Assembly (NCBI GenBank): GCA_965223325.1 | Contig: CBDCWI010000002.1 | Span: 4,000,001-4,064,000 of the forward strand | Reading direction: 5' to 3' | Source: Candidatus Multivoradales bacterium | GTDB taxonomy: Bacteria > Acidobacteriota > Thermoanaerobaculia > Multivoradales > Multivoraceae | DNA length: 64,000 bases | Shown here: piece after piece, positions 1-64,000 of the stretch | How the letters are laid out: the number at the start of each line of letters is the position of its first letter | Position numbering within the stretch: the stretch's first letter is position 1 | Notes under the pieces: generated by a model | The model's database searches: none | Told to the model about the DNA's origin: nothing | Seen by the model: only the letters and a program-made list of their open reading frames with translations | Position numbers and translations under genes: made by a program

Positions 1-587
1 TCGTCACGAACGGTGACCTCGGGATCGATCTGCAGGGCGACACCGAGTCGATCGGCGATTGCGTACATGCCTTCGATCTGGTCTTCGTTCCAACGCGTGA
101 GGGTCGAGTTGATCTTGAGACGCATGCCGCGGCCTTTGATCTCCTCGAGATTCTCGAGGAGGCGTTCGAAGCTGCCGGCGACCTGGGTCTGTTGGTCGTG
201 GGTCGAGGCGCAGTCACCATGAAGGCTGACTTCGATCAGAAACGGGTCGACCTCGGAGTGGAGACGTTCGAGCATCGCGCCGCGCAGAGCATGGCCGTTC
301 GACTTCACCCGCACCGCGAAGCCGCGCTCCCGGGCGTACGCACCGATCGTGAAAAAGTCCGGGTGAGCCAGTGGCTCCCCTCCCGAGAGAATCAGGTTGA
401 GCGCCCCCATTTCGGCCAACGCATCGATCGTCTGGAGCCAGTCCGGGGTCTCGAGGGGCTGGCCCACCAACGACAGGTCGTTGTAGCAGAACCAGCAGTC
501 GAGGTTGCAGCGGTAGGTGAGCTCGAAGAGGGCAGTAAACAGCCGCTCCTCTTCCCACAGGCGGGCGGCGATTTCGCGAAAGGCCAG
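1..587 (-). CDS. Radical SAM protein (PqqE/SPASM-like), N-terminal part; truncated by the window edge
   Basis: My translation (not in the ORF track): LAFREIAARLWEEERLFTALFELTYRCNLDCWFCYND...LILSGGEPLAHPDF...VKSNG...IEVSLHG...GSFERLLENL. CxxxCxxC lies at 486-509 and a GGEP motif follows. The frame is open to position 1. Likely start is CTG at 587, with AAGGA 8 nt upstream. Confidence 0.92.
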   Translation of the reverse strand, partial: MAFREIAARLWEEERLFTALFELTYRCNLDCWFCYNDLSLVGQPLETPDWLQTIDALAEMGALNLILSGGEPLAHPDFFTIGAYARERGFAVRVKSNGHALRGAMLERLHSEVDPFLIEVSLHGDCASTHDQQTQVAGSFERLLENLEEIKGRGMRLKINSTLTRWNEDQIEGMYAIADRLGVALQIDPEVTVRD

Positions 588-652
588 GGTGGAAGTCCTT
601 CGGGAGTGGGGAGGGCGGGGAACCGCTTGGAGGGGTCGACGACCCTTAGGAC

Positions 653-823
653 CTAGGAAGAAATCGGGCCGCCAGGGCAGCTGCCGTAGTCGGCTTTGCC
701 GGGGCCTGAGCACACCGCGGCGACGACTTCGAGCGCCTCGCGCGACAGGATTACCGGGCGCTGGTAGCGTCGCCGGTCCTGCTTGGGGTCCTTCGCTTTG
801 GGCTTTGGAACGGGCTTCTTCAT
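653..823 (-). CDS. Putative RiPP precursor peptide, 56 aa
   Basis: ATG at 823 to TAG at 653 gives MKKPVPKPKAKDPKQDRRRYQRPVILSREALEVVAAVCSGPGKADYGSCPGGPISS. It has a basic leader with YxxPx(I/L) and a Cys/Gly/Ser/Pro-rich tail, and ends 65 nt upstream of the radical SAM gene. It is below the ORF-track length cut-off. Confidence 0.8.
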   Translation of the reverse strand: MKKPVPKPKAKDPKQDRRRYQRPVILSREALEVVAAVCSGPGKADYGSCPGGPISS

Positions 824-842
824 GAGGTGACTTCCATCTACG

Positions 843-862
843 CGGGAGGCGAGACCCTCCCG
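843..862 (-). other. 5'-terminal stem-loop of the precursor transcript
   Basis: Minus strand CGGGAGG-GTCTCG-CCTCCCG is a perfect 7-bp stem just downstream of the predicted -10 box. Confidence 0.55.
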
Positions 863-871
863 AGCCCAAAA

Positions 872-900
872 ATCGTATCAAAACTATTATTTCTACTCAA
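872..900 (-). promoter_or_regulatory. Sigma70-type promoter for the peptide gene
   Basis: Minus strand TTGAGT-17 nt-TACGAT with an extended -10 TG (TGaTACGAT), in an AT-rich patch within GC-rich DNA. Confidence 0.7.
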
Positions 901-905
901 GCTGG

Positions 906-2330
906 TCAGGTGCCCGGGCTGGTCAGGATGATCTTGATCGTTCGCAGCAGGATGGAGAGGTCCAACCAGAGGCTCCAGTTGGCCAGGTAGGCGAGGTCGT
1001 AGCGCAGTTTGTTACGGGCGCTCGAGTGGTAGTTGCCATTGACCTGCGCTAGGCCGGTCAGCCCTGGGGGCATCGCGAAGCGCTCGATGTAGCCGGGAAT
1101 CTCGTCGATGAACTGAGCGACGAAGCTCGGGCGCTCGGGCCGTGGACCCACCAGGCTCATCTCTCCCCGCAACACGTTGAGGAGCTGCGGGACCTCATCA
1201 AAGCGGCTGCGGCGCAGGAAGCGGCCCACCGGAGTGATACGGGGGTCTTCGGGACTGGCGAGGACGGCGCCGGTGCTGGATTCGGCGTCCACCACCATGG
1301 TGCGCAGCTTGAGCAACTCGAAGGGCTGTCGATCACGGCCGAGCCGCTTCTGGCGAAAAATCACCGGGCCTGGCGAGCTCCAACGCACTGCGATCGCCGC
1401 GACGATCATGAAGGGAATCGACAGGAAGAGCGCCAACGAAGCAACCACGACGTCGAAGGCACGTTTGAAGGGAAGGCTTGCGCGCCACTCCGAGGCCCGC
1501 ATGACCTCGATCAGCGCCATGTCGTGGACCGAGCGGAAGCGAGTGCGACCGATCAGGCTCTCGAAGGGACTGGGCAGGAGCAAGACGGTGCCTCGCTGAC
1601 TGGGCTGGCGCGCCATGCGGTCGATCAGACGCGTTTGCCAGTCGTCGGGTGAGGCGGCCATCACGATCATGTCGATGGTTCCGTCGTCGATGAGATCTGG
1701 CAGGTCCGCCACGCTGCCCAGGTGTGGTCCGAGCGTTTCCCTGGGGTGCCAGGTATCCCTTTCCCCGCCACGCGCGCGACGGCCTTCCTCGGGAATCGCC
1801 ACGTGCCCTCCGATGCGGAGTCCATGCCAGTGGTACCTCTCGATGTGCAGTGCCAGCTCCCGCGCCGCGTCGGAGGTGCCGATGATGGCGACCTTGCGCC
1901 ACTCGGTGGGTTGCAACTGCATGAGCAGCAGGCGAAACAGAAACAGCACGACCAGGTGAATAGGCCAGAACAGCACCAGCACCGATCGTGGAAAGGTGAG
2001 CTGAGACAAGAAGTAGAAGGCCATCAAGAGAAGCGTCTGAATGCTGACGACTGCCAACAGGCGGTTGAGAACCTCGAGGCGAGGTCTCGGGCGTCCGCCG
2101 TCGTAGAAACCAAACAACCACAGGAGCAGGTTCTGCGTGATCACGACCAGCAGCGAGGCGGTGCCGAAGAAGATCAGTCGCTCCTGCGGCAACAGCGCCT
2201 GAGTCAGTGGAATGGGCAGCGTAATGCGGACCAGAAACGCCAGGTAGAGCGACAAGAGCCCCACTGCAACATCGCCCGAGGCGCGCACGAGGCGAAAAAG
2301 CAGCCGAAGTTGGTTTGTTGCGGAATCCAT
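906..2330 (-). CDS. Polyprenyl-phosphate glycosylphosphotransferase (WcaJ/WbaP-type priming sugar transferase)
   Basis: N-terminal TM helices, a Rossmann-like IIGT segment, and a C-terminal Bac_transf domain (KRAFD, KLRTM, DPRITPVGRFLRRSRFDEVPQLLNVLRGEMSLVGPRPE, PGLTGLAQV). Confidence 0.93.
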   Translation of the reverse strand: MDSATNQLRLLFRLVRASGDVAVGLLSLYLAFLVRITLPIPLTQALLPQERLIFFGTASLLVVITQNLLLWLFGFYDGGRPRPRLEVLNRLLAVVSIQTLLLMAFYFLSQLTFPRSVLVLFWPIHLVVLFLFRLLLMQLQPTEWRKVAIIGTSDAARELALHIERYHWHGLRIGGHVAIPEEGRRARGGERDTWHPRETLGPHLGSVADLPDLIDDGTIDMIVMAASPDDWQTRLIDRMARQPSQRGTVLLLPSPFESLIGRTRFRSVHDMALIEVMRASEWRASLPFKRAFDVVVASLALFLSIPFMIVAAIAVRWSSPGPVIFRQKRLGRDRQPFELLKLRTMVVDAESSTGAVLASPEDPRITPVGRFLRRSRFDEVPQLLNVLRGEMSLVGPRPERPSFVAQFIDEIPGYIERFAMPPGLTGLAQVNGNYHSSARNKLRYDLAYLANWSLWLDLSILLRTIKIILTSPGT

Positions 2331-2448
2331 ACGTGGGGTCTCTAGTGACAGCGCTATTGAAACGGGGCGCGAAACGAACCCGAGAGGCGAACCCGAGAAG
2401 CCCTGGGGCCGAACCTGAAGTGGCCTCCCCAGGGTCCCGCCAAGACCG

Positions 2449-2667
2449 TAGAATCCCTTTCATCGAGCGGCGACCAGCTCTAGCGACGCCGGATCCATGG
2501 CTGGCGTCGTTTCAGCTTAACCGCTCTGTTCGCGGAGCTTTAGCTTTTCCCAACGATTCCCTCGCTCTACCCTGGGGGTTGCCGAACCCTTTCCACGCCG
2601 ACCTAGCTTTGACCAGGGTCTAAGGCCATCTGACCATCTCGACCACCCTCCGTCTCGAGGTTTCCCG
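2449..2667 (+). promoter_or_regulatory. Putative -10 box and long structured 5' leader of metF-metH (candidate cis-regulatory RNA)
   Basis: TAGAAT at 2449-2454. Hairpin GAGCGG..AGCT..AGCGACGCCGG/CTGGCGTCGTT..AGCT..CCGCTC at 2465-2526. ACCCTGG/CCAGGGT encloses GGGTT-GCCG-AACCC. A CTCGA/TCGAG stem covers the GAGG SD. Confidence 0.45.
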
Positions 2668-3621
2668 ATGAAAGTGATCGAACATCTGGCGCGCTCCGAG
2701 CGCCCCCTGATCAGTTTCGAGATCATTCCGCCGTTGCGAGGTGGCAACCTGAGCGGTCTGCTCGGCCTCATCGAGGATCTGGCGAAGTTCGAACCGCCCT
2801 TCATCGACATCACCAGCCACGCCGCCGAGGCGTTCTTCGAGGAGACCAAAGAGGGTGAGTTTCGTCGCCGGGTCAAGCGCAAGCGCCCCGGCACGCTCGG
2901 AATCTGCGCTCTGATCCAGAACAAGTATGGGATCGATGCCGTTCCTCATCTGCTCTGTCACGGGTTTTCGCGCGAAGAGACCGAAGACATGCTCATCGAG
3001 CTTACCTATCTGGGAATCGACAACGTGCTGGCGGTGCGCGGCGACTATCCGGGCTACGCCAAGCCGCTGGCCAACCACCGCACCGCCAACAGCTACGCGG
3101 TCGATCTGGTCAGCCAGATCGCCGATATGAATCGCGGAGTGTACCTGGAAGAGGGGCTCCTGGATGCCGAGCCAACGGACTTCTGCATTGGGGTCGGCGG
3201 CTATCCAGAGAAGCACTTCGAGGCTCCCAATCTGACGACCGACATCGAATACACCAAAGCGAAGGTCGAGGCTGGAGCCGACTACATCGTGACCCAGATG
3301 TTTTTCGACAACCAGCAGTACTTCGACTACGTCAAAGCCTGCCGCGCGGCTGGTATCGAAGTCCCCATCATCCCGGGCCTCAAGATCGTCACCAGTCGCA
3401 AACACCTGCAGACCCTGCCGTCGAACTTCTACGTCGACTTGCCGGACGATCTCGTGGGCGAGATCGGCGATGCGCCCAGCAAGCACGTGCGGGAGATCGG
3501 CGTGCGTTGGGCACTCGACCAGAGCCGAGAGTTGCTCGACTGGGGAGTGCCATCGGTGCACTTCTACGTCATGCAGAGCTCGGCGGCGATCAAGCCGCTC
3601 CTCGACCAATTGGATATTTGA
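2668..3621 (+). CDS. metF: 5,10-methylenetetrahydrofolate reductase
   Basis: ISFEIIPP, VPHLLC, NVLAVRGD, GGYPEKH, KVEAGADYIVTQMFFD, HFYVM; directly upstream of metH. Confidence 0.95.
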   Translation: MKVIEHLARSERPLISFEIIPPLRGGNLSGLLGLIEDLAKFEPPFIDITSHAAEAFFEETKEGEFRRRVKRKRPGTLGICALIQNKYGIDAVPHLLCHGFSREETEDMLIELTYLGIDNVLAVRGDYPGYAKPLANHRTANSYAVDLVSQIADMNRGVYLEEGLLDAEPTDFCIGVGGYPEKHFEAPNLTTDIEYTKAKVEAGADYIVTQMFFDNQQYFDYVKACRAAGIEVPIIPGLKIVTSRKHLQTLPSNFYVDLPDDLVGEIGDAPSKHVREIGVRWALDQSRELLDWGVPSVHFYVMQSSAAIKPLLDQLDI

Positions 3622-3655
3622 GGCCCCTTAGCCTCAGCCGAGAAAAACGCCAGTC

Positions 3656-6600
3656 ATGAACCCAATCTCTCTGGAAGCCTTGAGGGCAGTCAAAGCGCCC
3701 GCCTCGCCGCGTCCCGAGGACGCTGATGCGCGCCGTCGAGCACTTTTCGAGGCGCTCGAGGAGCGCATTCTGGTTCTCGATGGGGCGACTGGTACGGCGA
3801 TGCAAGGCCAGGACCTCGGACCGGAAGACTTCGGTGGCGAAGAGCTCGAGGGGTGCAACGAGATCCTCTGCGTTACGCGCCCTGATGTGGTTCTCGACGT
3901 GCATCGTCACTATCTTGCAGCGGGCGCCGACATCGTCGAAACCAACACCTTCGGCGCCACACCCCTCGTGCTCGCCGAGTACGACCTGGCCGAACGTGCC
4001 TTCGAGCTGAACAAGCTGGCTGCCCAACTCGCGCGCTCGGCATGTACCGAGTTCGACGACGAAAAAGCGCGGTTCGTCTGCGGGTCGATGGGGCCGACGA
4101 CGAAGGCCATCTCGGTCACCGGCGGCGTCACCTTCGAAGAGCTCATCGAGCACTATCGCATCGAAGCGCTCGGGCTGATGGCAGGCGGCGTCGACTACCT
4201 GCTACTCGAAACCTGCCAGGACACCCGCAACGTCAAGGCTGGGCTCCTCGGAATCGATGGTGCCGTCCGGGAGCTTGGCTTCGAAGTACCGGTGGCGGTT
4301 TCGGTGACCATCGAAACCATGGGCACGATGCTGGGCGGTCAAGACGCTGAGGCGCTGGCCGTTTCTCTGATGCACCGCGAGCTACTCTACGTCGGCCTCA
4401 ACTGTGCCACCGGCCCCGAGCTCATGGCAGATCATCTGCGAACGCTTTCCGAGCTCGTGCGTACCCGAGTCGCCTGCGTTCCCAATGCCGGCCTTCCCGA
4501 CGAGGATGGCGAGTACAACGAGGGCCCCGAGGCGTTTCGGGAGGTTTTCGGTCGCTTCCTCGACGCGGGTTGGCTCAACCTCGTCGGCGGCTGTTGTGGC
4601 ACCACCGCCGCTCACGTCGCCGAACTGGTTGCGCTGAGCGCCGGCCGCACGCCACGGGTGGTACCGGCTCATCGCCGCGCTCTAGTCTCGGGGCTCGAAG
4701 CGGTGGAGCTCACCGAAGACAACCGTCCGCTCCTGGTTGGTGAACGCACTAACGTCCTCGGGAGCCGCAAGTTCAAGCGACTGATCGCGGAAGAGAGCTT
4801 CGAGGCCGCTGCCGAAGTCGGGCGCGCACAGGTTCGAGGCGGTGCGCAGGTAATCGACGTCTGCCTGCAAGACACGGAGCGCGACGAGCTCGCAGACATG
4901 GAAGCCTTCCTCGACCGCCTGGTGCGCCTGGTCAAGGTTCCGCTGATGATCGACTCGACCGATCACGAGGTGATGCATCGGGCCCTGACCTGGTGTCAGG
5001 GCAAAGCGATCCTCAACTCGATCAACCTCGAAGACGGCATCGAACGTTTCGAACACGTCGTCCCATTGGCAAAGCGATTCGGCGCCGCCCTCGTGGTTGG
5101 TTTGATCGACGAGCAGGGGATGGCGGTGAGCGTGGAGCGCAAGCTCGAAGTCGCGCAGCGGAGCTACGAGCTTCTCACCGGCGACTACGGTGTCCTGCCT
5201 GAAGACATCTGGTGGGATCCACTGGTGTTTCCCTGCGGTACTGGCGACGAGAACTACGTTGGCTCGGCGAAGGCAACCATTGATGGTGTGGCTGCGGTGC
5301 GTGGCGCCTTTCCGGGGACTCGCACCATCCTCGGCATCTCGAATGTCAGCTTCGGCCTTCCCAACGCCGGCCGCGAAGTTCTCAACTCGGCGTTTCTCTT
5401 CGCCTGCACACGCGCCGGGCTCGACGCGGCCATCGTCAACACCGAGAAGCTCGCGCGCTATGCCGACATCCCAGCCGAGGAGCGGATGCTTGCCGAGCGC
5501 CTGCTCAGCCTCGAGGTTGGTGATGTTGCAGCTTCGGAGACCGCAGTCGAAGAATTCACAGCGCACTTTCGTGGTCGCAAGTCGACCGTCGGCGCCGTCG
5601 AGCGTGCCGACCTTCCGTTGGGCGAGCGGCTCGCGCGTAACATCGTCGAAGGCACCAAAGAAGGGCTTGCCGAGGATCTCGACGCAGCACTGGCGGATCC
5701 AGCCTGGCCGCAGCCTCTTGACATCATCAATGGACCATTGATGACCGGTATGGCGGAAGTCGGTCGCCTCTTCAACGACAACGAGCTGATCGTTGCCGAG
5801 GTTTTGCAGAGCGCCGAGGTCATGAAGGCGGCGGTGTCACAGCTCGAACCGCACATGGAGTCGTCGGGGGCGTCGGCCAGCCGCGGCAAGGTGGTCTTGG
5901 CGACGGTGAAAGGTGACGTTCACGACATCGGCAAGAATCTGGTCGACATCATCCTGAGCAACAACGGCTTCGAGGTCGTCAATCTCGGAATCAAGGTGCC
6001 GAGTGAGCAGTTGATTCAAGCGGTGCGTGAGCACCAGCCGGACGTTCTCGGTCTTTCGGGTCTTCTGGTCAAGAGCGCGCAGCAGATGGTGCTGTCGGCC
6101 GGCGATATGCAAGCCGTAGGTGTCGACCCCGATTTGATTGTCGGTGGCGCAGCACTGACCCGTCGGTTCACGCACAAGAAGATCGCGCCGGCCTACGGTG
6201 GGTTCTGCACCTACGCCAAGGATGCGATGCATGGCCTCGACCTCGTCGAACAGCTCTGCGACGCGAGCCGTCGCGCACAGCTCATCGAGCAGGTTGCCGA
6301 GGTACAAAGGGCCGACCAGGAGGCACCGGAGAACGCGTCCCGCAAGGCACGTGTGGTTTCAGAAACCCGGTCGGCCGACGTGCGTCTCGACCTTGTGCCA
6401 CCCCGGCCGCCCGACCTCGAGCGCCATCGCGAAACCCTGGTCCTCGACGAGGTCTGGGAGCAGCTCAACCCGCAGATGCTCTTTGGCAAGCACCTGGGTT
6501 TCAAGGGGTCGGTCGCCAAGGCACAGGCCAATGGCGACGCGAAGTTGGCGAAGCTCGAGGAGATCGTCGGTGAGCTGAAACAACTAGCGCGCGACGGTGC

Positions 6601-7168
6601 CCTCGAGGTGGAGGCGGTCTGGCGCTTCTTCCCAGCACGAGCCGAGGGCAACGCGTTGGTCTTGTTCGATCCTGACGCCGAAGGTCGCGAAGCGGCACGC
6701 TTCGATCTGCCGCGGCAGGCGGGCGAGAACGGCCACTGCCTCGCCGACTATGTCCTCGCGGGCGACCATGTCGCCCTCTTTGTGACCACCGCGCGCGGTG
6801 CCCGCGAACGCGCCGAGCGATGGAAGAGTGAAGGTGAGTACTTGAAGAGCCACGGTATTGCCGCTCTCGCTCTCGAGACCGCCGAAGCCGCCGCCGAGCT
6901 GGTGCACATGCGCATGCGGGCGGCCTGGGGATTCGCCGACCCGCCGGAGATGACGCCGCGAGAACGCTTCGCGGCACGCTATCGCGGCAAGCGCTACAGT
7001 TTTGGCTATCCCGCCTGTCCGGACTTGGCAGATCAGCGCGCACTGTTTGCAGCGCTCGAGCCGGAGGACGTGGGCGTTCGCCTCACCGAGGGCGACATGA
7101 TGGATCCGGAGGCCTCGGTGTCGGCCCTCGTCTTTCATCATCCTGACGCCAAGTACTTCGGCGTCTGA
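3656..7168 (+). CDS. metH: Cobalamin-dependent methionine synthase
   Basis: VLDGATGT, GGCCGTT (Hcy/Zn), GERTNV pterin domain, KGDVHDIGKN...GLSGLL B12-binding motif, RYSFGYPACPDL activation domain. Confidence 0.97.
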   Translation: MNPISLEALRAVKAPASPRPEDADARRRALFEALEERILVLDGATGTAMQGQDLGPEDFGGEELEGCNEILCVTRPDVVLDVHRHYLAAGADIVETNTFGATPLVLAEYDLAERAFELNKLAAQLARSACTEFDDEKARFVCGSMGPTTKAISVTGGVTFEELIEHYRIEALGLMAGGVDYLLLETCQDTRNVKAGLLGIDGAVRELGFEVPVAVSVTIETMGTMLGGQDAEALAVSLMHRELLYVGLNCATGPELMADHLRTLSELVRTRVACVPNAGLPDEDGEYNEGPEAFREVFGRFLDAGWLNLVGGCCGTTAAHVAELVALSAGRTPRVVPAHRRALVSGLEAVELTEDNRPLLVGERTNVLGSRKFKRLIAEESFEAAAEVGRAQVRGGAQVIDVCLQDTERDELADMEAFLDRLVRLVKVPLMIDSTDHEVMHRALTWCQGKAILNSINLEDGIERFEHVVPLAKRFGAALVVGLIDEQGMAVSVERKLEVAQRSYELLTGDYGVLPEDIWWDPLVFPCGTGDENYVGSAKATIDGVAAVRGAFPGTRTILGISNVSFGLPNAGREVLNSAFLFACTRAGLDAAIVNTEKLARYADIPAEERMLAERLLSLEVGDVAASETAVEEFTAHFRGRKSTVGAVERADLPLGERLARNIVEGTKEGLAEDLDAALADPAWPQPLDIINGPLMTGMAEVGRLFNDNELIVAEVLQSAEVMKAAVSQLEPHMESSGASASRGKVVLATVKGDVHDIGKNLVDIILSNNGFEVVNLGIKVPSEQLIQAVREHQPDVLGLSGLLVKSAQQMVLSAGDMQAVGVDPDLIVGGAALTRRFTHKKIAPAYGGFCTYAKDAMHGLDLVEQLCDASRRAQLIEQVAEVQRADQEAPENASRKARVVSETRSADVRLDLVPPRPPDLERHRETLVLDEVWEQLNPQMLFGKHLGFKGSVAKAQANGDAKLAKLEEIVGELKQLARDGALEVEAVWRFFPARAEGNALVLFDPDAEGREAARFDLPRQAGENGHCLADYVLAGDHVALFVTTARGARERAERWKSEGEYLKSHGIAALALETAEAAAELVHMRMRAAWGFADPPEMTPRERFAARYRGKRYSFGYPACPDLADQRALFAALEPEDVGVRLTEGDMMDPEASVSALVFHHPDAKYFGV

Positions 7169-7172
7169 GCGG

Positions 7173-7985
7173 ATGTCACACCCCGAGCCGCTCTGGGCAG
7201 AGGAGTTGGAGACCGCGCGGGCCGCACTGCGAGCGGCAGGCGATCTCGTCCTGCCGATGTTTCGCCAGGCGATCGCGGTTGACAACAAGAACCAGAACGA
7301 TTTCGATCCGGTCACTGCGGCCGACCGGGACGCGGAACGCCTTATTCGTCGTGAGCTCGAGAGGGAGTTTCCGGACGACGCGATCCTCGGCGAGGAAGAA
7401 GGAGAGCGCAGCGGTAGGAGTGGTCGCACCTGGATTCTCGACCCGATCGACGGGACCCGTGCTTTCGTCGCCGGGTTTCCACTTTGGGGCATGCTGCTGG
7501 GGCTCGAAGTGGACGATCGTCCGGTGCTCGGGTTGATGCATCAACCCTTCCTCGGCGAGACGTTCTCGGGCGTCGCTGGGGCGGGCGGGTCGTATGAGCG
7601 CCGCATCGGTGACGTCGTCGTCGAGCGTCCGCTTGCGGGCTCGAAAGTCGGAGATCTGGCCGAAGCGACGCTCTCGTCGACCACGCCGGAGCTCTTTGGT
7701 ACTCCGCGCACCTCGGATGCCTTCGCGCGCCTGTGCAGTGCCACCCGCATGACCCGTTACGGCTCCGACTGCTACGCCTATTGCCTGCTCGCTCTGGGGA
7801 CCGTCGATCTGGTCGTCGAGGAAGGCCTCAAGGCGGTCGACATCGCACCGCTCATCCCGATTATCGAGGCGGCCGGCGGTGTGGTGACGAGCGAAACCGG
7901 AGGCTCGGCGGCCCAGGGCGGTTTTGTCGTCGCAGCCGCCAACCCGGCTCTCCACCGGCAGGCCCTCGCCCTGCTAGACCTCTAG
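7173..7985 (+). CDS. hisN: Inositol monophosphatase family protein, probable histidinol-phosphatase
   Basis: DPVTAADRDAE, ILGEE, WILDPIDGTRAF, DCYAY, DIAPLIPIIEAAGG. Confidence 0.8.
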   Translation: MSHPEPLWAEELETARAALRAAGDLVLPMFRQAIAVDNKNQNDFDPVTAADRDAERLIRRELEREFPDDAILGEEEGERSGRSGRTWILDPIDGTRAFVAGFPLWGMLLGLEVDDRPVLGLMHQPFLGETFSGVAGAGGSYERRIGDVVVERPLAGSKVGDLAEATLSSTTPELFGTPRTSDAFARLCSATRMTRYGSDCYAYCLLALGTVDLVVEEGLKAVDIAPLIPIIEAAGGVVTSETGGSAAQGGFVVAAANPALHRQALALLDL

Positions 7986-8000
7986 CTGGGCTGCCAGGTC

Positions 8001-9539
8001 TCAGGGTGACGGCGGATTGAGCCGACGGTCGAACTCTGGCGGCGCGCGTTCGAACGAGGCACGATGATGCGCTACCGTGCTCTCGATCGCGGCCACCACT
8101 TCGGGGTGTTCGGCGGCAACGTCGAAGCGCTCCTCCGGATCGCGGTGGAGGTCGTAGAGAAGCGGAGGGTCGTGCTCGGCGCGCGCCGGGGGCGCGCCAT
8201 AGGCGCCTTCGGTGACGAAGTGCAGCTTGAACCGCCCCTGCCGCCAAGCGCGTAGTTCGCCGCTGCGGTAATACGCGATTCCCTCGTCTGATGCGGGTTC
8301 TCGGTCCCTTAGAAGGGGCATCAGATCTGTTCCGTCGAGGCTGATCTCCTCCGGTGCCGGAACGCCGGCCAGCGCCAGGGCGGTGGGGAAGATATCGAGG
8401 GTGCTCCTGGGTACGCTCGACACCCCAGGCGCGATCACACCCGGCCACCAGAAGATCGCCGGCACTCGCATGCCACCCTCGAAGGTCTCGCCTTTGCCGC
8501 CGCGCAAGAGTCCGGCGCTGCCGCCGTGCTGGTTGAGGGTGCGCCAGGGCCCGTTGTCGCTGGTGAAGACCACCAGCGTGTTCTCGGCCAATCCACCTTG
8601 GCGAAGCGCTTGGGCGATTCGGCCGACGTTGGCGTCGAGCTCTTCAATGACGTCGCCGTAGAGGCCCGCGAGGCTCTGGCCCTCGAAGTCGGCGCTCCGG
8701 AACAGGGGCACGTGCGGCATGGTGTAAGGAACGTAGAGCAGAAACGGTCGCGAGTCGGCCTGGCGTTGTTTCAGAAACTGGAGCGCGCGATCCGTGTAGC
8801 GCTCGGTCAAGGTGGTCTGGTCGGCGGGTCGCTCGACGGTTCGATCTTCGAACGTATCGCCGGTGCGGCGGCTTTCAAAGAGCGGTACGTTCCAGAAGTC
8901 GACCTCAGGTGCGAAGTAGGCAGCACGCTTCTTTGCCCGGTCGGCGGCGAGGTCTTCGGTGCGCCCGCTAGCGACCGCTCGCAGGGTCTCTGGAAAGTCC
9001 ATGCCGACTTCCCAGTCCATGTCGTTCGAGTAGGGCAGACCGAGCCATTCATCGAAACCATGGCGGGTCGGCCACGCCTCGGGGCGGTCGCCGAGGTGCC
9101 ATTTACCAAAAACCGCCGTCGCGTAGCCAGCGTCGCGGAGCACCTCGGCGAGAGTCAGCTCGCGTTCCGGCAGACCTCCGGGGTCGTCCGGAAAATACAC
9201 CCCGATGCGTTCGCCGTAGAGTCCCGTGCGCACCGGCAGGCGGCCGGTGAGGAGGGCACCGCGACTCGGTGAACACACCGGCGCGGCGACGTAGAAGTCG
9301 GTCATGCGCAGACCTTCACGTGCCATCTGGTCGAGGTGGGGTGTGCGGATCGTTGGGTGACCGAAACTGCCAAGGTCGCCGTAACCGAGATCGTCGGCAA
9401 ACAGGATCACGATGTTGGGGGGTGTCGGGCTTTCGTTCGCCCCCTGTTCGGCGACGCTCTGTGGGTCGCATGCCGCCAGAAGAAGTGCGCCCCAAGCGAG
9501 CACGGCGAGTCTGATCCCCGTTGCTCCGGGCCCTTTCAT
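8001..9539 (-). CDS. Sulfatase (arylsulfatase A-like), probable lipoprotein
   Basis: Start reassigned to ATG 9539 (MKGPG..LLLAAC lipobox). PNIVILFADDLGYGD, CSPSR formylglycine motif, GKWHLG, FTSDNG. Confidence 0.92.
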   Translation of the reverse strand: MKGPGATGIRLAVLAWGALLLAACDPQSVAEQGANESPTPPNIVILFADDLGYGDLGSFGHPTIRTPHLDQMAREGLRMTDFYVAAPVCSPSRGALLTGRLPVRTGLYGERIGVYFPDDPGGLPERELTLAEVLRDAGYATAVFGKWHLGDRPEAWPTRHGFDEWLGLPYSNDMDWEVGMDFPETLRAVASGRTEDLAADRAKKRAAYFAPEVDFWNVPLFESRRTGDTFEDRTVERPADQTTLTERYTDRALQFLKQRQADSRPFLLYVPYTMPHVPLFRSADFEGQSLAGLYGDVIEELDANVGRIAQALRQGGLAENTLVVFTSDNGPWRTLNQHGGSAGLLRGGKGETFEGGMRVPAIFWWPGVIAPGVSSVPRSTLDIFPTALALAGVPAPEEISLDGTDLMPLLRDREPASDEGIAYYRSGELRAWRQGRFKLHFVTEGAYGAPPARAEHDPPLLYDLHRDPEERFDVAAEHPEVVAAIESTVAHHRASFERAPPEFDRRLNPPSP

Positions 9540-9543
9540 CGCC

Positions 9544-11128
9544 CTAGTCCTGTGGCTGATCGAAGCGTGGAACAAGCGTCGCCCCCGTATCGTCGATGCG
9601 TTCCTGAAGAGCCGTCCACATCGAGTTGAAGAGCGAACGCAGTTCTTCATCGTCGGTGCCTTCTCCGAACAGATCGAGCAACACCGGAACGCGCAGTCTG
9701 GGCCCCAGCACCCGTGAATCAATGTTGCCGATCCCGGCTCGGGTGCGATAGTCCGCGATGAGGTTGTGGCGTTCCTCCGGGTCCCGTGCGAGGTCGTAGA
9801 GCTCCCAGCCATCCCAGACGCCGTGCGTGACGATGAGTTTGTGCGTGTCGGTACGGAGCGCGAAGGTGGTGGGGGTTTGAGGGAACGCCCACTCCCAGAA
9901 GTACTCGTAGAGAAACGAAGAGCGCCACGGCGGCCGTCCCTCGGGTGCGGCCTCGAGCAGTGGAACGAAAGACCGCCCGTCGATTGCCTCAGGCTGTACG
10001 GTACCGGCCATGTCGATGAAGGTGGGTGCGAAGTCAATGTTGAGCACCATTTCTGGTCGTCGGGTGGGTTCGGTGCCCGGAACCCGAACGATCAGCGGCA
10101 CGCGAATCGACGCCTCGTAGGCGGTCCGTTTGTCGATCAGGCCGTGTTCGCCGAACTGAAACCCGTTGTCTGACGTGAAGACGACGACCGTGCGTTGGTC
10201 GAGGCCCAGCCTTCCAAGCGCTTCGAGTAGCCGTCCCGTCGAGTCGTCGACGGCGCGCAGGGCCTCGGCGTAGTCGCGCGTAAAGGTACCCATATCGCTC
10301 GTGCGGTTGTACATGCCGTCGACGCCGTGCCAGCTCATGCGTTGTGCGCGCACCCAATCGGGTTTGCCACGGTAGTTCTCGTCGTTGTCTGCCATCGACT
10401 CGGGAAATGGATACGCACGGTCTTTGTAGCTTCCGGCATGGCGGGTTGCGGGTTGAAAGGGTGAATGCACCGCCTTGTGAGACAGGTAGAGCAGGAAGGG
10501 CTGCTTCTTTTGTGCGGCACTCTCGAGGAACTCGATTGCATGATCGGTCAGCCGGTCGGTGATGTAGCCGTCACCGGCGACCCGCTTGCCATCGATGTTG
10601 AAAGCCTGATCGACATAGGTTCCCTGGCCGGGGAACGATACCCATCGGTTCCAGCCCGGCCGCGGTGAGTCGTTCTCGCCGCCCATGTGCCACTTGCCGA
10701 TGAAGGCCGTGTCGTAGCCTGCGGCTTGCAGCGCAGTTCCGAATGTTGGTAGCTCGGGCTCGAGCGGTACTCGGTTGGCCAGCACGCCGTGTTTGTGCGC
10801 CAGTTGACCGGTGAGGATCGAGGCGCGGCTCGGAGAGCACAGTGAGGTGGTCACGAAAGCGTTCTCGAAGACGACGCTCTCGCTGGCGAGGCGGTCGAGG
10901 TGGGGTGTTTCAAAGAACGTGTTGCCGAGCGCGCGCGCGCCATCGAAGCGTTGATCATCGGTGAGGATGAAAACGATCGACGGACGATCGAGCGTGGTCT
11001 CGGCCTGGGCAGGACTGCTCAGTCCATGCGAAGACCAGGAAGATCGAAAGCGTCAGGCAAAGGAGCGTTCGGCGTTTGCAGGCGGCTGTTCCCAGCGGCA
11101 CGCTGGTTCTGGCTCTCGGAGATGGCAT
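9544..11128 (-). CDS. Sulfatase (GlcNAc-6-sulfatase-like), with an apparent frameshift in the signal-peptide region
   Basis: The catalytic frame extends upstream of the ORF-track start (AQAETTLDRPSIVFILTDDQRFD..TPHLDRLA..CSPSR) to a TGA near 11054. The signal-like KRRTLLCLTLSIFLVFA lies in a different frame from ATG 11128. Confidence 0.85.
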
Positions 11129-11175
11129 TCGGCAAGCTAACATGCCGCGCTACCGGAGGAGAGCCCACCTCGAGT

Positions 11176-13140
11176 TCAGTTGTCGGCTCGTGATCCCAGC
11201 CATGCGTTGCGCCGTGCGGACACCTCGCCGGTCACCGCGCGTCCCAGGTCTTCGAAACGACGCACGGACAGCGTCGGATCGGCGGCAGTCGTGATCGAGA
11301 CCCGGCGTTCTTCGCCATCGCGGAACCGCACCAGGGCCTCCACGACGTCGCCAGGCTCGTGAGTCGCGAGGACCTCCTCGAGGTCTGCGCGGTGCTTCAA
11401 CTCGCGGTCCGCCAGCCGCAAGATCGCGTCGCCACGATCGAGGTCGGCCACGTAGAGCGGTGAACCGTGGGTTGTGCCGGAGTCGAGGAGAGCACCCGTC
11501 ATGCCGAAAGAGAGCGTCGCGTGGCCGAGCCATGCCCGATCCGGATTCTGCTGGGTGAGGGCGAAACCGAAGGGCTCGAGCAAGCCGTCGAAGTCCGGGG
11601 CTTCGCCGCCGTCGATGGACCGGCGGAAGAAGTCGTCTGCTAATGACGCTCCTGCGAACTCGACCAGCGAGGCCCGTAGATCTCCCAGGGTGTAGGGGAT
11701 TTCTGGATCTCCGTAGGCCCGCCAGAGAGACGCCATCCAGTCGTCGAGTGTCAGTTCCCTCTCTAGCCGCAGTTTCAGATCGAGCCACAGACCCAGAGCA
11801 TCACCCCAGCTGTAGTAGTGCAAGTAGGTGTTGTGACGGTTGGTCGGGTCCGCCCACACGCCGCGATCGAAGAAGGCGGCCTGTTGACTGGCGAGGCGTG
11901 GCGATGAAACACGAGGGGCCGGACTCTTTGCCATCGTGTTGATGACGTTGGACAGATTGGCGGCGTAGCGCTGGTGTGACCAGAGGCCAGCGCGAGTGAG
12001 GATCAGCCCGGTGTAGTGGTTGGTGAAACCCTCGGCAAACCACAGCGCTTCCGAGGACTCGAGGCGTGCGAAGTCGAACGGCTCGAGGTCGGCCGGGCGC
12101 AGCCGCTCCACATTCCAGGCGTGGAAGAACTCGTGCACCGCGGTGGCGATGAGGTCGGTAGCGGACGTCGCAAGGGGTCGCGGTGAAGTGAGCGGAGTCG
12201 AGTTTCGGTGTTCCATCGCATCGCCGCGCGCCCAGGGCAGGTAGTCAGCGAAGAAGGTGTAGGTGCCGTAGTCGAAACGCGGGAGCTCACCCCAGACCGC
12301 CGTCGTTTCTGCAACCAGCGCCCGCAGATTCGTGACGTAGAGCGCGGCGTCTTCTGCGGTGCCCTGATGGTGGATGGCGAACCGGAACTCAGCCTGACGG
12401 CCGTTCTCACCGGCACTCCATGAAGACCACTCGAGCGGTCCGATCTCTGTTGGTGAGTCGAGAAAGTACTGAAGGTCGTGGGCCCGAAAACGATGGGGTT
12501 GATCGGTCGGCGCCAGTTGGGTGGCGACGCTCCAGTCCGGGTCCGGGAGGTCGACGAGGAGTTCGATCGGTCGTTCTTCGAGGCCGGCAGCCCAGGCGAA
12601 GGTGGCGGGCATGTTGAGGTGGGCGTGCGTACGATCGATGGCGGTGTAGGTGCCGTCGATCTGATCTCCGTAGAGTGTGTAGCGCAGCAGGACCGTGCCC
12701 TCGTGGTATGGCACCAGCCAGCCGTGCGGACCTTCGTTTAGAACCTCGAGCGGCGCACCGTCTGCTGTTTCGGCCTCGACCGCCGAGACGTTCTTGGCGA
12801 ACTCGTGCAGGCGATAGCGGCCGGGTGAGGAACGGCTCATGCGAACCTCGAGCGGGCCGGGGGGCAAGTCCCTCCAGATCACGGTAACCAGCGCCTCGTG
12901 ATGCACGCGGTTGCTGAGGTCTAGGTGGTACTCGATCGGCGCCAGTTCGGCGGGTTGTTCTCTCGCCTGTGCTTCGGTCGCCAGTGCTTCGGTCGCCACC
13001 GCGTCGCTCGTTTCGGCGACCGGCTCCTCTTGCGCGTCTGCGCGCACGCAGAAGCTGGCCGCGCCAACGACAAGGGCCAGCGCGGCGGTTGAAACGAAAG
13101 ACCTGTCGGAAAGAGTCGAGCAAAGCGGGCGGTGCCTCAT
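11176..13140 (-). CDS. M61 family metallopeptidase with C-terminal PDZ domain
   Basis: Signal peptide, PGRYRLHEFAKNV, DSPTEIG, MEHRNST, HEFFHAWNVERLRP, LWFAEGFT. Confidence 0.92.
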   Translation of the reverse strand: MRHRPLCSTLSDRSFVSTAALALVVGAASFCVRADAQEEPVAETSDAVATEALATEAQAREQPAELAPIEYHLDLSNRVHHEALVTVIWRDLPPGPLEVRMSRSSPGRYRLHEFAKNVSAVEAETADGAPLEVLNEGPHGWLVPYHEGTVLLRYTLYGDQIDGTYTAIDRTHAHLNMPATFAWAAGLEERPIELLVDLPDPDWSVATQLAPTDQPHRFRAHDLQYFLDSPTEIGPLEWSSWSAGENGRQAEFRFAIHHQGTAEDAALYVTNLRALVAETTAVWGELPRFDYGTYTFFADYLPWARGDAMEHRNSTPLTSPRPLATSATDLIATAVHEFFHAWNVERLRPADLEPFDFARLESSEALWFAEGFTNHYTGLILTRAGLWSHQRYAANLSNVINTMAKSPAPRVSSPRLASQQAAFFDRGVWADPTNRHNTYLHYYSWGDALGLWLDLKLRLERELTLDDWMASLWRAYGDPEIPYTLGDLRASLVEFAGASLADDFFRRSIDGGEAPDFDGLLEPFGFALTQQNPDRAWLGHATLSFGMTGALLDSGTTHGSPLYVADLDRGDAILRLADRELKHRADLEEVLATHEPGDVVEALVRFRDGEERRVSITTAADPTLSVRRFEDLGRAVTGEVSARRNAWLGSRADN

Positions 13141-13162
13141 GCCGCTAGCCTATAGAAGCCCT

Positions 13163-16100
13163 CTACGGTCTCTCGCTCGACCACTCGCTGGTGTCTGAAG
13201 ACTCAAACGAGTCGGCGAACAAGATGCCAGTGTCTGCACAAGCGAAGCTTGCGGGTGTCAACACGAGCGACCATTCATCGAGGGTTCCCGGGTCAGGACT
13301 CACGTGGTCGGCGACAAAGAGGTGCCAGTCGCCTGCCGCATTGTCGCCTTCGTAGCCGGCCATCTGATCGACTGGGTCGCTGCCGGAAAGCGCCGGCGAG
13401 TTGAGCGACGGCAACCAGCTGCCAGTGAACGGAGCCTGGGTCTCGGTTGCCACCAGCAGGTCGTTGGCGGAGTCGCCGTCGATGGTGGTGTCGGTAAAGT
13501 CCTCGCCACAGTTGCCACCAAGCGCGAGGCTGCCCTCGCAGGCGCCGGCGAGCCGGTAGATGACGTCGGTTCCGAAGCCGTTCGGGGCGCGCGGCATGAC
13601 CGTCAGGTCGCCGACCCAGGTATGCGACAGCCCGTCGATGCGCACGTCGGCGTCGGTGACTTTGAAGGTGTCCGGGACGTTCAGAGTGTCAAAGGCGCCG
13701 CTGCCCCTCCCGTCGGGAATCGAGAGCGGGGTACTCAGATCGCGGGTATAGGTCGAGGGGGTGCCGGGGCCCACCTCCCCGCCGAGCCAGATCGAGACCG
13801 CGACTTCGCCCGAGCCGAGACTGCTCGAGGTGTCGATGACGAACTCGGCCAGTCGGCCGCATTCGATCGCTGGGAGGACGAACTCGAAGCTGTCACCAGT
13901 CGCCTGGCCGCCGGCGGCTATCGGGCCGAAGGCCGCGGAGTCGTCGTAGATGGTGCCGAGCAGGATCGAACCTTCGTCGACCGTAGAAAGCGTTGCGGTG
14001 GCGCCCGCGATGTCGCGGCTGGAGTGGCTCCATGGGTTGCGGAGCGTGACGGTCAATCGGATGCGTTCGCCGGGCTCGGGGAAACCATTGCCGTTACCCA
14101 CCGAGTCATCGATGGAAAACATGGCGGCTTCCAGCTGCGGAACGTCGAAGGACTCCTTGACGCCGTAGTGCTCGCTCGCTGCTCGTGACGTCGTCGCACC
14201 GAAACCGAGGCCGCGATCGGCGAAACCAGCCCATATCGAGCCTTCGTTGGCGCATGCGTTGGTAGCGCAGTCGGCGTCGAGGATCGCGTCCCGGGCATCG
14301 ATGAAGGTGGGATCGGCGGGCGTCATCTTGAGCCCGTCGGTGACCAGCTGGAGCATGATCTCGTTGCCGAGTGCAACGTCATCACCGTTGGCTTCAATGA
14401 TGCGTTGGCGGACTTCCCACAACGCCAGCGCCCAGACCTCGCCGGCGTTGTGAACTTCCGATGCGCCGCCGGCGTTGAAGTCGAGTGGGCTGGTGGTGAT
14501 TCCGCCGCTGGTGTCGATGAGGATGTTGTCGGTGTCACCGAATGTCAGTGGGTTGACCGCGTTGTCGGTGCTGTAGGGGAAGCGCCGGATGCCATACAGG
14601 TAGTTGTCAGTCAGTCCGGCGAGCTGGTAGGTGGCGTAGGCGCCCGAGGCGTAGCTCGCCCCTGGTGCGTCGCCTGCGGTTGGGTTGAGCAGCGCAAGAG
14701 CATAGAAGTCACTCCACCCTTCGCCCATCGCTCCGCCCTGTGCCCAATTGAGGCCTGTGCCGTTGCCGACCAGACGGTTGCTGGTGCCGTGAGTGAGTTC
14801 GTGGATGACGATCTCCGCATCGAGACTGCCGTCACGATCGGGAGACGAACCGTCGAAGACGAACATCTGCATGCGCCCGGAGGACCCATCGGGAGGTGTC
14901 GAGAAGTTGGCGTTGTTGGTTCCGCTGCCATCGTGGGCCTCGGCGAGCACCCGGTCGCCGCCCGAACCCTGTCCGGTCGAGTTCACCTCTTCGAAGTTGC
15001 CCGAGGCCTCGTCGAACCCCAGAGAGTGCAGACGGTCGTGGTACCAGTTGGTGACGTAGAAGAGCTGGGTGACGGCCCCACGACGGAACGGGGCCACCAG
15101 AGGCGCGTCGCCAGCGTCCGGGTCACCCGCTGAAGGTGCCGGCGTGTAGTCGTAGTCGCGCGGCGCACTCCCCAGGAAGTCGCGGTCGCGACCGTTGGTG
15201 TCCGGGTTGCCGGTTGGCCGTCCGGTCGCGTCGAGCAGGGCGTCCGGCAGGTTGTCGGCGTCGGTGTCGAGGTAGGCATCGACGTTGTTCCCAGTGGTGG
15301 TGCTGACGCCGTTCGCCAGCCAGCCTTCCGGGCTTGCCGCCGAATCGTAGGCGTCGAGCATCGATACGACGGTGCGCGCAATCTCAGCCGGCTGCGTTCC
15401 ATCGCCCGGGTCGAGCGTCGTCGGCGAAAGCGGCGCTGGGTTGTCAGCCGGGGTGACCCCGTCGGCCTGAACGTAGACCGAGAAGCGCGCGTCGTGGAGC
15501 GAGGGTGCACCGCGGGTTGTCAACCGCTCTGCGTCTTCTGTTGCGCCGAGGTGGCTGCGAATGTTCTTGCGCCAGAGCAACGTGCCGTCGACGGCGGAGT
15601 GAAGGCTGATCCAATCGCCAGGGCCATCGGTGAACGTGATGTGCGCCCAGGCCGGAACCAGTTCTCCACCGGCGAGGGGAAACAAGACTTGCCACGACTT
15701 GACCGGTCCGCGCACGCGCGTGCTGGACACTGCCAGGTGGTCGGCTGAAAGGCGGCGGATGGCCTGCCGCTCGAGGTTGATGCCGAGATCGGAGAGGGCG
15801 TGGTTGAGGCTCTCTTCAGCAGACAGGGTAAACGCCGGCGCCGCGGTGCGCGACGAGCCCGGCACCAGGCGGCCGACAGTACGACGTACGCGGTTTTGAC
15901 GGTCGAAGAAGACCTTCATCTCACCCTGGAACACCGGCAGCCCGCCAACCCGCTGCTCCAGTCGAACCATGCCGAGGCCGGTTGGAGACAGGCTCTCGCC
16001 AACCACCGTGAGAGCTTCCCGGTTGGTACCGATTCCGTAGAGGTCGGCGTGTTCGATCAGGAACGAGAGCGCCAGGTCAGAGGGTGAACGGCCGAGCTCA

Positions 16101-16459
16101 CCAGCGGTCAGCGCACCGCGACGCGCGCTGACCACCTCGGTCATCCCAAGGGCCCCGCGCTGGGCCTCTGCATAGGCTGACTCCTCGCGGAGTCGGTCGA
16201 GCGCGTGGTCGAAAGCGCGATTGCGCATCTCGCTGGTCGCCGCCAGGCTACGCGAATCGCCACCTACCGACTGCCGGACCGCTGCCAGCTCCTGGTCGCC
16301 GATGAGCCGGATGTCGTAGTTGCCGAGCGCCGCCTCGTACCGGTTTTCAGGTTGAAGTGGTGCGCGTTGGGCGGCGACACTGGACGTCCACGCGACCAGC
16401 GCAGCGAAGAGAACGATGGGAAGGGGAGCAGAGCGACGAAAGCTGGACGAGAGAGACAT
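13163..16459 (-). CDS. M36 (fungalysin-like) metallopeptidase with propeptide, P-domain and C-terminal FADSFES motif
   Basis: Start reassigned to ATG 16459 (signal peptide). TTTGNNV, NNANFSTPPDG, HELTHG, MGEGWSD, GIRRFPYS, EVHNAGEVWA, HTWVGDL P-domain; ends ILFADSFESSDTSEWSSERP. Confidence 0.92.
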   Translation of the reverse strand: MSLSSSFRRSAPLPIVLFAALVAWTSSVAAQRAPLQPENRYEAALGNYDIRLIGDQELAAVRQSVGGDSRSLAATSEMRNRAFDHALDRLREESAYAEAQRGALGMTEVVSARRGALTAGELGRSPSDLALSFLIEHADLYGIGTNREALTVVGESLSPTGLGMVRLEQRVGGLPVFQGEMKVFFDRQNRVRRTVGRLVPGSSRTAAPAFTLSAEESLNHALSDLGINLERQAIRRLSADHLAVSSTRVRGPVKSWQVLFPLAGGELVPAWAHITFTDGPGDWISLHSAVDGTLLWRKNIRSHLGATEDAERLTTRGAPSLHDARFSVYVQADGVTPADNPAPLSPTTLDPGDGTQPAEIARTVVSMLDAYDSAASPEGWLANGVSTTTGNNVDAYLDTDADNLPDALLDATGRPTGNPDTNGRDRDFLGSAPRDYDYTPAPSAGDPDAGDAPLVAPFRRGAVTQLFYVTNWYHDRLHSLGFDEASGNFEEVNSTGQGSGGDRVLAEAHDGSGTNNANFSTPPDGSSGRMQMFVFDGSSPDRDGSLDAEIVIHELTHGTSNRLVGNGTGLNWAQGGAMGEGWSDFYALALLNPTAGDAPGASYASGAYATYQLAGLTDNYLYGIRRFPYSTDNAVNPLTFGDTDNILIDTSGGITTSPLDFNAGGASEVHNAGEVWALALWEVRQRIIEANGDDVALGNEIMLQLVTDGLKMTPADPTFIDARDAILDADCATNACANEGSIWAGFADRGLGFGATTSRAASEHYGVKESFDVPQLEAAMFSIDDSVGNGNGFPEPGERIRLTVTLRNPWSHSSRDIAGATATLSTVDEGSILLGTIYDDSAAFGPIAAGGQATGDSFEFVLPAIECGRLAEFVIDTSSSLGSGEVAVSIWLGGEVGPGTPSTYTRDLSTPLSIPDGRGSGAFDTLNVPDTFKVTDADVRIDGLSHTWVGDLTVMPRAPNGFGTDVIYRLAGACEGSLALGGNCGEDFTDTTIDGDSANDLLVATETQAPFTGSWLPSLNSPALSGSDPVDQMAGYEGDNAAGDWHLFVADHVSPDPGTLDEWSLVLTPASFACADTGILFADSFESSDTSEWSSERP

Positions 16460-16591
16460 GAGTGGGGTCCTCGGGCAGAAGCCCGTCAAAACAACATATT
16501 CGACTAATTCTATTCTTTCTAGCCTCAAATCCGAAATCCGGCTGGGCCTGCACAGGTACAGTGAGGCGATCAACCAAGAGAGGAGTCGCCC

Positions 16592-17188
16592 GTGAAGACC
16601 TTCATCCACCCGCTGTCCTTGGCCTTTGTACTGGCTGTGGCGGTCCTGGTCGCTCTGCCCCTGGCCGCCGAAGTTCCCTCCGCCGACGTGCAGATCGCGG
16701 CCGCTCTGCAGGCCGCGCCGGCCGACCGGCGCGCCGAGGCCGGCGTCCTCGGCTATGACGAGTCCGGAAAGCTCGTGACCCTTCGCGCGGCCAAGAACGA
16801 CCTCATTTGCCTCGGCGACACCCCGGGCGACGACCGTTGGAGTGTCGCCTGCTACCACGAGTCGCTCGAGCCGTACATGGCCCGCGGTCGTGAGTTGAAT
16901 GCTGAGGGGGTCACCGGCAAGGAGCGCAACGACCTGCGCTGGAAAGAAATTGCCGACGGCAAGCTCGACATGCCACGCGAACCGCGCACCCTCTACGTCA
17001 TGAACGGCGACGGCTACGATAGCGACAAAGACGAGGTCGAGAACGCGTATGTTCGTTGGGTCATCTACATGCCCTATGCGACGCCGGAGTCCACCGGTCT
17101 GAGTGCCAAACCCGTCGAAGGAGCACCCTGGCTGATGTTCCCCGGCACAGCGGGTGCGCACGTGATGATCAATCCGCCGCGCCCTTGA
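16592..17188 (+). CDS. Secreted hypothetical protein
   Basis: AGGAG SD before a GTG start, signal peptide, PWLMFPGTAGAHVMI C-terminus; its stop overlaps the next start. Confidence 0.8.
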   Translation: MKTFIHPLSLAFVLAVAVLVALPLAAEVPSADVQIAAALQAAPADRRAEAGVLGYDESGKLVTLRAAKNDLICLGDTPGDDRWSVACYHESLEPYMARGRELNAEGVTGKERNDLRWKEIADGKLDMPREPRTLYVMNGDGYDSDKDEVENAYVRWVIYMPYATPESTGLSAKPVEGAPWLMFPGTAGAHVMINPPRP

Positions 17189-18219
17189 AGGTCGGCACAA
17201 CGCTTCCGCAGGCGCGCCTGCCGGAAGTCGCGGCTGCCGCACAGAAGGCCGAGCAGGACGGCTACGACGGCGTCGTCACCCTCGACAACCGCCACGAGCC
17301 GTTCCTGGCTCTCGGCATCGCCGCCGTCAACACCAAGCGCCTGGGACTGGCCACCGGCATCGCGGTGGCGTTCCCGCGCAGCCCAATGGTGGTGGCGATG
17401 ACCGCTTGGGATCTGCAGGCAGCGTCCGGCGGGCGTTTCTCTCTCGGCCTCGGGAGCCAGATCAAGCCGCATATCGAACGCCGCTTCAGCACACCCTGGA
17501 GCGCGCCAGCTCCGCGCATGCGCGAGTACATCGAAAGTCTGCGCGCGATCTGGCATGCGTGGTCAACCAGCGAGAAGCTCGACTACCAGGGGAAGTACTA
17601 CAAGTTCTCCTTGATGACCCCCAACTTCACGCCCGAAGCCCTCGCCGGACCCCCTCCTCCGATCTCCGTTGCAGCCGTCGGTCCACGCATGCTCGAGATG
17701 GCCGCAGCCTGTTCAGACGGAGTGCGCCTCCACGCGTTCAACACCCGTACCTACCTCGAACAAACCGTCATGCCGATTCTCGACAGAGGCCTCGAGGCCC
17801 GCGGGATGGACCGTTCGCAGTTCGAAGTCTCGGGCGGTGGGTTCCTCTGCACCGGCCCAGACGACGAAGCCGTGGATTCTCGTCTCGACTGGATCAGGAA
17901 ACGCGTCGGCTTCTACGGCTCCACCCCGTCGTACTGGCCGGTGCTGGCTGCGCACGGCAAGGAAGACCTCGGCCGCGAGCTCAGGCAACTGACCCGCGAA
18001 GGCAAGTGGGACGAGCTCCCCCGTCGTGTCGACGACGACACCGTACGGCTCTTCGCCGCGGTCGGCCGCCATGACGAGATTGAGGGCGCGGTGCGCGAGC
18101 GTTTCGGCGGTCTGGTCGATGCGATCGGCGCCAGCGCGTCAGCTGACATTCCAGGCGACCTTCCGCCTGGCTTGATAGAGGACCTGCAGGCGATTCCCAC
18201 GCGGAGAGGGGCGCAGTAG
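17185..18219 (+). CDS. LLM-class (luciferase-like) oxidoreductase, probably F420-dependent
   Basis: TTG start overlapping the upstream TGA. HEPFL, TGIAVAFPRSP, LGLGSQIKPHIERRFS, FYGSTPSY. Confidence 0.85.
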   Translation: MKVGTTLPQARLPEVAAAAQKAEQDGYDGVVTLDNRHEPFLALGIAAVNTKRLGLATGIAVAFPRSPMVVAMTAWDLQAASGGRFSLGLGSQIKPHIERRFSTPWSAPAPRMREYIESLRAIWHAWSTSEKLDYQGKYYKFSLMTPNFTPEALAGPPPPISVAAVGPRMLEMAAACSDGVRLHAFNTRTYLEQTVMPILDRGLEARGMDRSQFEVSGGGFLCTGPDDEAVDSRLDWIRKRVGFYGSTPSYWPVLAAHGKEDLGRELRQLTREGKWDELPRRVDDDTVRLFAAVGRHDEIEGAVRERFGGLVDAIGASASADIPGDLPPGLIEDLQAIPTRRGAQ

Positions 18220-18271
18220 CCCGTCGGTGGCAGTGACGCCGTCAAAAGGCTCGGGGCGTAGGGGCCAGGCG

Positions 18272-19738
18272 TCACTCGCCCGCCGTGCCCTCACGAATGG
18301 AGTACAGGTGGCCGCGGGTCCTGATCAAGAGCCGGTCTCCGACCAGAGCCGGTGTTGCGAGAACCATTTCATCGAGCGGGTTTTCGCCCAGCTGCTCGAA
18401 CTCGTCGCCGGTCCCGAATACGAAGGTGGTGCCCTCTTCGTCGATCGCGAAAATGCGGTCGCGGTAGGCCCAGGGTGAGGAGGTGAAGGCACCGGCTGAG
18501 CCTTCGACTCGGGCGCGGTAGAGGCGCTCTCCGGTCGATGCGTCGTAGCGCGCAAAGATGCCGCGGTCGTAGACCACCCATAGCGAGTCGCCCATCGCTA
18601 CTGGGGTGGGGATGTAGGTCCCGGCGACGCGGTTGTAGAAGACGACGTGCTCACTTTTTGTCTTGTTGTCTGCCAAGGTGAGGTCGCCAGAGGCTCCTGG
18701 GCGGATGGCGGCGATTGGGCGATTCTCGTCGCCGTGCACTCCGGAGACGAGGTAGAGCAGACCGTTGTGGGCGAATGGGCTTGGTGCCGGCAGGATGGAG
18801 TGCCCCGACATCCGCCAGAGTTCTCGGCCTTCGAGGTCGTAGCTGACGACTGTGTAGGGGCCCTGAGTGACGAGCTCGGTGCGGTCTTTGGACTTCCACA
18901 GGAAAGGTGTTGTCCAACCGCTGCGGCGGATGGGCTGGCTCGGTGGTGCGAGCTCGCGCTTGGTGCGCCAGAGTTCTTTGCCGTCTCGGACGTTGAAGGC
19001 GGCAACGAATTGCTCCTCCTGGTTGTCGTTGAGGATGAACAGTCTGTCGCCCTCGAGGGCCGGCGAGCCACCGGTGCCGAAGTCGAGGTAGACCGGGTGG
19101 GCTTCGAGCAGGGTCGACCAGTTCTGTTTCCCGTCGAAGGTGTAGGACCACAGGCCGAGGTTGCCGACGTAGATGTAGACGTTCTCGCCGTCGCTGATAG
19201 GTGTTTCCGAGGTGTAGGAGTTCTTGCGGTGCCGCCCGCCGGGTGGCGGTCCGGCGTGGAACCTCTGGCGCCAGAGTTCTTTGCCGCTCTCGAGGTCATA
19301 GGAGAGCAGCCAATACTCGAGCTCGATCTCGTCGGGCATCTCCATGTCGCGCTCTTCGAGCTTGGCGATCGCCTCTTCCTGGCTCAGTCCGTCCTTCATG
19401 AGCTCGGCCAGGTAGTCGTTGCTGTACTCGGTGCCAATCTCCGGCGGCTTCATCGCTGTCTTGCTGGTTGCGGTGGTCAAGAAGACATGGCCCCGGACGA
19501 CGATCGGTGAAGACCACCCCATGCCGGGCACTTCCGTTTTCCACTCGACGTTCTCGGTCGTCGACCAGGTGAGCGGTAGATCCTTATTCGCCGAAACGCG
19601 GTTGGCGTTCTGGCCACGGAAGCCCGGCCAGTCGGTGGTGTCGTCTTCGGCTGGCGCTGCGAGCAGAGTCGCGGGGGCAAGAAGCAGACACAGTGAGGCG
19701 ACCAGGAGGGGCGCTCCGAGCTTGCGTAGGGTGAGCAT
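18272..19738 (-). CDS. PQQ-like beta-propeller repeat protein
   Basis: Signal peptide, DWPGFRG, WSSPIV, repeated G-x-x-L-W blades, SSPW, ATPA. Confidence 0.85.
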   Translation of the reverse strand: MLTLRKLGAPLLVASLCLLLAPATLLAAPAEDDTTDWPGFRGQNANRVSANKDLPLTWSTTENVEWKTEVPGMGWSSPIVVRGHVFLTTATSKTAMKPPEIGTEYSNDYLAELMKDGLSQEEAIAKLEERDMEMPDEIELEYWLLSYDLESGKELWRQRFHAGPPPGGRHRKNSYTSETPISDGENVYIYVGNLGLWSYTFDGKQNWSTLLEAHPVYLDFGTGGSPALEGDRLFILNDNQEEQFVAAFNVRDGKELWRTKRELAPPSQPIRRSGWTTPFLWKSKDRTELVTQGPYTVVSYDLEGRELWRMSGHSILPAPSPFAHNGLLYLVSGVHGDENRPIAAIRPGASGDLTLADNKTKSEHVVFYNRVAGTYIPTPVAMGDSLWVVYDRGIFARYDASTGERLYRARVEGSAGAFTSSPWAYRDRIFAIDEEGTTFVFGTGDEFEQLGENPLDEMVLATPALVGDRLLIRTRGHLYSIREGTAGE

Positions 19739-19788
19739 TCACACAGGTTATCGGCTCGCGATAGAGCCGGCCGCATAAACTCCGAATC

Positions 19789-21477
19789 GTGAAGATGTTT
19801 GCGGGCGAGATCGCCTCGATTCTTGCTACCAAGGGCCAGCGGCCCCGTATCGGTGTTCTGGTGCGGTTCGTGATCACCCTCCTGGTGATGGTGAGCGTCT
19901 ATGCCGTTGTCTTCCGCTTCCTGATGGCGCGCGAGGGTCAGGATCAGACCTGGGTGACTTCGTTCTATTGGGTGCTGACCGTGATGTCGACGCTTGGCTT
20001 TGGCGACATTACGTTTCATACCGACGCCGGCCGGCTGTTCTCGATGCTGGTGTTGGCGAGCGGCATGCTTTTTCTGCTCGTGTTGCTGCCGTTTCTCTTC
20101 ATCGAGTTCTTCTACCAACCTTGGCTGGCGTCGCAGAGTGCGTCGCGAACGCCGCGGGTGCTCAAACCGGGGACTCGGGGTCACGTCATCATCACCCACT
20201 TCGATGCGGTGACCGCGGCGCTCATCGAACGGCTCGACCGCTACCACCAGCGCTATGCACTTCTGGTGGCTGATGCCGAGGAGGCGCTGCGCCTGTATGA
20301 CCATGGCTACAAGGTTGTCGTGGGGGAGTTCGACAACCCCGAGACCTACCGCGACCTTCGAGTGGATGGCGCGGCTTTGGTAGTCGCGACGGGAACCGAT
20401 CCTGAGAACACTCTGGTTGCGTCGACGGTTCTTGGTGTCGCCGAGGCGACGCGGGTGGTCGCGACTGCGGACGACGCGGCTTCGATCGACATCTTGACGC
20501 TCGCCGGTTGCCGGGACGTGATTCACCTGCCGAGTCTCATGGCGTCGTCGTTGGCGCGACGGGTCGGTGGCGATCGCTGTACGCACACCATCGGCGCCTT
20601 CGGTGAGCTGCACATCGCAGAGGTCAATGTCGACGGCACCGAGCTGGTCGGTAGAACGATCCGCGAGAGCGGCGTGCGCCAGAAGACCGGTCTCGGCATC
20701 GTCGGCGTTTGGGATCGGGGTGCCTTCGAACCCGCGATGCCTGATGTGGTCATCACGGAGGGGTCGGTGCTGCTGCTTGCCGGAACCGCACAACAGCTCG
20801 CCAGCTACGACGAGGTGTTCGGCCACCGTGACGAGCCCGACGGGTTGGTCCTGGTGATCGGCGGCGGGCGGGTCGGGCGGCTGACTTCGCGCGTGCTCAC
20901 CGGGCGCCGCATCGCGCACCGGGTGGTCGAGCGCGATGCGACGCGCCCCGGACAAACCGAGCACTGGGTGATCGGCAACGCGGCCGAGCTCAGCGTTCTG
21001 AGAGAGGCAGGCATCGACGAGGCCTCGACGGTGATCATTACCACCCACGATGACGACATGAACGTCTATCTGACGCTCTACTGTCGCAAGCTACGGGAGT
21101 CGGCGAAGATCCTGAGCCGCGCGACGGACCAGCGCAATGTCGCTTCGATTCATCGTGCGGGGGCCGACTTCGTGCTTTCTTACGCTTCAATGGGTGCGGG
21201 TGCGCTGTTCAACTCGCTCGATCTTGGGTCGGTGATGGATGTCGCCGAAGGCCTGGTGTTGTTTAGGAGAAGGGTGCCTGATGGGATTCACGGCAAGCTT
21301 CTCCGCGACAGTGCCATCCGCCAGCGAGTCGGCGCGACGGTGGTTGCCCTCGAGCACTCCGACGGCAGGCGAGAGATCAGTCCACCCGCTGAAACTCTCC
21401 TCAAGCGCTCACAGCGCCTCATTCTGGTGGGCAGTCCCGAGAACGAGCAGCGCTTCGTCGACGAGTTCTCCGCCTAG
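19789..21477 (+). CDS. Potassium channel protein with TrkA-N/TrkA-C (RCK) domains
   Basis: TVMSTLGFGDI pore signature, two TM helices, two RCK repeats (IGGGRVG). Confidence 0.9.
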   Translation: MKMFAGEIASILATKGQRPRIGVLVRFVITLLVMVSVYAVVFRFLMAREGQDQTWVTSFYWVLTVMSTLGFGDITFHTDAGRLFSMLVLASGMLFLLVLLPFLFIEFFYQPWLASQSASRTPRVLKPGTRGHVIITHFDAVTAALIERLDRYHQRYALLVADAEEALRLYDHGYKVVVGEFDNPETYRDLRVDGAALVVATGTDPENTLVASTVLGVAEATRVVATADDAASIDILTLAGCRDVIHLPSLMASSLARRVGGDRCTHTIGAFGELHIAEVNVDGTELVGRTIRESGVRQKTGLGIVGVWDRGAFEPAMPDVVITEGSVLLLAGTAQQLASYDEVFGHRDEPDGLVLVIGGGRVGRLTSRVLTGRRIAHRVVERDATRPGQTEHWVIGNAAELSVLREAGIDEASTVIITTHDDDMNVYLTLYCRKLRESAKILSRATDQRNVASIHRAGADFVLSYASMGAGALFNSLDLGSVMDVAEGLVLFRRRVPDGIHGKLLRDSAIRQRVGATVVALEHSDGRREISPPAETLLKRSQRLILVGSPENEQRFVDEFSA

Positions 21478-21526
21478 GCCCGCCTGGAGAAGGGCTCCGA
21501 GATCTGCTCGCGGCCTGCGTTGGGGA

Positions 21527-21555
21527 TTGACTTCCGACCGGTCGGAACTTAGGAT
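21527..21555 (+). promoter_or_regulatory. Sigma70 promoter with embedded TetR operator
   Basis: TTGACT (21527-21532), 17 nt, TAGGAT (21550-21555). A perfect 16-bp palindrome TTCCGACCGGTCGGAA lies at 21532-21547. Confidence 0.85.
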
Positions 21556-21607
21556 TCCTTGGCTCTGGACTGGCCGATTCTGGCCGGTCTTCGGTCCCCC
21601 TCCCTCC

Positions 21608-22243
21608 ATGTCGCAAGTCCAACCCAGTTCCTCCGATCCGACCCCGCGTGAGCGTTTGCATGCCGAGGCGTTGGCCCTGTTTGCCGAGCGTGGCTACGCC
21701 GGCGCTTCGATGGCGGAGCTGGCGCGTCGCCTGGCGATTCGCAAGCCGAGTCTCTACAACTACATCGACTCCAAGGAAGACCTGCTCGCCGAGCTGGTGG
21801 AGTCGTCGCTCGAGCGCTGGGAAGAGCGGGCAATCTCGGCGCTCGAAGGCGAGGGCGATCCGGAGACGTTGCTGCGGCTTCACTTCGAGGCGATTCTGCG
21901 CTTCGCAGCGTCGAATCGCTCGGCCGTGGCGTTGATCGAACTGGCCGATCGCCACCTCGACGCGCCAGTGGCCGAGCGCGTGCGGCGGCTTCTCTCGGAG
22001 CATCGCGGGCACTACCAGGAGCGCATGCGGCTGTTCTTCGCGGACGCGCAGCAGGCAGGTGTGGTCGACGGGGATCCTGAAGCGCTCCTCGCCTTCTGGT
22101 TCGTGGTGCTCGAGGGTTCTTTGATGACGGAGCTGCGGAGCCTTCCGGACGACCCGGCGCACGAGGTGGCAACGAAACCGCCGCAGGATGTCCCCTGGCG
22201 GTTCGTCTGGCGAGCCCTTTCTGGTCGGGAGCCGGCGTCATGA
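21608..22243 (+). CDS. TetR/AcrR family transcriptional regulator
   Basis: Start ATG 21608. ALALFAERGYAGASMAELARRLAIRKPSLYNYIDSKEDLL HTH. Confidence 0.93.
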   Translation: MSQVQPSSSDPTPRERLHAEALALFAERGYAGASMAELARRLAIRKPSLYNYIDSKEDLLAELVESSLERWEERAISALEGEGDPETLLRLHFEAILRFAASNRSAVALIELADRHLDAPVAERVRRLLSEHRGHYQERMRLFFADAQQAGVVDGDPEALLAFWFVVLEGSLMTELRSLPDDPAHEVATKPPQDVPWRFVWRALSGREPAS

Positions 22244-23655
22244 GGTTTTGCCTTCGACCATCGACTCCTCTCGTCTGGGTGCTCCTGTTCGCTTGCCTGC
22301 TTCTTGCTGTCGGCCGACTCGGGGCGGACGAGACCGTCGAGCGCATCGACCTCGAGCGCGCTGTTGCCCTGGCACTCGAGCGAAACGCCGGACTCCAAAC
22401 CGCGGTTGAACGGCGCAATGAAGTGGTTGCTGGGATGCGCGACGCGAAGTCACAGGCCTGGCCGCAGTTCAACCTGGTTTCAGGATGGACGCGCTCGCAG
22501 AACCCGTCGCTGCTCAACAGTCCAGACTTCAGCGAGTTTCTCGAGAACTTTCCTGGCGGGGAGTTCTCGCCGCGCGAGCAGGAGTTGTGGAACATCTCGC
22601 TCGAAGTGCGGCAACTGATCTACAACTTCGGCAAGCTGCAGTCGGGCCTGGAGCTGGCGCGCGTTGTGGTCGAGTTCACCGAAGCCCAGATCGATGCGGC
22701 TCGCCTCGAGACGGCGCGCCAGGCAGCGATTGCCTACTACCGCGCGCTCCAGGCCGCGGAGTCGGCGACGGTGATCGAGATTCAGGAGCGCACCCGCCTG
22801 GAAGCGCTCGAGCTCGTCGAGGCGCGCTATGACCTGCGGGAAGCTACGGAGCTCGAGCGCCTGCGCGCGGAGGCTTCGTTGGCCGAAGTGCGCCCGACGG
22901 TGGCCAGACTGCGCGGCAATATCGACGTCAGTGAGAGTGCGCTGCGCTACGTCCTGGGCCTGGAGGCGGCAACGCCGCTCGAACTCGTGGATCTCCGAGA
23001 TCCCACACCGCGGGACCTACCAGAGCTCGAAGAGCTGCTCGAGATCGCGCTGTCGAATCGGCCCGAGGTGCGCGACTTGAACCGCCAGTCCTATGCGCTC
23101 GATCTTCAAAAAGAAGTCGTCGCCGCCGACGCACGGCCTGAGATCAACCTCTACGGGCGTTATGGACGGCAGGCGCGGTTGATCGACGACCTCGAAGACC
23201 CCCTATTCGCTGACTGGTTGGTGAACCTCGGTCTGTCCTGGAGCCTGTTCGATGGCGGTGCCCGCAAAGCGCAAATCGGCGCGCTCGACAGTCAATCGCG
23301 TCAGATCGATTGGCAGCTACGCGATCTCAGGAGTCGTATCGCCCTCGACCTCGAAACCGCGATCGCCGAGTACCAGACCGCCGTCTTTACCTGGCGGGCG
23401 AGCGAGACGGCAGCCTCGGCCGCCGCCGAAGCGGCGCGGGTGGCGGAGCAGTCCTACCGCCAGGGGGTGGCGCTCCAAACCGACTGGCTCGATGCGCAGG
23501 AGCTCGAGACCACCTCGCGGGTGCGGGCGGTGGAGAGTTCCTTCGAGGTTCTGGTGCGCGAGTCGGATCTCCTGGTCGCGCTCGGCCTGTACCCAACAGC
23601 CTCGTGGGATGACCTCGGGAGCAGCCCCTTCCTCAGTCCGGAGACCCCCGAATGA
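22240..23655 (+). CDS. TolC family outer membrane efflux protein
   Basis: Signal peptide, two OEP repeats (QLIYNFG, WSLFDGG); ATGA overlap with tetR. Confidence 0.9.
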   Translation: MRFCLRPSTPLVWVLLFACLLLAVGRLGADETVERIDLERAVALALERNAGLQTAVERRNEVVAGMRDAKSQAWPQFNLVSGWTRSQNPSLLNSPDFSEFLENFPGGEFSPREQELWNISLEVRQLIYNFGKLQSGLELARVVVEFTEAQIDAARLETARQAAIAYYRALQAAESATVIEIQERTRLEALELVEARYDLREATELERLRAEASLAEVRPTVARLRGNIDVSESALRYVLGLEAATPLELVDLRDPTPRDLPELEELLEIALSNRPEVRDLNRQSYALDLQKEVVAADARPEINLYGRYGRQARLIDDLEDPLFADWLVNLGLSWSLFDGGARKAQIGALDSQSRQIDWQLRDLRSRIALDLETAIAEYQTAVFTWRASETAASAAAEAARVAEQSYRQGVALQTDWLDAQELETTSRVRAVESSFEVLVRESDLLVALGLYPTASWDDLGSSPFLSPETPE

Positions 23656-24758
23656 TCGCCCGCCTGCTGACTTTCCTCTTTGTGTTTGCACTCATTTCGG
23701 GAATCGCTGCCTGCGGTGGCGAACCCGAAAGCACGGCAACCGACGACTCGGCGACCGCAATCGAGACTCCACCAACGAGGGTCAAGGTTCGCCAGCCCGA
23801 CCAGGAAGATGCGGTTGTTCTGGTGGAACTGCCGGCCGATCTGAAACCGCGCCGCCGCGCGACCCTGGCGGCAGAAGTCCCGGGCAAAGTCGAGGCGCTC
23901 CACTTCGACGAGTCGAGTGTCGTGGGCGCGGGCAGGGAGCTCGCGCAAATCGACACCCGCGCCCTCGAACAACAGGTTGCCGAAGCACAGGCGATGGCGC
24001 GCCAGAGCAAGATTGCCTTCGATACGGCCGAGAAACTGTTCGAGCAGCGCACGATCACCAACACACAGATGCTCGAAGCGACCACCGCGCGCGATGTCGC
24101 AGAGGCGCGCCTGCGCTCTGCCGAGTTGCAGCTTTCGAAGTCGGTCCTGCGCGCACCCTGGCGGGGAAGAGTGGGCAAGAAGTACGTCGAGGTCGGCGAC
24201 TTCGTCTCACCGGGTCAACCTGTTGCCGAACTCCTCGACACGCGAAGGCTCGAGGTTCATGCGCCTGCTCCGGCATCCTCCGTGCCGACCCTGGCAGCCG
24301 GTCTTTCTGTCGAGCTGCGCATCGACGGCTACGCAGGCCAGACGTTTCCAGCCACGATCACCCGGCTCGGGACAGAGCTCGACGCGGCCACCCGCACACT
24401 CGATGTCATTGCCGACCTCGACAACTCGGCGGGCCACCTGCGACCCGGCATGACCGCTCGCATGGTGGTGCCACGCGAACGGATCGCGGGCGCGTTGCTG
24501 GTACCGCTCGACGCTTTCATCGAAGTGGGTGACGAGACGGTGGTTTATGTGGTCGACACCAGCAGTCGGGTGCCCGTCGCTAGCCAGCGCAAGGTCGAGC
24601 TCGGGCCAGTGATTGGAGAGCGGGTGGTCGTCACATCGGGTCTCGAGCCCACCGACCAGGTGATCGTTGAAGGTCGGTTCCAGGTCGCCGAAGGGCAGCG
24701 CGTCGACCCTGAGATCGAAGCGCCGGAACCTCTAGTGGCGGGAGTTCCCGAGTCGTGA
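23652..24758 (+). CDS. RND efflux periplasmic adaptor (MFP), lipoprotein
   Basis: IAAC lipobox, AEVPGKV, RAPWRGRV..VEVGDFVSPGQ, LRPGM. Confidence 0.92.
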   Translation: MIARLLTFLFVFALISGIAACGGEPESTATDDSATAIETPPTRVKVRQPDQEDAVVLVELPADLKPRRRATLAAEVPGKVEALHFDESSVVGAGRELAQIDTRALEQQVAEAQAMARQSKIAFDTAEKLFEQRTITNTQMLEATTARDVAEARLRSAELQLSKSVLRAPWRGRVGKKYVEVGDFVSPGQPVAELLDTRRLEVHAPAPASSVPTLAAGLSVELRIDGYAGQTFPATITRLGTELDAATRTLDVIADLDNSAGHLRPGMTARMVVPRERIAGALLVPLDAFIEVGDETVVYVVDTSSRVPVASQRKVELGPVIGERVVVTSGLEPTDQVIVEGRFQVAEGQRVDPEIEAPEPLVAGVPES

Positions 24759-27700
24759 CGCTGACTGGCATCTCTCTTCGTCACCGCACGACGGTCTTCT
24801 TCTTGATGACCGGTGTGTTCCTCCTCGGTGTGCTGGCCTATGCCGGTCTGCCACGTGAGAGCAATCCCGACGTCCAGATCCCCTATGTGCTGGTGATCAC
24901 GCCCTATCCGGGCGCTTCGCCGGTCGACGTCGAGCGCCAGGTGACCCAGCGCATCGAACGTGAGATCCAGGGCGTCGATGGTCTCGTGACCCTACGCTCG
25001 ACGTCGCTCGAAGGCGTCTCCTCGATCAACGCTGAGTTCGCCTCTGGCGGTGACGTCGATGCTGCGCTCCAGAAGGTGCGCGACCGCGTCGAGCGGGCGA
25101 AGCCCGACCTGCCGCGCGACGCCGAAGAGCCGATCGTCCAGGAGATCAACTTCTCGAACTTCCCGGTCTTGCAGCTCAACCTGGCTGGAGATGTCGGGCC
25201 GATGGTGCTCAAGCAGATCGCCGACCAGATGGAAGACGAGATCGAGGTCATCCCCGGGGTACTCGGGGTCGATGTGATCGGTGGCGTCGAACGGGAAGTT
25301 CAAGTCGACGTCGATCCCGAGCGATTGCGGCTCTATGGCCTTGCGCTGCGCGACGTGGTGGCGGCGGTTCAAGGCGAGAACGTTTCGGTCCCCGGCGGCT
25401 CGCTCGACCTCGGCGACCAGACGTTCTCGGTGCGGGTGCCCGGCGAGGTGACCGACCCGCTTGCCGTGGGTGATTTTGTGATTCGCGCTCCCGGTGGTTT
25501 GCCGGTTTTTGTGCGCGACGTCGCTCTGGTGCGCTTCGGCTGGAAGGATCGCTCTTCGTACTCGCGCATCAACGGGCGCGAGTCGGTAACGCTCTCGGTT
25601 CAGAAGCGCGCTGGCGCCAACGTCATCGAGACCGTCGGAGCGATCAAAGAGCTCGTCGATGAGCGTCGTCGGAGCTGGCCGGAGAGCGTCGAAGTTGCGG
25701 TGATGAGTGACGAGAGCGCTGAGATCGAGCGCATGATCGGCGACCTCGAGAACAACATTCTCTCGGGCCTGGTTCTCGTCGTGCTGGTCCTCATGTTCTT
25801 TCTCGGCTTACGAAACGCGTTCTTTGTTGGGTTGGCGATCCCGTTCTCGATGCTGGTCACCTTCGTGGTGCTCGATCTCTTCGGCCTGACCCTCAACATG
25901 ACGGTGCTCTTCGGCCTGGTGCTCTCGGTGGGCATGCTGGTTGACAACGCGGTGGTGGTGATCGAGAACATCTACCGCTACATCCAGGAAGGTGAAACGC
26001 CCTACGAGGCAGCCCGCCGGGGCACGCTCGAAGTCGGCGGTGCGGTGACCGTCTCGACGTTGACGACGGTGGGGGCCTTTCTACCGCTCGCCTTCTGGCC
26101 GGGGATCATGGGCCAGTTCATGCGCTACATGCCGATTACGGTTTCGATCGCTCTTTTGTCTTCGCTCCTGGTCGCGTTGACGGTCAACCCGGTTCTCTGC
26201 GCGGCATTCCTGCGTCGTGATGAGCGTCCCGAAGATGAACGCAAGAAGCCGCTCGCCGAACGGCTCGAAGAGCGCTTTCTGGTTCCCTACCGCAGGGTTC
26301 TAGAGCGTGCGCTGGCGCATCGAGCGCGGGTGATTCTTGGGACCTTTGCTCTTTTCGCTCTGGTTCTGGTGTTGTTTGGCTTCTTCAACCACGGGGTGGA
26401 GTTCGTTCCCGAAACCGACCCATCACGTATCTGGATCGATGTGGACGCGCCACCAGGTACGCGCCTGGAGCGCACCGATGAGCGCCTCCAGGAGCTGGCG
26501 TCGCGCCTCGGGGGCCTTCCAGACGTTTCCTTCCTCGCCAGCGCCAGCGGTGCCGGCAGTCAGAACGATGCCTCACGGCCATCGCAGATCGGCGGCAACG
26601 ACGGTGGCGCCGGCGACTCGAACGTCGGGCGCCTTTCGATCGAGCTCGAGCCGCTCGAAGAACGAACACAGAACTCCAATCTAACGATGGACGAAGCGCG
26701 CCGGCAGGTCGAGGGCGCCCCCGGGGTCGAGATCGAGATCAGCCGTAAGACCCAGGGGCCGCCTACCGGTGATGCCGTCGCACTCGAGATCTATGGGCCA
26801 GACTTCGCGACTCTGGGCCAACTCGCCGAGCGTATCCAGCAGAAGGTGGCCGACATCCCCGGCGTATTGGCCTCAGACGATGACTTCGATCTTGCCCGCC
26901 CCGAGTTGCGCATCCAGGTCGACCGCACGCGTGCCGCGCGTCTGGGAATCTCGACCGGAGTTGTCGCCTCGACGATTCGTACCGCGGTCAACGGCACCGA
27001 AGCTTCGACCTTTAGACAGGGCGACGACGACATCGACATCACCGTGCGACTAGCCGAGGCCTTCCGCGACTCGATCGAAGACCTCGAAGGTCTGACCGTC
27101 GCCAGCAATGAGGGGCAGCTCATTCCGTTGGGCGAGATCGCCACCGTCGAACGAAGCGTTGCGTTGCCAGCGATCAACCGCAAGGATCGCCAGCGGGTCG
27201 TGACGTTGACCGCCGAAGTGGCGTCAACTCGCGTTGTCGGGCCGGTGCGTGAAGAAACTCTGCGGCGGATCAACGCAGACCCGGCGTTTCTGCCGCACGG
27301 CTACTCGGTGGGATGGGGTGGCCAGAACGAGATGGAAGAGGAAGCCCGCGGTTTTCTTGGCTGGGCCTTTCTCTACGGGGTGCTTCTGGTCATGGCACTG
27401 ATTCTCGCCAAGTTCGACTCCTTCGCGATGCCCGCGATCATTTCGACATCGGTTTTCATGTCCTTGATCGGTGTCTTCCTCGGTCTACTGGTCACCGGCC
27501 TACCATTCGGCATGATCATGACGTCAGTTGGCGTGATCTCTCTGGCTGGCATCGTCGTCAACAATGCGATCGTGCTGCTCGACTACGGCGAACAACTCGT
27601 CGAACGTGGCTTCTCGCGTTCCGAGATCGTTATGCGCACCGGCATGCGGCGCGCGCGCCCGGTGGTTCTCACGGCGGTGACCACGATTCTCGGCCTCATC

Positions 27701-27961
27701 CCGCTCTCGACGGGCTACGGCTTCGACTTTCGCAACTTTCAGTTCGTCGCCGGCGGCGAGAGCTCACAGTTCTGGAGTGCGATGGGCGCCGCGGTGATCT
27801 TCGGCCTCGGCTTCGCGACTTTCTTGACACTCATCCTGGTGCCTGTCCTCTACGACATTCTGCTCGAGCGTCGCGAACGAAAAGCGGACCGCGAAAAGCC
27901 TCATCTGCCGCGGCGCGTTCCCGATGCGCGGGTGCTGACGGCGATCTGGCCCGGCGAATAG
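24755..27961 (+). CDS. RND efflux permease (AcrB/AcrD/AcrF family)
   Basis: 1068 aa; GMLVDNAVVVIENIYR, GIVVNNAIVLLD, RARPVVLTAVTTILGLIPL. Confidence 0.95.
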   Translation: MTLTGISLRHRTTVFFLMTGVFLLGVLAYAGLPRESNPDVQIPYVLVITPYPGASPVDVERQVTQRIEREIQGVDGLVTLRSTSLEGVSSINAEFASGGDVDAALQKVRDRVERAKPDLPRDAEEPIVQEINFSNFPVLQLNLAGDVGPMVLKQIADQMEDEIEVIPGVLGVDVIGGVEREVQVDVDPERLRLYGLALRDVVAAVQGENVSVPGGSLDLGDQTFSVRVPGEVTDPLAVGDFVIRAPGGLPVFVRDVALVRFGWKDRSSYSRINGRESVTLSVQKRAGANVIETVGAIKELVDERRRSWPESVEVAVMSDESAEIERMIGDLENNILSGLVLVVLVLMFFLGLRNAFFVGLAIPFSMLVTFVVLDLFGLTLNMTVLFGLVLSVGMLVDNAVVVIENIYRYIQEGETPYEAARRGTLEVGGAVTVSTLTTVGAFLPLAFWPGIMGQFMRYMPITVSIALLSSLLVALTVNPVLCAAFLRRDERPEDERKKPLAERLEERFLVPYRRVLERALAHRARVILGTFALFALVLVLFGFFNHGVEFVPETDPSRIWIDVDAPPGTRLERTDERLQELASRLGGLPDVSFLASASGAGSQNDASRPSQIGGNDGGAGDSNVGRLSIELEPLEERTQNSNLTMDEARRQVEGAPGVEIEISRKTQGPPTGDAVALEIYGPDFATLGQLAERIQQKVADIPGVLASDDDFDLARPELRIQVDRTRAARLGISTGVVASTIRTAVNGTEASTFRQGDDDIDITVRLAEAFRDSIEDLEGLTVASNEGQLIPLGEIATVERSVALPAINRKDRQRVVTLTAEVASTRVVGPVREETLRRINADPAFLPHGYSVGWGGQNEMEEEARGFLGWAFLYGVLLVMALILAKFDSFAMPAIISTSVFMSLIGVFLGLLVTGLPFGMIMTSVGVISLAGIVVNNAIVLLDYGEQLVERGFSRSEIVMRTGMRRARPVVLTAVTTILGLIPLSTGYGFDFRNFQFVAGGESSQFWSAMGAAVIFGLGFATFLTLILVPVLYDILLERRERKADREKPHLPRRVPDARVLTAIWPGE

Positions 27962-28037
27962 CAGACCGCGAGCACGGCGCCGGTGAAGTCGAGGGCCAGC
28001 AGGCACCGTATACTGTCTTCTCAGGTCGGAGCCCCGA

Positions 28038-28250
28038 ATGTCCCACCAAATCAAGATCCTCACGAAGCGGTCCCGCGGGCAGAGTCACATAGAAGACAGC
28101 GCCGTCTTGCAAAGAACCATCTACCGGCTGCGGGGTGTGGGCGTAGCTCCACGAGGGGTTCACCGCTTCCCGAGCCACGAGGAAGCGCAGCAGTGGCAGA
28201 TCCGCCAGATGGCGCGTATTCACGCCCGCCAGAAGTCGAAGACCTCGTAG
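28038..28250 (+). CDS. Small basic protein overlapping the nucleotidyltransferase gene (possible antitoxin or partner)
   Basis: GGAG SD, 70 aa with PRGVHRFPSHEEAQQW; TATACT -10-like box at 28009-28014. Confidence 0.6.
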   Translation: MSHQIKILTKRSRGQSHIEDSAVLQRTIYRLRGVGVAPRGVHRFPSHEEAQQWQIRQMARIHARQKSKTS

Positions 28251-28696
28251 AGCTGTGTAGGCGGCTGAACGAAGCGGAAGCGAGCTACCTGCTGATCGGT
28301 GGCTTTGCGGTCATTCTCCATGGCTTCGTCCGTGGTACGAAGGACATCGATCTCCTCGTCGATGCCTCTCCCGAGAATATCGAGAAGGTGAAACGAGCAC
28401 TTGCCTACCTGCCGGACAACGCCGCTTTGGAGGTCACTTCCGAAGATGTCGAGCGCTACGCCGTCGTGAGGGTTGCCGACGAAATCGTTGTCGATCTGAT
28501 GGCAAGAGCTTGCGGGATCGACTTTGAGGAAGCGATCAGGTCTGGCGGGCGCGAGGCCTTCGCGCTTGATGAAGTGGAGATTCCGCTGGCTACGATGGAG
28601 CTCCTCATTCGCACCAAGAACACAGTTCGCCCGTCGGACGCCATGGATGTCGAGTACCTCCGACTCCGACTGGCCGAGGAAACACCTCCAGGCTGA
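28193..28696 (+). CDS. Nucleotidyltransferase (pol-beta superfamily, AbiEii-like motif)
   Basis: Likely GTG start at 28193. YLLIGGFAVILHGFVRGTKDIDLLV and K..RPSD..D C-terminal motif. Confidence 0.8.
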   Translation: MADPPDGAYSRPPEVEDLVELCRRLNEAEASYLLIGGFAVILHGFVRGTKDIDLLVDASPENIEKVKRALAYLPDNAALEVTSEDVERYAVVRVADEIVVDLMARACGIDFEEAIRSGGREAFALDEVEIPLATMELLIRTKNTVRPSDAMDVEYLRLRLAEETPPG

Positions 28697-28702
28697 ATGG
28701 GC

Positions 28703-29332
28703 TTAGCCAGTCACGGCTTTCCTGAACGCCTCCTGCCGGATCGTTCCGTAGACCGCATCGAGTAGCGAATCAGAGAGCGACTCGAAGTAGTTCTCGTCTT
28801 TGTACGAGCGGCCGAAGCGCTTGGCCGATCCATTGGCGAGACCCTCCCAGACGACTTCGCCGCTCTTGTTCTTGACCTTCCACAGCATGCTGACCTCACC
28901 TCGGTAGGTACTCTCCTCTTCACAGAAGAATCGCCGCAGCTCGCCTTCGATGATGATGTCGCCGCCCGACTCCGTGGTTTGCAGCCCGAAGCTCTCGAAA
29001 ACGCCGACGATGTTCTCAGTGACGAAGGCGGGGACGTCATCGGGAGTGGTGACGAGCTTGGGCTCGTCGTCTTCGATGTTCTCGCCGATCTTCTCCGTTT
29101 CGTTGCGACCGTCGACCAGCGGCTCGATCTGGAACTTGATCGAGGTCATCCCGGTGAGGTTGATCGAGTCGAGGTCGGCGATGTCCGTCGTCGGGCTCCA
29201 GACCAGGGAGATGCCTTCGTTCCTGCTGTCGCCTTTCTTCTTTTTCTTTTTCTTCTGCGCGTCGGCCGGCGCGGCGCCGAGGAGGGCGATGGCTAGCGCT
29301 CCGATGGTGAAGAGTGAGAGGGACTTGTTCAT
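28703..29332 (-). CDS. Secreted hypothetical protein (YajG-like fold possible)
   Basis: AGGAG SD, signal peptide ending ADA, then a Lys6 run; VDGR..IG motif. Confidence 0.75.
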   Translation of the reverse strand: MNKSLSLFTIGALAIALLGAAPADAQKKKKKKKGDSRNEGISLVWSPTTDIADLDSINLTGMTSIKFQIEPLVDGRNETEKIGENIEDDEPKLVTTPDDVPAFVTENIVGVFESFGLQTTESGGDIIIEGELRRFFCEEESTYRGEVSMLWKVKNKSGEVVWEGLANGSAKRFGRSYKDENYFESLSDSLLDAVYGTIRQEAFRKAVTG

Positions 29333-29441
29333 CTTGCGTTTCTCCTGGCAGATGCGTGCGTCCCCAGGCTCCGAAGGAGCTGGGAGTTGAGACAGACTCT
29401 CGGGTCACGGCAATGAACCGCAAAATACCAGAGCCAGCCTC

Positions 29442-30719
29442 TCAGGCAGCGGCAGCTCGTTTCGCAATGCGTCCCACCGTCAAGCCTTGAACGAGGATCG
29501 AGAAGGCAACCACCACATAGGTCATGAATAAGATCAGTCCGCGCTCGTCGGAGGCCGGCAACGACAAGGCGAGCGCGATCGAAATGCCGCCGCGCAGGCC
29601 GCCCCAGGTGAGCAGGGTGACCGTGTAGGGCGGGTAACCAGTGCGCCGACCCAGAAGCGCAATCGGCGGACCGACGGCCAGGAGCCGTACCAGGAGCACA
29701 ACTGGCAGTGCGATGGCTGCGGCAATGACGTGTTCAATCTTGAAGCTCAGAACCAGCACCTCCATGCCGATCAACACGAAGAGCACGCCGTTGAGAACCT
29801 CATCGATCAATTCCCAGAACATGTCGAGGTGCTCGCGCGTGCGTTCAGACATGGCGAACAAGCGGCCACGGTTGCCGAGGAAGAGGCCAGCCACGACCAT
29901 CGCCAGGGGCCCCGAGGTGTGCAGCGCACCGGCCAGGGCATAGCCGCCCATGACGACCGCGAGGGTAATCAGGACTTCGACGCTGTAGTCGTCGATCGAC
30001 TTCAGCATCCAGTAGGCCAGAAGGCCGATCGCGAGCCCGAGCAGAATGCCGCCGCCAGCCTCGATCAAGAACATCTGCGCGACTTCGGCGGCGCCAAGCG
30101 ATGCGTCGCCGTGTCCTCCGTCGCTGTGCCCGGAGGATCCGTGTCCACCGGCGCCGAGCAGTGTGGCGAGGACCCCGAAGACCACGACCCCGACTCCGTC
30201 GTTGAACAGCGACTCGCCAACGATCAAGGTCTCGACCCGCTGCGGCGCCTTTGCCTGGCGCAGCAAGCCGAGCACTGCGATCGGATCGGTGGGCGAGATC
30301 AACGCACCGAAAACCAACGCCCACAGGAAAGGGATCGGGTAGCCGACCAGGCCGAGCAGCCACCAGACAACGATGCCGATTGTGAACGTCGAGAAGATCA
30401 CCCCGAGCAACGCCAGGATGGCGATCGCCGGCGCCTGCTCGCGCAGCGAACCGATATCGACGTGTAGCGCTCCTGCGAACAGCAGAAACGACAACATGCC
30501 CTGCATCAACAGGCGGTCGAAGTCCAGGCTCTCGACCAGGAGAACAACCGATTCGCGCACCGGCGCGGCGGCGGCCCCGGCGATGATGAGAAGGAGCGAA
30601 ACCACCAGAGCGCCAAGCATCACGCCGATCACCGTCGGTAGGTTGAGCAGCTTTTCGTTGGCGTAGCTGAACAGGGCCGTCAGCGTGATGATGATCGCGG
30701 CGGCGACAAAGAGATCCAT
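29442..30719 (-). CDS. CPA1 family Na+/H+ antiporter (NhaP-like)
   Basis: FLLFAGAL, ISPTDPIAV, GESLFNDG, WGGLRGGISIALAL. Confidence 0.93.
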   Translation of the reverse strand: MDLFVAAAIIITLTALFSYANEKLLNLPTVIGVMLGALVVSLLLIIAGAAAAPVRESVVLLVESLDFDRLLMQGMLSFLLFAGALHVDIGSLREQAPAIAILALLGVIFSTFTIGIVVWWLLGLVGYPIPFLWALVFGALISPTDPIAVLGLLRQAKAPQRVETLIVGESLFNDGVGVVVFGVLATLLGAGGHGSSGHSDGGHGDASLGAAEVAQMFLIEAGGGILLGLAIGLLAYWMLKSIDDYSVEVLITLAVVMGGYALAGALHTSGPLAMVVAGLFLGNRGRLFAMSERTREHLDMFWELIDEVLNGVLFVLIGMEVLVLSFKIEHVIAAAIALPVVLLVRLLAVGPPIALLGRRTGYPPYTVTLLTWGGLRGGISIALALSLPASDERGLILFMTYVVVAFSILVQGLTVGRIAKRAAAA

Positions 30720-30784
30720 AGGCCGGGAGCCTACAACGCCATGCCCCGAGACCCTCGACCGGAGATGGGTATCATCGCGGAGCG

Positions 30785-31342
30785 ATGACCTGGATCAAGA
30801 CCATTGCAACAGGCGACGCCGGGTTTGACCTCCGGCAGCTCTATGAAGCGGCCGCCGACCCGGAGACCGGTGAGCTCGACAACATCATGCGGGTTCACTC
30901 GCTTCATCCCGAGGGCCTGCGCACCCACCTCGAACTCTATGCCGCAGTCATGCGTGGCACGAAGTCGTTGCGCAAGGTCGAGCGTGAGCTGGTCGCCCTG
31001 GTGGTGAGTCAGGTCAACGAGTGCCACTACTGAATCACCCATCACCGGCGCGGTCTGCGGCGGTTGCTCAGAGACGAAGCGCTCCTCGAGGCGATAGAGA
31101 GCGACTGGCGGAGCTCCGGGCTCGATGCCCGTCGCCAGGCAATGCTGGCCTACGCCGAGAAGCTGACACTCACACCGGGCGCGATGGCAGAGAGCGATGT
31201 TCTAGCCCTTCGGTCTGCGGGTTTCAGCGATCGTGATGTGCTCGATATCGCGGAGGTCACCGCCTACTACGCCTACGTCAACCGTATCGCCGACGGGCTT
31301 GGCGTAGCGCTCGAAACCGCCAGCGAGAGTACCGACACCTAG
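30785..31342 (+). CDS. AhpD/CMD-like peroxidase-related protein, probable selenoprotein (Sec at TGA 31031-31033)
   Basis: Two ORF-track fragments are in the same frame: ERELVALVVSQVNE-C-H-Y-TGA-ITHHRRGLRRLL...AYAEKLTL...AYYAYVNRIADGLG. CxxU replaces the AhpD CxxC. Confidence 0.88.
31044..31064 (+). promoter_or_regulatory. Bacterial SECIS-like hairpin
   Basis: ACCG-G-CGC-GGTCT-GCG-G-CGGT starts at the 11th nt after the TGA. GGT CTG is at codons 7-8 after UGA, the same register as in the E. coli fdhF SECIS. Confidence 0.75.
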
Positions 31343-31408
31343 GCTAGTCTGGATCGACCGTGGTCGTGACCCTTGTGGGTCGGCCGCTCGTTTAGGAGCC
31401 GCTCCCCG

Positions 31409-33949
31409 TTGTCCATTCCGCTAGTTGAAGGCGTCCGCCTGACCCACCGTTTCAACCCCGAGCTTGGCGCTGGCTCTGTCGTGGGTGTCGACGGGCGAAG
31501 CGTCATCGTGCGCTTTCCCGACTCCGGAACCGAGCTGCGCCTTGCCGCGTCGACCGATGCGCTCATTCCGTTCGTGCTCGAGCCGGGCACTCGTGCCCGT
31601 CACGTGCCGACGGGCAGGTCGGTGATTGTTGAGGAGGTTCTAGCCGACGGGGAAGCGGTGCGGCTGCTCGACGGTCAAGTCGTCGAAGAGTCTGAACTGT
31701 GGCCTGAGCCACCGGCCGACGGTCTGGTGGAGCGGCTTGCTGCGGGCAAGATCAACAATCTCGAGCGCTTCGCCATGCGCCTCGATTCGTTTCGGTTGGC
31801 ACAGCTGCGTGAAGCCGACGGGCTGGGGTCGTTTCTCGGTGGGCGTATTCGCCTGTTCCCGCACCAGCTCTACGCTGCCGAACGTGCCACCCAGTCCGAT
31901 CCGGTGCGTTGGCTGCTGGCCGACGAGGTGGGGCTGGGAAAGACAGTCGAAGCTTGCCTGATTCTCAATCACCTTCTGCGCACCGGGCGTGCCAGTCGCA
32001 CGATGGTGATCGCTCCCGAAACTCTGACGGTGCAGTGGCTGGGCGAACTGTGGCGCAAGTACCACCAGGTCTTTGTGCTCCTCGACGACAAACGGTTGCT
32101 TGACGTCGAGAAGGAGTTCGGGGCCGACTTCAATCCCTTTGACACCTACGATGCGGTGGTCTTGAGCCACGAGCGCCTCGCCGAGAATCCGCGTCTCGCC
32201 GAGCAGGCGGTCGAAGCGGGAGTCGATCTGGTGATCGTCGACGAGGCCCATCACATTCGGCGCCCAGAGGGTCATCCGGGCAATCCGCTCTATCGCGCGG
32301 TCGAACCGCTGGCGGCGATGGGGCGCCATCTGCTTCTCTTGACGGCGACGCCGCTCGAAGACGACGCCTTTGGCTTCCTTCGACTCCTGCAACTTCTTCG
32401 TCCAGATGACTTGCCGGAAGACGAAGACTTCGAAGAGCACCTCGAGAAGGGCTACGAGCTGCCGCCGTGCACCAGCGCCACCCGGCGGAGCGACATCGGT
32501 GGTCTGCCGCCGCGGGTCGGTGTGCCGGTTGAAGTCGCTTCGGAAGCGACGCTCGCGACCCTGGAAATGCTGGCAAGCCTCCCCCACGACGGCCCCCTCG
32601 AGCGTCGTCGCAAAGTTGATCTCATCTGTCGGGCGCTGGCGTCGGCGGCGGCTCTCGAGGCGGCGCTCGATAAGAAGAAGGACGCCGGGCTGCTCGAGCA
32701 CCTGCAAACTGCTGCGGCATCCGACCCTCGCCTCGAATGGTTGGCTGGCCAGGTCAAGGATTGGCACGCGGCAGGTGAGAAGACGCTGGTGTTCGTTGCC
32801 CACAAAGAGACGCTCGACTGGCTCAAACGGGCGCTCGAGGCCCGCGGGCTACCGCGTGTCGGTGTGTTTCACGAAGGGCTCTCGGCCAAGCAGCGTGACA
32901 TCGGCGCGGCGCAGTTCAGGCTTCCTGATGGTCCGTCGATTCTGGTTTCGACCGAAAGTGGTGGCGAGGGCCGCAACTTCGAGTTCTGTGCGCGCCTGGT
33001 GCTGTTCGACCTGCCCTGGAACCCCATGGTGGTTGAGCAGCGCATCGGGCGGCTCGATCGAATCGGTCGTGTGCTGCCTGTCGAGGTGGTGTACTTCGAG
33101 CCGCCGTCTGGAGTCGGTCAGCTGACAGCGAATCTCTATCGGCGCCTCGGATTGTTCGAGAAACCACTCGGCGCCTTCGAGCGTGAACTCGGCAACGTCG
33201 AGGGCATGCTCGAAGACCTCGCCCTGGGGGTCGGCGGTCCGTCGGGCGATCCCTTTGCCGAGCTTCTCGGTGACGCACGCGAAGCCTACGGCCGTGTCGA
33301 AGAAGCGGCCTACCGCGAGCTTCATCGAGATCCGTATCGCGCTGACTATGCCCTCCCGATTCTGGCGCGGGTTCCCGAGGAGTTGCAGTCTCTGATGCGC
33401 ACGGTGATCGTCGGTGCGTGTGAAGAACTGGGCCTTCAAGTTGAGTCCCACCAGGGTGGCAAGCGCTACTCGATCGAGTTCGATGCGCGGGCCCGGATCG
33501 ACAGTCTGCCCGAGGTGGGGACCGAAGCGAGCTACCTGGGTTCCTTCGATCGGCTCGAGGCGGTCGAGGACGAGTCGATCGACTTCTTCGCCTCGGGGCA
33601 TCCCCTCGTTGAGGGCATTCTCAGCTTCCTCGACGACACCAAACAGGGGCGCACGTCGCTGTTTCACATCCCCGGCACAAGCGAAGACCACAAGGGCTTC
33701 GGACTGCTGGCGGTCTACAAAAACGAAAGCCAGATGGAGCTCGCGGCTATCGACAGCAGGGGGCAGATGCGGCCCGACTGGCTGGAGCTCGTCGAGGAAG
33801 TGCCGTTCCCCGGCAAGGTGGTGCCGAAGCCGAAGCTGTGGCTGGAGCAGAAAGCCTGGCCGTCGTTGGTGAGGCGCCTGGGGACCGCTCTCGATCAAGC
33901 CGGTCTACCGGGGCGGCTGGTGGCCGTTGCCGGGATGCGGGTGACCTGA
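31409..33949 (+). CDS. SNF2/RapA (HepA)-like helicase
   Basis: Likely TTG start at 31409 (AGGAG upstream). PHQL, LLADEVGLGKT, DEAHH, LLLTATP, GGEGRNFEF, EQRIGRLDRIG. Confidence 0.88.
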   Translation: MSIPLVEGVRLTHRFNPELGAGSVVGVDGRSVIVRFPDSGTELRLAASTDALIPFVLEPGTRARHVPTGRSVIVEEVLADGEAVRLLDGQVVEESELWPEPPADGLVERLAAGKINNLERFAMRLDSFRLAQLREADGLGSFLGGRIRLFPHQLYAAERATQSDPVRWLLADEVGLGKTVEACLILNHLLRTGRASRTMVIAPETLTVQWLGELWRKYHQVFVLLDDKRLLDVEKEFGADFNPFDTYDAVVLSHERLAENPRLAEQAVEAGVDLVIVDEAHHIRRPEGHPGNPLYRAVEPLAAMGRHLLLLTATPLEDDAFGFLRLLQLLRPDDLPEDEDFEEHLEKGYELPPCTSATRRSDIGGLPPRVGVPVEVASEATLATLEMLASLPHDGPLERRRKVDLICRALASAAALEAALDKKKDAGLLEHLQTAAASDPRLEWLAGQVKDWHAAGEKTLVFVAHKETLDWLKRALEARGLPRVGVFHEGLSAKQRDIGAAQFRLPDGPSILVSTESGGEGRNFEFCARLVLFDLPWNPMVVEQRIGRLDRIGRVLPVEVVYFEPPSGVGQLTANLYRRLGLFEKPLGAFERELGNVEGMLEDLALGVGGPSGDPFAELLGDAREAYGRVEEAAYRELHRDPYRADYALPILARVPEELQSLMRTVIVGACEELGLQVESHQGGKRYSIEFDARARIDSLPEVGTEASYLGSFDRLEAVEDESIDFFASGHPLVEGILSFLDDTKQGRTSLFHIPGTSEDHKGFGLLAVYKNESQMELAAIDSRGQMRPDWLELVEEVPFPGKVVPKPKLWLEQKAWPSLVRRLGTALDQAGLPGRLVAVAGMRVT

Positions 33950-33967
33950 GTCGGGGGTTCCTGGGGA

Positions 33968-35905
33968 CTAGGCGCCGACGGTCTCGGGCAGCTCAAGGAG
34001 CTCGGACTCGAGCTTTTCCCACTCCTCCATGCGCTCGGCGATCTGTTCGCCGAGGCGCTTCTGCTCCTGCTCGAGCTTGGTCACCTTCTTGCGATCGGTC
34101 TTGTCGAAGAAGGTCGGGTCGCAGAACTGCTCGTTGATCTCGGAGACCCTGGCCTCTGCCTGCTGGATCTCACGGGTCACCACGTCGAGCCGCTTCTGGA
34201 GCTTCTTGCGCTCCTTCTTCCTGGCGTTCTCTTCGCTCTGTGAGCGCGGTTCCTTCTGCCGAGCACGCTCGCGCTTCTTCTCGCGCGCCTTCTTGAGAGC
34301 GACTTCGGCGTCGAGGTGATCGTCGCCGAGCTTCTCGAGGTACTCCGCCCAGGTGCCCTGAAAGTCGGTCATTCCCTCGGGAGTGATCTCGACGATGCGG
34401 TTGGCGAGCTCGCCAACGAACCAGCGGTCATGCGAAACAAAGATCAGGGTCCCCTCGAATTTTTTGAGCGCTTCGACAAGGGCTTCGATGGCTTCGAGAT
34501 CGAGATGGTTGGTGGGCTCATCGAGCACCAGCACATTCGGCTGGCCAACGGCATGTCGGGCGAGGATCAGCCGTGCCGCTTCGCCGCCCGAGAGTGAACC
34601 GAGCCGTTTCTCGACGTCGTCGCCCGAGAAAAGCACCGCTCCGAGGTTGCCGCGCACGAAGCCGATCGGTTCGCCCGGGCAGAACTCCCACAACCAAGCT
34701 TCAACGGTCTGACGTTCGCTGCCGAGCTGCTCGTGGTGATCTTGAGCGAACCAGCCAGGGTGAGTCTCGTAGCCCCACTCAACTTCGCCGGCGTCCGCTT
34801 CGATGTGACCCATGGCGATCTTGAGGAGCGTCGACTTACCGATTCCGTTCGGGCCGATGATCGCGACGCGTTCCTTGCGGCCGATGCGCAGCGAGACATC
34901 TTCGAGCACCTGGTTGTCGTCGTAGGCCTTGGAAATACCCTTGAGTTCGAGCACCGTCTTGCCGCTGGGGCGACGTTGTTTGAGCTTGAAGACCGGGTAG
35001 CGACGCGAGCTTTGCGGGAGCTCTTCGATCTCGATCTTGTCGATCAGCTTCTGCTTCGACGATGCCTGGCGCGCCTTGGTGGCCTTGGCCTTGAAACGAT
35101 CGACGTAGGCCTTGTGGTGCGCGATCTCCTTCTCGCGTTTGGCGATCTCCTGCTCGCGGCGCTGGCGGTCGTAGGTCTTGGCGGCCATGAACTGCTGGTA
35201 GTTGCCCTTGTAGAGCGTCGCCGTTTCGTAGTCGAGATCGACGATGTAGGTCGCGACGTTGTCGAGGAAGCGGTGGTCGTGCGACACCACCAGGGTGGTA
35301 CCGGGGAACTCGATCAGGAACTTCTCGAGCCAGCGGATGGAGACGATGTCGAGATGGTTGGTGGGCTCATCCAGTAGCAAGATGTCGGGCTGCGCTGCGA
35401 GCACCTGAGCCAGGAGAACGCGCAACTTGAAACCGCCCGAGAGCACTGAAAGTGGTTCTTCGTGCTGCTCGGTGGCGATGCCGAGCCCCTCCAGGATTTC
35501 TCCGGCACGAGCCTCCATGGTGTAGCCGTCGTGGCGCAGGATGATGTCTTCGACAACCGCGTAACGCTCGGAGTCGAAATCCGTCTCAGCCCTGGCGAGG
35601 ATCTCTTCCTTTTCGACCATCGCCTGCCAGAGCTCGGCGTTGCCCATCATCACGACGTCGAGGATGCGTTCGTTTTCGTACTGGAAGTGGTCCTGCCGCA
35701 GAACGCCGACCGTGGCCTTCCTGGGCATCGCGATCTCGCCGCCGGAGGGGACCTCATCTCCCGCCATGATCCTGAGAAGAGTAGACTTACCCGATCCGTT
35801 GGCACCTACGATGCCGTAGCGTTCACCGGGATTGAACTGGATGGAGACCCCCTCGAAAAGGGTCTGATCTCCGTAGTTCTTGTCGAGTGCTGAGACGGCA
35901 ATCAT
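33968..35905 (-). CDS. ABC-F family ATPase (YbiT-like)
   Basis: Two ABC domains (GANGSGKST, LSGG, DEPTNHLD; GPNGIGKST, LSGGE, DEPTNHLD), no TM helices, C-terminal coiled coil. Confidence 0.93.
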   Translation of the reverse strand: MIAVSALDKNYGDQTLFEGVSIQFNPGERYGIVGANGSGKSTLLRIMAGDEVPSGGEIAMPRKATVGVLRQDHFQYENERILDVVMMGNAELWQAMVEKEEILARAETDFDSERYAVVEDIILRHDGYTMEARAGEILEGLGIATEQHEEPLSVLSGGFKLRVLLAQVLAAQPDILLLDEPTNHLDIVSIRWLEKFLIEFPGTTLVVSHDHRFLDNVATYIVDLDYETATLYKGNYQQFMAAKTYDRQRREQEIAKREKEIAHHKAYVDRFKAKATKARQASSKQKLIDKIEIEELPQSSRRYPVFKLKQRRPSGKTVLELKGISKAYDDNQVLEDVSLRIGRKERVAIIGPNGIGKSTLLKIAMGHIEADAGEVEWGYETHPGWFAQDHHEQLGSERQTVEAWLWEFCPGEPIGFVRGNLGAVLFSGDDVEKRLGSLSGGEAARLILARHAVGQPNVLVLDEPTNHLDLEAIEALVEALKKFEGTLIFVSHDRWFVGELANRIVEITPEGMTDFQGTWAEYLEKLGDDHLDAEVALKKAREKKRERARQKEPRSQSEENARKKERKKLQKRLDVVTREIQQAEARVSEINEQFCDPTFFDKTDRKKVTKLEQEQKRLGEQIAERMEEWEKLESELLELPETVGA

Positions 35906-35980
35906 GGGTCGCGGAGAATATCAGCGCCCCAGCCGACTTCGCATGCCGCCCGGGCCTTTCCGGGCACCAGAGACTCCTCC

Positions 35981-38473
35981 ATGCCGCTCATCATCCGCGT
36001 CTTCAAGGGCGGCTTGCCCGACCAGTACGACAGCGCTGCCGGCGACGGTGGTGCGCGCGGTCGTAGGGCGGGGGAAGAGACCCCGACGGGTTGGCGCGGC
36101 TTTCTGTGGCGGCATAAGAAGGCCATTGCTGCCGCTGGTGCAGCGTTTCTCGTGGCGATGGTCTGGTTGCTGTTGCCATTCTGGCGGGTGACCGCGCAGT
36201 TCGGCTCCAACCCAGCGGTGCAACCATCTCGTCTCTGGGAGCGTCCCGCGACTCTCGCGGAAGGCGCCCCGTTCTCGAGCGCTCGACTCAGTCGCTATCT
36301 CGACGACCGCGGTTATCAGCTGATCGAGCACCAGGAGCCGTTGCTTCCCGGTGAGTACCGGCGCCGGGAGGACGGGCGCACGACGCACTTCGCCCTCCGC
36401 CAGCGCCGCTTCCCAACGGTCGATGGATTTGCCGGTGGCAAGTACCTCGACGTTGCCATCCGCGGTAGCCGCGTACGTGAACTCGAGCGCAACGGGGAAG
36501 CTGCCGACGAGGTGCTCCTCGAACCGGCGCTCCTGGCGTCGTACTACGGCGAGACGCGGAGCGAACGCAGGCCGATCGTGCTCGACGATCTGCCGCAACA
36601 CGTCATCGATGCAGTCATTGCCGGCGAAGACAGTCGCTTCTGGAAGCACTCGGGCATTTCGCCGATCGGCATTTTGCGCGCCCTGATCGTCGACTTGCGT
36701 GAACAGAACATGCGCCAGGGCGGATCGACGTTGACCCAGCAGCTGGTCAAGAACATCTACCTGAACCACGAACGCACCGCCAGCCGCAAGGCGCGCGAGG
36801 CGATCCTAGCGGTGATGGTCGACCTGCGCTACGAGAAGGAAGAGATCCTCGAGGCTTACCTGAACGAGATCTATCTCGGTCGCTCGGGGCGAGTGAACCT
36901 GCATGGTTTTGGTGCCGCGTCCCTGGCCTACTTCGGCAAACCCGCCGAGCAGCTGACCCTGGTCGAAGCGGCGACGATCGCCGGGGTGATTCCGTCTCCT
37001 AACGGCTGGTCACCGCTGCGCAACCCCGAGCAGGCGCAGGCAGCGCGCGACCGGGTGCTGCGGCTGATGGCCGAGGGCGACATGATCGACCAGGCGGCTC
37101 TCGAGCACGCACTGTCGGTGCCGCTTCGGACGGCACCGCAGCCGCTCGGTGTCTTGCGCGCCCGTTATGCCGCCGATGCGGCGGCAGTCGAACTCGAACA
37201 GCGCTTCCAGCTCGCTGAGGTCGCCGACCGTGGTCTCCAGATTCTCAGCACCTTGTCGCTCGAGGATCAGCTTGCCGCTGAAGAAGCGGTGATCTGGGGC
37301 GTTTCGTCGCTCGAGGAGGGCTGGGAGAAGGGGCATGAAAGTGGTCATCGTCTTCAGGCCGCGCTCTTGTCTATCGACCCGCGTGATGGCTCGGTGCTCG
37401 CCTACGTCGGTGGCCGCAACTACGTCGAGAGTCAGTTCGACCGCGTCCGTTCGGCGCGCCGGCAAGCGGGCAGCGCCTTCAAGCCGTTGGTGTACGCAGC
37501 CGCCTTCGCCGAAGGGGTGGTGTCGCCGTCTTCGGTACTCGACGACTCCGAGCTCGAGGTCGTGCAGGCGGGGCGCGTGTGGCGCCCGCAGAACTTCGAC
37601 CGTGAGTTTCGCGGCAAGGTGACCGTGCGTCAGGCGGTGGAGAAGAGCTACAACGTGCCAACCGTCGATGTGGCGCTCAACACCGATCTGCGAAAGGTCG
37701 TCGCCTGGGCACGCGAGCTCGGCATCGAGAGTCCGCTCGAGCCGCTTCCGTCGATTGCACTCGGGGCGTTCGAGGTCACGCCCCGCGAGCTCCTGGCGGC
37801 CTATGCGACCTTTGCCAACTCCGGCATGCGGCCGTCGATCCACCTGGTCGAAGGCGTATTGAGTCACGATGGTCAGCCGCTCGAAGGTTCGGCGGTGGCG
37901 GCGCCGCGTCCGGCTCTTGACCCCGGAGTGTCTTACCTGGTGACCTCGGTTCTAGAAGGCGTGATGGATCGTGGTACTGGTGCCGGGGCACGTCGCGCCG
38001 GGCTCACCGATCCCGTCGCGGGCAAAACCGGCACCTCGAACGACGCGCGCGACAGTTGGTTCTTGGGCTACTCGAAGGAACGCGCCAGCGTCGTCTGGGT
38101 GGGCTACGACGAGGGCGACAAGACCAAGCTCGGAGGTTCGCGCGCGGCGCTGCCGATCTGGACGCGCTATACGGCTGCCCGGCGTCCGCCCGGCGGCTAC
38201 GCGCCGGTCGACCCTCCCGATGGCGTCGTTAGCGCGCGCGTCGATCCCACGACGGGTGAACTCGCCACGCCGAGATGTTTCCTGGCGGTCACCGATGTCT
38301 TTCTCGAGGATCGCGTGCCAGAGCGCTACTGCCGCGAGCACGGTGGCGAACGCTACGAGTGGCGCGAGCGCCGTCGCCCGTGGTGGAAGCGCATGTTCCG
38401 CGACGGCGACGGCCGGAGCTCGCGGGGCGATCGCCACTCGAGCACTCGCGGACGAAACGACAATGGCCGCTAG
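35981..38473 (+). CDS. mrcB: Class A penicillin-binding protein (PBP1B-like)
   Basis: TM anchor, UB2H-like region, EDSRF..H.G, QGGSTLTQQLVKN, RKAREA, SAFK, SYN, KTG. Confidence 0.85.
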   Translation: MPLIIRVFKGGLPDQYDSAAGDGGARGRRAGEETPTGWRGFLWRHKKAIAAAGAAFLVAMVWLLLPFWRVTAQFGSNPAVQPSRLWERPATLAEGAPFSSARLSRYLDDRGYQLIEHQEPLLPGEYRRREDGRTTHFALRQRRFPTVDGFAGGKYLDVAIRGSRVRELERNGEAADEVLLEPALLASYYGETRSERRPIVLDDLPQHVIDAVIAGEDSRFWKHSGISPIGILRALIVDLREQNMRQGGSTLTQQLVKNIYLNHERTASRKAREAILAVMVDLRYEKEEILEAYLNEIYLGRSGRVNLHGFGAASLAYFGKPAEQLTLVEAATIAGVIPSPNGWSPLRNPEQAQAARDRVLRLMAEGDMIDQAALEHALSVPLRTAPQPLGVLRARYAADAAAVELEQRFQLAEVADRGLQILSTLSLEDQLAAEEAVIWGVSSLEEGWEKGHESGHRLQAALLSIDPRDGSVLAYVGGRNYVESQFDRVRSARRQAGSAFKPLVYAAAFAEGVVSPSSVLDDSELEVVQAGRVWRPQNFDREFRGKVTVRQAVEKSYNVPTVDVALNTDLRKVVAWARELGIESPLEPLPSIALGAFEVTPRELLAAYATFANSGMRPSIHLVEGVLSHDGQPLEGSAVAAPRPALDPGVSYLVTSVLEGVMDRGTGAGARRAGLTDPVAGKTGTSNDARDSWFLGYSKERASVVWVGYDEGDKTKLGGSRAALPIWTRYTAARRPPGGYAPVDPPDGVVSARVDPTTGELATPRCFLAVTDVFLEDRVPERYCREHGGERYEWRERRRPWWKRMFRDGDGRSSRGDRHSSTRGRNDNGR

Positions 38474-39245
38474 CTCGCGGCCCCGGACCGTGGTCGGGTT
38501 CGAGGCAATCGAACTCGCGGTTCCCGATGTCGAAACCGCGGCATCGTCGATGGAGACGATCCTGGGAGTGGCATCGGAAGTAGCGCCGGGAGGATCGACC
38601 CGAGCGCGATCGTTCGCGCTTCAGAACGTGCGGCTCGACCTTCGGGAAGTCGATTCGCCAGGTGACGGCGAAGGTCGTATCGACCGGTTCACTCTGAGGA
38701 CCGAGAGCGGGAGACTGGAGATCGGTCGGCGCTCTCTCGACGCACGGGGCCTTTCTGAGGTCGACGTGCTTCCCGCTCTGCCTCCTGCGAAAGAGGCGAC
38801 GGCACATCCTGAGGAGCCGATAGACCCTGCGGCCGTGCATGCGCTCGATCATCTGGTGATTCGCTCACAGGACGTCGATGCAACCCGCGCCTTCTACGGC
38901 TCCGTGCTCGGCCTGCGGGTGCTCTTCGATCGCGAGTTTCCCGACTTCGGGGCGCGGCTGTGCATGTGTCGCGTCGGCGATGCGGTGCTCGAGATCGCCG
39001 GCAGTTTGGGGGAGTCCGTCATCGCGGGGAAGAAGAAGGACTCCGAGAGCGCGGGGCCGCGTGACCAGCTGTGGGGGATCACCTGGCGCGTCGGTGATGC
39101 CGACGCGGCCTGGGAGCGCCTCACGGCGCTGGGTGTTTCGCTCTCGAGCGTACGCAAAGGGCGTCGCCCGGGAACTCGCGTCTTCACGGTGCGCGACCAG
39201 ACCTGCGGAGTGCCGACCCTCGTCATCGAGCCGCCCGGGAGCTGA
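38463..39245 (+). CDS. VOC/glyoxalase family protein
   Basis: Start ATG 38463. LDHLVIRSQDVDATRAFYGSVLG, VLEI, GITWRVGD. Confidence 0.8.
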   Translation: MAASSRPRTVVGFEAIELAVPDVETAASSMETILGVASEVAPGGSTRARSFALQNVRLDLREVDSPGDGEGRIDRFTLRTESGRLEIGRRSLDARGLSEVDVLPALPPAKEATAHPEEPIDPAAVHALDHLVIRSQDVDATRAFYGSVLGLRVLFDREFPDFGARLCMCRVGDAVLEIAGSLGESVIAGKKKDSESAGPRDQLWGITWRVGDADAAWERLTALGVSLSSVRKGRRPGTRVFTVRDQTCGVPTLVIEPPGS

Positions 39246-39312
39246 AGAGTCGACATCGGCAGCCGTCTGGACGTTCGCAGTACCATCGCGATCCCCTCCA
39301 CGCCCCTGCTCG

Positions 39313-42177
39313 ATGAAGTCTTCCTCCTCCAAGGCGCCGCGACGCGCGAAGCCCAGAAAGCCTGCCACCTCGGCCGAGCCCGCGGTGCGGGTGACGGCCG
39401 CTTCGACCCACAATCTCAAAGCGGTGACCTGTCGCATGCCGCACGGCAAGCTGACGGTGGTGACCGGGCCGTCGGGGGCCGGTAAGTCGTCGCTGGCCTT
39501 CGACACCGTCTACGCCGAGGCCCAACGGCGCTTCGTCGAGTCGATGTCGACCTACGCGCGCCAGTTCCTCGAGAAGATGGAGCGCCCTCCGGTTGAGGCG
39601 ATCGAAGGGGTTCTGCCGACCGTCGCGCTCGAGGCCAAGAACTCGGTCAAGAACGCGCGATCGACGGTGGGCACGATTACCGAAGTGCAGGACGTGCTAC
39701 GCCTTCTCTACGCCAACGTCGGTGTGACGTCATGCCCCGAAGGTCATGGACCAGCGCTGGATTTCACAACCGAGAGCCTCACCGAAGATCTCCTGGCGGG
39801 CGAAGTCACAAGCCGCTACATGCTGGTGACGAGGGTGGCGCGCCCCGATCGAGGTGCCGACGGTGCACTCGTCGAACTGGTCCGCCAGGGCTACGGTCGT
39901 GTTCTGGTCGAAGGTGCGCGGGGTGCCACGGTCGAGCGCATCGAAGAAGAGGGAGTGACCTGGCCGAAGAAACATGACCCGCTGCCGCTCGTCCTCGGTC
40001 GCTTCGGGACCGACCCCGACTCACGTGCCCGCCTGCAACAGGCGATCGATGACGCGTGGGGCCTCGGTGGGGGAGAGCTCGAAGTGCATCCGGTGGCGCG
40101 AGGCGACGAAGACCCAGGAAGTGTTCGGGTGTTTCGCCGTGGGTTGTCGTGCCCGGTATGCGCGCGCTCGTTCAGGCGTCCGGTGGCGGCGTTGTTTTCG
40201 TTCAACTCCCCGCTCGGTGCGTGCGACGAATGCCAGGGTTTCGGGCGGGTGATGGGAATCGATCACGGCCGGGTGATCCCGGACGTGTCCAGGTCGCTCG
40301 CCGAACGCCCGATTGCCCCCTGGAACTCGCCCGCCTACGAGGAGCTCTACGACGGACTGCTTGTGGCTGCTGAAAAGGCCAGGATTCCGACCGGGCTGCC
40401 GGTCAGCGAGTTCAACGAAGAACAGGTGGCTTGGCTATGGTACGGCGATGGCTTCACCAACCTCGGCCGCTTCTTCGCCTGGCTCGAGCGCCGCATCTAC
40501 AAGATGCATGTACGCATTCTGCTTTCGCGCTACCGCGCCTACACGCCCTGCCCGACCTGCGAAGGTTCACGCCTGGTTCCCGAGGCGAGCTGGGTAACAC
40601 TAAAGGGAGAACGGATCGATCAGCTCCAGGCGCGACCGATCGCGGTATTGCGCGACTGGTTGGCGGCCCAGGAATGGAGCGAACGCGAGCGTCGCCTCGC
40701 CGGTCCACTTCTAGAGCAACTCGAGGAGCGGGTCGACGTTCTCTATCGTGTGGGTCTCGGCTACCTGACCCTCAATCGCCAGGCGCGCACGTTGTCGGGT
40801 GGTGAAACGCAGCGCATTCACCTCGCCGCCGCCCTCGGTTCAGGCTTGACCAGCACCATGTATGTGCTCGACGAACCAACGGTCGGCCTGCACGCTGAAG
40901 ACAGTGCGGCGCTCTTGGCACTGCTTCAGGACCTGGCGGCGCGCGGCAACACGGTGGTAGTGGTCGAGCACGATCCGGTCCTGGTGCGAGGCGCCGACTG
41001 GCTCATCGACCTCGGTCCGCGCGCCGGCGAGCACGGCGGCGAGCTGATGGCCGAGGGTGATCCGCAAGACGTTCTGCGCCACGAGTCGTCGTTGACGGCG
41101 CGCTTTCTCGGCCCGGATCGACCGCTTCTGGTTGCGGAAGATGGCCTCGGAGAAAAGCAGCTCGCTGGGTTGCCGCGGGTGGAGATCGTAGGTGCGAGGG
41201 AGAACAACCTCGATGACCTCACCGTCGCGTTTCCGCGCCAGGCCCTGGTTGCGGTCACCGGAGTCTCCGGCTCTGGCAAGTCGACCCTCATCAACCAGGT
41301 CCTGTATGCCAACGTGCAGCGCAGTCGGGGAGTCGTGCAGGTCGATCCGGGCGCTGTTTCCGAGATCCGCGGCACTGACGAACTGCGCGATGTCGTACTG
41401 GTCGACCAGCGCCCGATCGGCCGTTCGAGTCGTTCGAACCCGGTCACCTACGTCAAGGCCTACGACGAAGTGCGCAAGATCTTCGCGGCGAGGCCTGCGG
41501 CAGTCGCGGCGGGCATTACTCCTGGTCACTTCTCGTTCAACGTCGACAAGGGGCGCTGCCCAGAATGCCAGGGCACCGGAACGACGGAGGTCGACATGCA
41601 CTTCATGGCCGCGGTCGAGGTGACCTGCGATTCCTGCAACGGTCGTCGCTTCAAGCCAGAAGTGCTACGCATCCAAGCAGAGGGCCTCACGATCGACCAG
41701 GCGCTCGAGTTGACCGTCGAGCAGGCGCTGTCTGTTTTTCGTGACAAGAGGCCGCTCGTCCGACGCCTCCAGCCTCTCGTGGACGCGGGGCTCTCCTATC
41801 TGCGACTCGGTCAGTCGACGGCCACCCTCTCGGGCGGCGAAGCGCAGCGCCTCAAGCTCGCGAGCTTCCTCGGCAAAGGTCGCGGCCGGCCGCCGGAGGG
41901 GCGCACCAACGAGACGCTCTTTCTCTTTGACGAACCAACCACCGGCCTTCACCTCGCCGACATCGACCAGCTCTACCGGACGCTCCGTCAGCTCACGGGG
42001 CGTGGCGATGGCGTCGTGGTCGTCGAGCACAGCCTGGAGTTGATCGCGCGCTGCGACTGGGTCGTCGATCTCGGACCTGGTGGCGGTTCAGATGGCGGCC
42101 GAGTGCTCTTCACTGGCCCGATGAAAGGGTTTCTGCGCAGCGAAGATTCGCCTACTGCGAGGGCGCTTCGCGCTTAG
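39313..42177 (+). CDS. uvrA: UvrA family excinuclease ABC subunit A paralog
   Basis: Start ATG 39313. [34 protein letters not shown] twice, GVSGSGKST, Zn-finger CxxC pairs. Confidence 0.88.
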
Positions 42178-42280
42178 TACCTCGTACCATGGAAACGCAC
42201 AGCGTCTGAGCGTTCCTCGCCCTCGATCTCAGTGTTGTCACTCCTCGACAGATCACCGCGCTGGTCGTCGAGGTCGTGGC

Positions 42281-43876
42281 CTACTCGATGTAGCCCAGCG
42301 AGCGCAGCAGCTCGAGGTCCTCTTCGCTATTCGGCGCCGGTTGCGAGGTGGCGCGACGACTGCCGTGGCTGGCGACGGTGCGAACCGGGCGGAGCCGTCG
42401 GAGGGCGGGGCTCCAGAGATCGGTGCGGGCCGTCCCCACCGAATCTTCGGCGATTGGCAGGCCGAAGGCCCAGAGGACCGTCGAGGTGACGTCGTGAATG
42501 CTGATGCCTTCAAGCTCGGCCGAGGGGTCGATGTTTGGACCGCTGGCGATGAAGATTCCCTCGGTGTTCGCATCGTGGGTGCCGGAAAGCTCAGTGACGA
42601 TCGGTTCGAGATGCGAAGGCTCGCCATCGAAGAGGAGAGGCGGCACGACGTCGTCGGGTTGGACGCGCACCACCAGGTCGACCCCGTCTCGTACCTCGGG
42701 GCGCTTCGGAGGTCGCACCCAGAACACCGGCGCGCTGTTCGACCAGGTGAAACGGGCGAGCTCTTCGGTGAGGCGATTGTTGAGAGCCGTACGGGTTTCT
42801 TGGTCGGGCGCAGCCACGAAGCGCAGTTTCTGGAGCTGCTCGCTGGGGGCCGAGCCGTGAATCGTGAACCCAGGTGTGGCTTCGCCTTGACTTTGAAGCC
42901 CCAACTCCCGGAGCACCTGTGTGAAGTCGAGTTGTACGCGCGCTTCGACGTTTCGCATGGCCTTGAAGCCGTGATCGGAGAGCACGATCACGTCGCTTCG
43001 CTCTGGCGTGACCTCGAGCAGGTATCCCAGCGCCTGATCGACGGCTTCGTAGATCTCGGCCACTGGGTCCCCGTGGGCCTTCGCCTTCTCCGCGCTGATT
43101 CCAAATTTCTCGGGCTGGTGGTACTTCCATGAGTAGTGACTTTCGAGGTCGAGAAAACGGATGTAGACCGCCATCACCTGGAGCGACGGATCGCCCGAGA
43201 GCTCATGCGCCAAATGGACCATCAAACGATCGCGGGCTCCAACCCCCTCGGTCGGGAGCCTCAGCAGGTCATTGGCCATGGCGCGCTCGCTGATTTCCGG
43301 GAGCCGCACAGAGAGAGCTCCCGGTTGCGCGGTGTCGCGCTCGGTTTCGAGCGCCAGGTCGCTTACGATGATGCCGCTCTCGGGTTCGGCGGGCCAGGTT
43401 GCCCACCAGCCGAGGAAAGCCGCCCGGACCCCGCCGTCAGCCAGCAGGTTCCAGAGCGCCGGGGCCTGGCGATGCGTCGAGTTGACCGGAGTACCGTCGG
43501 CGGTCACGAAGCCGTCGATGCCATGGAGCTCGGGTCCCACTCCGGTCGCCATCGTCGTCCAGATGATCGGCGACTTCCCGTAGTCGGTGGCCAGCCGCGC
43601 CGACACGCCCGCGTCAGCCAAGGCACGCAGGTGGGGAAGGCGTTCCTCGGCCCAGAGCCGCTCGATGACGCCCCAGTCGCCGCCGTCGATCCCGACGAGG
43701 AGCAGGCGCTGGGGCTCCGGCGAGGGTGGGTCGTCGGTGCAGGAAATCGCCAAGAGAGCGACCATGAGGGCAGCAGCCAAAAGCTTGCTCAGGCTGAATC
43801 GAGAGTTGGGCAAAGCGGGCTTCCTCTGCGGTCGCGCTGGCCTACAGGTCGGGGTCTGGAAGGGTGTCGAAGGCAT
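42281..43876 (-). CDS. Alkaline phosphatase superfamily / phosphodiesterase-like lipoprotein
   Basis: LAISC lipobox, LVGIDGGDW, SPIIWTTMATG, SDHGF, GTH, ends LRSLGYIE. Start is uncertain. Confidence 0.8.
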   Translation of the reverse strand: MPSTPFQTPTCRPARPQRKPALPNSRFSLSKLLAAALMVALLAISCTDDPPSPEPQRLLLVGIDGGDWGVIERLWAEERLPHLRALADAGVSARLATDYGKSPIIWTTMATGVGPELHGIDGFVTADGTPVNSTHRQAPALWNLLADGGVRAAFLGWWATWPAEPESGIIVSDLALETERDTAQPGALSVRLPEISERAMANDLLRLPTEGVGARDRLMVHLAHELSGDPSLQVMAVYIRFLDLESHYSWKYHQPEKFGISAEKAKAHGDPVAEIYEAVDQALGYLLEVTPERSDVIVLSDHGFKAMRNVEARVQLDFTQVLRELGLQSQGEATPGFTIHGSAPSEQLQKLRFVAAPDQETRTALNNRLTEELARFTWSNSAPVFWVRPPKRPEVRDGVDLVVRVQPDDVVPPLLFDGEPSHLEPIVTELSGTHDANTEGIFIASGPNIDPSAELEGISIHDVTSTVLWAFGLPIAEDSVGTARTDLWSPALRRLRPVRTVASHGSRRATSQPAPNSEEDLELLRSLGYIE

Positions 43877-44111
43877 CTTCCATCCTTTCGCAGTTCCCTG
43901 CCAAAGTCGCCTCAGGGCAGTGCCTTACGGCGATCGCTGATGGTGGGAATGCAGCGGGTGGATGCGGCGTTCTGGCGGGTGGCTTGCCGTGAGGGCTCCG
44001 GAAAGAGAGAATCCTCGGATCGGAGAACTGGAACAGCGGCTCCAGGCTTGCGTTCTAGTCCAGTCGGACCCCCTCCGCCGATCACCCAGAAGCCAGCTCA
44101 GGAAGCATCCC

Positions 44112-45125
44112 ATGACAGACATCGCCCACTCCGATCCAACCGTGAGCAAGCAGGTTGCGCAACCGAGCGCGGCCCGCGAACGGCCCCAGCCTGGTTGGCG
44201 ACGGCTGGTCGGACACCTGGGTGGTGCTTTTCTCGGAGGGGTGTTGCTGGTCGCCGCCTTTACCAAGGCCATCCATCCGATCGCTTTCACCGAGCAGATT
44301 CAGGCTGAGGGGCTCGACTTTCTCCTGCCAGCTGGACTGCTGACGATGATTGCCCTGGCGCTCGAGGCCGGGCTCGGTAGCGCCCTATTGCTCGGCGTGC
44401 GTCGGCTGTGGACCCTCCTTCCCACCGCCGGCCTGGTGGTCTTCTTCCTATTCTTGACCGGCCGCACCTACTGGCGAGACCTCAATGGCATCGTCGCCGA
44501 CGAAGGCCATGGCTGCGGGTGCTTCGGCAATCTGGTGGAACGTACGCCGGCCGAGGCGTTCTGGCAGGACCTCTTCCTGATGGTGCCAGCCCTTCTTCTG
44601 GCTTTCATTGGCTGGCGTTTGACCCAGAGTCGGCCGTGGATTCGAATGGCGGTGGTGACCCTCTTCACCATTGGCACCCTCGTCCTGGCGTTCAAGGCTC
44701 CTGAGCTGCCGCTCGACGACCTGGCAACACGCATGAAGCCCGGTGTCGAGCTCGAGTCGATCTGTGGTGGCACCGGAGACAGCCGTCTGTGCCTGCCGAC
44801 GGTGGCCCCAGAGTTGTCGGAGGGCGAACACCTGGTGGTGATCGCCGACCTTGCTGACGAGTCGTTCGGCGAGCGCGTGGGTTCGCTCAACCAGTATCTG
44901 CAACTCGGTGAAAGCGTCATGGTTCTGGCCGATGTCACCCCCGAAGACCAGAACACCTTCTTCTGGAGCTACGGCCCGGCGTTCGAAATCCGCGAGACAC
45001 CGGCCGCGCTTCTTGAGCCGCTCTATCGTGAGTTGCCGCGGTCGTTCAAGGTCAAGGACGGAGTGGTCACCCGAACCTGGGCCGGCCTACCGCCGCTCCC
45101 CGAACCGGCGGCCGATCCCTTTTGA
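44112..45125 (+). CDS. MauE/DoxX family membrane protein
   Basis: Start ATG 44112. TM helices and CGCFG motif. Confidence 0.8.
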   Translation: MTDIAHSDPTVSKQVAQPSAARERPQPGWRRLVGHLGGAFLGGVLLVAAFTKAIHPIAFTEQIQAEGLDFLLPAGLLTMIALALEAGLGSALLLGVRRLWTLLPTAGLVVFFLFLTGRTYWRDLNGIVADEGHGCGCFGNLVERTPAEAFWQDLFLMVPALLLAFIGWRLTQSRPWIRMAVVTLFTIGTLVLAFKAPELPLDDLATRMKPGVELESICGGTGDSRLCLPTVAPELSEGEHLVVIADLADESFGERVGSLNQYLQLGESVMVLADVTPEDQNTFFWSYGPAFEIRETPAALLEPLYRELPRSFKVKDGVVTRTWAGLPPLPEPAADPF

Positions 45126-45197
45126 TTCACCTCAATTCTTCTGAACCGACACACCTTTCGTCACCCTCGAAACTCGATTCACCTCCCGGAGGCTTCC

Positions 45198-46004
45198 ATG
45201 CGTTGCACCCTTTTCCTTCTTCGTACTGTTCTTGTCGGTGCTCTGTTCGCAGCGGTAACCGCCACCGCGAGCATCGCGCAGGCCGATTCGACCTTCAGCG
45301 ACTTCCGCCTCGAGGAGAACTTCCAGCTCAAGATCGACGGCGTGGCTGACCCGAAAGCCGAGATCTACCGCAACCGCTTGCCGGCATTCCTGATTCTCAG
45401 TCGCAGCCTCCCCGACCCGGTTCTGGTGGTACCGCGCGGCGCCTCGGTGCAGAAGGTCAACCTGATGAAGATCTCCAAGCAGGACACCGGCGCCATCGAT
45501 CTGCTCGCCGACGCGGCGCTCGAACGTCTCGGATCGATCGAGATTGACGGCACCGGGATCCGTTTCAGTGCTTTCGACAAAGCGATGGAGCTGGGCGAGA
45601 AACCGCCTCTCTTGGGTGACCAGACCATCGCGGGTCTGACCGGTTACTCCGAGAACTACCAGACCCTGATGGACGCCTACAAGCCGAATGCCGAGTCGCT
45701 GGCGGCCCTGCGGCAGGAGAAAGGCATCACGGCGGTCATCTACTTCGGTACCTGGTGCCCCTTCTGTGGCCGCTATGTGCCGCGCATGATGCAGGTTGCG
45801 AACCAGCTCGGCGACAGCGGCGCCCAGATCGAGTTCTACGGTCTGCCTGGTCAGATCTCGAACGACGCGCGTGCCAAGGCCGCCAAGGTCAACGGCGTTC
45901 CGACGGGTATCGTCTATCGCGACGGCAAGGAGATCGGTCGTCTCGAAGGTGACGCCTGGACGTCACCGGAGAGGTCGCTGCTCAAAGTGATCCGCGGCGA
46001 CTAG
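45198..46004 (+). CDS. Exported thioredoxin-fold protein
   Basis: Signal peptide, GTWCPFC, GVPT cis-Pro loop; GGAGG SD. Confidence 0.85.
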   Translation: MRCTLFLLRTVLVGALFAAVTATASIAQADSTFSDFRLEENFQLKIDGVADPKAEIYRNRLPAFLILSRSLPDPVLVVPRGASVQKVNLMKISKQDTGAIDLLADAALERLGSIEIDGTGIRFSAFDKAMELGEKPPLLGDQTIAGLTGYSENYQTLMDAYKPNAESLAALRQEKGITAVIYFGTWCPFCGRYVPRMMQVANQLGDSGAQIEFYGLPGQISNDARAKAAKVNGVPTGIVYRDGKEIGRLEGDAWTSPERSLLKVIRGD

Positions 46005-46016
46005 GTACCGCTTCTC

Positions 46017-46853
46017 TCACGGCCCGGTGGCCAGCGGACGCTGCGAGTCGGCGATCCATTCGCTCCACGAGCCCACGTACAGGCGCGGCATTGGAAGCCC
46101 GGCATGTTCCATGGCGAGGGCGAGGTGCGCGGCGGTGACGCCTGAGCCGCAGTAGACCGTTGCGGGATCGGTTTCGTTCTCCGCTACACCTTCGAAGTGG
46201 TTCTTCAGTGTGAACGGAGAACGCATGTAGCCCTCCGCGTCGAGGCTGCGTTTGAAGGGCATCGACTGGGCGCCGGGAATGTGCCCGGCGACTTTGTCGA
46301 TCGGTTCGGTCTCGCCGCGAAAGCGCTCGGGAGCGCGGGCGTCGAAGAGCTGGCCACGAGACCCGGCCAGCGCCGCATCCGCGGCAGTCGCCACCATGCC
46401 GGGCTGCGGGTTGGCGGTGAAGGTGAGCGGAGCGAGCGTCACGGAGCCGCGCTCGAGCGGCAGACCGCGGTCTGTCCAGCCCTTGAAACCACCGTCGAGC
46501 ATGCGCACCGGCTCGTGACCCAGCCAGCGTAGGAGCCACCACAGACGCGCCGCGATCGCACCGCCCATATCGTCGTAAACCACCACACCGCTGCTGTCGC
46601 CGATGCCGAGCTCGCCTAGCCGGTTGGCAAGGACGCCAGGGTCTGGCAGCGGGTGACGCCCGGAGCCTTCCGTCAGCGGGCCTGAGAGGTCCTCGTCGAG
46701 GTGCGCGTAGATCGCACCTGGAAGGTGACCTTCGAGGTACTTCTGTCGGCCGGCGCCGGGGTCGGCGAGCGAGAAGCGGCAGTCGACGACCACCAGGTTC
46801 GGGTCTTCGATGCGGTCGGCGAGAGACGGCATGTCGATCAACACTTTTCCCAT
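46017..46853 (-). CDS. sseA: Two-domain rhodanese / 3-mercaptopyruvate sulfurtransferase
   Basis: GHLPGA, GRHPLP, ARLWWLL, LDGG, DAR..ERFRGE, YCGSGVTA, LYVGSWSEW. Confidence 0.88.
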   Translation of the reverse strand: MGKVLIDMPSLADRIEDPNLVVVDCRFSLADPGAGRQKYLEGHLPGAIYAHLDEDLSGPLTEGSGRHPLPDPGVLANRLGELGIGDSSGVVVYDDMGGAIAARLWWLLRWLGHEPVRMLDGGFKGWTDRGLPLERGSVTLAPLTFTANPQPGMVATAADAALAGSRGQLFDARAPERFRGETEPIDKVAGHIPGAQSMPFKRSLDAEGYMRSPFTLKNHFEGVAENETDPATVYCGSGVTAAHLALAMEHAGLPMPRLYVGSWSEWIADSQRPLATGP

Positions 46854-46901
46854 GTCTCGATTGTCGCATGCACGACGCGAAGTCGTCGCTTCGGAGGGAC
46901 G

Positions 46902-48137
46902 TTAGTCCCGCGCGTAGAGTTCGAGCGGGTCGCGCCCGCCGTTCTTCCACGTCACGTCGACGGCTTGTAGCTCGCCCGGAGCCGCGAGATGGGTTGCGCC
47001 AAGCGCGGTCAAGTGGCTTTCGATGTCGCGCCGAAGTGTTGGTGAGTCGGAACAAACGACGGCTCCCTGGAGGTGATCTCCCCATGAGGCAAGAGTTTGG
47101 ATGATGGACCGGGTGGTGGCGGCGACAGGGTGAACGCGCACGCACCGTGCCCCAGGCGACGGCCTGGGTGCACTGCCGGCGGTGCTTACGATGACCGCGC
47201 CGGGACCGATGACACCCGGCTCGACCCATGACGTCTTCTCGCCTTGTAGCGCGCTGCTCGAGATTTCGATGCGCGCGCGACTGGCTTCTGCCAGTTCGAG
47301 CCGGCGCGGCGGAAGGCGCTTGGAAACGCCGCGTAGCGCTTCTGAGAGCACACGAGCCAGCGCCTCCGGTCGATCGCTTGCAATCCACTGCAGCGACAGG
47401 CAGCCACCCTGATCGAAGAGTGCGATATCGGCCGCCAGGCCTTCGGCGACCCGGGTATCTTCGTTGGCCGAACCGAGGATGACGGCGATCGAGATGCGGG
47501 GGCCGAAGGCGGTGAGGTTTCCGGACAAGGCCTCCCAGTCGGCGATGGCGCGCTCTCCGCCGTAGACGATGACCCGGGCGACCGCTCGTAGAGCGGCCTG
47601 GGCCAGGTCCTTTCGAGTGGAGGGCCAGGTGACGGCGGCTAGCGCGTCGCCCAGCCCCGGTGCGTGAAACACCAGGCGCTCGACCAGAGTCTTGGCGAAC
47701 AGCGGTTCACGCTCTGAAGAGCGTAGAAGGAGCGGTCGCCTGGCTGCCAAAGCAGGCAGCACACACTGAGTGGCGAGGCCGACGGGAGTCGCGGCGAGGT
47801 TGACCAGGAAGGGTCGACGGTTCGCTTTCTCGAGAGAGTCGGCACGCTCGAGCAGACTCCCGAGAACTGAAGGAGCTGCCCCCTGCAAGATCACGTCGAG
47901 CGAAGCGCGCACCGTGTCCGGGTGTGCCTGCCAGTTCCGGGCGACCTCTTCGACCATGCCTTCTGCCAGCCCGCTTCTTCCATCGCTGAGCTCCGCCCAG
48001 GTCGCGCTCCAGGCGCGCGCGAGATCGTCGTTTGAACAGGCAGCGAGGGCAGGCGAACCCCGAGTCTCGAGGTGTTGGCACAGAGAAGTCACTTCGGCGC
48101 CGGTGGGCTGTGGGTAAAGCAGCGTCATCGTGATCAC
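46902..48137 (-). CDS. LuxC-like acyl-CoA/acyl-protein reductase
   Basis: ALDH-like fold (VIVYGG, FGPRISIAV), DIALFDQGGCLS with the catalytic Cys; start overlaps the luxE-like stop. Confidence 0.75.
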   Translation of the reverse strand: MITMTLLYPQPTGAEVTSLCQHLETRGSPALAACSNDDLARAWSATWAELSDGRSGLAEGMVEEVARNWQAHPDTVRASLDVILQGAAPSVLGSLLERADSLEKANRRPFLVNLAATPVGLATQCVLPALAARRPLLLRSSEREPLFAKTLVERLVFHAPGLGDALAAVTWPSTRKDLAQAALRAVARVIVYGGERAIADWEALSGNLTAFGPRISIAVILGSANEDTRVAEGLAADIALFDQGGCLSLQWIASDRPEALARVLSEALRGVSKRLPPRRLELAEASRARIEISSSALQGEKTSWVEPGVIGPGAVIVSTAGSAPRPSPGARCVRVHPVAATTRSIIQTLASWGDHLQGAVVCSDSPTLRRDIESHLTALGATHLAAPGELQAVDVTWKNGGRDPLELYARD

Positions 48138-49228
48138 GCCCCGAAGTCCTCGCCGGCCGCGACGAACTCCTCAGCGCTCAGGCTGCAACCGCGAAGCGGC
48201 GACCCTTCGACTCTCCCGAGCAGTCGAAAGCCGGGCCCCTCTGAAACACCCAGGTCTTCCGACAAGACAGCCAGGGACGAGCCAACATTCCCGAGGTCGA
48301 AGAAGGAAAGCACTCCTGGCTCACCATCCGGACAGACCGACATGTCGCGCGGGTCGAGAACCCTGACGCGCATCCACGGCGGCGGAAACAGAAGGTCAGG
48401 ATCGCCACCAGAGAGCACACGGCTGTAGCACTGGCTCGAGAGCTCGCTCATCCCGTACTCGCGCACGATGCGCTCCGCCGGGACATCGAGGCGCTCCATG
48501 ACCAGGTCCACCAGGTCGCTGCGGGTGACCTCGCGAGTGCGCCCCTTGAAACCGCCGGTCTCGAAGATCACGCTTCCCGGTGCCAGCTGAAGAGTGCGCG
48601 GGAGCTGATCGAGAAGCTCGAGAAGCGCAAAGGCGGTAGAGAAGATCAGGGCCGGCCGTGCCGCGGCCTCTTGGGTTTCGAGCCACCGCAAGGCCGCTTT
48701 GGCGTCGAGCCCGTCGGCACCCAGGACCCAGCTCACGTTCTGCCCGGGAAGTGCGGCGAGTGTATGTGAAGCCATGTAAGACAGGCTCGAGTCAGAAAGA
48801 AGTGCAGCAGAGGGTACGAGCGACAAAACCGAGAAAGGATTCTCGGTCGGCGGCACACACGAGGGTTCGAACGACGCATCGAGAATCGCCTCGTAGAGCT
48901 CCGGAAAAGGCACGTGATGCTGGCTGCGAGACGTCTTGCCCCGCGTCGTGCCGCTCGATCGGAAAACGGCCGCCGCCGGTGCTGCGGCCAACACCTCGGT
49001 TGCGAAACAGCGCGTTGGAACCGGCGGTGCGCGCCGCCAGTCGAGGTCTAGCTCGTGCGGGTCAAGCCCGGCGCTCGCCCAGAGTCGTCTGAGTGGCTCG
49101 ACTCTCGGAACCTGCCAGGTCAGCGCACGGCCGGCGAGCTCGTCGAAGGTCTCGGCGCGGTCCAGCGGCTCGAGCGCGTCGCACTCGCGCACGAAGCGCA
49201 GAATGTCCGACAGGATGGGTGGGTGCAC
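48134..49228 (-). CDS. LuxE-like acyl-protein synthetase
   Basis: FRSSGTT, SSLSYM, ETGGFKGR, EYGMSELSSQCY, SEDLG, LLGR..LRGCSL. Confidence 0.85.
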   Translation of the reverse strand: MHPPILSDILRFVRECDALEPLDRAETFDELAGRALTWQVPRVEPLRRLWASAGLDPHELDLDWRRAPPVPTRCFATEVLAAAPAAAVFRSSGTTRGKTSRSQHHVPFPELYEAILDASFEPSCVPPTENPFSVLSLVPSAALLSDSSLSYMASHTLAALPGQNVSWVLGADGLDAKAALRWLETQEAAARPALIFSTAFALLELLDQLPRTLQLAPGSVIFETGGFKGRTREVTRSDLVDLVMERLDVPAERIVREYGMSELSSQCYSRVLSGGDPDLLFPPPWMRVRVLDPRDMSVCPDGEPGVLSFFDLGNVGSSLAVLSEDLGVSEGPGFRLLGRVEGSPLRGCSLSAEEFVAAGEDFGA

Positions 49229-49401
49229 GCGCTGAGAATATCCCGCTGCCGGCCCAGGTCGATGGCACCGACTGGTCGGGTAGGTAGCGCCTGGCCGCCG
49301 GGATCGCAGGCCAAGGAGTCGTCAAAGGCTATCTATACAATCCCGCCACCTCGCCCTTCGTTTCCTTCGGCTGCCACGGTAAGAACCACGGAGACTCACC
49401 T

Positions 49402-50409
49402 ATGCCGGCCACTCCTACCAGAGACCCCGAAGTCCGCTTTCGCGATCAAGAGATCACCCTCGAAGGTGGGCAACCGGGGCGCAATGTCGAGATCGACTCG
49501 GCGTCGCCACTGAATTACTACCAGGCCATCACCAAGCCCGACGAGGTGCCTCTGACCCGGATCGACGGCAAACTGTTCTTGCCAACTGGCACCGCAGCCG
49601 GCGAAGCGCTGCCGGTGATCATCGTCGCGCCTGGGAGCCTTGGCGTCGGTGACAGCCACCTGCAGCACGCCAACACTTTTCTGAAGATGGGGCTTGCGGC
49701 CTTCGTGCTCGACAGTTTCGGGGCCCGCAGCGTCACCTCGACGGTCGCCAACCAGACCCAGTTCTCTTTCGCGGCCTCCGCCTTCGATGTGCTGGCGGCC
49801 TACAGGGCGCTCGCATCGCTGCCCGAGATCGACGGCTCTCGTATTGGCGCCCAGGGGCATAGCCGGGGTGGGACCGCGGTCTTGATGGCGTCTACCAGGC
49901 GGTTCGCCGATGCTGTGGCCGGTGAAGACGCTGGCCTGTGTGCGGTGCTGGCTGCCTATCCCTGGTGTGGGCATCAGTTTCTCGATCCGCGAGTGGGAGA
50001 TACCGTTGTCCATGTCCTGATGGGCGATGCCGACGACTGGTGCTCACCGATGCAGGCGCAGGGACATTGCCAGGCGGTGCGCTTGACGGGCGGCCAGGCC
50101 ACCATGAAGCTGGTCAAAGATGCGCAGCACAGCTTTGATCGCGAGTCGCCAGTGGTCGTCGTGGCAGACGGCAAGGTGTCCCCGGCTGCCCCCACGGCAT
50201 ACATCGCCGACGACGGAGCCTTTCTGCACCCGCTGGAGGACACGCCCGATCCTCAACTGGTCGACCGCGATTTGATGGTCTACGCCCTCAAGGCCGGCTA
50301 CGGCAGAACCGATCCGCGGATCGGTAGCGTCCCTGGTGAGCCTGAACGGTTCCGCAACGAGATGACGTCGTTCTGGCGCAAGGTGCTTGAAGCTCAAAGC
50401 CTGCGATGA
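49402..50409 (+). CDS. Dienelactone hydrolase-like alpha/beta hydrolase
   Basis: GHSRGG nucleophile elbow, GDADDW, HSFD. Confidence 0.82.
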   Translation: MPATPTRDPEVRFRDQEITLEGGQPGRNVEIDSASPLNYYQAITKPDEVPLTRIDGKLFLPTGTAAGEALPVIIVAPGSLGVGDSHLQHANTFLKMGLAAFVLDSFGARSVTSTVANQTQFSFAASAFDVLAAYRALASLPEIDGSRIGAQGHSRGGTAVLMASTRRFADAVAGEDAGLCAVLAAYPWCGHQFLDPRVGDTVVHVLMGDADDWCSPMQAQGHCQAVRLTGGQATMKLVKDAQHSFDRESPVVVVADGKVSPAAPTAYIADDGAFLHPLEDTPDPQLVDRDLMVYALKAGYGRTDPRIGSVPGEPERFRNEMTSFWRKVLEAQSLR

Positions 50410-50528
50410 GTCGAGAGGACTAGCAGGCCGCGCGCTCGATGATGAGCTCAGCATCACCCTCGCGCTGGGTGCACCACATCTGGACCCACGGCTCAAACTC
50501 AGCCACACGAAACTCCTGCCACGGAGCG

Positions 50529-51710
50529 CTAGGTGGAGCGCAGCTCGTCCGTGGGCTTTAGGGCTGCGAGATAGTCATCGTAGGGCACGCAGAGGACATC
50601 GTCCGTCAACAGCGTCTCGCGGCCTCCATAGAGCAGCACGGTTCCTGCTTCGGGATAGTCCTCACGAAATGCTCGGAGAGAACGCAGGTCCCGCGGTCGT
50701 ACCCGGGCGCTGCGCATCACGTCGATGGCGACGAAGGTGCTTGGACCATAGACCACGAAGTCGACCTCCACGCCACTTCTCGTTCTCCAGTAGTGGAGTG
50801 TCTCACCACGACGTCGGTACCCGATCCACGCTCGGAGGTGCTGTTCCACAAGGCCCTCGAGCGCGGCGCCGAGAACTTCCTCCGGCGCGTCCATCGGGCC
50901 CCGCGGTCGCGCTTGGGCAAACACTCCTGCATCGAACCAGTAGAACTTCGGATGCTTCGTGAGTTGACGTTTGGCTCGTCGCTGGAAGACCGGCAAGCGT
51001 CTCGAGAGCAATAGGTCTTCCATCACGGCGAGATAACCCACGACCGTTGATCGACTCACACCGCACTCGCGTGCGACTTCGGTCAGGTTGAGTGCGTTCG
51101 CGTGGGAGAAAGAGAGCGCTTCCATGAAGCGAGAGAAGGACGTTAGATTTCGTACCAGCCCCTCCGCTTGCACCTCCTCACGAACATAGAGACCGAGGTA
51201 GCTGCGGAGAGTCTCCAGCGGCGTCGCCGAAGCTCGCACGAGTGGCAGCATGCCTATCTCGAGCGCAGAGTCGACGTCGAATTGCGGAAGCTCCGCCGCC
51301 ATGAAGGGATGCATCGTTGCTTCGACTGCGCGACCCGCGAGCAGGTTCACACCGCCACCGCACAGCTTGCGCGCACTCGAACCGGTCAAGACAAATCGAC
51401 GCCCTTTCTCTTCCTCCATCAAGAGATGGACCGCGTCGAGCAACTCGGGGACCTTCTGGACCTCGTCCACCACGACCTCGCAAGGAGCTTCGATTGCTCG
51501 CACGACTTCGAGTAGGCGCTCGGGGCGTGTTCGGTAGGCGTGCTCGACTCCGGGGTCGAGCAGATCGACTCGAAGCGCCCCCGGCAATGCGGTTCCTAGC
51601 CAGGTGGACTTGCCGGTGCCCCTGGGTCCGAACAGGAAGAACGAACCATCTGGCGGGTCGAAAAAGCGCGGAAGGTCCGTGTTTTTGCCTGCTTTTTTCA
51701 CGGTAGACAT
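50529..51710 (-). CDS. AAA+ ATPase with DUF4143-type C-terminal domain
   Basis: GPRGTGKST, VDEVQK, LTGSSAR, LAGR, PKFYWFDAG, YWRTRSGVEVDFV. Confidence 0.88.
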   Translation of the reverse strand: MSTVKKAGKNTDLPRFFDPPDGSFFLFGPRGTGKSTWLGTALPGALRVDLLDPGVEHAYRTRPERLLEVVRAIEAPCEVVVDEVQKVPELLDAVHLLMEEEKGRRFVLTGSSARKLCGGGVNLLAGRAVEATMHPFMAAELPQFDVDSALEIGMLPLVRASATPLETLRSYLGLYVREEVQAEGLVRNLTSFSRFMEALSFSHANALNLTEVARECGVSRSTVVGYLAVMEDLLLSRRLPVFQRRAKRQLTKHPKFYWFDAGVFAQARPRGPMDAPEEVLGAALEGLVEQHLRAWIGYRRRGETLHYWRTRSGVEVDFVVYGPSTFVAIDVMRSARVRPRDLRSLRAFREDYPEAGTVLLYGGRETLLTDDVLCVPYDDYLAALKPTDELRST

Positions 51711-51939
51711 GAAAATATCACATGCCCGTGGCGGCCTCAACAACCTCGCTCGTGACGGTCTCGATCGGTCGGGTTCGAGCCTCTGAGCCCGTTGCGTCGG
51801 TCTGATGTTGGCTACTCATCCAGGCTCGAACATCTTAGAAACGACGGGTCGCTTTGATAGCTTCTGTCGTTCCTCGCCGGCCGCGATTCGTGTCTCCAGG
51901 CCGCGCCATCACCCACCAGATTGTCCTGCCAATCCGAAC

Positions 51940-54561
51940 ATGCTGCGACTCAGTCTTCCCGTCCGAGTTTCTCTCCTCATCCTTCTGCTGGTCGCACTGC
52001 TGGTGGGGTTCTCATCGTGGTGGCTGATAAGAACGGCCGAAGAGACGGCGCGGACCGAGGTGGCCGCCGGTCTTTCGGAAGCGCTGTCGGTCCAGTCTTC
52101 GGTGCAGCAGCGAGAGTACGAGAAGCTCGCCCTACAGGCACAGGCTCTCGCCGCCGATCCGGTGATTCAGGCGCATCTCTCCGATGTTGAAGACGAGCTC
52201 GAGTTGGCAGACCTCGACGACCAGCTCGACCACTTGCGGAGTGGCAGAGGACTCGATCTTCTGGCAGTGATCGGCCCCAACCGTCGACCGTTGGTTGAGT
52301 CCGGGGCCGGTGTCGTGCGTGGGCTGTCGGGAGCGGTCTTCGACGCTGCAGTCGAGGCGCGGCAGGCGCAGTTCGTCGTCGACGACGAGACGACCCTTCT
52401 GGCAACGGTTCTGATCCCGCTGGTGCGCGATTTCGACCTGCTCGGTTTTCTTCTCGTGGGCTCGGCTTTCGATGATGCCTACCTGCAAGAAATCACCCGA
52501 ATGACGCCGGGCGAGATCCTGATGATCGGAGGGCACAGGGGCGAGAGCGAGGTGCGGCACTCCACCCTGGAAACGCCCGTTGCTGCAGAGGTTCTGCGGA
52601 CACTTCGGACGATGGGGTCGCTCGAAGAGATGTTGGGGTCGGCGCACCGGCAGGAGCTCGAGGTCGAGGGCGAGAGCATGTCTGGAGTCAGTGCGGCGCT
52701 CTACGGCGGCGAAGGGGAGCAGGTCGGCGCCTCGTTGGCTTTGCTCTCGCTCGACGAACGCCTGGTAGCGGCCCGTCGGTTTCGCAACGCGCTCCTGGTC
52801 GCGGGGGCTTCGACGGCGCTTCTCGGTAGCCTCCTGGCGTGGCTTGTCTTGCGCGGAGCAGATCGACCCATCGAGAGAACACTTCAGCAGGCCCGGGCGC
52901 TTGCTGCGGGCGATTTCGATGCCCGTACGGGAGTAGCACGCTCTGACGCGGTGGGTGAGTTGGCTCTGACCCTCGACGGGATGGCGGCGGCGCTCGGCGA
53001 GCAGCAGGAACTCACCCAGTACGTACGTCGCGCGGCGCGCGCGTTGCCGAATCCGCGCAGAGGTCAGGTGGCCACCAGAACGCGCGAAGAATCGGTCGCG
53101 CTCGTGATGATCGATGTGCGTGGTCGCAACAGTACGTCTTTAGAGCCTCGGCCTGAAGACCTCCTCGAAGGCCATGCGCGCGATCTCAGCCGGGCGCGGG
53201 CGGCGGTGAAGACCAATGCGGGTCGCATCGAAGCGCAGATGGGCCATCGCCTGCTTGCTAGTTTTCCCTCCGGGTCGGGCTCGAAGACCGGCAGGGGAGC
53301 TCTTTTTCGGGCGTTGCGGGCCGGCGTGGTGATTCAGGAGGAGCTGGGGGAGCCGGAGCATGCGTTCGAGGACGTCGATCCACCGGCAATCGTCATCACC
53401 ACCGGTAAGGTGCAAACGGGCAGTCACTCGTTTGACGGCGAGCCTGAACGAATCGTCATTGGGGCGGGAGTTCGTCAACTCGAGGGGTTGCTGCGCGAGG
53501 CAGGTTCCGGCGATTTAATGCTTTCGGCCAATGCCTGGCAACGTCTTCTGCCGCGCGCCGAGAGTTGTGGTCTCGAGGTTCGTGCGCAACGCGGTCTGCT
53601 GACACCGCAAGAGATCTATCCGCTGTCGCTGGTCGTGGCGCGCACTCTCCTGCAACCGTTGGCGGGGGGTGGCGACGGTTCCGGAGAACCGTCATCGCGC
53701 CCCTGGCCCGAGCAGTCGGACGGTCTGGCAACCTCGGATCTCTTGCCGGAGGCCGGTGAGATTCTCGACGAACGCTTCGCTCTGCAGACTGTCGTTGGTG
53801 CCGGCAACCTGGGTCGCATCTTTCGCGCCCACGATGCGGAGCTCGATGACGTTGTCCTGGTCGAGGCTTGTGAACGCACGGCGTTCGACTCCGACGGCTT
53901 GATCAAACTCGAGAACCGGATAGAGCGGGCGCGACAAGCGCGCCACGCAAGCCTGGAGCGGGTACTGGAGTGTGGGTCGACTTCGCGAGTGGTCTACACC
54001 TGCCGTGAACACTTGGCAGGTCTCGACCTGCGTTTCCTGCTCGACCAGGCGGGCCCTTTGCCGGTGCGAGGTGCGGTGCGTGTCGCGCAGCAGCTGGCCG
54101 AAGCGCTGGCCGAGCTTCACACCGCCGATCTCCTGCATGGCAATGTCGCTTCTGAACAGGTGCGACTAAGTGCCGATGGCAATGCCTACCTCACTGGGCA
54201 CGGTCTGTTGTGGCCGCTGCGGGGGGGAAGAGCGGCAGTTTCGCTAGCCGGCGACCAGGCGCCCGAGCTTCGGTCTGGTGCGACTCCGGACGTGCGCACT
54301 GACCTGTACTGCTTGGGTGTGGTGCTCTACGAACTGTTCACAGGGAAGCCACCCTTCGGCGACGGCAAGGGGGAGGACGAAGGGGCGCCGCTGCTCGATA
54401 CGCCTCTTGGCGCCGAGGTTGTGGTGCCTCCGACGACGGTCCGCGTCGCGTTGCCCGCTGGGCTCGATCGCATTCTGCTCGCTCTTCTCGACGATGACCC
54501 GGAGCGTCGTCCTGCCCGCGCGAGCGAGGTTGCCGCCAGTCTCAGCGACTTGAAGTCGTAG
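51940..54561 (+). CDS. Membrane sensor: extracytoplasmic domain-HAMP-degenerate class III cyclase-degenerate Ser/Thr kinase
   Basis: Start ATG 51940. Two TM helices, HAMP (RSDAVGELA), cyclase-like VMIDVRG, kinase-like GAGNLG..APE..DLYCLGVVLYELFTGKPPF. Confidence 0.75.
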   Translation: MLRLSLPVRVSLLILLLVALLVGFSSWWLIRTAEETARTEVAAGLSEALSVQSSVQQREYEKLALQAQALAADPVIQAHLSDVEDELELADLDDQLDHLRSGRGLDLLAVIGPNRRPLVESGAGVVRGLSGAVFDAAVEARQAQFVVDDETTLLATVLIPLVRDFDLLGFLLVGSAFDDAYLQEITRMTPGEILMIGGHRGESEVRHSTLETPVAAEVLRTLRTMGSLEEMLGSAHRQELEVEGESMSGVSAALYGGEGEQVGASLALLSLDERLVAARRFRNALLVAGASTALLGSLLAWLVLRGADRPIERTLQQARALAAGDFDARTGVARSDAVGELALTLDGMAAALGEQQELTQYVRRAARALPNPRRGQVATRTREESVALVMIDVRGRNSTSLEPRPEDLLEGHARDLSRARAAVKTNAGRIEAQMGHRLLASFPSGSGSKTGRGALFRALRAGVVIQEELGEPEHAFEDVDPPAIVITTGKVQTGSHSFDGEPERIVIGAGVRQLEGLLREAGSGDLMLSANAWQRLLPRAESCGLEVRAQRGLLTPQEIYPLSLVVARTLLQPLAGGGDGSGEPSSRPWPEQSDGLATSDLLPEAGEILDERFALQTVVGAGNLGRIFRAHDAELDDVVLVEACERTAFDSDGLIKLENRIERARQARHASLERVLECGSTSRVVYTCREHLAGLDLRFLLDQAGPLPVRGAVRVAQQLAEALAELHTADLLHGNVASEQVRLSADGNAYLTGHGLLWPLRGGRAAVSLAGDQAPELRSGATPDVRTDLYCLGVVLYELFTGKPPFGDGKGEDEGAPLLDTPLGAEVVVPPTTVRVALPAGLDRILLALLDDDPERRPARASEVAASLSDLKS

Positions 54562-54593
54562 CCAGCGGGCGCAGCTCGCGCGACCAGAACGAA

Positions 54594-54632
54594 GACGACC
54601 CCGGAGGGGGGAGTGGGGCCTCCGGAGTCGTT
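54594..54632 (-). terminator. Strong hairpin between convergent genes, with a C-rich loop on the minus strand
   Basis: Minus strand ACGACTCCGGAGG-CCCCACTCCCC-CCTCCGGGGTCGT followed by CTTCGTTCT. Confidence 0.6.
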
Positions 54633-54785
54633 TGGAGATGTCTGATGCGCGGCAGGATCGGCATTCTCGATGCAGTCGAGCTGCGTTCGTTGCCTTGCGT
54701 CTATTCCTTACTACGTTCCGTGTTGCTGGAGCGTTTGCTTCGTTCTCGCCTTAGGGTTGCAAGGGCCGGCCGATGCAGCGAGTCC

Positions 54786-55580
54786 CTATTCGGCAGGCAC
54801 CAGTTCAACCAGGAGGACGAGGGCGCCCAACGCTCCCGAGGTGGTTTGCGTCGTGGCTTTCCCGAGCACCGCGATCTGGCCTTCGCGCAGCTCAACGCTG
54901 GTCTCGAAGGAGGCCTTGGTGAAGTTCTCGGTGCGTGAGCGCAAGGCAAAGGAGACGCCGCTCAGGAAGATGCGACGCTCACTCTCGCCCTCGTCCGGAT
55001 CTTCGACTTTGACCTGTCGGATGTGGAAACCGTACGGGTCTCCGCCGACAATGGTGCCTTCGGCGCTGACCATGCGGCCGCCACTGACCCGGGTGAGGAT
55101 GACGTCCTCGGTCTCATATCCACGGTAGGGGAAGACTCCGCGTAGGCGGTTGACGACGCCCTCGAGGCGTTCGGCGACCTCGATCTCTCCGTCTGGGCTG
55201 GCACGCAGGATGGTGACGATGAGCTCGTAGGACAGATCGCTCTGGGTCGGTGCATCGAGGGCCTCGAGCACCTTGATCGCCGCGTCGACCTGGTCTTCGG
55301 CTCCGCTGAGGATCAATGAGTTGCTTTCGGCGTCTTCGCTGGCGCGAAGGTGGAAGATCGAGATGTGCGGGATCATCTCGCCCGCCATGCGGTAGCGAAG
55401 ACGTTTGATGACGGTGAAGGGCCGCGGTTCCTTGTCGACCCCCTCTTGTTGTGGACTGCTGTGCGTGGCCGCAACGGGAGCACCCCCGAGAACCAAGAGG
55501 AGAGCGAAAAGCGTTGCGCCAGCGGCATCCGTGAGTCGCATTGTTCTGTCGATGAGGGTCTTTCGGAGTGTGAAGGGCAT
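54786..55580 (-). CDS. Exported protein with secretin N-domain (NolW-like) repeat
   Basis: Signal-like segment; SNSLILSGAEDQVDAAIKVLEALD; third gene of the ECF operon. Confidence 0.65.
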   Translation of the reverse strand: MPFTLRKTLIDRTMRLTDAAGATLFALLLVLGGAPVAATHSSPQQEGVDKEPRPFTVIKRLRYRMAGEMIPHISIFHLRASEDAESNSLILSGAEDQVDAAIKVLEALDAPTQSDLSYELIVTILRASPDGEIEVAERLEGVVNRLRGVFPYRGYETEDVILTRVSGGRMVSAEGTIVGGDPYGFHIRQVKVEDPDEGESERRIFLSGVSFALRSRTENFTKASFETSVELREGQIAVLGKATTQTTSGALGALVLLVELVPAE

Positions 55581-55646
55581 AGATCTTTCTCTTTCGTGGG
55601 TGGTTCTGATGGTTTCTGCAGGGTTTTGACTCGGCAATTGACGCGT

Positions 55647-56381
55647 TCAGTCGCTGGCAACATCGTCGATGAGCCAGTGGATGATCAGTTCCGGCTCTTC
55701 CGCCTTTCCGCTGTCGGTCCACACGACAACTGCGCCGGATGGTGGCCCCGGTAAGTGCGGTTCGCCGCGGGTCCGGTTCGCCGGGATTGGTAGGTCAAAA
55801 GGAGGTTCAGCGGCCGCAGCTCCCGACGGGCCAGCCACCACGACGGGGGATGGTGGTTCGGGCGGCGTGGTCGCGGGCGAAGGTTCCGTGTGCACCGTTT
55901 CGGGGGGCTGTGCCTCGTCGCCATTCGTGGCCGGTAGCGCCGGCGGAGTTGCAGCCGTTGCAAGGCGCTCCTCGGCTCCGTTGACTGGAGCGTTTTCGCC
56001 GACAGTGGGCGGCGAGACGATGCGCCACGCCATCCAGGAAGCAGCAAGAAGAGTGGCTAACGCGGCGGCGATCAGCCAGGTCCTGGCGTAGCGCGGTGGG
56101 TCGTGCGTTGCCGGGACTTCAGTCTGTTCTCCGAAAGCTTCTCCCAAGACGCCCTCGCGCACTTCCGCCAGATCTCGCGCCAGCACCTCGGCCGACTGTG
56201 GGCACGCCGGAAGTGCGGCCAGACTCTTTCGGTCTGCCAACAGTCGGTCGTAGAAATGGCGGTTGCCTTCGGTGGCGGCCAGCGTCTGGCCGGCGATCTT
56301 GCGCTCTTCGAGTTCGAGGTCGCCTCCGGCCAGGCCGGCGAGCAGCTCTTCGCCGCTCTTGGGGGCACGTTCACTGCTCAT
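55647..56381 (-). CDS. Putative transmembrane anti-sigma factor
   Basis: ATGA overlap with the ECF sigma gene, single TM helix, Pro-rich linker, C-terminal ELIIHWL. Confidence 0.7.
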   Translation of the reverse strand: MSSERAPKSGEELLAGLAGGDLELEERKIAGQTLAATEGNRHFYDRLLADRKSLAALPACPQSAEVLARDLAEVREGVLGEAFGEQTEVPATHDPPRYARTWLIAAALATLLAASWMAWRIVSPPTVGENAPVNGAEERLATAATPPALPATNGDEAQPPETVHTEPSPATTPPEPPSPVVVAGPSGAAAAEPPFDLPIPANRTRGEPHLPGPPSGAVVVWTDSGKAEEPELIIHWLIDDVASD

Positions 56382-56989
56382 CTCGACATTCCTTCCATCA
56401 GTTGGCGAAGGCGTATGCGTGCGCGTGAAACGTGGCTGCGCACCGTGCCGATCCCGGTTCCCATCGCGTCGGCCACTTCCTGAGTGGAGAGGCCCAGGAC
56501 GTCGCGCAACACCAGCGCCTCGCGTTCACGTTCAGAGAGCGCAGCCAGGGCGCGGCGAAGAAGCGCGACCTGTTCGCCGCCTTCGACCTCGCGAGCGGGG
56601 CCAGGTGCCTCCGAGGGCATCCGACGCAAATGCTCCTCGGAGTCGTCGACGGGCTGCAGGCCGCCGATCCTCGTGCGTCGGCGATGGTCATCGTGGCAGC
56701 AGTTCGCCACGATGCGCGCGAGGTAGGGCCACACCGGGCGGCTTGGGTCGACGCGGTCGATGCTGCGGTAGAAGCGGATCCAGGCGTCCTGCGCCGCGTC
56801 GCGGGCGCGATCCGGACACCCGATGAGCCGCTGGGCCAGTCTCAGGACCCGTACCTCGTGCTGGCGGACGAGGAGCTCGAACGCTTCTCGTTCGCCAGAC
56901 TGCGCGCGTTCCAAGAGGGTGGCTGGCCCGGCTGCGGCTGGTTCAAGAAGGTGACGTTCGGCCTGCAAACTGAGGAGGCTCCGGTGCAT
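56378..56989 (-). CDS. ECF RNA polymerase sigma factor
   Basis: AQSGEREAFELLV, ARDAAQDAW region 2; LSEREREALVLRDVLGLSTQEVADAMG..GTVRSHVSRAR region 4. Confidence 0.93.
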   Translation of the reverse strand: MHRSLLSLQAERHLLEPAAAGPATLLERAQSGEREAFELLVRQHEVRVLRLAQRLIGCPDRARDAAQDAWIRFYRSIDRVDPSRPVWPYLARIVANCCHDDHRRRTRIGGLQPVDDSEEHLRRMPSEAPGPAREVEGGEQVALLRRALAALSEREREALVLRDVLGLSTQEVADAMGTGIGTVRSHVSRARIRLRQLMEGMSR

Positions 56990-57103
56990 AGAGATCCTGG
57001 TGTTGGGAACGGGCCTCTCACGCGCTGGGTGATCGGCCTTCTCTATGTCCTACTCCCTCTAGCACCCAAGCGTTGAGAAGGTCGCTCGAGTTTCTGGCTG
57101 CCG

Positions 57104-59623
57104 TCAGGTCTCGGAGGGCAAGCCGCCGTCGACCGGCTCATAGACCTGCTCCGCCGGTTCGCCGGCGGGGTCGTCGGTTCGCTCAGCGAACGCCTCTCTA
57201 CCGTGGAAGAAACGCTCGGCGACCTCTGATGGTCGGGCGCGAATTCCGGTGGCGCTCTCTTGGCCGGCGTACCAATCGGGCGGCAGGTGGTCTCGGTAGG
57301 GCTCGTTGGCGAAGCGCTGGCCGATCAACGCGATGACGCCGGTGTCCTTGTCTGAGCGAATCAGACGACCGGCGGCCTGGATGACCCGCGTCATCCCGGG
57401 AATCACGAAGGCGTACTCGAAACCGCGTCCGAAGCGATCTTCGTAGTAGTTCTCGAGCAGTTTCTGCTCGAGCGACAGACCAGGTAGGCACGGTGAGACC
57501 ACAGTGACTGCCTTGAGCATCTCGCCGGGGTAGTCGACGCCCTCAGCGAAGACCCCGCCGGCGACCGCCAGCAGGAGGACGTCGCCGAGCACGGCGCCGC
57601 GCAGGGTCTGCAGGATCTCCTGGCGCTGCCTTTCGCCGTCGCCGCGCGCTTGAACGAGCACTCTTTTCTGGAGATTGGGAAGCCGGCTGTTGACCTCGGC
57701 GAGAAACTTATAGCTCGGGAAGAGAGCCAGGCAGTTGCCCGGGACGATGTCGACGAACTCGGCGAGGCGTTCGGCGATTGGCCCGAAGTTGCGTTCACGC
57801 TGTTTGTAGGTCGTATTGACGGCGTCGTCGATCACCACCACGCGGTGGTCGGACGGGAAGGGCGACGGGACCCGCACTTCGGAGGTGCGCGCCGCCTTGA
57901 ACCCCAGCAGGTCACGGAAGAACTCGTGCGGCGAGAGTGTCGCCGAGAGCGCGATAACGCTGTGGCATCGATTGATCGTTTTGCCGAGGAACTTGCTGGC
58001 GTCTTTGCACAGGAGGTGAATCGAGACGCCTCGAGCATCGCGTGAGGCGCAATGGGAGAAGGCGCTGGTGTTGGCGACCTGGAGAGTGTTCAGGAAGCGC
58101 AACAGGTCGAAGTAGAGGTCGACGAACGGGTCTTCGGCGCGAAAGCTCCTGGTTTCGCGGCGATACTCGAGGTAGTCGATGAAGGCGCGGTCGTACTCGG
58201 CGCGCAGTTCGATGAGTTCATCGTCGGGCAGTCGGGTTTCGACGCTCGCGTCGGACTCGCCCGGTGGCAGCGCCAGCTCGGCGGTGTCTTCGATCAGGCG
58301 TGCCAACTCGTGTGCCAGCGCCCGGATGCGATGCTCGATCTCGGCGCCCACCGGGTCTGGAGCTCCGGCGAGCGCACCGAAGTTGCGCGCTATGTCCTGG
58401 CAGCGCGCTGCAGCCAACGTTGGGCTGTAGTAGCCGCGCCCGCGGTCGACCAGATTGTGGGCCTCGTCGATCACCAGGATGGTGTCGGAGAGGTCGTTCT
58501 CCTGGCCGAAGTCGGTGAGGGCAACCCAGGGATCGAAGGCGTAGTTGTAGTCACACACCACCGCCTGCACGCGGCGACTGAGTTCGAGCGAGACTTCGAA
58601 AGGGCACACCTCCGAGGTGCGTGCGTCGGCGTAGATGGCGTCGGGTTCGAGGTTGGCATGTTTGGCGAGTAACTTGCCGACGACGTCGGTGCGTTGCAGC
58701 TTCGACCAGTAGTCCTTGGCCCAGCGGCAATACTCCTCGTGGCAGATCACTTCGTCGTTGGCGCACATCTTGGCCTTGGCGCGCAGGCGGAGGGAGCGAA
58801 AGGCATCGTCGCGGTTGAGCAGGTCGAGGACCTTGGTGGCCATGTCTTGTTGCAGCGTCTTGGCGGTGAGAACGAAGACGCGCTTGTCGTGGGCGAGCGC
58901 GTAGCGCAGCACCGGAAAGAGACTCGCTACCGTCTTACCGATTCCCGTCGGCGCTTCGACGAGGAGATGCTCGCGGCCTCCGAGAGCCAGCGCGGTGCGC
59001 TCGACGATCTCGTCTTGACCCTGGCGCTGTTTGTAGAACGGGAACTCGAGCCTTGAAGCGGCCTCACGTCGTTCAGCTCGGCCCGTGCGGTCGGCCTCGA
59101 AGTCGTGAATCAGAGTGTTGAGGCGGCGCTTGGCCACCGCGCGCATGCGTGAAGGGTCGAGGTCGATCTCCTGCCGGTCGACCGTCGTCGAGCCGATCTC
59201 GATCAGCACCAGTTCGGCGCGCACCGAACAGTCCTGCTGCTCACCCAGGAGCCAGGCATAGATCAAGGCCTGCCGGCGATAGGTGTCGAGAACTGCCGGG
59301 GCCAGCGTTTGGCCAGCACGCACCGACTTGATCTCCTCGACCACCAGCTGCTCACCGTCGCGCCGTAGGCCGTCGAGCCGACCGTGGAGGAGGATCTGCC
59401 AACCGCGATGGGTGAACTCGTGCTTGAGCGTCACCTCTGCCTGGTACGTCGGGTCGTCCTCGATCGCCTGCTGCTGATACTCGCTGTGGATCGCCTGCCC
59501 GAGCCACAGGCGCTCATAGCCACCGCGATTGGCGAAGCCGAGACTACGTCCCAGCTCGTGCTCGAGCAGGTCGTGCACCGAGAGCCGTAGGGTGCGGGTT
59601 TCGTCATCGAAGCGGGGAGGCAT
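57104..59623 (-). CDS. DinG/XPD-family Fe-S helicase with N-terminal PD-(D/E)XK nuclease domain
   Basis: GRLDG..EEIKS..QALIY nuclease motifs; APTGIGKT, four Cys (C..C..C..CPFE), DEAHN, SATL, FPSY, EGVD, QAAGRLIR. Confidence 0.9.
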   Translation of the reverse strand: MPPRFDDETRTLRLSVHDLLEHELGRSLGFANRGGYERLWLGQAIHSEYQQQAIEDDPTYQAEVTLKHEFTHRGWQILLHGRLDGLRRDGEQLVVEEIKSVRAGQTLAPAVLDTYRRQALIYAWLLGEQQDCSVRAELVLIEIGSTTVDRQEIDLDPSRMRAVAKRRLNTLIHDFEADRTGRAERREAASRLEFPFYKQRQGQDEIVERTALALGGREHLLVEAPTGIGKTVASLFPVLRYALAHDKRVFVLTAKTLQQDMATKVLDLLNRDDAFRSLRLRAKAKMCANDEVICHEEYCRWAKDYWSKLQRTDVVGKLLAKHANLEPDAIYADARTSEVCPFEVSLELSRRVQAVVCDYNYAFDPWVALTDFGQENDLSDTILVIDEAHNLVDRGRGYYSPTLAAARCQDIARNFGALAGAPDPVGAEIEHRIRALAHELARLIEDTAELALPPGESDASVETRLPDDELIELRAEYDRAFIDYLEYRRETRSFRAEDPFVDLYFDLLRFLNTLQVANTSAFSHCASRDARGVSIHLLCKDASKFLGKTINRCHSVIALSATLSPHEFFRDLLGFKAARTSEVRVPSPFPSDHRVVVIDDAVNTTYKQRERNFGPIAERLAEFVDIVPGNCLALFPSYKFLAEVNSRLPNLQKRVLVQARGDGERQRQEILQTLRGAVLGDVLLLAVAGGVFAEGVDYPGEMLKAVTVVSPCLPGLSLEQKLLENYYEDRFGRGFEYAFVIPGMTRVIQAAGRLIRSDKDTGVIALIGQRFANEPYRDHLPPDWYAGQESATGIRARPSEVAERFFHGREAFAERTDDPAGEPAEQVYEPVDGGLPSET

Positions 59624-59778
59624 GGTCCCCGGATCCTACGTTGCTCGTGGCGTACGAACAGAGAGCCGGTTCGACCTCGATTCGACGGTCCTGAAGGTCC
59701 GACGCTGGCCCTGAGACTCTGCGAGCAGCTACTGAGGCACGATCTGCTTCGATGCCACGGGCCGTCTCGATGGTCGTC

Positions 59779-61755
59779 CTAGACGACCCGGTCGTTGCCA
59801 CCGTCGACAGGGATCTGGGCGCCGGTGGTCTTGGCAAACAGTGGGCCGGCGAGCGCACAGACGAGGGCCGCAACGTCTCTGGAGGTGACTTCGACCTGGA
59901 GAAGGTTCTTGCGCTTGTACTGCTCGACGGTCATTCCGTAGTGCTCGGCGCGTTCCTCGAGGACCTCGTTCGTCCACACCCCGGTGTCGAAAACGGCGTC
60001 GGGGTGAACCTGGTTGACCCGAACTCCCGAGCCGGCGAGTTCGAGGGCTGCGATTCTGGCGAGCTGAGTAACGCCTGCCTTGGCGACGGAGTAGGCCGCC
60101 GCTCCGGGACCGGGCGCAGTGACGTTCTTCGATGCGACGACGATGATCGTCGGGTCGATTCCCTCCCGTAGGAAGGGGATCGCCAACCGCATGAGATTCT
60201 GTTGACTGGTGAGGTTGAGGTCGAGGCTCCTTTGCCAGTCGTCTTCCGCGATCTGGTCGATGGTTCCGCTGCGCGGGAAGGCGCCGGCGTTGAGAACCAG
60301 GATGTCGAGGCCCCCGTAGCGCTCGACGGTTGCTCGCACGGAATTCTCGAGTTGGCCTTGGTCGGTGACGTCTGCCTCGATCGCCAACACCTGGCCACTC
60401 TCGGTGTGCTCACTCCAGAGGCCGCTGACATCTGAGCTGATGTCGATCGCAGCGACGACCGCGCCTTGCTCGATCAACGCCTCGGTAGTCGCTCGCCCAA
60501 TACCGCTGGCCGCCCCGGTGACCAGGGCGATCTTGCCGGTGAGCTCGGGCGGCTCGCCGGCCTTCTCGAGCTTCGCCTGCTCGAGTTCCCAATACTCGAC
60601 CTCGAAGATGTCCTTCTCGGGTAGCGCCTGCCAGCCCCCCAGCGCCTCGCCGCGACGCACTGCGCGCAGAGTGTGGCGTTTGATGTCGGTGATGATTCCG
60701 GTATCGCGGACCGTGCGACCGAAGGCGAGCGTGCCGTGGCCAGGCCAGACTGCCCAGCGCGGTGCGCGATCGAGTTGGCGGAGAGAACCGTCGTTGTGTT
60801 CATTGAAGTAGCGATCCTGCTCCTCGGCGAAGGTGCGAAGGCCGGCTTCTGTGTCTTTGAGGATCGCCGCGATGCGCTTGGTGCGAATGACGTGATCGGG
60901 CGTCAGCGGGCCGCGCGTTGCGAGATCTCCTGCGTTCTCGAGGTTCGAGAAACCTACTGACGCCTCGGAGCGGTCGGTTTCAACCAGCATCGCCCGGCCG
61001 GCCATCGCCGAGACCTGTCTTCGGATGCCGGCAAGTGCGTTGAGATCGGGCAGGGCAGTTTCACTCCTGCCGACTGCGAGGCTGGCGCGTTTCTCGAGCA
61101 CCCCTTCGGCGCGCGTCGCGATCTCGATCATCGCCTCGTACGACTCCCTCGCGTCGTCGCTCCAGGTAAAGACGCCGTGCGACATCAAGATCATTCCCTC
61201 GACCTCGGACCAGTGGCTCTCGTGGGTCATTTCCCAGATCGTCTTGGCGAGAATGAACCCCGGCATGACGTAGGGCACGATCATCATCCGAGGGCCGTAG
61301 AGCTCGCGCACCAGCTCTTCGCCGCCGGGAGTGTTGGTCAGAGTGACGACCGCGTCGGCGTGCGTGTGATCGACGTAGCGAAAAGGAATGATCGCGTGCA
61401 GGATCGCCTCGACCGAGGGGTTGGGTGCCCCCGGGTCGATCATTGCGGCGCGCTGGTTCTTGACCATGTCGCGATCGCTCAGCCTGTCGAGCTCGGCCAT
61501 GCGACAGAGCACGTCGAGTCTCACCGGTGCGAAGCCCGGTGCTTCGATCGTCGCCAGATCCCAGCCACTGCCCTTGACGTAGAGCAGCTCGACGGGCTCG
61601 CCGAAGAGGTCCTCCGCTGTTGCTTTGACTGAGGTGTTGCCGCCACCGTGCAGCACCAGATCGGGGTTGCTGCCGAGCAGGCGCGACGTGTAGACGCGCA
61701 TCGCGAGCAAATCGGATTCGGGCGGCGCGTTCGTCGAGTTGTACAGGCTTTTCAT
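59779..61755 (-). CDS. Bifunctional class II aldolase/short-chain dehydrogenase (RhaD/RhaEW-like)
   Basis: LVLHGGGNTSVK, KGSGWDL, PSVEAILH, DHTHAD, TPDH; SDR TGAASGIG, YSVAK. Confidence 0.9.
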   Translation of the reverse strand: MKSLYNSTNAPPESDLLAMRVYTSRLLGSNPDLVLHGGGNTSVKATAEDLFGEPVELLYVKGSGWDLATIEAPGFAPVRLDVLCRMAELDRLSDRDMVKNQRAAMIDPGAPNPSVEAILHAIIPFRYVDHTHADAVVTLTNTPGGEELVRELYGPRMMIVPYVMPGFILAKTIWEMTHESHWSEVEGMILMSHGVFTWSDDARESYEAMIEIATRAEGVLEKRASLAVGRSETALPDLNALAGIRRQVSAMAGRAMLVETDRSEASVGFSNLENAGDLATRGPLTPDHVIRTKRIAAILKDTEAGLRTFAEEQDRYFNEHNDGSLRQLDRAPRWAVWPGHGTLAFGRTVRDTGIITDIKRHTLRAVRRGEALGGWQALPEKDIFEVEYWELEQAKLEKAGEPPELTGKIALVTGAASGIGRATTEALIEQGAVVAAIDISSDVSGLWSEHTESGQVLAIEADVTDQGQLENSVRATVERYGGLDILVLNAGAFPRSGTIDQIAEDDWQRSLDLNLTSQQNLMRLAIPFLREGIDPTIIVVASKNVTAPGPGAAAYSVAKAGVTQLARIAALELAGSGVRVNQVHPDAVFDTGVWTNEVLEERAEHYGMTVEQYKRKNLLQVEVTSRDVAALVCALAGPLFAKTTGAQIPVDGGNDRVV

Positions 61756-61812
61756 TGCCCGGCAGTGTATTCAACCCGGCGGCCCGCCCACCGGCAGGCA
61801 TAGGATGGCTCC

Positions 61813-62868
61813 ATGAACCGAAAGAGAGAGGCGCCCCGCCAGACGCTGGCCGGCGCCAGGCATCCCATCGTTCTCGTCGCCGCCGTTTTCCTCCTGGCGC
61901 TCGGCCCGCTGGCACTTTCAGCCCAGGAGGGCCCGGCAGTGCGCGATGTGGTCCTTTCGGCCGACGTCGGCAACGAGATCGACGACCAGTGGGCGGTGGC
62001 CTATCTGGTTGCCAGCCCCGAGTTCAACGTTCTTGGCTTCATCTCGGCCCACGCTCCGCCCCTCGTGCCACCGGCGGCGGAGACCTCGGCGCGCATCATC
62101 GAAGACGTGGTTCGGGAGCGTCTCGGGCTCGGAGACCAGGCGCCGCCGATCGTGGTCGGCGCGCACCAGGCGCTCTCCGCCGAGGGCGAGGCCCAGGACT
62201 CAGCCGGTGCGCGCTTCTTGATCGAAACCTCGAAGAACTACTCGGCTTCCCAGCGCCTGACGGTGCTCGCCATCGGCGCAGCGACCGACGTAGCGTCGGC
62301 GGTTATGCTCGACCCATCGATCGTCGATCGCATCGAACTGGTTGCGATGGGCCTCAAGAATCGCAACACCGGCGGCCAGGAGTTCAACTTGATGAACGAC
62401 ATCAAGGCCTGGCAAGTGCTCTTTGATTCAGCGCTTCCCATCACCATCGGTACCTTCGACGTCTGCGCCCAGAACCTCGGTCTGACGCTCGAACAGGCCG
62501 AGCAGCTCATCGGGGACGTCGGCCCGGTGGGTGCCTGGCTGTGGCTCGAGTTCGAGTACTTCTACTATCGCGTCGTTCTGAACCTTCCCTTCCTCGGTGC
62601 GGACAACAACCGGTGGGTGATCTGGGACACGATTGTCGTCGCCCACTTGCTCGGACTCACCGAGGGCGAAAGATTGCCCCGCCGCGAGCTCCTCTCGGAT
62701 ATGAGCTTCGGCGATCCGCTGCCCGGCAGCCGTACCATCACCTGGATCACCGACGTCGACGAGGAAGCGATGTGGCAAGACTTCCGCAACAAGCTCGGCG
62801 CGCATCAGAGGCGGTTTCCGGGCAATGGCGACACCTCCGTCAGCTATGCGGTCGTCGGTAGACGCTAG
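61813..62868 (+). CDS. Nucleoside hydrolase family protein, exported
   Basis: Signal peptide, DVGNEIDD, AIGAATDVA, EFN..ND, IWD. Confidence 0.8.
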   Translation: MNRKREAPRQTLAGARHPIVLVAAVFLLALGPLALSAQEGPAVRDVVLSADVGNEIDDQWAVAYLVASPEFNVLGFISAHAPPLVPPAAETSARIIEDVVRERLGLGDQAPPIVVGAHQALSAEGEAQDSAGARFLIETSKNYSASQRLTVLAIGAATDVASAVMLDPSIVDRIELVAMGLKNRNTGGQEFNLMNDIKAWQVLFDSALPITIGTFDVCAQNLGLTLEQAEQLIGDVGPVGAWLWLEFEYFYYRVVLNLPFLGADNNRWVIWDTIVVAHLLGLTEGERLPRRELLSDMSFGDPLPGSRTITWITDVDEEAMWQDFRNKLGAHQRRFPGNGDTSVSYAVVGRR

Positions 62869-63070
62869 GCGCCGTTTTCGAGAAACGGGCACGCTTCAAG
62901 CCCCGGCTCGGGCTTCCTCGGTACCGCCTACCCTTCGGGTAGAGTGCTCTCACATCCGACCCAGCCGTGTTGCACCACACCTGCCGAGCGCGCAGCGTTG
63001 CACGGCTCAACCTCATTTCTGTCGGGCTACCACAACGGTGGAGGCCTGAAGTTCTTGGAGCGAATCTAAG

Positions 63071-64000
63071 ATGAAAAGAGCCCTCTCACCGGTCTCCCTC
63101 CTTGCCGCATTGGTTGCGGTCGGCCTTCTGGCGACAGCTAGTCCAGCCGTCGCGCAACAAGACGATGACGAAACCGTGGTTCTAGACGAAGTCACGGTCA
63201 CCGCACGCAAGGTGGAAGAGAACCTGCAGGACGTTCCGGTCTCGATTGACACCCTGCCGCAGGAAGATCTGGACAACGCTCTCGAAGGCGGAGCCGACGT
63301 TCTCGCACTCGCCGGCCAGGTTGGCAACCTCTACGTCGAACAGTCGAACGGTCGCATCGCTCCGCGTTTCTACGTCCGTGGCCTCGGCAACACCGACTTC
63401 GATTCGGCGGCTTCGCAGCCGGTGTCGATCGTCCTCGACGAAATCGTGGCAGAGAACGTCTTCTTGAAGGCATTCCCGATTTTCGACACTGAGGCAGTGG
63501 AGGTTCTTCGCGGACCCCAGGGCTCACTCTTCGGGCGCAATACGACCGCCGGTGTCGTCAAGTTCAACAGCAAGCGACCGACCCAGGACAAGGACATGTA
63601 CCTGGCAGCCACGATCGGCAACCTCGAATCCAGCGCTCTCGAGTTTGCGGTGGGCGGCGGCCTCTCCGAGAACACCTCGGCCCGCCTGTCGCTCATGTAC
63701 CAGAACCGTGAAGACTGGGTAGACAACGCCTTCACCGGCGAGCGCGACGCGATGGGCGGTCATCAGGACATCGCCGCCCGTCTCCAGTTCCTCTACGAGA
63801 AGAACAACTTCTCGGCGCTGCTCAACCTGCACGGTCGTGACATGGAAGGCACCTCGACTCTGTTTCGCGCCAACATCGTGGGCCCCGGCAACAACAAGCT
63901 GAACTCCAACTTCGTTCGCGACACAGTGTTCTTCGACGAAACCGACAACAATCCGCAGTCGCTCTCCGGTCAGGGTGCAACGCTCACCCTGACGTGGGAT
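63071..64000 (+). CDS. TonB-dependent receptor, N-terminal part; truncated by the window edge
   Basis: My translation (not in the ORF track): MKRALSPVSLLAALVAVG..LDEVTVTARKVEENLQDVPVSI..FYVRGLG..VEVLRGPQGSLFGRNTTAGVV. Confidence 0.93.
   Translation, partial: MKRALSPVSLLAALVAVGLLATASPAVAQQDDDETVVLDEVTVTARKVEENLQDVPVSIDTLPQEDLDNALEGGADVLALAGQVGNLYVEQSNGRIAPRFYVRGLGNTDFDSAASQPVSIVLDEIVAENVFLKAFPIFDTEAVEVLRGPQGSLFGRNTTAGVVKFNSKRPTQDKDMYLAATIGNLESSALEFAVGGGLSENTSARLSLMYQNREDWVDNAFTGERDAMGGHQDIAARLQFLYEKNNFSALLNLHGRDMEGTSTLFRANIVGPGNNKLNSNFVRDTVFFDETDNNPQSLSGQGATLTLTWD

Follow-up and report, generated by a model that had tools for sequence, protein, structure and literature searches.

A radical SAM-linked precursor peptide cassette in an exopolysaccharide locus of Acidobacteriota, probably related to the linear polyphosphorylated peptide pathway

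A stretch of 64,000 nt from a Candidatus Multivoradales genome (contig CBDCWI010000002.1, positions 4,000,001 to 4,064,000; hereafter the window) begins within a radical SAM (rSAM) gene, next to which lies a small open reading frame of 56 codons. The initial annotation took the pair for part of a RiPP-like system. This raises the question of whether the small frame encodes a precursor peptide and, if so, what kind of pathway matures it. In the reading that we consider probable, the gene at 653-823 on the minus strand encodes a RiPP precursor amid its maturation genes, and the pathway, located in an exopolysaccharide locus, is related to that of the linear polyphosphorylated peptides (LPPs) but includes an rSAM enzyme. 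The features concerned are given below; those of the left flank carry L004 positions, which equal window positions plus 18000.

1..587, minus strand: predicted rSAM/twitch-SPASM maturase, first 195 codons (Pfam; start aligned to orthologs)
588..652, minus strand: spacer of 65 nt from the peptide stop to the rSAM start (start set by orthologs)
653..823, minus strand: precursor peptide gene, 56 aa plus TAG stop (ORF, GC3, family conservation)
656..718, minus strand: predicted 21-residue core, Ala36-Ser56 (invariant Cys38, Lys43, Cys49 and Ser56)
719..823, minus strand: predicted leader, Met1-Ala35 (Ala at Tyr+15; boundary inferred)
749..766, minus strand: recognition motif [Y/W]xxPx[I/V], Tyr20-Gln-Arg-Pro23-Val-Ile25 (Y20 and P23 invariant in 14/14)
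824..905, minus strand: AT-rich 82-nt spacer after the sugar-transferase stop (TTGAGT at 900..895, TACGAT at 877..872, hairpin at 862..843)
906..2330, minus strand: exopolysaccharide priming polyprenyl glycosylphosphotransferase, 474 aa (TIGR03025, 6e-116; Bac_transf, 1.9e-65)
L004:13710-15143, plus strand: Wzy_C/O-antigen-ligase-like gene, preceding the TPR gene and heading the operon
L004:15080-15676, plus strand: membrane TPR protein, left flank, coupled
L004:15673-16203, plus strand: archaeal-type signal-peptidase-like protease (TIGR02228, Peptidase_S24)
L004:16200-17147, plus strand: ScmC/HprK-like P-loop kinase (PF27840, motifs)
L004:17144-17425, plus strand: PqqD-type recognition element (Pfam PqqD, 2.6e-15)

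The small ORF was borne out: it runs from ATG to TAG at 653-823 on the minus strand, and its translation is identical to the peptide first quoted. GC3 was 0.74 in the peptide frame versus 0.53 in the extension of the rSAM frame that overlaps the peptide gene. Six-frame searches yielded homologs in 10 of 40 relatives (E ≤ 0.0011). Among 1.84 billion protein representatives, a profile of the peptide matched 881 at E ≤ 1e-3 and 137 at E ≤ 1e-10; the source genome contains a single copy (1 match). A word-indexed protein search with the peptide alone as query returned no match beyond the window's own protein, and an exact-sequence look-up of ten family members returned no named protein. Judged by its coding pattern and conservation, the 56-aa ORF is a real gene and more than a chance frame. 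The absence of both genes from the ORF track, pointed out at the outset, has a mechanical cause: the peptide is shorter than 60 aa and the rSAM gene crosses the window edge.

The peptide gene had also been credited with its own sigma70-like promoter and a 5' hairpin. Both elements are present in the upstream spacer, the former as TTGAGT and TACGAT separated by 17 nt and the latter as 7 bp at 862..843, but neither rises above chance. The promoter-like pair is weak, matching 8 of 12 consensus positions, and a scan of region 400-1100 at a threshold of 9/12 found 0 sites; the 82-nt leader region folded no better than shuffled sequences (z = −0.34; 66/200 shuffles equally good). Co-transcription of the peptide gene with the gene upstream is equally possible.

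Downstream, the spacing of 65 nt to an rSAM gene and its CxxxCxxC motif (CNLDCWFC) were confirmed, while the start codon required correction. No ATG, GTG or TTG occurs in the rSAM frame between the peptide stop and the motif. The start is instead a CTG (587..585) that aligns to the ATG, GTG or TTG of 10/11 orthologs, with AAGGA 8 nt upstream of it (600..596). As no canonical start codon is available in the source genome, the gene may be weakly made or decaying there. The whole gene encodes 389 aa (G000:C2:3999418-4000587, equivalent to L004:17418-18587).

According to Pfam, the enzyme contains Radical_SAM (4.5e-18) and SPASM (2.5e-11) domains. The SAM-cluster motif C27-x3-C31-x2-C34 is invariant in 12/12 orthologs, in which the only invariant Cys residues are 27, 31, 34, 256, 274 and 325. 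The seven- or eight-Cys motif of a full SPASM domain, with its two auxiliary clusters, was not found in these sequences, the CxxCx5Cx3C block being missing. The SPASM domain is cut down to three auxiliary Cys and is twitch-like; BtrN aligns to this part of the protein through its twitch region (3.8e-6). Sequence comparison with solved structures matched PqqE (2.8e-21), SkfB (6efn, 1.5e-14) and CteB (5wgg, 3.8e-10). Matches to the curated StsB (5.3e-29), PapB (2.6e-17) and AlbA (2.2e-16) models all fell below the family cut-offs; AhbD and NirJ, of the heme pathway, were also among the top curated matches.

The remainder of the cluster had been expected beyond the left edge of the window. The left flank indeed carries a PqqD protein, a peptidase and the SPASM-type part of the rSAM enzyme, and its cassette genes lie on the plus strand, convergent with the rSAM gene and coupled to one another by 4-nt overlaps. 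A second rSAM gene and a transporter had been looked for as well: the locus contains one rSAM gene only, and no ABC exporter was found near it, the nearest ABC_membrane match on the contig being more than 1 Mb away. The best NCBIfam match of the recognition element was the GeoRSP PqqD model TIGR04302 (5e-12). Compared as a profile with solved structures, it matched TbiB1 (2.5e-13), PbaB1 (9x90, 2.8e-8), LppB (9x8z, 1.2e-7) and TfuB1 (1.6e-7), all ranking ahead of PqqD itself; the identities of these structure entries were confirmed from the paper. The recognition element thus appears closest to the lasso and LPP B1 proteins, which bind [Y/W]xxP leaders, and is predicted to bind such a leader here.

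The protease matched TIGR02228 (3e-8) with 33.7 bits, below the cut-off of 51.85, and Pfam Peptidase_S24 (1.5e-5). Its His85, Asp104 and Asp110 are invariant in 6/6 sequences. At the nucleophile position, 50 of 65 loci have Cys, as does the source genome, 10 have Ser and 5 have another residue.

The kinase-like family corresponds to the precomputed Pfam family PF27840, named ScmC in the Atlas, an assignment read from homolog P0214 and not from the window's own protein; its Atlas clusters bear the automatic names 'HprK-related kinase A' and 'ScmC domain'. Members share the motifs H..G.SGAGKTT and LSDD, and some are fused with PqqD (P0247) or with Peptidase_S24. PEPCK_ATP matched 11 of 12 members; Hpr_kinase_C matched 0/12 at E ≤ 1. 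Searched by sequence against solved structures, the protein and its profile gave only P-loop and PEPCK matches, and an hhalign comparison with the HprK/P of the source genome reached only 36.7% probability across 53 columns. Direct homology to HprK is therefore weakly indicated.

The glycosylphosphotransferase gene lies just upstream of the peptide gene on the same strand, its TIGR03025 match is above the cut-off, and a homolog adjoins the cassette in 22/80 related loci. The cassette as a whole lies within a Wzx/Wzy-type exopolysaccharide locus. The sole PF14907 gene of the source genome, encoding an NTP transferase, is located outside the locus, ∼26.6 kb to the left; in 33/80 relatives, NTP_transf_5 lies within the locus. 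Giant gingipain-type (C25) proteins adjoin the peptide gene in 49/80 loci.

These 80 loci were gathered using an alignment of rSAM orthologs as query. The pairing of the two genes is maintained: peptide homologs stand beside rSAM orthologs in 68 of the 80 loci, and in 68 of the 73 that have at least 1 kb of downstream sequence. In 63 loci, the nearest peptide copy is convergent and just downstream of the rSAM gene, separated from it by a median of about 80 nt. The other copies are co-directional downstream (2), upstream (2) or overlapping (1), besides the window's own, and all are adjacent. Partner genes were similarly frequent: 78 of the 80 loci contain PqqD, 75 the kinase-like gene and 65 the peptidase. 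Among 251 genomes of the class, 38 contain the peptide and 44 have a strong kinase match (E ≤ 1e-30); the latter include 37 of the 38 peptide genomes. Besides the non-canonical rSAM start, the weak similarity of the kinase-like protein to HprK and the lack of a nearby ABC exporter, two further observations count against the main reading: 7 of the 44 strong-kinase genomes lack a peptide match, and the precursor and enzymes are on different contigs in at least three relatives (G010, G012 and G003). Overall, the comparative data point to a conserved peptide-modification cassette of Acidobacteriota that comprises the peptide, the rSAM enzyme, the recognition element, the kinase-like enzyme and the signal-peptidase-like protease.

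Conservation within the peptide was assessed in an alignment of 14 sequences from 11 genomes, in 220 peptide-family tails for spacings and motifs, and in the best 150 of the 881 profile matches for the C-terminus and Cys counts. The invariant columns of the alignment are M1, Y20, P23, E29, E32, A35, C38, K43, C49 and S56. The first 19 residues of the leader are variable; conservation extends from Tyr20 to Ala35. The YxxPx(L/I) leader motif proposed initially holds as YxxPx(I/V), which is invariant in the alignment, and the first position is Tyr in 199/220 tails with Trp replacing it in 21/220. A role of the [Y/W]xxP motif in lasso and LPP leaders is described in the accessible text of PMC13381572 and PMC10368454. 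The residue at Tyr+15, the position of Ala35, is Ala in 219/220 tails. It occupies the place of Thr(−1) in the LPP leader motif YxxPxVLxHQxIxFETxxS, as given in the accessible text of PMC13381572. By this analogy, the boundary between leader and core would fall after Ala35.

The core residues were described at first as including two Cys and one Tyr; the Cys residues proved to be conserved and the Tyr did not. Two Cys occur in 146 of the best 150 family members, Lys-x5-Cys in 183/220 tails and Cys-x7-end in 175/220, whereas an Asx four residues ahead of Cys49, a candidate crosslink acceptor, is found in only about 152/220. Ser is the last residue in 149 of the best 150 members, directly precedes the stop in 70/70 peptides from rSAM-ortholog loci, and, as Ser56, is the sole conserved hydroxyl residue of the core. 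The degree of core conservation counts against the main reading, as it is much lower in typical antimicrobial RiPPs. The RiPP assignment is supported by an rSAM-linked peptide, a PqqD element, a SPASM-type domain and a [Y/W]xxP leader.

Among characterized systems, the closest is the LPP family of Bacillota, exemplified by LppA/K/B/S/D/N of Paenibacillus alginolyticus (Popov et al., Nat Commun 2026, PMC13381572). In the accessible text of that paper, the family is said to be restricted to Bacillota and is described as having an SpI-like peptidase dependent on the recognition element, an HprK-like kinase, an NTP transferase and a location in capsule loci, with cleavage after Thr(−1), 15 residues past the motif Tyr. 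As far as that text goes, the present cassette shares a putative leader peptidase resembling archaeal-type signal peptidases, a free-standing PqqD-type recognition element with an HprK-like kinase (their genes here being adjacent, with a 4-nt overlap), a [Y/W]xxPx[V/I]L leader whose predicted last residue again lies 15 positions after the motif Tyr, and placement within capsule or exopolysaccharide loci. The NTP transferase is shared too, although only by the loci of 33/80 relatives.

By the same source, the two systems differ in several respects. The rSAM/twitch-SPASM enzyme is absent from the LPP core set as described there. Core position 3 is an invariant Cys here and a phosphorylated Ser3 in LPPs; the core is conserved and ∼21 aa long, contains two Cys and has Ser fixed as its last residue, as opposed to LPP precursors of 35-200 aa whose C-termini vary. 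The nucleophile of the peptidase is Cys in 50/65 loci instead of the Ser29 of LppS, no MsbA-like exporter was found (no ABC_membrane gene within 1 Mb on the contig), and the host belongs to Acidobacteriota. The full LPP leader motif does not occur in the peptide: the two have the YxxPx[IV]L part and the spacing in common, and the remainder reads xRE(P)LE(A)xAxxC. Similarly, the NTP transferase and MsbA-like exporter that mark LPP clusters are missing from the locus of the source genome. The rSAM-bearing cassette was not described in the literature searched, but the similarity-network clusters beyond #1 in the supplement of PMC13381572 may include relatives from outside Bacillota. The accessible portion of PMC10288494 mentions neither kinases nor Acidobacteria.

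Other rSAM peptide systems resemble the cassette less closely. SynChlorMet (SCM; TIGR04248-TIGR04251, for ScmC, ScmD, ScmE and ScmF), defined by genome comparison only, likewise combines an ScmC-family protein, a PqqD relative and a PqqE-like rSAM/SPASM enzyme, and has two rSAM genes where the present locus has one. Membership was rejected on scores of 22.7 bits for the kinase-like protein against ScmC (TIGR04249; cut-off 125), 20.3 against ScmD (100), 74.1 against ScmE (400) and 63.6 against ScmF (400). To our knowledge, the family description identifies no SCM precursor; a literature search for SynChlorMet returned no match. GeoRSP also pairs a PqqD-family chaperone (TIGR04302) with an rSAM/SPASM enzyme (TIGR04303), but scores of 46.2 versus 100 bits and 66.4 versus 400 bits indicate that the cassette is not a member. 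The sacti- and ranthipeptide maturases SkfB, CteB, PapB, StsB and AlbA share the SPASM/twitch rSAM architecture, Cys-containing cores and a recognition element. They differ in that the present enzyme scores below their family cut-offs and retains three Cys in its auxiliary region, and that the recognition element is a separate protein; a thioether is predicted here.

Analogy and conservation suggest a pathway of five steps. The PqqD protein would bind the leader through Tyr20-x-x-Pro23-x-Ile25. The rSAM enzyme, predicted to have a SAM cluster and a single auxiliary cluster with just three Cys ligands, would then crosslink the core via Cys38 and/or Cys49, most likely by a thioether to the carbon of another residue, for which the Asx preceding Cys49 is a candidate. 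The kinase would phosphorylate a Ser, the candidate being the invariant C-terminal Ser56; this target is a guess because the residue phosphorylated in LPPs, at core position 3, is a Cys here. The signal-peptidase-like enzyme, whose nucleophilic Ser is here replaced by Cys, would cleave after Ala35 to free the 21-residue core. In many relatives, the NTP_transf_5 nucleotidyltransferase of the same operon may finally extend the phosphate.

The phosphorylation and extension steps have precedents among lasso peptides. In the accessible text of PMC8498205, the C-terminal Ser of lasso precursors is a phosphorylation target of HprK-like kinases, and in that of PMC10368454, the kinase BsfK is boosted by a recognition element. 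Phosphorylated or phosphoglycosylated examples in these two sources include paeninodin (PadeK/ThcoK), SyanK, BsfK/BsfB1 and pseudomycoidin, and a nucleotidyltransferase can glycosylate the phosphate. What these systems would share with the cassette, on that account, is an HprK-like kinase acting on a linear precursor with the aid of a B1 recognition element, a YxxPxL leader and a precursor ending in Ser, the phosphorylation site of the paeninodin type. A further extension of this scheme, which we regard as unlikely, is that the crosslinked peptide, instead of being released as a free natural product, belongs to a glycoconjugate: after phosphorylation of its invariant C-terminal Ser, NTP_transf_5 or the Wzy_C/O-antigen-ligase-like membrane protein would glycosylate this residue, and the ribosomal, rSAM-stapled peptide would prime, cap or anchor the exopolysaccharide of the surrounding locus. 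If so, the C25 gingipain-type neighbours could belong to the same surface machinery.

Set against the LPP-like reading is the possibility, in our view quite unlikely, that the peptide is the precursor of a redox cofactor or housekeeping molecule, as PqqA is of PQQ and MftA of mycofactocin, and not a secreted phosphopeptide; the key step would fall to the rSAM enzyme and PqqD, with the kinase and peptidase as accessories. PqqE, by structure and by model (TIGR02109, 2.3e-25), and the mycofactocin maturase (3.3e-29) are indeed among the best rSAM relatives, the core is highly conserved, the peptide is single-copy in the source genome and no exporter was found in the locus. The invariant last residue is also reminiscent of the C-terminal chemistry of MftA. 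However, the rSAM scores are far under the cut-offs (89.3 versus 381 bits for PqqE and 102.1 versus 265 bits for MftC), by which membership of either family was rejected. The recognition element is nearest to the lasso and LPP B1 proteins, not PqqD. Moreover, the genes that recur in the loci include no dehydrogenase and nothing else that would use a cofactor; what is conserved there is a leader peptidase, a kinase and polysaccharide genes, fitting the LPP pattern.

It is very unlikely that the small ORF is an unmodified conserved protein or a non-coding artefact and that the rSAM enzyme acts on an exopolysaccharide sugar or lipid. Such a role would suit the surrounding polysaccharide genes, the AhbD and NirJ matches and the genomes with unlinked precursors. 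Arguing against it are the coding-like pattern, the near-invariant Ser before the stop, the pairing of an invariant [Y/W]xxP leader with a lasso-type recognition element, an adjacency kept through several rearrangements and a near-perfect co-occurrence with the kinase. Least probable of all, a phosphorylated lasso cluster of the paeninodin/Bsf type would account for the YxxPx(I/V) leader, B1-like recognition element, HprK-like kinase and invariant C-terminal Ser with its cyclase and B2 protease located elsewhere, but we rejected it because Pfam scans of the ORFs of L004 66-18590 and window 906-2330 revealed neither an asparagine-synthase-like cyclase nor a transglutaminase-like B2 protease, none was noticed among the large ORFs scanned in three relatives' loci, and rSAM and a signal-peptidase-like protease are present instead in 65-80 of the 80 loci.

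If the peptide is, as we think probable, the substrate of an rSAM-bearing relative of the LPP pathway, then the LPP-like logic of leader, recognition element, kinase and signal peptidase is also present in Acidobacteriota. Here it would be joined to an rSAM enzyme, with Cys replacing the phosphorylated Ser, which offers a testable link between radical crosslinking and serine phosphorylation. With a conserved core of 21 residues, detection of the product by mass spectrometry should be much easier than for LPP products. Of the 251 genomes sampled from the class, 38 carry the cassette, and its peptide family has 881 representatives in public data (E ≤ 1e-3). As a second, independent case of such peptides within exopolysaccharide loci, it makes a role in the matrix or capsule worth testing.

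The initial annotation had placed a 56-aa precursor peptide upstream of a radical SAM enzyme (rSAM), and our minus-strand translation was identical to the sequence quoted there. The peptide frame overlaps a second frame, an upstream extension of that of the rSAM. Because GC3 was 0.74 in the peptide frame versus 0.53 in the overlapping one, and 0.72–0.81 in the genes of the region, the peptide frame is the coding frame of the two. The ORF track lacked both genes because the peptide is short (<60 aa) and the rSAM gene crosses the window edge. The cassette comprised the following genes.

Cassette genes of the source genome. The window is G000:C2:4000001-4064000, and L004 is an 18-kb stretch to its left (L004 position = window position + 18000).
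Window, ATG at 823 to TAG at 655-653, minus: 56-aa precursor peptide, from ORF reading of the sequence
Window, start CTG at 587..585, minus: rSAM gene, 389 aa, beginning 65 nt past the peptide stop; start from ortholog alignment
L004:13710-15143, plus: Wzy_C/O-antigen-ligase-like protein
L004:15080-15676, plus: TPR protein
L004:15673-16203, plus: Peptidase_S24/archaeal-type signal-peptidase-like protein
L004:16200-17147, plus: P-loop (kinase-like) protein, 315 aa
L004:17144-17425, plus: PqqD protein, 93 aa

The peptide gene had also been credited with its own promoter and a hairpin. Both the TTGAGT-17-TACGAT element and a 7-bp hairpin exist, but promoter function and a fold were unsupported, since the element matched 8/12 consensus positions and the upstream region folded no better than shuffles (z = −0.34). 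A promoter scan gave 0 sites at threshold. A sugar-transferase gene lies on the same strand, 82 nt ahead of the peptide gene.

The rSAM frame contains a C-N-L-D-C-W-F-C motif, with no ATG, GTG or TTG in frame between the peptide stop and this motif. The CTG at 587..585 follows an AAGGA located 8 nt upstream and aligns with ATG, GTG or TTG in 10 of 11 orthologs; the rSAM start codon in the source genome is non-canonical. The rSAM of a relative, G015, likewise has CTG at this position (L038:10767-10769, plus). Pfam matched Radical_SAM and SPASM. The SPASM assignment held in part: C-x12-G-x4-C was retained, but the CxxCx5Cx3C block was lost. Only six Cys were invariant: three that belong to the SAM cluster, together with C256, C274 and C325. 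Following an idea from work on sactisynthases, a substrate Cys might complete an auxiliary cluster that has just three ligands from the protein. Solved sequence relatives were PqqE, SkfB and CteB, together with BtrN over the auxiliary region; every curated family scored far under its cut-off.

On the left flank, where the rest of the cluster had been expected, we found the PqqD protein and the peptidase, in addition to the SPASM match of the rSAM itself; a transporter was also looked for, but no ABC exporter occurs near the locus. The TPR, peptidase, P-loop and PqqD genes overlap by 4 nt at each junction, and the plus-strand genes from Wzy_C to PqqD converge on the rSAM gene. Wza-, Wzc- and CpsB-like genes, a second Wzy_C gene and a PAPS synthase gene lie farther left on L004, and a priming glycosyl-phosphate transferase gene lies to the right of the peptide. 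From this gene content, the cassette sits within an exopolysaccharide locus of the Wzx/Wzy type. The PAPS synthase (fused ATP-sulfurylase/APS-kinase; L004:11410-13149, plus) is encoded just ahead of the cassette's Wzy_C gene and is a hint of sulfation in the polysaccharide locus. After the sugar transferase come genes for methylenetetrahydrofolate reductase and a 1170-aa methionine synthase (window 2668-7168, plus); the former is also a neighbour within a relative's locus (L085:15549-16493).

Six-frame searches recovered homologs of the peptide in 10 of 40 relatives. Among 14 aligned peptides, the N-terminal part was variable and M1, Y20, P23, E29, E32, A35, C38, K43, C49 and S56 were invariant. 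Searched against 1.84 billion representatives, the peptide profile matched 881 proteins at E ≤ 1e-3 and 137 at E ≤ 1e-10, nearly all of 44–100 aa. The last residue was Ser in 149 of the 150 best matches and Thr in one, and 146/150 had exactly two Cys within the last 40 residues. Pfam and NCBIfam gave no match to the peptide, and none of ten family members looked up was named. From 237 pooled sequences came 220 unique tails that conform to a single fixed-spacing pattern, in which [YWF] (0), P (+3), [ILVMT] (+5), E (+12) and C (+18) are set in advance. Outside these preset positions, Tyr+15 was Ala in 219/220 tails and Tyr+9 was Glu in 209/220; Lys-x5-Cys occurred in 183 tails, Cys-x7-end in 175, and Asx two residues past the Lys in about 152.

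To survey gene order, we ran the rSAM alignment against a set with a single genome for each species, obtaining at least 408 relatives among at least 594 pattern matches, and kept the best 80 loci (L042-L121). The closest public relatives among the matches listed were MAG records titled Acidobacteriota, Thermoanaerobaculia or Holophagales. The proposed adjacency of peptide and rSAM was confirmed: a peptide match occurred in 68 of the 80 best loci, all among the 73 that extend 1 kb or more past the rSAM on its downstream side. The nearest copy was convergent and directly downstream of the rSAM in 63/68 (median gap about 80 nt); two others were co-directional downstream, two upstream and one overlapped the rSAM. 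All 70 peptides of these loci ended in Ser. The best 80 loci also encoded PqqD (78), the P-loop protein (75), the peptidase (65), Wzy_C (41), TPR (41) and a sugar transferase (22), and 33 carried an NTP_transf_5 (PF14907) nucleotidyltransferase in the cassette operon (e.g. L085:about 2945-4093, plus). The sole NTP_transf_5 copy of the source genome is at G000:C2:3973334-3974038 (minus), about 26.6 kb left of the peptide gene. The common order was PqqD, rSAM, convergent peptide gene; that of the window, with peptide then rSAM on one strand and PqqD convergent, recurred only in G025. Against the common order, the rSAM gene alone is inverted in the source genome, its 3′ end overlapping that of PqqD by 8 nt (window 1-823 with L004:17144-18587).

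The sole detected precursor was on another contig than the enzymes in G010, G012 and G003, and the precursor was on another short contig in G015 and G013. Of 251 genomes of the class, 38 (28/91 genera) had a match to the peptide profile and 105 a match to the P-loop protein at E ≤ 1e-15, including 44 at E ≤ 1e-30. By our count, these 44 included all but one of the 38 genomes with a peptide match (37/38); in the 38th, G213, a weaker kinase copy adjoins the peptide, and seven genomes had a strong kinase match without a peptide match. These tallies include unpublished G199 and G127, and kin are non-independent, hence no statistic is given. As to other neighbours, a Peptidase_C25 (gingipain-type) domain ends a giant protein of about 1400-1500 aa in 49 of the best 80 loci, mostly encoded immediately ahead of the peptide gene and in the same orientation (e.g. 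L085:9555-13739 and L116:9292-13854, both minus); the source genome has 8 giant C25-type genes, none at the cassette locus. A 636-aa protein (L004:9379-11286, minus), to which Pfam and NCBIfam gave no match, adjoins the cassette in 30/80, and a PAPS synthase occupies the equivalent place in 4/80.

The PqqD profile matched TbiB1, PbaB1 (9x90), LppB (9x8z) and TfuB1 ahead of PqqD proper; these are B1-type recognition elements solved with [Y/W]xxP leaders (PMC13381572). A lasso peptide cluster was rejected, as neither a cyclase nor a B2 protease was found among the scanned ORFs of the cassette region. The kinase-like protein has conserved LLHS, G-x-S-G-A-G-K-T-T and L-S-D-D motifs, weak PEPCK_ATP matches in 11/12 members, and a weak match to the source genome's HprK/P from the P-loop to the DD region (hhalign 36.7%). 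Its family carries precomputed Pfam PF27840, named ScmC in Atlas, where its clusters were auto-named 'HprK-related kinase A' and 'ScmC domain'. An ScmC-like kinase is naturally fused to PqqD in P0247 (422 aa), and a 410-aa Atlas cluster from Bacteroidota has both Peptidase_S24 and ScmC domains. The top curated match of the peptidase was archaeal-type signal peptidase I (3e-8, under cut-off), with weak matches to solved signal peptidase I, LexA and SEC11A. His85, Asp104 and Asp110 were invariant, and the nucleophile motif G-x-[C/S]-M-x-P had Cys in 50 and Ser in 10 of 65 homologs (L042-L121). The source genome's enzyme has Cys (G-x-C-M-x-P); from its motif, such a peptidase would represent a thiol version of the S26B-type enzymes.

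Another genus, in G084, has a paralogous cassette (L126:5589-8662) of PqqD, a 427-aa rSAM, a kinase-like protein with a weak Hpr_kinase_C match (8.4e-4) and an S24 peptidase, adjoined by an FGE-sulfatase-family gene; no precursor was identified there. Half-length kinase matches occur in about 60 genomes of the class. Near one, in G111, lies a small ORF (L127:5221-5403, plus) whose product has a W-T-T-P-K-L motif and a tail rich in Ser, Ala and Cys; it may encode the precursor of the paralogous system.

These components resemble those of the linear polyphosphorylated peptides (LPP), which have a signal-peptidase-like leader peptidase, a recognition element, an HprK-like kinase and an NTP transferase, whose clusters are embedded in capsular polysaccharide loci and whose leader motif is YxxPxVLxHQxIxFETxxS (PMC13381572). 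According to the same source, cleavage past Thr(−1) requires the recognition element, polyphosphorylation falls on core Ser3, the family is restricted to Bacillota, and its final product and role are unknown. In the peptide, the spacing from motif Tyr to core is the same and Ala35 (Tyr+15) takes the place of Thr(−1); cleavage is therefore predicted between Ala35 and Ala36, giving a 21-residue core. Position −3 from this boundary is mostly a small residue. The position of the LPP phospho-Ser (Tyr+18) is taken by the invariant Cys38. Among lasso pathways, those of the paeninodin type use HprK homologs to phosphorylate the linear precursor on its C-terminal Ser; pseudomycoidin additionally has a sugar on that phosphate, attached by a nucleotidyltransferase (PMC8498205). 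Since such homologs act on this residue, and BsfB1 boosts the kinase BsfK (PMC10368454), the invariant C-terminal Ser is the most likely target of the kinase-like protein. All of the chemistry given here for the cassette is inferred, by analogy and conservation. Our literature search returned no description of an rSAM-bearing LPP-like cassette. Overall, the data support the original reading of the ORF and rSAM as a RiPP system and, as judged from sequence, this system appears to be an uncharacterised, rSAM-bearing relative of LPP in the Acidobacteriota.
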